From contig NC_091290.1 in NCBI RefSeq assembly GCF_032444005.1, positions 132,122,001 to 132,186,000 on the forward strand: a stretch of DNA of 64,000 bases. Direction: 5' to 3'. This document shows, piece after piece, positions 1 through 64,000 of the stretch. Source of the DNA: Ranitomeya imitator (lineage: Eukaryota). A model generated the notes under the pieces. The model had not been told where the DNA came from. It saw only the letters and a program-made list of their open reading frames with translations, and did no database searches. Every line of letters begins with the position of its first letter. Positions within the stretch are counted from its first letter, which is position 1. A program made the position numbers and the translations under genes.

Positions 1-277
1 TTTACATTTACAACCGTAACCAGGGTAAACATCGGGTTAGTAAGCGCGGCCCTGTGCTTAGTAACCCGATGTTTACCCTGGTTACCAGTGACGACATCGC
101 TGAATCGGCGTCACACACGCCAATTCAGCGAAAAAATAAAGTGCTGGACTTTCCCCAGCGACCAACAATCTCCCAGCAGGGGCCTGATCGTTGGTCGCTG
201 TCACACATAACGATTTAGTTAACGATATCGTTGCTACGTCACATAAAGCAACGATATCGTTATGTGTGACGGTACCC
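1..277. mobile_element. Right part of a PIF/Harbinger-type MITE inserted in a Helitron
   Basis: Ends GTGTGACGGTACCC|TAA, the same terminus type as other TWA-TSD MITEs here. Internal palindrome with 24-bp arms at 16-39 and 62-85. Confidence 0.6.
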
Positions 278-1067
278 TAAGGGTCACTTCCGTCTGCCTG
301 TCACGGAAATCCCAAATCCCGCGTCGGGCACAGTCCGGCCGCGAATTGGCCCCTCCCTTCCCTGTCGTCAGTGCCCACATAGCGTTAAAAAGACTGTCTT
401 ACACTGCGGCATAACGCGGTGTAGGGCACTCCGTTAACGCTACCATTAACCCTCTGTGTGACCAACTTTTTACTATTGATGCTGCCTATGCAGCATCAAT
501 AGTAAAAACATATGGTATTATGTTAAAAAAAATAAAAAAAATTATATACTCACACTCCGACGGCCCCTGGATCCAGCCCAGGCCTTTCCCGCTCCTCGCA
601 CACCGCTCCGGTCCCCGGAATGCATTGCGGCAATGACCGGAGATGACGTAGCGGTCTTGCGAGACTGCTACATCATCACGTGTTATTGCCGCTTGGGATC
701 GGAGCGGCGTGCGAAGAGCAGGAAAGGCCTGGGCTGGATCCGGGGACCGTCGGAGGGTGAGTATATAACTTTTATTTTAATTCTTTTCTTTTTTTAACAG
801 GGATATGGTGCCCACATTGCTATATACTGCGTGGGCAGTGCTATATACTACGTGGGCAGTGCTATATACTACGTGGGCAGTGCTATACACTACGTGGCCG
901 GCCGCGAACAATCAGCGACAGGCGCGGGATTTAAACCACGCTTCGCTAATTGGTCGCGCCCGGCCAGCCGAATTCTTTGTATAAATTGTAATATTCTAAA
1001 ATCTTCGTAAATAAACTACATACATACTCTAGAATACCCGATGCGTTAGAATCAGGCCACCATCTAG
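278..1067 (+). mobile_element. Non-autonomous Helitron family A, copy 1 (about 4 copies of a 21-bp internal repeat)
   Basis: Shares TAAGGGTCACTTCCGTCTG and the TTTTTACTATTGATGCTGC..GCAGCATCAATAGTAAAAA hairpin with the copy at 7005. 3' end has the CCCGAT..ATC(A)GG hairpin then CCACCATCTAG|T. Confidence 0.8.
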
Positions 1068-1129
1068 TGTAATGAATAAAGATTTACAACTAGAATATTT
1101 CATTCAGTGATATCTAGGATGTGGGATTT

Positions 1130-1440
1130 TAGTGTTCCCTTTGTTTTTTGAGCAGTGTATTTCAAGCTTGGCTATGGCCTGGTATAGGATCCTAATTTCT
1201 CCCCAATGGCAGCTATCGAGGTTGGGGAGGAGGAAAAGAAGGAGGATTGGGCATGTTGGATTTTGATATGACCCATCCTTTATTCCAAAAGAGGTTAGGC
1301 TTATATTATCTCTTCCCACTGAAATCAACATGCATGGTAAGGAGCTGATGGGATGGAACAACCAAGCGCTCCTAGGGCTGACGGTAGTCAGGTGTAATGC
1401 CAGCTTCATCCCATAAAAGCAGCAGTAAACTGTGATATAT
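1130..1440 (+). mobile_element. Decayed L1/Tx1-like ORF2 fragment
   Basis: One frame reads GGKEGGLGMLDF, resembling the KxxGGLGxxD motif downstream of L1/Tx1 RT; flanked by stops. Confidence 0.35.
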
Positions 1441-1868
1441 GGCACTGCATGGCTTTATTCCCCAGAGCAAAAAGTGGCCAAACTGGCATGAGAAATGAAA
1501 AACACCCAGGAGCGCACTCTACATGTCATACGAAACCCCCCCACCCAAAAAAACCAAAAAACTGTACATGTCCTGTTCACAATGAAGCATTTTGGATGTC
1601 GTTTCCCACTCCATCTGGTGCATTGGGATCACACAGTATTAATTCTTTGAGTCATGGTAAAAAAAAAAAAAAAACTCTTGTGGTTTGATTGAAGAGAACA
1701 ATTACTACATCACTAATAGAAAGTTCAGCTCATAACTGCAATTTCTTTAACTTTTCACTTCTTGGAAAGTTTTACTTATAAAGTGCAGGCTGTAGATCAA
1801 AGCAGCACTATTGTGACCGATGTTCGGAAGTTACTGTTAATGGAACTTGTCTAAAATGGGTCTGTTAA

Positions 1869-2295
1869 AGGGAAACTGTCAGCAGGTTTTGTCTTTTAAT
1901 CTGAGAGCAGCATAATGTAGGGGAAGAGACACTGATTCCAGGGATATGTCACTTGCTCAGCGGCTTGATGTAGTTTCAATACAATCAGTGTTTCATCAGT
2001 AGGAGATCACTAGAGGACTAGGTGACATGTGCCAGGCAGTCCAGCTAATCTGCGTAATCCCGCCCTCCACCATCGACTGGCTGCTTTCTGTGCAGTCAGC
2101 CAATCAGTGGTGTGGGTGTGGTTATACACAGCTCAGCAATCAGATCACGGTGACACCCACAGCAAAGAAAAACAGGGATTCTATCAAAACTACAGCAAGC
2201 AGCCCAATAAGTGATACATCGCTGGAATCAGACTCTTTGTCCCTACATCATGCTGCTTTTAGATTTCACAGCAAAAACCTGCTGACAGATTCCCT
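1869..2295. mobile_element. TTAA-target MITE (Kolobok/T2-like)
   Basis: TTAA|AGGGAAACTGTCAGCAGGTTTT ... AAAACCTGCTGACAGATTCCCT|TTAA; 22-bp TIR with 1 mismatch. Confidence 0.8.
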
Positions 2296-2899
2296 TTAAG
2301 GAATTTCACAGCAGCATAAAATTCAGTTCCATTTTTTTGTGGGGGGCGGCAGGTCTTTCATGCTACAATTTTTTTTGCATGTCACATACAATTTAGGATT
2401 TGTGACACTAAACAGGCAGTAAAACATACACGTTGCATATGAGCTGCCGTCACATATGACTTGAGATCGCTAACAAAATGACGGGTGGGGAGGGGGCAGT
2501 ATCAGAGGATACCCAAAATGAAAACTGACAACTTATTTCTAAGCCATAAACACATTTTGACCTTTTGTCACTTTCCTTCTTGCCTAAACTTGGCAGATCA
2601 TACAAAGTGTCGAGGGTGTCAATGGGCAAAAAAAAAAAAAGCAATGACAAATAAACGTTCCCATGGCAAACCCGTGACAAAAGCAGTGTATACATAATTA
2701 CCGCAGGGCAGGACTGTGCCTATAATATCAATGGAAGGTACAAGTCTGCTGCAGGGATGAAGTAGGATGATGAATGTCAATGCTAGCAGACCAGCAATTG
2801 TTCCACATTTGTTGGTATATTATTTTCTACAGAGGAAAAATACACATTTTTTTTTTTTAGATAGAAATGCATAGATCCACTCTCAGAGCTTTTTCAGGT

Positions 2900-3311
2900 G
2901 GGTTGTGGAGCAGTATTTTTCTATATAATCTGAGAGCAGCATAATATAGGGCAAGAGACCCCGATTCTGGTGATGTGTCACTTACTGAGCTGCTTGGTGT
3001 ACTTTTGATAGAATCCCTGTTTTGTCTGATGTAGATGTAGCAGAGGCAGAGCTATGACTTCCAGGCTGTGTATAACCCCGCCCACACTGCTGATTGGCAG
3101 CGTATACTGTGAACTGCCAATCAGTGGTGGGGGCGGAGTTACACAGACTAGTCTGCACGTGAGATGAAGTCCTTTACTGTTAATCTCCTGCTGATAAAAG
3201 ACTAATTGTAGTATTGCAACCACAATACACAGCCTTATAAGTGAAACATCCCTGGAATCAGACACGGGTACCCTATACTATGCTGCTCTGAATATATAGC
3301 AGATTCCCTTT
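2900..3311. mobile_element. Degenerate copy of the same TTAA MITE family, largely opposite orientation
   Basis: Shares AATCTGAGAGCAGCATAAT and CTGATTCCAG motifs; right end AGATTCCCT|TTAA; left end eroded. Confidence 0.55.
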
Positions 3312-3920
3312 AAAAGTTACTGACTGATCTATCAGATTAAATACTATCTAGAGAGTAATGGTAAGGGCTCATCCAGATGTCCACTTTTTTTCCATTAACG
3401 TTTGGTGCAAAAAAAAAAAAAAATTATATATATTATATTTATATTTTATGGAAATTTCTTGAACGGTTCATGAAATATGGACTGGGAATGTGATTTATTT
3501 ATTTATTTTAAAGGGGCCCATAGCCTTGGATTAAAGTTGGACACCTTTAGGTTCTTCTGCAATATGTGAACAGCTCCCTAGACTATAGCGAGTGCGTGTC
3601 CTATCCGTGAAGGGCCCAGAACAAGTAGGCGAAACACGGACGTCTAAATGGAGCCAGAGTTGTATAATGAGCCAAAGCTCAAATCGCAGTGAATTCCCAG
3701 CTTCATTGCTGTATTCTGTGCAGATTCCGGCTGATCCACAATGAATGCGCTCCGGCTTTGTAGTGATGAAGTGGCAGTGATCCGTGCACAGGAACATAAA
3801 TGACACAATCATCTGGGACATCATGAGCTTTTGCAGGTGCATTAACAAAGGAGCCTGTGCCGCATAGCTACACATGGCCAAACACACGCGACAATGGCCC
3901 CAAGAGGCCTCTATAGGAAG

Positions 3921-3972
3921 CCTCACATGTAAAACGCCATGGGATAAATGGCGCTAATATAATAATAATAAT
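3921..3972 (+). mobile_element. About 50-bp 3' tip of the L2 LINE
   Basis: CCTCACATGTAAAACGCCATGGGATAAATGGCGCT-(AAT)n matches the 3' end of the L2 near 13010-13080. Confidence 0.65.
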
Positions 3973-5565
3973 AAAAAAGGCTGCAAGAAAATCAGATACA
4001 AGTGGGATTGGGTTTTGAAGACCCCAATCACTTGTCCCGTATGTGTTGCTTTTTTTGTTCGCAAAATACGTAAAAAATAATCGGATTTAATTTTTTTGGT
4101 GCATTTTTTACTTTTTTTTTTAGTACAGAAAACATTTGATTTTGCACTTAAAAGTGCAACTAGCTAAAGACAAAAAAAAATAAAATAATAATTGGAGTTC
4201 AATCAAATATATATATAAACATTTTCATAAAGTTTCATCCACGTTACTTAAATGCACCAGATTTTCTGCACAAAGAGCGCGGTATTTACGCTACATGTGA
4301 ACGTGGCCGAGAGACTGATACAATGGATTCTCGGTACAGATTTTGGGGCCGAAAAATCCTGGCGTCCACCGAATATTAAAGAAACGTTATCCACATTATA
4401 CTGAAAAAGAAACTTGTGCTGCAGAATTTACATTTATAGAAAGTTGTTTAATGCCGCAGAATTTTTTTTTTTTGCAAAATTTTACCCTTTGAAATACACG
4501 GGGCGAAATCTGCGGGAAAATACGCTTTGTATTAGGCCGGGTTGGGAGAGGCATACTATAACTTGGGCCAGTTGGTAAAATTTCATTGACACTGTGCGGG
4601 AGAAGAATCTGCAGGGTAAATTGACCAGAACTGCAGATGTACCAGGCGCATGGCAACTTTTCCTACAGACATGATCTTGGATTTCATCTTTTGCAAATCC
4701 ACAGCAAATCCCATAAAAAGGATTCCTGTAGACATCGTTTTTCACTTATGCAAAGAAAATGGGCTGAGTGTGCATGGGTTATTTGGGGGTCAATTTTCTT
4801 TACCATCTGTGATTTCCACTTACAGAAAAATAAAAGTGTTATCCGAGCATGCTCGAGTGTCTTCGGCGTGCTCGAAAAATATGTTCTAGTCCCCGCGGCT
4901 GCATGTCTCGCCATCCACTTTGCTAGTATTACGCCAAGTGTGAACTCGGCCTAAGGTAAGTCCAAACTGTAGACCGATATAATCAGTCCCGTTCATTCAG
5001 GATAATTTTTTCCCCCTCTTGCAGAGAGAACTTGAATTTTGCAAATCCCCATTTAGCTGAATAGGAAGTTTTTTTTTTTTTTCACAATAGATCCGTCACG
5101 TGTGAATTCACCAAAATTTATTCGAAGGAAGAAAAAGAGTTAAAGTGGAGGTGTGAGACAATGGTGATGTCAAGCTCTCAGATGATCCTCATGATAATGA
5201 AGCTCAGTTTCACAAGCAGCTCAATTACCCCCAGGCCAATTATTGTTATTTTATGGATTACTGGTTGAATTCAAGCCTTTGCCTGCAGAGTGATGCATCA
5301 GCTGGGACAGACATTCCTGAGTAGTGAGCCTACACACCAGTCTATGTATGAGGCCGAAACCTCAGCACCGAAAATACAGCGGACATGCCCTGCACCCTGC
5401 CTGTCCTCATCCACTGCGGATATCTATTATCTCATGCAAATGTATTCTCCCATTGGGAAAATCTTAAGGACTATTGCGATTATCTGGCATCACGCTGCCG
5501 AATCTTCCCGGAGAGCAATGGCATACTGTAAGAATCCAATTAATTATCCACCACGGTGCTCCTTA

Positions 5566-5680
5566 GGCCGGGATCACACATACGCGAGATACGGCCGAGT
5601 CATTTATCACCCACTCCTGGTTTGGGCTTACAAATACTGATGTAAAATACTGACCGGATACTGCTAGTGTGACGGCAGCC
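5566..5680. mobile_element. Small PIF/Harbinger-type MITE
   Basis: TTA|GGCCGGGATCACAC ... GTGTGACGGCAGCC|TTA. Confidence 0.55.
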
Positions 5681-5686
5681 TTAGTC

Positions 5687-6900
5687 TATACACTTCTGAC
5701 AACATGTCTCTGAAGTTCCAAGCAATACATTTTGTATTTATTTTCTGAAAATGAGAAATGGTCAAAATAGCAAAAAAAAAAAAATGCATCGCTTGCATAC
5801 CTCAAATAATGCACAAAACAAAAAAACAAGTTCATAATCATTTAGAAACAACAATACTAAAGTTTTAACTCAGGAAGAGTTCAGAAATCAATATTTTGTG
5901 GAATAACCATGATTTTTAATCTCAGCTTTCATGCGTCTTGGCATGCTTTCCACCAGTCTTTCACACTGCTTTTGGGTGACCTTATGCCACTCCTGGTACA
6001 CACATATAAGCAGTTCTTCTTTGTTTGATAGCTTGTGACTATCCATCGTCCTCTTGATTACATTCCAGAGGTTTTCAGTGGGGTTCAGGTCTGGAGATTG
6101 GGCCATGACAGGGATTTGATGTGCTGGTCCTTCATCCACACCTTGATTGACCTCGCTGTGTGGCATGGCGCATTGTCCTGCTGGAAAAAACTAGTCCTCA
6201 GAATCAACTGTTTATACAGGATAACCTTGCATGCGGCTTGATTCATACGTCCTTCGCAAAGATTAACCTGCCCAATTCCAGCCTTGCTGAAGCATCCCCA
6301 GATCAACACCTGAGGACTGGTTGTTCCAGCAGGACAATGCACCATGCCACATAACTAGGTCAATCAAGGTGTGGATGAAGGACCACCACATCCAATCCCT
6401 GTCATGGCCCTGTCTCCAGACCTGGACCCCACTCTAAACCTCTCGAATGTAATCAAGCCATCAAACAAAGAAGAACTGCTTAAATGTTAGTACCAGGAGT
6501 GACATAAAGTCACCCAAACGCAGTGTGAAAGACTGGTGGAAAGCATGCGAAGACGTATGAAAGCTGTGACTAAAAATCATGGTTATTCCGCAAAATATTG
6601 ATTTCTAAACTTTTCCTGAGTTAAAACATTATTGTTGTTTCTAAATGATGATGATCTTTTTTTTTTGCATTACTTGAGGTCTGCAAGCAATGTATTTTTT
6701 TGCGGTTGTTATTTTGACCATTTCTCATTTTCAAAAAATAAATACAAAATGTATTGCTTGGAACTTCGGAAACATGTTGGCAGTAGTTTATAAAATAAAA
6801 GAACAATTTATATTTTACTCAAAAATATACCTATAGAGAGAAAGATTAAACAAACTGAAAATTTTGCAGTGGTCTCTTATTTCTTGCCAGGCCAGAGCTG
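5687..6900. mobile_element. Tc1/mariner remnant made of two inverted 3' halves
   Basis: Minus half: IWGCFS, FQQDNAPCH, SPDLNPTENLW, SMPRRM..GYSTKY. Plus half from about 6311: FQQDNAPCH...GYSAKY* and TIR ending GCCAGAGCTG|TA. Both have stops or frameshifts. Confidence 0.85.
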
Positions 6901-6917
6901 TAATAAATAATATATGT

Positions 6918-6919
<2 letters not shown>

Positions 6920-7001
<82 letters not shown>
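6920..7001. repeat. (GT)n microsatellite, about 41 units
   Basis: Directly visible; abuts the Helitron 5' end. Confidence 0.95.
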
Positions 7002-7004
<3 letters not shown>

Positions 7005-7005
<1 letters not shown>

Positions 7006-8390
7006 CTACTATATAATTGTCTAAGGGTCACTTCCGTCTGTCCTTCTGTCTGTCACAGTTATTCATTCGCTGATTGGTCTCGCCAGCTGCCTGTCATGGC
7101 TGCCGCGACCAATCAGCGACGGGCACAGTCTGGAAGAAAATGGCCGCTCCTTACTCCCCGCAGTCAGTGCCTGTCACCCGCATGCTCCCCTCCGGTCACC
7201 GCTAATACAGGGTTAATGCTGGCGGTAACGGACTGCGTTATGCCGCGGGTAACGCACTCCGTTACTGCCGCTATTAACCCTGTGTGTCCCCAACTTTTTA
7301 CTATTGATGCTGCCTATGCGGCATCAATAGTAAAAAATGTAATGTTTAAAATAATAATAATAAAAAAAACCTGCTATGCTCACCCTCCGTTGCAGCTCGC
7401 GCCGGCCGCCATCTTCCGTTGCAGGTTCCGGTGGCAGAAGGACCTGCCATGACGTCACGGTCATGTGACCGCGACGTCATCACAGGTCCTGCGCTCATAC
7501 CAAACCTGGGACCGGAACCTGCTGTGGACTACAGAGGGCCCTCGGAAAGGTCAGTATATGTTTATTTTTTCACCTGTGACAAACCTGGCTGGGCAATATA
7601 CTACGTAGCTGGGCAATATACTACGTGACTGGCCAATATACTACGTGGCTCTGTGCTGTATACTACGTCACTGGGCAATATACTACGTCACTGGGCAATA
7701 TACTACGTGGCTCTGTGCAATATACTACGTGGCTCTGTGCTGTATACTACTTCGCTGTGCAATATACAACGTGGCTGTGCAATATACTACGTGGCTGGGC
7801 AATATACCACGTGGCTGCGCAATATACTACGTGTCTGGCCAATATATTACGTTACTGGGCAATATACTACATGGCGTGACTGGGCAATATACTACGTGGC
7901 TGGCCAATATATTACGTCACTGGACAATATACTACGTGGCTGGGCAATATACTACGTGGCTGGGCAATATACTACGTGGCTGGGCAATATACTACATGGC
8001 TGGGCAATATACTACGTCGCTGGGCAATATACTACGTGGCTGGGCAATATACTACGTGGCTGGGCAACATACTACGTGGCTGGGCAATATACTACGTCAC
8101 TAGGCAATATACTACGTCACTAGGCAATATACTATGTGGCTGGGCAATATACTACGTCACTAGGCAATATACTACGTCACTAGGCAATATACTATGTGGC
8201 TGGGCAATATACTACGTCACTAGGCAATATACTACGTGTCTGGCCAATATATTACGTCACTGGGCAATATACTACATGGCGTGACTGGGCAATATACTAC
8301 GTGGCTGGCCAATATATTACGTCACTGGACAATATACTACGTGGCTGGCCAATATATTACGTCACTGGGCAATATACTACGTGGCGTGGC
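7005..8390 (+). mobile_element. Helitron family A, copy 2 (3' end missing; about 40 copies of the 20-bp repeat at 7586-8385)
   Basis: Starts A|TCTACTATATAA (Helitron 5' TC); internal hairpin as in copy 1; array unit CTACGTGGCTGGGCAATATA; no CTAG terminus seen. Confidence 0.8.
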
Positions 8391-8797
8391 AATATTATAT
8401 TATATATATTAATCTGGAAAAATTTATAATTTTTCATCCACAGATTTATTATTTGTTGATGTGTAAAAATGAATACATTTACAAGCCGAAACACAGTTTC
8501 CATGTTAAGAATGGCAATGTATCTGTAAAAATGGGATGCTGTACGACTGATCCATATAGGATTTGATTTTTTTCCCCAGAAAAGACAAGTCTAATTTGAA
8601 CGACTAGTGCAAGCTGTGATTTTTTTTTTTTCACAAGAACAAAAAAATATTAAAACACAATAATAATATCTGAACAGTCCTGACATGTGAAAAAAAAATA
8701 TTTGGGCCAATGTTGTTCCATCACATATTCCCCCCCTCCACCCCTAAATACAGTCAAGTAAACATAGGCACAATTCAGGTTAAAATTTCCAGTGTTA

Positions 8798-9170
8798 GGC
8801 TATGTGCACACGTTGCAGATTAAGAATTTCTGGTGCGGATTCTGCCTCTCCTGGCAGAAAACGCACCTGCAGTTCCGTAGCGCTTTTTGTGCGGTTCCGC
8901 ATAGTTTTTTGTGCGTTTTTGCTGCGGTTTTTACCCATGCGGTTTTCTATAATGGAATGGGTACAAAAACGCTGCAGATTCACAAAAAAGAAGTGACATG
9001 CTACTTCTTTTAAACCGCAGCGTTTCCGCAGCGGATTTTCCCCAAAGTGTGCACATTTTTTTTTCTCATTGATTTACATTGTACTGTAAATCAATTGCGG
9101 ATCTGCAGAGTTTCTGCACCTCAAAAAATGCTGCGGATCCGCAGAGAATCCGCAACATGTGCACATAGCC
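8798..9170. mobile_element. PIF/Harbinger-type MITE
   Basis: TTA|GGCTATGTGCACACGTTGC ... GCAACATGTGCACATAGCC|TTA; 19-bp TIR with 1 mismatch. Confidence 0.8.
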
Positions 9171-9602
9171 TTAAACTACAACCCCCAGCATCCATTCCCC
9201 CTTTGACAGTCTAGAAGTACAAGTCCCAGTAAACAATTTTGCAAAGGGTCTGCATATTTTTTTCTCTCCAGCTAATGTGGAACTACATATCCCAGCATCT
9301 CCCATCAACAAATACTTGGACAAGCATTCACATACTGGATGATATCAGCCATTCCTAGAAGAAGACAGCGGACACTGACTTGGGCAATAGACCTCAGTGA
9401 CCATTGTACAGACCTACAGGAGGACCTGACTATGGGGGACACTGCATGGATGTAACAAATACTAAACATAAACAATAAATAGTAACTTTTGAGTTGTACA
9501 GTAAATAGTAAAACAACCCCTGAGTACAGGAGATCCTATAATGGCAGGGTCACTGTATGTTGTCAGTGTGCCAGCAGCAATGGAGGCTTTGGTGGTCCTT
9601 AC

Positions 9603-9666
9603 CTGCCAGGAGAGCCAGGGGCAGTAGGACCCAGAATAAAGCCCCACACAGGACCTGCAGCTCCAT
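9603..9666 (-). CDS. PIEZO1: PIEZO1 first coding exon (64 nt, MELQVLCGALFWVLLPLALLA-); rest of the gene lies left of the window, so 1-9602 is intron 1
   Basis: Minus strand reads GTGACC-ATG...CTG GCA G|GTAAGG (Kozak-like context, consensus donor). Peptide resembles the PIEZO1 N-terminus (human MEPHVLGAVLYWLLLPCALLAA, from memory). Head-to-head with CDT1 as in the known vertebrate gene order. Confidence 0.85.
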
Positions 9667-10534
9667 GGTCACACTTCAGCAAGTAAATAACGTCCAGTCC
9701 CACGTGGAGGATCAGCACAGGAAGGTGTGGGGGCCCTGTCAGGCCATGTGTCATTCAGGACCAAGTCCCCATCCAAGTGCTGGTGCCCAGTGCAGCCTGT
9801 GTGGCACATGGAGGACAGGTCAGCACAGCAGCACACCTCCAGGGCAGCAGCAGCACCTCCTCCTTTTCTTCAGATCTGATGAGGATCCTCCAAGTAGTTG
9901 TGCAACTTCTGAGTCTTGTCCTAGTCACTCCCCCTGAGTTATTCAGCATGGGGGCTCCCCCTCTACAGGTCTCACTAACTCACTCACAGCCTTTATACAG
10001 GACCAGTCTCCTCCCTTAGCATTTCCTACCTACTTCCTTCCAAATAAAGCCTCTGGCAACACCCAAATAACAGTCCCAGCCCTGCAGGGTGAGGGGTGTA
10101 GGGGGGCACTGCCCTGTGAGCAGGATCCCCCACCAGTGCCAGGCTCTGCCCCACTCCCCACCCTCTGCTGCTGTCATCACACACAGTATGGAATTACCAG
10201 AGTGCTGCCAGCATGTGCTCTACTGCAATCAGATGGCATCCCCCACTCGGTGCCACCTGCTGAGCCATCTCTGCCTCCCCAAGTCCAGTCTTCATTGCTT
10301 TGCCAGTCTTCCTCCTTTCTGACTCTGCTACAGATGCCCAGGCATGCAGTGTCACCAGGATACCTTGCTACCAGCTGCTGCTGCTGTCTGAGTCTTTCCC
10401 CATGCGTCACCGGCTGTGTGCACTTCTTGGCTTCAGCTAGGCAGTTTTGTGCTTGTTTTTTTTTTTTTCTTTCACTTTGTTTTTTTCTATCATTTCATGC
10501 CCCCCAAAAAAGCATAAAAAAAAAGTTTGCAAGC

Positions 10535-10549
10535 AGCGCCCCCTAGTGT
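10535..10549 (-). promoter_or_regulatory. CTCF core motif upstream of PIEZO1 exon 1
   Basis: Reverse complement ACACTAGGGGGCGCT closely matches the CTCF consensus CCACYAGRKGGCRS. Confidence 0.55.
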
Positions 10550-11587
10550 CCACCTATTTGTATGTCACGCCTGCTGCAATAGCACAGAGCTGTGCTGTGC
10601 AGGGTGTTCAGCTGTGATAACAATATCTAGTCCATACGTAATGTATTTAACTCTTAAGACACGTCAACGATTCAGAATTACAAAATTGAAACTTTTGCAA
10701 CTTTCTAATTTGCTTTGTGCTTAAGGTCTTCACTATTTCACAACCTCCCTGTTATCAGTCAGTAAATGGTAACTTGTTTGTTCACCCCCAGAGGTCAGAA
10801 ATGTGTGGAAACCCAATAAGGGCTTGTTCAGACGAGTATATAGGCCAGCGGACAGCACAGTGACCTAATACTAACTGGTGGTTTGTGTGACAATAAAGAA
10901 ATCGCCCCGTTTTAAGGACCATGAGCTGCACCCACAGCCAGTCCTCCATACCGGAATTTTAGTAAAGCCGTGTGAACCCGGCCTCAATGTAAGATCAAGA
11001 GAGTGGCACAAGGTAAACCGACCAAGAGGTGGTGTAAAGTTAGGCCGAAGTGAATGCAACAAATTGCCCATCAAATATAAGACAAGGTGATATATTTTGT
11101 GACCGTTAAAGGGAATCTGCCATCCTAAGCCGTCTATATGGTCATGTAGGTCATATGAAGCTGAATAAAATGATACCCTGATATCTGAAATCCGATCTTT
11201 TATTCCAGAGAAATTTGTGTTTTTCTTAATATGTATGAGCTGTTAAGATCTCTGGGCAGGACATAGATCTTCCCAAGAATCTGTCTCCCGAGTTTGTTTT
11301 ATAAGAAAGGAGACATTACCAGCGTCAGATATGTAGATCAGAAGAGGAGACTGTCAGTCATGACTTGTCTCACCCTGGTAACGACCCCTTTCATATAAAA
11401 TAAGCTCTGGATACAGATTCTCAGGGAGATCTATGTCCGGCCCAGAGATCCTAACATCTCATTTACATATTAGGAAAAACGTGGATTTCTCTTGAAGACG
11501 ACAACGGATTTCAGATATCAAGGTATCATTTTATTTAATTTTTAAAGACCTGAATGACCATGTAAAGAGCTTAGGAGGGTTGATCTC

Positions 11588-14008
11588 ATAGTAACATAGT
11601 AACATAGTTAGTAAGGCCGAAAAAAGACATTTGTCCATCCAGTTCAGCCTATATTCCATTATAATAACCTACTAACCTATAATAACCTATTAACCGCCAA
11701 GAGCAAGCGACACTACTCTGTCCTCCTCCTCCTGGACCTGTCCTCTGCCTTTGACACAGTGGACCATTCCCTATTACTACAAACCCTCTCATCCCTTGGC
11801 ATCACAGACTTGGCCCTATCCTGGATCTCATCATACCTAACTGACCGAACATTCAGTGTCTCCCACTCACACACCACCTCCTCACCTCGCCCCCTATCTG
11901 TCGGAGTCCCACAAGGTTCAGTGCTAGGGCCCCTGCTCTTCTCCATTTACACCTTTGGCCTGGGACAGCTCATAGAATCTCACGGCTTTCAGTATCATCT
12001 CTATGCTGACGACACACAGATCTACATCTCTGGACCAGATATCACCTCCCTACTAACCAGAATCCCTCAATGTCTGTCTGCTATTTCATCCTTCTTCTCC
12101 ACTAGATTTCTAAAACTTAACATGGACAAAACAGAATTCATCATCTTTCCCCCATCTCACGCGATCTCCCCAACGAACCTATCCATTACAGTAAACGGCT
12201 GCCCACTCTCCCCAGTCCCACAAGCCCGCTGTCTTGGGGTAATCCTTGACACTGATCTCTCCTTTAAACCACATATCCAAACCCTTTCCACTTCCTGCCG
12301 CCTCCAACTCAAAAATATTTCACGGATCCGCACATTCCTAAACCAAGAATCTGCAAAAACCCTAGTCCATGCCCTCATCATCTCCCGCCTTGACTACTGT
12401 AACCTCCTGCTCTGTGGCCTCCCCTCTAACACTCTTGCACCCCTCCAATCTATTCTAAACTCTGCTGCCCGACTAATCCACCTGTCCCCCCGCTATTCCC
12501 CGGCCTCTCCCCTCTGTCAATCCCTGCACTGGCTCCCCATCACCCAGAGACTCCAGTACAAAAGCCTAACCATGACATATAAAGCCATCCACAACCTGTC
12601 TCCTCCATACATCTGTGACCTCGTCTCCCGGTACTTTCCTGCACGCAACCTCCGATCCTCACAAGATCTCCTTCTCTACTCCCCTATTATCTCCTCTTCC
12701 CACAATCGCATACAAGATTTCTCTCGTGCATCCCCCCTACTCTGGAATGCTCTACCACAACATATCAGACTCTCGCCTACCATCGAAACCTTCAAAAAGA
12801 ACCTGAAGACCCACCTCTTCCGACAAGCCTACAACCTGCAGTAACCACCGATTGACCAAACCGCTGCACGGCCAGCTCTACCCTCACCTACTGTATCCTC
12901 ACCCATCCCTTGTAGATTGTGAGCCCTCGCGGGCAGGGTCCTCTCTCCTCCTGTACCAGTTGTGACTTGTATTTTTCAAGATTATTGTACTTGTTTTATT
13001 ATGTATACCCCTCCTCACATGTAAAGCGCCATGGAATAAATGGCGCTATAATAATAAATAATAATAATAATAATAATAATAAATACCCAGATCTACGTCC
13101 TTCTACAGAACCTAATAATTGTATGATACAATATTGTTCTGCTCCAGGAAGACATCCAGGCCTCTCTTGAACCCCTCGACTGAGTTCGCCATCACCACCT
13201 CCTCAGGCAAGCAATTCCAGATTCTCACTGCCCTAACAGTAAAGAATCCTCTTCTATGTTGGTGGAAAAACCTTCTCTCCTCCAGACGCAAAGAATGCCC
13301 TCTTGTGCCCGTCACCTTCCTTGGTATAAACAGATCCTCAGCGAGATATTTGTATTGTCCCCTTATATACTTATACATGGTTATTAGATCGCCCCTCAGT
13401 CGTCTTTTTTCTAGACTAAATAATCCTAATTTCGCTAATCTATCTGGGTATTGTAGTTCTCCCATCCCCTTTATTAATTTTGTTGCCCTCCTTTGTACTC
13501 TCTCTAGTTCCATTATATCCTTCCTGAGCACCGGTGCCCAAAACTGGACACAGTACTCCATGTGCGGTCTAACTAGGGATTTGTACAGAGGCAGTATAAT
13601 GCTCTCATCATGTGTATCCAGACCTCTTTTAATGCACCCCATGATCCTGTTTGCCTTGGCAGCTGCTGCCTGGCACTGGCTGCTCCAGGTAAGTTTATCA
13701 TTAACTAGGATCCCCAAGTCCTTCTCCCTGTCAGATTTACCCAGTGGTTTCCCGTTCAGTGTGTAATGGTGATATTGATTCCCTCTTCCCATGTGTATAA
13801 CCTTACATTTATCATTGTTAAACCTCATCTGCCACCTTTCAGCCCAAGTTTCCAACTTATCCAGATCCATCTGTAGCAGAATACTATCTTCTCTTGTATT
13901 AACTGCTTTACATAGTTTTGTATCATCTGCAAATATCGATATTTTACTGTGTAAACCTTCTACCAGATCATTAATGAATATGTTGAAGAGAACAGGTCCC
14001 AATACTGA
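11588..14008 (-). mobile_element. 5'-truncated CR1 LINE (pieces 11588-11667 and 13076-14008) interrupted by L2
   Basis: ORF with SVLGPVLFNIFINDL, FADDTKL, LEKRRLRGDL; 3' UTR and (TTACTATG)n tail match the copy at 21546-24002. Confidence 0.92.
11668..13075 (+). mobile_element. 5'-truncated L2-clade LINE (RT C-terminal half, ORF 11759-12844)
   Basis: [48 protein letters not shown]; 3' stem-loop GCGCCAT..ATGGCGC and (AAT)n tail. Confidence 0.92.
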
Positions 14009-14240
14009 TCTCAATGACATATTCCCTTTAAATCCAAGTTTGGACCACGTAAATGGTTCAATTGGGTTATTAAATCTGCTGCAGTGTATATTTCTAGTAA
14101 AGGGTTTCTCCAAAGATAGACATCTATCACCTATTCATAGGATAAGTGACAAGTATCTGATTGTTGGGACCCCCACCAAGAAATCACTAGAATGAGCCCC
14201 TTACTGATTCCCTGGATAAAGCTGTGGTGGATATAAGAAA

Positions 14241-16606
14241 CTAGCTATTGAACCCGTTCTACGCCTGGGTGGCGAGCATTTATATTGGTATATGGTCTCC
14301 ATCCTGGTATGTGCTGCTCCATCCTGCGCCCCCATCCTGTCATGTGCTGCTCCCATCCTGCGCCCCCGTTCTGTCATGTGCTGCTCCCATCCTGCGCCTC
14401 CATTCTGTCATTTGCTGCTCCCATCCTGTCATTTGCTGCTCCCATCCTGCGCCCGTTCTGTCATTTGCTGCTCCCATCCTGCGTCCCCGTTCTGTCATTT
14501 GCTGCTGCCATCCTGCGCCCGTTCTGTCATGTGCTGCTGCCATCCTGCGCCCGTTCTGTCATGTGCTGCTGCCATCCTGCGCCCGTTCTGTCATGTGCTG
14601 CTGCCATCCTGCGCCCGTTCTGTCATGTGCTGCTGCCATCCTGCGCCCGTTCTGTCATGTGCTGCTGCCATCCTGCGCCCGTTCTGTCATGTGCTGCTGC
14701 CATCCTGCGCCCGTTCTGTCATGTGCTGCTGCCATCCTGCGCCCGTTCTGTCATGTGCTGCTCCCATCCTGCGCCCGTTCTGTCATGTGCTGCTGCCATC
14801 CTGCGCCCGTTCTGTCATGTGCTGCTGCCATCCTGCGCCCGTTCTGTCATGTGCTGCTGCCATCCTTCGCCCGTTCTGTCATGTGCTGCTACCATCCTTC
14901 GCCCGTTCTGTCATGTGCTGCGGCCATCCTGCGCCCGTTCTGTCATGTGCTGCGGCCATCCTGCGCCCGTTCTGTCATGTGCTGCTGCCATCCTGCGCCC
15001 GTTCTGTCATGTGCTGCGGCCATCCTGCGCCCGTTCTGACATGTGCTGCTGCCATCCTGCGCCCGTTCTGTCATGTGTTGCGGCCATCCTGCGCCCGTTC
15101 TGTCATGTGCTGCTGCCATCCTGCGCCCGTTCTGTCATGTGCTGCGGCCATCCTGCGCCCGTTCTGACATGTGCTGCTGCCATCCTGCGCCCGTTCTGTC
15201 ATGTGCTGCTGCCATCCTGCGCCCGTTCTGTCATGTGCTGCGGCCATCCTGCGCCCGTTCTGACATGTGCTGCTGCCATCCTGCGCCCGTTCTGTCATGT
15301 GCTGCTGCCATCCTGCGCCCGTTCTGTCATGTGCTGCGGCCATCCTGCGCCCGTTCTGTCATGTGCTGCTGCCATCCTGCGCCCGTTCTGTCATGTGCTG
15401 CTGCCATCCTGCGCCCGTTCTGTCATGTGCTGCGGCCATCCTGCGCCCGTTCTGTCTTGTGCTGCGGCCATCCTGCGCCCGTTCTGTCATGTGCTGCGGC
15501 CATCCTGCGCCCGTTCTGTCATGTGCTGCTGCCATCCTGCGCCCGTTCTGTCATGTGCTGCTGCCATCCTGCGCCCGTTCTGTCATGTGCTGCGGCCATC
15601 CTGCGCCCGTTCTGTCTTGTGCTGCGGCCATCCTGCGCCCGTTCTGTCATGTGCTGCGGCCATCCTGCGCCCGTTCTGTCATGTGCTGCGGCCATCCTGC
15701 GGCCGTTCTGTCATGTGCTGCGGCCATCCTGAGCCCGTTCTGTCATGTGCTGCTGCCATCCTGCGCCCGTTCTGTCATGTGCTGCTGCCATCCTGCGCCC
15801 GTTCTGTCATGTGCTGCGGCCATCCTGCGCCCGTTCTGTCTTGTGCTGCGGCCATCCTGCGCCCGTTCTGTCATGTGCTGCGGCCATCCTGCGCCCGTTC
15901 TGTCATGTGCTGCGGCCATCCTGCGGCCGTTCTGTCATGTGCTGCGGCCATCCTGAGCCCGTTCTGTCATGTGCTGCTGCCATCCTGCGCCCGTTCTGTC
16001 ATGTGCTGCTCCCATCCTGCGCCACCATTGTATTATATGCCCCCCGCTCCAGTGTGTATGCCCCCGAATGCTGCTGCCATATAAAAAAAAAAAAAATACC
16101 ATACTCACCTATCGTCCGGCTCCACTGCAGGTATGTCTTCAAGAAAATGGCGCCGGAAAGCGGGGACTGCGCAGGCGCCGATTCCGGCAGCAGGAATCGG
16201 CGCCTGCGCAGTCCGCGCTTTCCGGCGCCATTTTCTTGAAGACACACCTGCAGTGGAGCCGGAGTGTGTCTTCAAGAAAATGGCGCCGGAAAGCGCGGAC
16301 TGCGCAGGCGCCGATTCCGGCAGCAGGAATCGGTGCCTGCGCAGTCCACGCCCTCCGGAGCCGGGAGCAGAGGAGCCGGGAGACGGAGCCGCAAGCAGCG
16401 CTGGAACCGGGAAAGGTGAGTATACTTACCCTCCCTCCTGGCGGTCCCTGACTCTCCGGTGGAGATCGCGGTGTGCGTTCAGTGCTTACGCATACCGCGA
16501 TCTCCCGGGAGCGTCGCTCTGTGAGGCCCAGACTGCGCCGGCGCTTGCGCTTGCGCAGTCTATAGAGGCTTCGGTCAGAGTGACGCTCCCAGCGTTATAT
16601 TATAGA
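14241..16606 (-). mobile_element. Non-autonomous Helitron family B with a 32-bp internal array
   Basis: Minus strand starts A|TCTATAATATAACGC and ends with the ACCCA/G..CGGGT hairpin then TCAATAGCTAG|T; no TSD. Confidence 0.8.
14310..16022. repeat. 32-bp tandem array (CATCCTGCGCCCGTTCTGTCATGTGCTGCTGC), about 53 copies
   Basis: Visible periodicity; translations repeat every 32 aa (3 units). Confidence 0.95.
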
Positions 16607-17234
16607 TGGTATAAGATCCAGCGACTGTATAATAAAGCCTTGTTGGCACAGTCCAGGATGTTCTGAATACATTTCTGGGAGAACAATGGTCGTTTGCATC
16701 ATACCCTTGGCATCTTATTAGTGGCACATGGTATCTATTACAAGAGCGTGCTCAAGTTTTCAGGGCGCAGAGCATAAAAGGCTTCATAATGCCACAATGA
16801 CAATACTTGTCCCCCGGTGCCTGTGCCCCCTTCCAGTCCCTCCGCGCTGAAAAACCAGATGAGAGGAATTCGGACTGTCGGGAGGTTGGCACTCGATCAA
16901 ACCGTGAGAACAATGAATGACAGTGAGTGGAGAGAGAACAAGATCACGCACTGGTGAAAGAGCGTCCTGCACAGATTTACCAGATGTCTATGAACTAATT
17001 GCTATTACAGGACCGGCGGTTTTACAAAATCTCATCCCCGCGCTGCGAAGAAGGATCTAAAGTGAAAAATTGACCAGTCCTGGAGGATGAAATTGGCAGC
17101 TCAATCTGCACGATTTCTCACTGCGGAAAATCCACAGTGGACAAGTCCTGTGTGCACATAGCGTCATAGTCCTATACTCTTTAGGACAAGTTCACACATC
17201 GAGTGGATTTTCGTGCAGTCCTCAAGGGTCGTAT

Positions 17235-17385
17235 TCTCTTTTCGACACCGTCCTGCCACTTTTTGTGTCTCTTTTCGGCATCGTCCTGCCACTTTTTGTG
17301 TCTCTTTTCGGCACCGTCCTGCCACCCTTTGTGTCTCTTTTCGACACCGTCCTGCCACCTTTTGTGTCTCTTTTCGGCACTTTCC
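17235..17385. repeat. 33-bp tandem repeat, about 4.5 copies
   Basis: Unit TCTCTTTTCGACACCGTCCTGCCACTTTTTGTG; gives the 11-aa repeat CRKETQKVAGR on -. Confidence 0.85.
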
Positions 17386-17833
17386 CGGCACCTTTTTTGT
17401 TAACTTAGCCATTTACGGAGTTGCTGCGGACACAGTATGGCCTCCGTCCCGTCAGTATCGGTCTTTTTTAGACATGACCAAAAACTTAGCAGTCCAAACA
17501 TACATTCCCGGGATGGAGGCCAGACAGTGTCCAAAGTGACACCATTGGTCTCCATCAAGGTTTTTATTTGGGAAAACCTATTTTTTGGGTATTCTGATGG
17601 AAACCCTGGGGCAGTGCTCAGTGGACAGCACTGTAAATGTGTGGATCTGGCCAAACATGGACTATTAGTTACGAGAAGGAAACTATACCCGAGGAAGAAG
17701 GGGAAACCCTGGTTTGTTAGGGAAACTATTTGAAGTTTTATATCAGGGTAGTCGAAAAGAAGAAAAGCCATCAGCTCACCAACCATAATAGTTCTAATGC
17801 AAAGATCTTCGGGACCGGTATTCCCGAGCTGAC

Positions 17834-18120
17834 AAAATTGGGAAGGGATAGTGGAATCCAGCATCAGAACTATTAAAAAAAATCAATTCTTTATTGGATC
17901 AACATTAAAAACAAGAATAAAATAAGCCAAATGGGACATGAAACACCTTACGCGTTTCGGTATGGGTACCTATGAGTATGGACATCATTGTGTTAAACGC
18001 TTAAGGTGTTACGTGTCCTATTTGGCTTATTTTATTCTTGTTTTTAATGTTGATCCAATAAAGAATTGATTTTTTTTTTTATAGTTCCGATGCTGGATTT
18101 CACTATCCTTTCCCAATTTT
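17834..18120. repeat. Long inverted repeat (about 124-bp arms, 37-bp spacer), possibly Penelope-like pseudo-LTRs
   Basis: Arms 17834-17957 and 17995-18120 are reverse complements with a few mismatches; CGAAACGCGT and AATAAA motifs. Family assignment is inferred. Confidence 0.6.
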
Positions 18121-20052
18121 ACATAGGGGTACGTGGCCATAAGTGTTGGAGGATCCTGGGGGGAGGGAGAGATGAGCTTTTGTGAAAAAAAAAAAAAAAC
18201 AATGACCATATGGTGGAAAAAGGATAGAGCAACGATTGTTGGGATCAATAATGAGGGTAGTGTAGAGCAATTCTTAGGGGGCAGCACAAATTTGGAAAGC
18301 AAAGAGCTACTCAGCCTTTCCTGTCAATGGGAAAATGACTGTGTTTGGATGGATAAGATTGGTTTAGCGGTGGACCATGGGAGATTATCACAAGCTATGA
18401 AGCAGGGTGAACTTGGATATCTGGTGGGTACAGTTGTTAATTGGTAGGTCTCCAAAATGTTGGGCTCTTGGATAGTGACAGGGTAGACAGCTTTGGCACG
18501 CGATTGAGGTCAGGTTCCTCTGTAGTGAGGACAGATCTCTCTTGGAAAGAGTAGTTCGGTGGTGGACCTCGATAGCTTACCACCAAGAGGAACCGAGGGT
18601 ATTTGGAACCTGGACAGTCACCCGGTAGATAGCCGGTTTAGGTCACCCTCCTCCAGGGCTGTGAAATAAGGGGTGGCATTGCCATAGCTAATCGTCGTGT
18701 ACGTTTATTGATTACGGCTGAATCCCTAGGTTTTATCGAATACACATATGACCACCATAGATAGTTGCCACTCTTTGCTATAATAAAGCAGGACCATGCA
18801 GTCCGTAAGACACGACTTTGTGTTAAGAAGGTGACGACTTTAACAACTCTTCCCATATTTGCAAAAGGTAAAGCCTATAGGGTTGTCACTGTAGAATAAA
18901 AACAAGGACAAACGCTGCAGAACATGGACGATGAAAACGGCATTTTTTTTTTCTAAAAAAGGATGAAATCATTTCCCTTGCTGGTATGATTCATTGTAGA
19001 CGTGCAGATTTAATGTATGACGTACACCGTGTATGTGCTGAAGCTGTCATATAATAACTCCAGAACTAGAGGATCTTCATATAAGGACGCTGTGTCTTGT
19101 GTCTGCCATCTGGAACTGAGAAATACATTTGTTTCCAATCAGATGTCAGATTCTTTCCACATGGGGTTTATACGCATTTCCATGTATATACAGTTGTGTT
19201 TGATATTCTTACTAAGTGCAACTGGACGACACAGTATCGTCGCCACCAGCCTGCTGTGGAGGGAAGTGTAAGAGACGTCTCGCTGACTTTACAATAAACT
19301 AAGCATTCTTATCGACGTGAGATGACATCAAACACATGAGTCCCGTTCACTTCAGTAAGAGGAGTCTGCCTACGTGAATATACAGAGCTGCCCCCATCAA
19401 TATCCCCTGTGGGCAAACTAAAGGGTGCCCAGAGGACTCACTGGAACCATTTTGAGTCTATAGGGGACGATCAAACTCTTCTTTGGACTCCTCCTTTTAC
19501 CTTGTGCACATGGATTCTCTTAATATTTTTGTTAGACACACCAGGTAAGGTGGATCCTCCGAGCACAAGGTCTGGGTGCGCTCACGAGTGTCAGCACAGC
19601 AGATAAGAGGCACACAAGGGACATGGATCGCCAAGGGACAGGAGCCTGCAGGCAGGCAGAGGATATCAGGAAACCACAGGCAGGCAGGGAACATCAGGAA
19701 ACTTCAGGCAGAAAGACGTCAAGAAACCGCAGGCAGGCACATGTAGTGCAGAATACCGCAAACAGGCGGAGGATGTCAGGAGACCGCAGGCAGGTGTGCG
19801 AAGTGCAGGAAACCGCAGACAGGCAGTAGACATTAGGAGACCGCAGGCAGGTGGCGTGCAGAAAAAGGTGTGTAGCAAACCAAGGTTTAGGAACACAGAA
19901 GTCTTAATGCAATATCAAAACAGAAGGGTGAGTCTCGGTGACCCTTATTTAAACACGGGCGGATGCTCGCATGGGATCACATCGGGAAATCTGCATAGCC
20001 TGACGTGGAGCACAGCAGAGTCTATTGGACCACAGAAGCCATGTGTTCTTCT

Positions 20053-20188
20053 AAGCAGCTGCCTAGCACTCTGAAAATGAAAATGGTGGAGGTCTACAAA
20101 GCAGATAAAAAGATATCAAAGTGTTTTCAAGTTGCCCTTTCCGCACTGTGAATTATAATTATGAAATAGCAGCGAACAGGAACAGTGG
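20053..20188 (+). mobile_element. Tc1 transposase N-terminal fragment
   Basis: Reads KQLPSTLKMKMVEVYKA... then degenerates through frameshifts, resembling the Tc1 paired-like DNA-binding region. Confidence 0.45.
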
Positions 20189-20344
20189 TATGTGAGAAGG
20201 ACCTGCCATGACGTCACGGTCATGTGACCGAGAAGTCATCACAGGTCCTGCGCTCATACCAACCCTGGAACCGGAAGCTGCCGTGGACTACAGAGGGCCC
20301 TCGGAAAGGAGAGAATATGTTTATTTTTTAAACTGTGACAAACC

Positions 20345-23300
20345 TGGCTGGGCAATATACTACGTAGCTGAGCAATATACTACGTAGCTGGGCAATATAC
20401 TACGTGGCTGGGCAATATGCTACGTAGTTGGGCAATATAATATGTGACTGGCCAATATACTACGTGGCTCTGTGCTGTATACTACGTCACTGGGCAATAT
20501 ACTACGTTACTGGGCAATATACTACGTTACTGGGCAATAAACTACGTGGCTGGCCAATATACTACGTGGCTGCGCAATATACTACGTGGCTCTGTGCTGT
20601 ATACTATGTAACTGGGCAATATACTACGTGGCTGGGCAATATACTACGTGACTGGGCAATATACTACGTGGCTGGGCAATATACTACGTGGCTGGGCAAT
20701 ACACTATGTGGCTCTGCTATATACTATGTGGCTCTGCTATATACTATGTGGCTGAGCAATATACTACGTGGCTGGGCAATATACTACGTGGCTGGGCAAT
20801 ATACTACGTGGCTGGGCAATATACTCACGTGGCTGGGCAATATACTACGTGGCTCTGTGCTGTATACTACGTAACTGGGCAATATACTACTGGGCAATAT
20901 ACTACGTGGCTGGGCAATATACTACGTGGCTGGGCAATATACTACGTGACTGGGCAATATACTACGTGACTGGGCAATATACTACGTGACTGGGCAATAT
21001 ACTACGTGACTGGGCAATATACTACGTGACTGGGCAATATACTACGTGGCTGGGCAATATACTACGTGACTGGGCAATATGCTACGTAGCTGGGCAATAT
21101 ACTACGTGACTGGGCAATATACTACGTGACTGGGCAATATACTACGTGGCTGGGCAATATACTACGTGACTGGGCAATATACTACGTGGCTGGGTAATAT
21201 ACTACGTGGCTGGGCAATATACTACGTGACTGGGCAATATACTACGTGGCTGGGCAATATACTACGTGTCTGGGCAGTATACTACGTGACTGGGCAATAT
21301 ACTATGTGGCTGGGCAATATACTACGTGGCTGGGCAGTATGCTACGTGACTGGGCAGTATACTACGTGTCTGGGCAGTATACTACGTGACTGGGCAGTAT
21401 ACTACGTGGCTGGGCAATATACTACGTGGCTGGGCAATATACTACGTGACTGGGCAATATACTACGTGACTGGGCAATATACTACGTGACTGGGCAATAT
21501 ACTACGTGGCTGGGCAATATACTACGTGACTGGGCAATATACTACCCGGATATTAACTGGGAAACAGAAACCTGTGAAACCCATAAAGGCAACAGGTTTC
21601 TGCTAATAACCAAGAAAAATTATCTTTCACAATTGGTGCAGAATCCAACCAGAGGAGCAGCACTTTTAGACCTAATACTATCTAATAGACCTGACAGAAT
21701 AACAAATCTGCAGGTGGTTGGGCATCTAGGAAATAGCGACCACAATATTGTACAGTTTCACCTGTCTTTCACTAGGGGGACTTGTCAGGGAGTCACAAAA
21801 ACACTGAACTTTAGGAAGGCAAAGTTTGACCAGCTTAGAGATGCCCTTAATCTGGTAGACTGGGACAATATCCTCAGAAATAAGAATACAGATAATAAAT
21901 GGGAAATGTTTAAGAACATCCTAAATAGGCAGTGTAAGCGGTTTATACCTTGTGGGAATAAAAGGACTAGAAATAGGAAAAACCCAATGTGGCTAAACAA
22001 AGAAGTAAGACAGGCAATTAACAGTAAAAAGAAAGCATTTGCACTACTAAAGCAGGATGGCACCATTGAAGCTCTAAAAAACTATAGGGAGAAAAATACT
22101 TTATCTAAAAAACTAATTAAAGCTGCCAAAAAGGAAACAGAGAAGCACATTGCTAAGGAGAGTAAAACTAATCCCAAACTGTTCTTCAACTATATCAATA
22201 GTAAAAGAATAAAAACTGAAAATGTAGGCCCCTTAAAAAATAGTGAGGAAAGAATGGTTGTAGATGACGAGGAAAAAGCTAACATATTAAACACCTTCTT
22301 CTCCACGGTATTCACGGTGGAAAATGAAATGCTAGGTGAAATCCCAAGAAACAATGAAAACCCTATATTAAGGGTCACCAATCTAACCCAAGAAGAGGTG
22401 CGAAATCGGCTAAATAAGATTAAAATAGATAAATCTCCGGGTCCGGATGGCATACACCCACGAGTACTAAGAGAACTAAGTAATGTAATAGATAAACCAT
22501 TTTTTCTTATTTTTAGGGACTCTATAGCGACAGGGTCTGTTCCGCAGGATTGGCGCATAGCAAATGTGGTGCCAATATTCAAAAAGGGCTCTAAAAGTGA
22601 ACCTGGAAATTATAGGCCAGTAAGTCTAACCTCTATTGTTGGTAAAATATTTGAAGGGTTTCTGAGGGATGTTATTCTGGATTATCTCAATGAGAATAAC
22701 TGTTTAACTCCATATCAGCATGGGTTTAAGAGAAATCGCTCCTGTCAAACCAATCTAATCAGTTTTTATGAAGAGGTAAGCTATAGACTGGACCACGGTG
22801 AGTCATTGGACGTGGTATATCTCGATTTTTCCAAAGCGTTTGATACCGTGCCGCACAAGAGGTTGGTACACAAAATGAGAATGCTTGGTCTGGGGGAAAA
22901 TGTGTGTAAATGGGTTAGTAACTGGCTTAGTGATAGAAAGCAGAGGGTGGTTATAAATGGTAGAGTCTCTAACTGGGTCGCTGTGACCAGTGGGGTACCG
23001 CAGGGGTCAGTATTGGGACCTGTTCTCTTCAACATATTCATTAATGATCTGGTAGAAGGTTTACACAGTAAAATATCGATATTTGCAGATGATACAAAAC
23101 TATGTAAAGCAGTTAATACAAGAGAAGATAGTATTCTGCTACAGATGGATCTGGATAAGTTGGAAACTTGGGCTGAAAGGTGGCAGATGAGGTTTAACAA
23201 TGATAAAAATAAGGTTATACACATGGGAAGAAGGAATCAATATCACCATTACACACTGAACGGGAAACCACTGGGTAAATCTGACAGGGAGAAGGACTTG

Positions 23301-26300
23301 GGGATCCTAGTTAATGATAAACTTACCTGGAGCAGCCAGTGCCAGGCAGCAGCTGCCAAGGCAAACAGGATCATGGGGTGCATTAAAAGAGGTCTGGATA
23401 CACATGATGAGAGCATTATACTGCCTCTGTACAAATCCCTAGTTAGACCGCACATGGAGTACTGTGTCCAGTTTTGGGCACCGGTGCTCAGGAAGGATAT
23501 AATGGAACTAGAGAGAGTACAAAGGAGGGCAACAAAATTAATAAAGGGGATGGGAGAACTACAATACCCAGATAGATTAGCGAAATTAGGATTATTTAGT
23601 CTAGAAAAAAGACGACTGAGGGGCGATCTAATAACCATGTATAAGTATATAAGGGGACAATACAAATATCTCGCTGAGGATCTGTTTATACCAAGGAAGG
23701 TGACGGGCACAAGGGGGCATTCTTTGCGTCTGGAGGAGAGAAGGTTTTTCCACCAACATAGAAGAGGATTCTTTACTGTTAGGGCAGTGAGAATCTGGAA
23801 TTGCTTGCCTGAGGAGGTGGTGATGGCGAACTCAGTCGAGGGGTTCAAGAGAGGCCTGGATGTCTTCCTGGAGCAGAACAATATTGTATCATACAATTAT
23901 TAGGTTCTGTAGAAGGACGTAGATCTGGGTATTTATTATGATGGAATATAGGCTGAACTGGATGGACAAATGTCTTTTTTCGGCCTTACTATGTTACTAT
24001 GTTACTACGTGACTGGGCAATATACTACGTGTCTGGGCAGTATACTACGTGACTGGGCAGTATACTACGTGTCTGGGCAGTATACTACGTGGCTGGGCAA
24101 TATACTACGTGTCTGGGCAGTATACTACGTGACTGAGCAATATACTACGTGTCTGGGCAGTATACTACGTGGCTGGGCAATATACTACGTGGCTGGGCAA
24201 TATACTACGTGACTGGGCAATATACTACGTGACTGGGCAATATACTACGTGACTGGGCAATATACTACGTGGCTGGGCAATATACTACGTGACTGGGCAA
24301 TATACTACGTGGCTGGGCAATATACTACGTGACTGGGCAATATACTACGTGGCTGGGCAATATACTACGTCGCTGGGCAATATACTACGTGACTGGGCAA
24401 TATACTACGTGACTGGGCAATATACTACGTGGCTGGGCAATATACTACGTGGCTGGGCAATATAGTACGTGACTGGGCAATATACTACGTGGCTGGGCAG
24501 TATACTACGTGGCTGGGCAATATACTACGTGACTGGGCAATATAGTACGTGACTGGGCAATATACTACGTGACTGGGCAATATACTACGTGGCTGGGCAA
24601 TATACTACGTGACTGGGCAATATACTATGTGGCTGGGCAATATACTACGTGACTGGGCAATATACTACGTGACTGGGCAATATACTACGTGACTGGGCAA
24701 TATACTACGTGACTGGGCAATATACTACGTGGCTGGGCAATATACTACGTGACTGGGCAATATACTACGTGACTGGGCAATATAGTACGTGACTGGGCAA
24801 TATCGTGGCTGGGCAATATACTACGTGGCTGGGCAATATACTACGTGACTGGGCAATATACAACGTGACTGGGCAATATACTACGTGACTGGGCAATATA
24901 CTACATGACTGGGCAATATACTACGTGGCTGGGCAATATAGTACGTGACTGGGCAATATACTACGTGGCTGGGCAATATAGTACGTGACTGGGCAATATA
25001 CTACGTGGCTGGGCAATATACTACGTGGCTGGGCAATATACTACGTGGCTGGGCAATATACTACGTGACTGGGCAATATAGTACGTGACTGGGCAATATA
25101 CTACGTGGCTGGGCAGTATACTACGTGACTGGGCAATATACTACGTGGCTGGGCAATATACTACGTGACTGGGCGATATAGTACGTGACTGGGCAGTATA
25201 CTACGTGGCTGGGCAGTATACTACGTGGCTGGGCAATATACTACGTGACTGGGCAATATAATACGTGACTGGGCAATATACTACGTGACTGGGCAATATA
25301 CTACGTGGCTGGGCAATATACTACGTGGCTGGGCAATATACTACGTGGCTGGGCAATATACTACGTGGTTGGGCAATATACTACGTGGCTGGGCAATATA
25401 CTACGTGACTGGGCAATATACTACGTGACTGGACAATATACTACGTGGCTGGGCAATATACTACGTGGCTGGGCAATATACTACGTGACTGGGCAATATA
25501 CTACGTGGCTGGGCAATATACTACGTGTCTGGGCAGTATACTACGTGACTGGACAATATACTACGTGGCTGGGCAATATACTACGTGGCTGGGCAATATA
25601 CTACGTGACTGGGCAATATAGTACGTGGCTGGGCAATATACTACGTGACTGGACAATATACTACGTGGCTGGGCAATATACTACGTGACTGGGCAATATA
25701 CTACGTGACTGGGCAATATACTACGTGGCTGGGCAATATACTACGTGACTGGGCAATATACTACGTGACTGGGCAATATACTACATAGCTGGGCAATATA
25801 CTACATGGCTGGGCAATATACTACGTGGCTGGGCAATATACTACGTGACTGGGCAATATACTACGTGACTGGACAATATACTACGTGGCTGGGCAATATA
25901 CTACGTGGCTGGGCAATATACTACGTGACTGGGCAATATACTACGTGGCTGGGCAATATACTACGTGTCTGGGCAGTATACTACGTGACTGGACAATATA
26001 CTACGTGGCTGGGCAATATACTACGTGGCTGGGCAATATACTACGTGACTGGGCAATATAGTACGTGGCTGGGCAATATACTACGTGCCTGGACAATATA
26101 CTACGTGGCTGGGCAATATACTACGTGACTGGGCAATATACTACGTGACTGGGCAATATACTACGTGGCTGGGCAATATACTACGTGACTGGGCAATATA
26201 CTACGTGGCTGGGCAATATACTACGTGACTGGGCAATATACTACGTGGCTGGGCAATATACTACGTGACTGGGCAATATACTACGTGACTGGGCAATATA

Positions 26301-29300
26301 GTACGTGACTGGGCAATATACTACGTGACTGGGCAATATACTACGTGGCTGGGCAATATACTACGTGGCTGGGCAATATACTACGTGGCTGGGCAATATA
26401 CTACGTGGTTGGGCAATATACTACGTGGCTGGGCAATATACTACGTGACTGGGCAATATACTACGTGACTGGACAATATACTACGTGGCTGGGCAATATA
26501 CTACGTGGCTGGGCAATATACTACGTGACTGGGCAATATACTACGTGGCTGGGCAATATACTACGTGTCTGGGCAGTATACTACGTGACTGGACAATATA
26601 CTACGTGGCTGGGCAATATACTACGTGGCTGGGCAATATACTACGTGACTGGGCAATATAGTACGTGGCTGGGCAATATACTACGTGACTGGACAATATA
26701 CTACGTGGCTGGGCAATATACTACGTGACTGGGCAATAAACTACGTGACTGGGCAATATACTACGTGGCTGGGCAATATACTACGTGACTGGGCAATATA
26801 CTACGTGACTGGGCAATATACTACATAGCTGGGCAATATACTACGTGGCTGGGCAATATACTACGTGGCTGGGCAATATACTACGTGACTGGGCAATATA
26901 CTACGTGACTGGACAATATACTACGTGGCTGGGCAATATACTACGTGACTGGGCAATATACTACGTGGCTGGGCAATATACTACGTGTCTGGGCAGTATA
27001 CTACGTGACTGGACAATATACTACGTGGCTGGGCAATATACTACGTGGCTGGGCAATATACTACGTGACTGGGCAATATAGTACGTGGCTGGGCAATATA
27101 CTACGTGACTGGACAATATACTACGTAACTGGGCAATATACTACGTGACTGGGCAATATACTACGTGGCTGGGCAATATACTACGTGACTGGGCAATATA
27201 CTACGTGACTGGGCAATATACTACGTGACTGGGCAATATACTACGTGGCTGGGCAATATACTACGTGACTGGGCAATATACTACGTGACTGGGCAATATA
27301 CTACATAGCTGGGCAATATACTACGTGGCTGGGCAATATACTACGTGGCTGGGCAATATACTACGTGACTGGGCAATATACTACGTGGCTGGGCAATATA
27401 CTACGTGACTGGGCAATACACTACGTGACTGGGCAATATACTACGTGGCTGGGCAATATACTACGTGACTGGGCAATATACTACGTGACTGGGCAATATA
27501 CTACGTGACTGGGCAATATACTACGTGACTGGGCAATATACTACGTGGCTGGGCAATATACTACGTGGCTGGGCAATATACTACGTGGCTGGGCAATATA
27601 CTACGTGGCTGGGCAATATACTACGTGACTGGGCAATATAGTACGTGACTGGGCAATATACTACGTGACTGGGCAATATACTACGTGGCTGGGCAATATA
27701 CTACGTGGCTGGGCAATATACTACGTGACTGGGCAATATACTACGTGGCTGGGCAATATACTACGTGGCTAGGCAATATACTACGTGACTGGGCAATATA
27801 GTACGTGACTGGGCAATATACTACGTGACTGGGCAATATACTACGTGGCTGGGCAATATACTACGTGACTGGGCAATATACTACGTGACTGGGCAATATA
27901 CTACGTGACTGGGCAATATACTACGTGGCTGGGCAATATACTACGTGGCTGGGCAATATACTACGTGGCTGGGCAATATACTACGTGACTGGGCAATATA
28001 GTACGTGACTGGGCAATATACTACGTGACTGGGCAATATACTACGTGGCTGGGCAATATACTACGTGGCTGGGCAATATACTACGTGACTGGGCAATATA
28101 CTACGTGGTTGGGCAATATACTACGTGACTGGGCAATATAGTACGTGGCTGGGCAATATACTACGTGACTGGACAATATACTACGTGACTGGACAATATA
28201 CTACGTGGCTGGGCAATATACTACGTGACTGGGCAATATAGTACGTGACTGGGCAATATACTACGTGGCTGGGCAATATACTACGTGGCTGGGCAATATA
28301 CTACGTGGCTGGGCAATATACTACGTGGTTGGGCAATATACTACGTGGCTGGGCAATATACTACGTGACTGGGCAATATACTACGTGACTGGACAATATA
28401 CTACGTGGCTGGGCAATATACTACGTGGCTGGGCAATATACTACGTGACTGGGCAATATACTACGTGGCTGGGCAATATACTACGTGTCTGGGCAGTATA
28501 CTACGTGACTGGACAATATACTACGTGGCTGGGCAATATACTACGTGGCTGGGCAATATACTACGTGACTGGGCAATATAGTACGTGGCTGGGCAATATA
28601 CTACGTGACTGGACAATATACTACGTGGCTGGGCAATATACTACGTGACTGGGCAATATACTACGTGACTGGGCAATATACTACGTGGCTGGGCAATATA
28701 CTACGTGACTGGGCAATATACTACGTGACTGGGCAATATACTACATAGCTGGGCAATATACTACATGGCTGGGCAATATACTACGTGGCTGGGCAATATA
28801 CTACGTGACTGGGCAATATACTACGTGACTGGACAATATACTACGTGGCTGGGCAATATACTACGTGGCTGGGCAATATACTACGTGACTGGGCAATATA
28901 CTACGTGGCTGGGCAATATACTACGTGTCTGGGCAGTATACTACGTGACTGGACAATATACTACGTGGCTGGGCAATATACTACGTGGCTGGGCAATATA
29001 CTACGTGACTGGGCAATATAGTACGTGGCTGGGCAATATACTACGTGCCTGGACAATATACTACGTGGCTGGGCAATATACTACGTGACTGGGCAATATA
29101 CTACGTGACTGGGCAATATACTACGTGGCTGGGCAATATACTACGTGACTGGGCAATATACTACGTGGCTGGGCAATATACTACGTGACTGGGCAATATA
29201 CTACGTGGCTGGGCAATATACTACGTGACTGGGCAATATACTACGTGACTGGGCAATATAGTACGTGACTGGGCAATATACTACGTGACTGGGCAATATA

Positions 29301-31507
29301 CTACGTGGCTGGGCAATATACTACGTGGCTGGGCAATATACTACGTGGCTGGGCAATATACTACGTGGTTGGGCAATATACTACGTGGCTGGGCAATATA
29401 CTACGTGACTGGGCAATATACTACGTGACTGGACAATATACTACGTGGCTGGGCAATATACTACGTGGCTGGGCAATATACTACGTGACTGGGCAATATA
29501 CTACGTGGCTGGGCAATATACTACGTGTCTGGGCAGTATACTACGTGACTGGACAATATACTACGTGGCTGGGCAATATACTACGTGGCTGGGCAATATA
29601 CTACGTGACTGGGCAATATAGTACGTGGCTGGGCAATATACTACGTGACTGGACAATATACTACGTGGCTGGGCAATATACTACGTGACTGGGCAATAAA
29701 CTACGTGACTGGGCAATATACTACGTGGCTGGGCAATATACTACGTGACTGGGCAATATACTACGTGACTGGGCAATATACTACATAGCTGGGCAATATA
29801 CTACGTGGCTGGGCAATATACTACGTGGCTGGGCAATATACTACGTGACTGGGCAATATACTACGTGACTGGACAATATACTACGTGGCTGGGCAATATA
29901 CTACGTGACTGGGCAATATACTACGTGGCTGGGCAATATACTACGTGTCTGGGCAGTATACTACGTGACTGGACAATATACTACGTGGCTGGGCAATATA
30001 CTACGTGGCTGGGCAATATACTACGTGACTGGGCAATATAGTACGTGGCTGGGCAATATACTACGTGACTGGACAATATACTACGTAACTGGGCAATATA
30101 CTACGTGACTGGGCAATATACTACGTGGCTGGGCAATATACTACGTGACTGGGCAATATACTACGTGACTGGGCAATATACTACGTGACTGGGCAATATA
30201 CTACGTGGCTGGGCAATATACTACGTGACTGGGCAATATACTACGTGACTGGGCAATATACTACATAGCTGGGCAATATACTACGTGGCTGGGCAATATA
30301 CTACGTGGCTGGGCAATATACTACGTGACTGGGCAATATACTACGTGGCTGGGCAATATACTACGTGACTGGGCAATACACTACGTGACTGGGCAATATA
30401 CTACGTGGCTGGGCAATATACTACGTGACTGGGCAATATACTACGTGACTGGGCAATATACTACGTGACTGGGCAATATACTACGTGACTGGGCAATATA
30501 CTACGTGGCTGGGCAATATACTACGTGGCTGGGCAATATACTACGTGGCTGGGCAATATACTACGTGGCTGGGCAATATACTACGTGACTGGGCAATATA
30601 GTACGTGACTGGGCAATATACTACGTGACTGGGCAATATACTACGTGGCTGGGCAATATACTACGTGGCTGGGCAATATACTACGTGACTGGGCAATATA
30701 CTACGTGGCTGGGCAATATACTACGTGGCTAGGCAATATACTACGTGACTGGGCAATATAGTACGTGACTGGGCAATATACTACGTGACTGGGCAATATA
30801 CTACGTGGCTGGGCAATATACTACGTGACTGGGCAATATACTACGTGACTGGGCAATATACTACGTGACTGGGCAATATACTACGTGGCTGGGCAATATA
30901 CTACGTGGCTGGGCAATATACTACGTGGCTGGGCAATATACTACGTGACTGGGCAATATAGTACGTGACTGGGCAATATACTACGTGGCTGGGCAATATA
31001 CTACGTGGCTGGGCAATATACTACGTGACTGGGCAATATACTACGTCACTAGGCAATATACTACGTGGCTGGGCAATATACTACGTGGCTGGGCAATATA
31101 CTACGTGACTGGGCAATATACTACGTGGCTGGGCAATATACTACGTGGCTGGGCAATATACTACGTGGCTGGGCAATATACTACGTGACTGGGCAATATA
31201 GTACGTGACTGGGCAATATACTACGTGGCTGGGCAATATACTACGTGACTGGGCAATATTCTACGTGACTGGGCAATATACTACGTCACTAGGCAATATA
31301 CTACGTGGCTGGGCAATATACTACGTGACTGGGCAATATACTACGTGACTGGGCAATATACTACGTGGCTGGGCAATATACTACGTGGCTGGGCAATATA
31401 CTACGTGACTGGGCAATATAGTACGTGACTGGGCAATATACTACGTGACTGGACAATATACTACGTGACTGGGCAATATACTACGTGGCTGGGCAATATA
31501 CTACGTG
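20345..31507. repeat. 20-bp satellite CTACGTG(G/A)CTGGGCAATATA, about 435 copies (20345-21545 and 24003-31507)
   Basis: Directly visible strict 20-bp period. Confidence 0.97.
21546..24002 (+). mobile_element. 5'-truncated CR1 LINE with an uninterrupted ORF2 remnant (21546-23903)
   Basis: End of endonuclease (YPDINWE, LDLILSN, GNSDH), full RT ([38 protein letters not shown]), 3' UTR and (TTACTATG)n tail; TACTAC on both flanks. Confidence 0.95.
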
Positions 31508-31890
31508 GACATGCATATTCTAGAATACCGGATGCGTTAGAATCGGGCCACCATCTAGTATAACATAAGCTGGGACCTGTTGTACCATATAACATAAACT
31601 GGAACTTGTAGTACCACATATACAGATGCTGGGATCTGTAGTACCATCTACGTAGTGTTTACGCCCAATACTTGCCAGTTTTACCTCACAAAACCCAGTA
31701 ATTATGAGGACTAACCTTCCTGCCTCTTTATAACGTTACTACTATAGAGCGCTGTGCACAGTGCACACTGTACACCGCCGCCATTACTATCGGTTACCTC
31801 AACTACAGCACGTATTCGTAACGTATTGGGAGTGGGACATACCAAGTATGTTTGTAGAACCCCCCCCCCTTCCCTTTGGACTATTCCGGT

Positions 31891-32031
31891 CACATGATCT
31901 AATTTTCCCGCGAAATCCGACTTCCACGCTGCGTTCTATTCAGGACCGTGGACCAATCGCAGAGCTCGCAGTCGGTGACGTCACGCCCCGGGGCTCTCTG
32001 CACTCAGCGCTGAGGCTGTAGTGTTTCGCGG
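31891..32031 (+). promoter_or_regulatory. CDT1 proximal promoter with E2F, CCAAT and CRE motifs
   Basis: Overlapping two-way E2F site TTTTCCCGCGAAA (31903-31915), CCAAT (31953-31957), TGACGTCA (31976-31983), TTTCGCGG (32024-32031). CDT1 is a known E2F target. Confidence 0.7.
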
Positions 32032-32055
32032 GTGTTCGCTGTGTGAGGGGGCGAC

Positions 32056-35000
32056 ATGGAGCAGATGAGAGTTACCGATTACTTCGGGCAGCGGAAGCGG
32101 CCAGCAGCACGAGGGAACCCGGGGACTAAACGGAGGAAGGTGCAGGAGGCGGTGAAGTTAGAAGACTTGCTGCGGCCGCCCAGCACTCCGGAGCAGCCCG
32201 AGCCGCCTGTTCCCTTCTCCCTCCTTCCCAGCAGCAAGAAGCGGGGCCGGCAGCACTCAGACCCGGAGGTGACGGGCAAGAGGTCCGCGCGGAAGAAGCT
32301 GAAGCTCCCCGAAGAGGAGCCCCAGGTACGCCGCCATGTTTAATGTGGGCACCGGTGCAGCCAATCAGATTCCAGCTTTCATTTTGTCACATGAAAGCTG
32401 CATTCTGATTGGCTGTTCTCTGCACTTCCTGTTTTTTTTTTTTTTGCAGCACAAGGCCTGAGTGTACTTCCTGTGAGGGCACCAGGTGGTCACATAGGGG
32501 CAGACCCCTCCCCGTGCCCCATAGAAAACTAAGGGACCTCTGCCTAGGATTAAAATTGGGTGCAGAGGAAAAATAAAGTTATTTGTCTCAAAAAATAAAT
32601 AGCCATATGATGTCTAGGGGTCTAATCATAATGGAGGGTCTGCAATTTTTGGGTCCCAGTTACAGCCTCTAGAAGTGTACAGAGCAGTGTTAGAGGTGGC
32701 AGCGCTCACTGAGTGCCCTGCAGACATCTGATCTGTGGGGTGAGGGGGTCTCTGTGGGTCGGACCCCTGCTTATCTAGTAATGATTGCCCACCCTATGTA
32801 TCTGCCATCCATATTAAAATCCTAGTAAGTTCTGGACGCACAGCATGAGCAGTTAGTCGCCATATTTAAAGGTGTAGTGTTAAGTTTGGAAGCCATACCT
32901 GGGAGTCTAATTGACCCTGACAATCGGGTGTTATTATACTACTGTATGGAGCCCATGATCGACCTCCTCTCCATTAACACGGGACTCTTCAGAGCCTCAG
33001 TCCTCAGGATTGGTGGGGGGTCTCATTGGTCGTACCCCCAATGATCAGGAAGTTATCTCCCATCATATAGAAAGGATATAACTTACAAACATGAGTATAT
33101 CCCAGGTCCGGATACATTGATGACTTTTCCATAGGTCATTAATATCAGATTGGTCGGGGGTGGCAACATTTGGCTGCCCCACTGATCATCTGCTGCAAGC
33201 ACTGTAGGGGCCACTGCTAAATACTGCGGAACAGCTCCTATCCTATAGATGGATATTAGTACTGTATATCCTGTCTTAAAAATCCCTTTAAATAAAAGGA
33301 GAATCTAATCGATTTTTTTTTTTCTTCTCTCCCTTCACCCCCAGTGTTTGAGTCCTTGCTCCAAAACAGAAGTCCAACATGAGACACCTTCATCTTTGGG
33401 GAAGAAAATAAAGGACTTTGTCAATGTGTCTCTGTCTCCCCAAAGTGGCACACTGCAGATCGGTCTGGCAGTGCCAGAGGCGAAGGTAAGTGGCAGGAAT
33501 GGGACATAGACCAAATCTATACAGCGAGAAAGGGGTTAAGCAGACTTGACAAATGAGTATCGGCACAACCCCTTTGAAGCTTTTGGTGACTTGCGCTTCT
33601 TTTTGCAATAAATGTATTTTTTGGCAGAGTTCTGTAATGGATTTGCGTTGTCACTGCTGCAACATGTGAACATGTCCAAAATAAAAATAGTTTATCACAT
33701 TACTATATAGATTGGTCTTCCTAAAACAGTAAGTGCATGGACTTCAACATCCGGCCCTCTCAGAGCACGTTGAAACTCCTACAAAGTGCTGTATCTGTGT
33801 AGTGGCTGTTTTGGGGTAATGCAGCTCGGCTCCTTATCACTTCAATGGGACCTGAGCTACAGTATTAAAGAACAGTCACTACACCGTGTGCAGGGCTGTG
33901 CTGTCCTGGCTCCATACACTCTGTACACCCAGCTGCCTGATTAGTGGGGAGTGTCATGGGTCATAATTAAGCCCCTGATGACCCCTTTAATGTGTTCTCT
34001 TGCTTTATTGATGCACCTTTCATGCTATTTCTTGCATCCAGGTTTCATCCAAGGAGAATCTGGATCTAAAATCTCGATTGCAGAAGATACAGGAGCTCGG
34101 TCAAAGACTAAAAGTTCCTGCTGCTCCACTCGAGAGCAAAGTTACAATCACAGACTTAAAGACAAGACTCAAACAAGCACAAGCCCTCGAGTCCAAGATC
34201 AGGGAGAGGAAAGCCGAGAAGCAGATAGTCGAGCATCAACAGGAGCCAAACAGGGAAAGGTGAGACGTTCCAGGAAGATTTGTGGATTCTGTGACTTGTA
34301 GTGTTGGATCTTTCTCAATAACAGCCTCCTATAGTAGGGTCTTTCCAGGCAGGTCACCATTCCTCCTGTCTTGCAGTGAGAAGGCTCCGGCCTATGAGCG
34401 ATTCCACACCCTCGCCCAGGATGTTCCGCCTGGACTGTCGCTACCTTTCAGGTACAAAGTGTTGGCAGAAATGTTCCGCAGCATGGACACCATTGTCGGG
34501 ATGCTCTGCAACCGATCTGAGACCGTCACCTTCTCCAAAGTGAAGCAGGGAGTCCAGGACATGATGCGCAAGTGAGTATTATATTTCTATTCACACATTA
34601 GAACCATAAACTATAGACCTGTCATATTTAAAAATAAAAAAATACCATTTTTTTTTCTGTATCTTGCAGACAGTTTGAGGAACGTAACGTTGGACAGATT
34701 AAAACCGTTTACCCGACGGCCTACAAGTTTAGACAGGAGAAGAATATTCCCACCTTCAAGAATGGCGAGAAGAAGTCGGATTATCATCTCACTGTGGAGC
34801 CGATTGTTCCGGAAGGTGAATTGTTAATTTTATAATGTGGATGTCTGACTTCTGACATTACTTGACGATTTCTTAAAGTGAGTCTGTTACCCCCCAAAAT
34901 GAAAAATTCAGCTACTTAAACATTTATATAGGGGACTTAGCCCCAGTAATATACATTTTAGTGTTGTATTTGCTGAAACATTTACTTTTTTATCTATATG

Positions 35001-36868
35001 CCAATGTTGGAGCTTCAGTTCACCATTACATCTTCCGTTACCTTATCTTGATTGACAGCGCTCACTTTCTCACAGCAAGATGCCTTTACTCAAATCTCTG
35101 GTCCTGCACGTGCACCCTAACATTGTAGGTGCCCCGTAGTGTGGAATCTGAGCGGAGGTCGCCCCCGGAGCTCTGGTTCATGTCTGCAGCATCAGGAGTA
35201 GAAATTGGCATCCATAGACTGGCACTAAAGTGCATTTTGGGGGGTGACAAACTCTCTTTAAAATGTGGACTTTTCGTTCTTGCCTGTTCTGACACTTCTT
35301 AATATCTTGATCTTGTAGAGGATAAATTGGACGGTCGCCTTCAGCTCACTGCGAGTCGCCTCCTGGAGCGCAGGAAGTTCTTCCATAGAAGCCTTACTGA
35401 TATCGTGAAGCAGCACCACAGAGTAAGTGCTGGGTGCTGTGCACATGCCTGCGCCATATTACTACACTTCCAGAATCTAATCTTCTCCTGTCCCATCCTA
35501 TAGTCTTTCTTGGAGACATTGAATCCCCCCATGGTGGTGCCTGACTATCAGCTGACCCGCTGGCACCCCCGATTTAACGTTGATGAAGTCCCAGATGTCG
35601 TGGCAGCTGAACTTCCACAACCGCCCCAAGTGCAAAAGCTAAGCACCGCACAGGAGGTGCTGACTAAAGCTAGAGGATTGATGACCCCGAAGGTGAGTCT
35701 TGAGCTAATTTATTTCCTTTGTTCTGTGCATATTTCTTTATTGTATTTAATTATGTGCACAACTTTTACCTCTTATCTGCAGATGGAAAAGGCCCTGGCA
35801 GATTTAGCTTTAAGAAATGCAGAGACCAATGCTGAAGACACAAAGCCTGCACCTTCAGCAGAGCCTAAACCTGCTGCTGCTGCACCCAGTGCCCTGAAAG
35901 GAGTGTCCCAGTCCTTACTGGAAAGGGTAGGTATAGTTTAGAGAATGCATTTTCCTAACAATGGTCCAGCGGTCACGTTGGCAGTTGGAGAGAAGTCCTG
36001 TATAATAGCTTCCTACCTGCTGGAATCTCTGGTGCCTCTTCTAATTTATTTACCACCGGTGTAATGCACACACATCATATCGGGCCTACTCGTCGGATAA
36101 CAGCAGATGGGTGGGAACTCGGGACTCTCCTGACGACCGCTGGACCAGGGTTTTGCTCAGCATAGTCTTGAAGAATTCTATCCTAGGAGTGTCCAGTCTG
36201 TAATGCTCTCTGCTTTTTAGATACGTGCTAAAGAGGCGCAGAAGCTTCAAGCCATTATGACCCGTAAACCCCAGCAAGAAGAACGTCTCCTTATGATGTC
36301 CAGGCTCCCGGAGCTTGCCCGCATCCTGCGTAATGTGTTTGTGGCAGAGAAGAAGCCAGCCCTGACTGCAGAAGTTGTGTGCGACCGTATAATCTCCAGT
36401 TACCGATCTTCAATGTCAGCAGGTATGGAAAAGATTCATCAATGGTGTTCGGCTTAGGCTATAAAATCAGTGGGGGGGGGGGGGGGGGGGATACACCTTA
36501 CTGATGCCAGAACATTAACATCCAAAGGGTGGAAACCCCTTTCCATCTGACAAAGGTGCAGAATACAGCATCGTGCACCTTATATCAGATGGTTCTGGGA
36601 TATGTCATGGTTTTTGTTCACTAATGGCAATCTGAGATCTTGCATATGGCATTGATGATTTGGTCTGATGTCACCCTTGTTTTTTTTTTTTTTTGCCCCC
36701 GTAGGAGAAATGGAGAAACATCTGTCGTTACTGGTGGAGCTGCTCCCAGGCTGGCTCACCATTCATCCCATCAGGAAGGATACTTACTACAAACTCAACA
36801 AGACAACGGACTTGAATCTGATTTTGGAAAGACTGGACAAAAAAATGAAGGAAGAGTCGTCTCACTAA
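32056..36868 (+). CDS. CDT1: DNA replication licensing factor Cdt1, 10 exons: 32056-32325, 33345-33485, 34042-34259, 34377-34571, 34670-34815, 35319-35422, 35504-35692, 35783-35926, 36221-36422, 36705-36868 (1773 nt, 590 aa)
   Basis: N-terminal PIP degron [12 protein letters not shown] (TD motif, basic residue at +4), Cy-like ARKKLKL, geminin-binding region EKAPAYERF...[20 protein letters not shown] motif, C-terminal winged helix [18 protein letters not shown]. All introns GT-AG with matching phases; ends in TAA. Confidence 0.96.
34877..35257. mobile_element. TTAA-target MITE in CDT1 intron 5
   Basis: TTAA|AGTGAGTCTGTTACCCCCC ... GGGGGGTGACAAACTCTCT|TTAA. Confidence 0.7.
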
Positions 36869-63580: not shown

Positions 63581-64000
63581 TCTGTGACGATGGGAATAAC
63601 CTTTTCAAGGGAGAAAGCTGCAGTACCGGGCAGAGCTGCTGTTAAAGAACAATGCAAAATTAGGTGTAAACAACAAAGAGGCAGCAACCCCTTGAAATAG
63701 CTGATGGACAGGGGCGCAGGGACTCAGAGCAGGATCTTCTTCAATATTGGAGTCTTACGTAATTCTGATGACAATATTACAAGGAACGTTCCTGTATTTG
63801 GGACATGCACACCCCTGGTGAATATTCCAGCCATTCACCATGACAGCCAGGTTAAACATTTGCTGACATGGTCGCCTCCAGAGATCACCGAATCCCAGCG
63901 TAGGATCACGAAGGAAATCCTCTACCTGTCATCAGTAGAGAACAAGTGGGACTTAGGGAATTACAGAACAGCATGACAACACTGCAAAAATTAAAGGGCA

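What the first reader, a model, noticed from the sequence alone, without database searches (positions are those of the whole stretch)
20195..31558. Helitron-to-satellite transition visible in one window: about 4, 40 and 435 repeat units
Seen: three copies of Helitron family A carry the same internal repeat at very different sizes (about 4 units at 818-897, about 40 at 7586-8385, about 435 at 20345-31507). The largest array is still closed by the Helitron 3' hairpin and CTAG|T at 31558, 498 bp before the CDT1 ATG. Established: TE-internal tandem repeats can found satellite DNA. Inference: a mobile satellite-seeding system in this lineage that inflates gene-dense, euchromatic intergenic DNA.
Basis: partly seen in the sequence, partly recalled or inferred. 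Interest (0 to 1): 0.75.

Follow-up and report, generated by a model that had tools for sequence, protein, structure and literature searches.

The report
Helitron-borne 20-bp repeat array expansion
A broken copy of a small rolling-circle transposon (Helitron) just upstream of the frog CDT1 gene carries its family's built-in 20-base repeat blown up to about 435 copies; this is a clear vertebrate example of a process already well documented in flies, oysters and clawed frogs.

Summary
The sequence facts hold. A 20-bp unit forms arrays of 39.7 units (7586-8395) and 60 + 375.5 units (20345-21545, 24003-31507). A related 21-bp unit forms 3.8 units at 818-897. The big array ends in a Helitron 3' terminus (CTAG|T at 31558), 497 nt before the CDT1 ATG.

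Corrections:
- The big array is split by a young 2,457-bp LINE fragment.
- It lacks the Helitron 5' end, because homology starts abruptly at 20195. Copy 2 lacks the 3' end.
- Copy 1 belongs to a diverged subfamily, so 4-40-435 is not a simple series.
- 148 of the 435 units are an exact 2,746-bp internal duplicate, either very recent or an assembly artefact.

Contigs from public runs show that the terminus and the unit are extremely abundant in this species and in a relative about 4% diverged. They also place the mobile boundary exactly at CTAG|T and show that the family-majority sequence forms a proper 3' hairpin.

The array has an old ~25-unit core shared with copy 2 and a young, homogenised remainder built by nested multi-unit duplications. 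That fits in-situ growth by unequal exchange.

Helitron-borne arrays seeding satellites are well known, and the scan already noted another satellite-filled Helitron on other DNA of this genome. Verdict: new member of a known kind.

The parts
277..1067 (+). Family A copy 1, a diverged subfamily. Shared 5' block starts at 277; the first ~16 nt of the putative 5' end are missing. Includes the 21-bp x3.8 array at 818-897 and a 3' terminus ending in CTAG at 1067, followed by T.
7005..8395 (+). Family A copy 2. Putative 5' end A|TCTACTATATAATTG at 7005, body to 7585, then a 20-bp x39.7 array at 7586-8395. No 3' terminus; it breaks into AT-rich unrelated DNA.
20195..20344 (+). Copy 3, the internal left flank of the array. 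It is 92.7% identical to 7436-7585 of copy 2. The Helitron 5' part that corresponds to 7005-7435 is absent.
20345..21545 (+). Copy 3 array, proximal part (60 units). The first ~25 units are old and colinear with copy 2's array; the rest are of the young homogenised type.
21546..24002 (+). 5'-truncated non-LTR retrotransposon inserted in register into the array. It has an open 785-codon frame with an RVT_1 domain and a (TACTATGT)n tail abutting the TACTACGT of the unit.
24003..31507 (+). Copy 3 array, distal part (375.5 units, 94% matches). Two variants (GTGG and GTGA) make up 73% of units. It contains nested perfect multi-unit duplications.
25282..28027 (+). First copy of the exact 2,746-bp internal duplication. 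The second copy is at 28242-30987, a lag of 2,960 bp (148 units).
28242..30987 (+). Second copy of the exact 2,746-bp internal duplication.
31496..31558 (+). Conserved family 3' terminal region (ATATACTACGTGG...). The hairpin arms are at 31528-31533 and 31543-31548, with the left arm mutated at 31530 in this copy. It ends in CTAG at 31558, and T at 31559 is the first host base.
14241..16606 (-). Family B, a complete non-autonomous Helitron that supports the general pattern. It has A|TCTATAATATAACG at the 5' end, GC-rich palindromes, GGTGAGTAT, a T-run, a 32-bp x50 array, and GCGTAGAACGGGTTCAATAGCTAG|T at the 3' end.
32015..36423 (+). CDT1 gene. The 5' end of the RNA contig is at about 32015, the ATG at 32056, and exon 1 runs to 32319. 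Spliced exons are confirmed by RNA contigs.

Best explanation
Family A is a very abundant non-autonomous canonical Helitron of a poison-frog-type genome. Its standard layout places a 20-22-bp minisatellite directly upstream of the ~63-bp 3' terminal region.

The unit's 13-nt core (ATATACTACGTGG) is itself part of that terminal region. The repeat therefore probably arose from the element's own sequence and not by capture (inferred).

One copy inserted 0.5 kb upstream of CDT1 carrying a short, heterogeneous array like copy 2's (inferred). It later lost its 5' ~430 bp (shown). Its array then grew in place to about 290-435 units through repeated out-of-register exchange or replication restart that duplicated blocks of 18 to 148 units (pattern shown, mechanism inferred). 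During this growth a LINE retrotransposed into the array, probably primed on the unit by its similar 3' tail (inferred).

The expanded copy has a broken 5' end and a mutated hairpin. It is now an immobile, locally evolving satellite-like array and not an active seeder.
For: Helitron identity
- The terminus ends in CTAG followed by T at both 3' ends.
- 236+102+163 contigs of organism A and 148 of organism B diverge into mutually unlike AT-rich flanks exactly after 31559.
- 89-98% of family contig depth reads C at 31530, which gives a 6-bp CCCGAT/ATCGGG hairpin (-6.1 kcal/mol, z -2.7) ending 10 nt before CTAG.
- A|TC followed by a TA-rich 5' end is seen in copy 2 and in complete family B. This matches the amphibian Helitron ends described in PMC12001565.

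The array is cargo
- Copies 2 and 3 share an identical left junction, shared 22-bp variant units and whole-unit indels.

Growth in place and recent
- The first ~25 units have 2.0 differences per unit and 5 of 25 CpGs decayed.
- The other ~410 units have 0.1-0.6 differences per unit and about 97% of CpGs intact.
- Perfect repeats are nested at lags of 360, 420-440, 600, 1,040, 1,920 and 2,960 bp.

LINE
- It was inserted in register, and young-type units lie on both sides of it.
- Its ORF is open over 785 codons, with RVT_1 at 2.9e-33.

Intrinsic origin of the unit
- 45 contigs (organism A), 19 (organism B) and 3 (X8) carry the terminal region from 31496 onward, preceded by a different but mutually consistent sequence instead of the array.
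Against: - No contig bridges 31558 at this locus and no long reads were available, so neither the array length nor the junctions have independent support.
- The exact 2,746-bp duplicate, with a non-matching 12-unit spacer, is not what a single clean unequal crossover produces. It could be an assembly error.
- The family A 5' end rests on one copy in the window.
- No empty site was found.
- Growth in place cannot be separated from insertion of an already large array, because the orthologous site in the relative was not recovered: its contig stops at 31605.
Confidence: 0.72

Rival explanations
1. The array length is inflated by the assembly. The 2,960-bp lag duplication (148 units) is a mis-join or over-expansion of a repeat, and the true array has about 287 units or fewer.
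For: 25282-28027 and 28242-30987 have zero differences over 2,746 bp, while the array elsewhere varies at about 6% of positions. The two copies are separated by 12 units that match neither flank, which is untidy for a simple tandem duplication. Only short-read contigs were available, so there is no spanning support.
Against: Shorter perfect duplications at many lags (200-437 bp perfect runs at lags of 360-1,920 bp) show that the same process acts at smaller scales. A very recent large event is therefore plausible. Even without this duplicate, the array is still about 287 units.
Confidence: 0.2
2. The element transposed to this site already carrying a very large array. Expansion happened in a master copy elsewhere, not in place.
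For: The unit is enormously abundant in contigs of two species, so other large arrays probably exist. An 8.4-kb Helitron filled with a 27-bp repeat was noted on another piece of this genome (finding s1-279654, not checked here).
Against: The flank of copy 3 is about 7% diverged from copy 2, whereas the distal array is nearly free of CpG decay and contains zero-difference duplicates. Much of the array is therefore far younger than the insertion. The literature reports an inverse relation between array length and mobility (PMC7492417, citing Scalvenzi and Pollet).
Confidence: 0.12
3. The repeat is an independent satellite. Helitron pieces merely inserted into it, or recombined with it, on one side.
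For: Copies 2 and 3 each have a family terminus on one side only. Such one-sided arrays are known as intermediates in oysters (PMC12628747).
Against: Both copies share the same non-repeat left junction and the same first variant units at unrelated loci. The array's last unit merges into the conserved terminal region, which itself begins with the unit core. No array of this unit occurs in the window away from family A sequence.
Confidence: 0.05

Closest known systems
Cg_HINE non-autonomous Helentrons of the Pacific oyster carrying satellite-like central repeats, including Cg170/HindIII (PMC7492417, PMC8268682, PMC12628747)
   Same: - Conserved ends with a central tandem array in fixed orientation.
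- Related flanks that carry different arrays, as families A and B do here.
- Dispersal through gene-rich DNA.
- One-sided 'intermediate' arrays.
   Different: - Those are Helentrons: they insert in oligo-T and have subterminal inverted repeats.
- Their monomers are 140-180 bp, and arrays are mostly under 5 units, with a maximum of 29.
- Here the ends are canonical Helitron ends (A|TC...CTAG|T), the unit is 20 bp, and one array reaches hundreds of units.
DINE-1 / DINE-TR1 of Drosophila, whose internal repeats expanded into satellite DNA (Dias et al. 2015, cited in PMC12628747 and PMC7492417)
   Same: An internal tandem repeat of a rolling-circle element is found both as short element-borne arrays and as long expanded arrays.
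   Different: It is an insect Helentron with a ~150-bp unit, and its long arrays lie mainly in heterochromatin. Here the long array sits 0.5 kb from an expressed housekeeping gene.
Heli2Xen / Helitron-N2_XT of Xenopus, made largely of 166-bp minisatellites, and Heli1Xen1 with TC...hairpin...CTAG ends (PMC12001565)
   Same: These are frog Helitrons whose non-autonomous copies consist mostly of minisatellite arrays. The canonical amphibian end structure, TC followed by a TA-rich stretch and a hairpin followed by CTAG, matches what is seen here.
   Different: The minisatellite-bearing Xenopus family is of the Helitron2 type with 166-bp units and few copies per array. The hairpin sequence differs (CCCGTTA/TAACGGG there, CCCGAT/ATCGGG here). 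No sequence relationship was tested.
Xenopus MITE-borne tandem repeats that seed satellites (Hikosaka and Kawahara 2004; Scalvenzi and Pollet model, both cited in PMC12628747 and PMC7492417)
   Same: In frogs, a short TE-internal repeat grows into arrays. The model predicts that long arrays go with loss of mobility, as in the truncated copy 3 here.
   Different: Those are terminal-inverted-repeat elements, not rolling-circle elements.

Membership tests
Canonical Helitron (Helitron1), non-autonomous | 3' end CTRR, with the next host base T | tested here: met
   CTAG|T at 1067 and at 31558. Several hundred contigs of two species diverge right after 31559. Family B also ends in CTAG|T at 14241.
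Canonical Helitron (Helitron1), non-autonomous | Short GC-rich hairpin about 10-12 nt upstream of the 3' end | tested here: met
   It is weak in both window copies. The family-majority base C at 31530 (89-98% of contig depth) gives a 6-bp stem CCCGAT/ATCGGG, -6.1 kcal/mol, z -2.7, ending 10 nt before CTAG.
Canonical Helitron (Helitron1), non-autonomous | 5' end TC, preceded by host A | tested here: inconclusive
   Copy 2 reads A|TCTACTATATAATTG at 7005 and family B reads A|TCTATAATATAACG at 16606. For family A this rests on one copy. Copy 1 starts 16 nt further in, next to another repeat, and copy 3 has no 5' end.
Canonical Helitron (Helitron1), non-autonomous | No terminal inverted repeats and no target-site duplication | tested here: met
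   The flanks of family B (ATACCA | TTTCTT) and of the family A ends show no duplication, and the two ends are not inverted copies of each other (by reading).
Canonical Helitron (Helitron1), non-autonomous | Empty-site evidence of insertion, and a matching autonomous Rep/helicase partner | not testable with these tools
   The rest of this genome cannot be searched here. The relative's contig stops at 31605, before the junction. Two metagenome scans were blank.
Helentron / HINE (DINE-1-like) | Insertion between T and T, subterminal inverted repeats, and a stem-loop downstream of the 3' subTIR | tested here: not met
   The ends are A|TC...CTAG|T, and no inverted match was seen between the 5' and 3' regions. 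It works like a HINE as a carrier of arrays but is not a member.
Satellite DNA (in the classical sense) | Long homogeneous tandem arrays of one unit, abundant in the genome | tested here: inconclusive
   Locally there are 8.7 kb at 89-94% matches. Abundance: 133,096 contigs were laid in organism A, and summed contig depth is about 10^6 times the unique flank in two species. The tool states that this is not a copy number. The genome-wide distribution of array sizes and their chromosomal location are unknown.

The most novel reading that the evidence does not exclude
Family A and its relatives may be among the most abundant Helitrons of any vertebrate, of the order of 10^5-10^6 termini per genome. 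They may also be the main source of a 20-bp satellite shared by at least two poison-frog species, with arrays that keep growing next to active promoters. Here that puts more than 400 TACGTG (ACGT-core) motifs 0.5 kb from the CDT1 start. This would be the first canonical (Helitron1-type) vertebrate system in which satellite birth can be followed locus by locus.
Probability: 0.3. Interest if true: 0.55.

Novelty: new member of a known kind. Interest (0 to 1): 0.3.

Why it matters
It gives a well-resolved vertebrate example of how a transposon's built-in short repeat becomes a kilobase-scale array. An old core is shared with a sister copy, a young part is built by nested block duplications, and an interrupting LINE serves as a time marker.

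It also helps explain why about 31% of this gene-dense window is tandem repeat, which bears on how large frog genomes inflate.

It does not reveal a new mechanism. The route from Helitron or Helentron to satellite is established in flies and bivalves, and minisatellite-filled Helitrons are already described in frogs.

Tried and rejected
- A fuzzy-regex tiling of the units failed to tile the arrays. It was replaced by a greedy register-keeping tiler.
- A plain lag autocorrelation over the whole distal array hid the 2,960-bp duplication. The variant-string approach found it.
My reading of that flank as a Tc1-like transposase fragment is therefore unverified.
- A generic hairpin + CTRR|T scan of the window was not informative: 9 mostly unrelated hits.
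As the tool advised, I laid the part beside it, keeping only the last ~9 units.
- All runs were assembled contigs, so read depth, spanning reads and array-length genotyping were impossible.
- Metagenome scans for the terminus and for a unit dimer were blank.
- Look-ups of earlier findings by sequence were blank.
- Helentron membership was considered and rejected on end structure.
- Rolling-circle tandemisation of whole truncated Helitrons (Xiong et al. model, in PMC12628747) was rejected, because the repeated unit is 20 bp and not an element with repeated 5' ends.
- The N runs at 47607-47736 and 47944-48137 were left untouched.
- CDT1 was searched exon by exon only; the joined model was not searched.
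Full report
**What is there**

- 818-897: 21-bp unit, 3.8 copies.
- 7586-8395: 20-bp unit TGGCTGGGCAATATACTACG, 39.7 copies, 83% matches.
- 20345-21545: 60 copies.
- 24003-31507: 375.5 copies, 94% matches.

The last two total 8,706 bp, or 435.3 units. The 12-nt core ATATACTACGTG occurs 363 times in the window against 0 expected, and only at these three sites.

The 2,457 bp between the two large pieces (21546-24002) is a 5'-truncated non-LTR retrotransposon:
- It has one open frame of 785 codons, with RVT_1 at 2.9e-33 and a weak endonuclease remnant.
- The array is in register across it. TACTAC ends the left part and begins the right part.
- Its (TACTATGT)n tail abuts the near-identical TACTACGT of the unit.

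**The carrier element**

A window self-comparison and motif searches define family A.
- The shared 5' block CTAAGGGTCACTTCCGTCTG occurs only at 277 and 7021.
- The 3' terminus GATGCGTTAGAATC(G/A)GGCCACCATCTAG occurs only at 1040-1067 and 31531-31558, each followed by T.
- Copy 1 therefore has both ends, copy 2 only the 5' end, and copy 3 only the 3' end.

Copy 3 matches the interior of copy 2 only from 20195 (= 7436). Identity over the 150 non-repeat bases is 92.7%. Upstream of 20195 lies unrelated DNA. Copy 2 breaks into AT-rich DNA after 8395.

Copy 1 is a diverged subfamily. It is 73-79% identical in the body, has a different GC-rich palindrome module, and its 21-bp unit is about 80% like the 20-mer.

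**Is it a Helitron?**

In both window copies the putative 3' hairpin folds no better than shuffles. Contigs from public runs settled the matter. All runs were contigs only.
- At 31530, 89% (organism A), 93% (organism B) and 96-98% (two RNA runs) of the piled-up family depth reads C instead of G.
- With C, the terminus forms a 6-bp CCCGAT/ATCGGG stem at -6.1 kcal/mol (z -2.7), ending 10 nt before CTAG. The values for copies 3 and 1 are -2.4 and -1.0 kcal/mol.
- Several hundred contigs (236+102+163 in A, 148 in B) run through the terminus and then diverge into mutually unlike AT-rich sequence right after 31559. That is a sharp mobile boundary at CTAG|T.

At the 5' side, copy 2 reads A|TCTACTATATAATTG at 7005.

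A second, complete element on the minus strand (family B, 16606 to 14241) reads A|TCTATAATATAACG at its 5' end and GCGTAGAACGGGTTCAATAGCTAG|T at its 3' end. It has the same internal order: GC-rich palindromes, GGTGAGTAT, a T-run, then a 32-bp x50 array.

These ends match the canonical amphibian Helitron pattern of TC followed by TATATAAA, and a hairpin followed by CTAG (PMC12001565). Helentron features were not seen. The 5' end of family A itself rests on one copy, and no empty site could be obtained.

**The array is cargo and probably home-grown**

Copies 2 and 3 share the same junction ACAAACC|TGGCTGGGC and the same first units. These include odd 22-bp variants (CTCTGTGCTGTA), and the two arrays differ by whole-unit indels. 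An ancestral array therefore moved with the element.

At the other end, the last unit merges into the terminal region ATATACTACGTGGACATGC.... In 45 (A), 19 (B) and 3 (X8) contigs, that region from 31496 onward is preceded by a different, mutually consistent sequence instead of the array. The unit core is thus native to the 3' region. This favours origin from the element's own sequence (inference).

**How the big array grew**
- The first ~25 units average 2.0 differences from the two main variants. Five of 25 have a decayed CpG, and several differ in length.
- The other ~410 units average 0.1-0.6 differences, with about 97% of CpGs intact.
- Coding units as variant letters shows recurring multi-unit motifs.
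- Perfect repeats occur at lags of 360, 420-440, 600, 1,040 and 1,920 bp, in runs of 200-437 bp.
- One block of 2,746 bp (25282-28027) is repeated without a single difference at 28242-30987, a lag of 148 units, with 12 non-matching units between.

This hierarchy is what repeated out-of-register exchange or replication restart produces. The mechanism is inferred.

Young-type units lie on both sides of the LINE, and the LINE still has an open frame. Expansion therefore began before a recent LINE insertion and continued after it.

The largest duplicate could also be an assembly error. Without it the array has about 287 units. Nothing available here could test that.

**Abundance and spread**

In one search, 133,096 contigs of organism A matched the stretch. 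Summed contig depth was about 1.8x10^7 over the array and 5.3x10^6 at 31530, against about 8 over unique CDT1 DNA. For organism B the figures were 2.8x10^6 and 3.0x10^6 against about 7.5. Organism B's genomic contigs differ from the window by about 4%.

The tool warns that this is not a copy number, so I take it only as 'very abundant in both species'. The window's own density, two family A termini per 64 kb, points to the same order of magnitude.

The two RNA runs carry spliced CDT1 contigs with GT..AG joints, so CDT1 is expressed. The contig 5' end is at about 32015, 456 nt from the Helitron end. The RNA runs also hold the repeat at high depth.

CDT1 identity was confirmed exon by exon (PF08839, PF16679). 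The joined model was not searched.

**Comparison with what is known**
- The review PMC12628747 calls expansion of internal arrays of Helitron/Helentron elements a common route to satellite DNA. It also describes intermediate arrays with Helitron parts on one side only, which fits copies 2 and 3.
- PMC7492417 documents oyster Helentron carriers in which related flanks hold different arrays, as families A and B do here. It also cites a Xenopus model in which long arrays go with loss of mobility, which fits truncated copy 3.
- PMC12001565 describes frog Helitrons made largely of minisatellites.
- I found no paper on this in poison frogs.
- The scan itself has already noted a Helitron filled with a 27-bp satellite on other DNA of this genome (s1-279654), and related cases (s1-288233). 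I did not check those.

**Verdict**

It is a new member of a known kind. Interest is modest.

Noticed in passing
window 14241-16606 (minus strand): A complete 2,366-bp non-autonomous Helitron of a second family with canonical A|TC...CTAG|T ends. It carries a 32-bp x50 array (14415-16023) in the same position as family A's array, after long GC-rich palindromes, GGTGAGTAT and a T-run.
   Followed up: partly
window 23975-24010 and 21540-21550: The LINE's 3' tail (TACTATGT)n is nearly identical to the TACTACGT of the array unit at the insertion point. This suggests microhomology-primed reverse transcription, which would make the array a field of hundreds of potential landing sites.
   Followed up: no
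window, whole: Twelve tandem arrays add up to 19,674 bp, or 30.7% of this gene-dense window (CDT1 and GALNS region). They include 34-bp x79 (43333-45972), 39-bp x37 (49153-50560) and 29-bp x92 (59271-61937).
   Followed up: partly
window 46362 (+), 47400 (-), 62449 (-): Further Helitron-like 3' ends: ...CATCATCTAG|T about 390 bp after the 34-bp array, and two ...GCGCCATCTAG|T ends on the minus strand. No matching 5' ends were identified. The element at 47400 runs into the N gaps, which I left alone.
   Followed up: no
window 20345-31507: The array holds 402 copies of TACGTG (417 ACGT cores), ending 456 nt upstream of the 5' end of the CDT1 RNA contig. ACGT-core motifs are binding cores for several transcription-factor classes. 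Any effect on CDT1 is pure speculation.
   Followed up: no
window 31320-31560 (RNA runs X18 and X8): Two runs that carry spliced CDT1 contigs also hold the 20-bp repeat and the Helitron terminus at roughly 1,000-fold the CDT1 contig depth. The repeat therefore reaches RNA somewhere in the genome, or DNA is present in those libraries.
   Followed up: no
window 32198: Organism B (genomic) and organism C (RNA) contigs carry a 9-nt in-frame insertion (CGAGCGCAG) in CDT1 exon 1 relative to the window.
   Followed up: no
window 7440-7500 and 16130-16400: Both Helitron families carry long, near-perfect GC-rich palindromes with TGACGTCA-like cores just upstream of a splice-donor-like GGT(G/C)AGTAT. 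This is the promoter-like, first-exon-like module that another note on this genome (s1-294823) described.
   Followed up: partly
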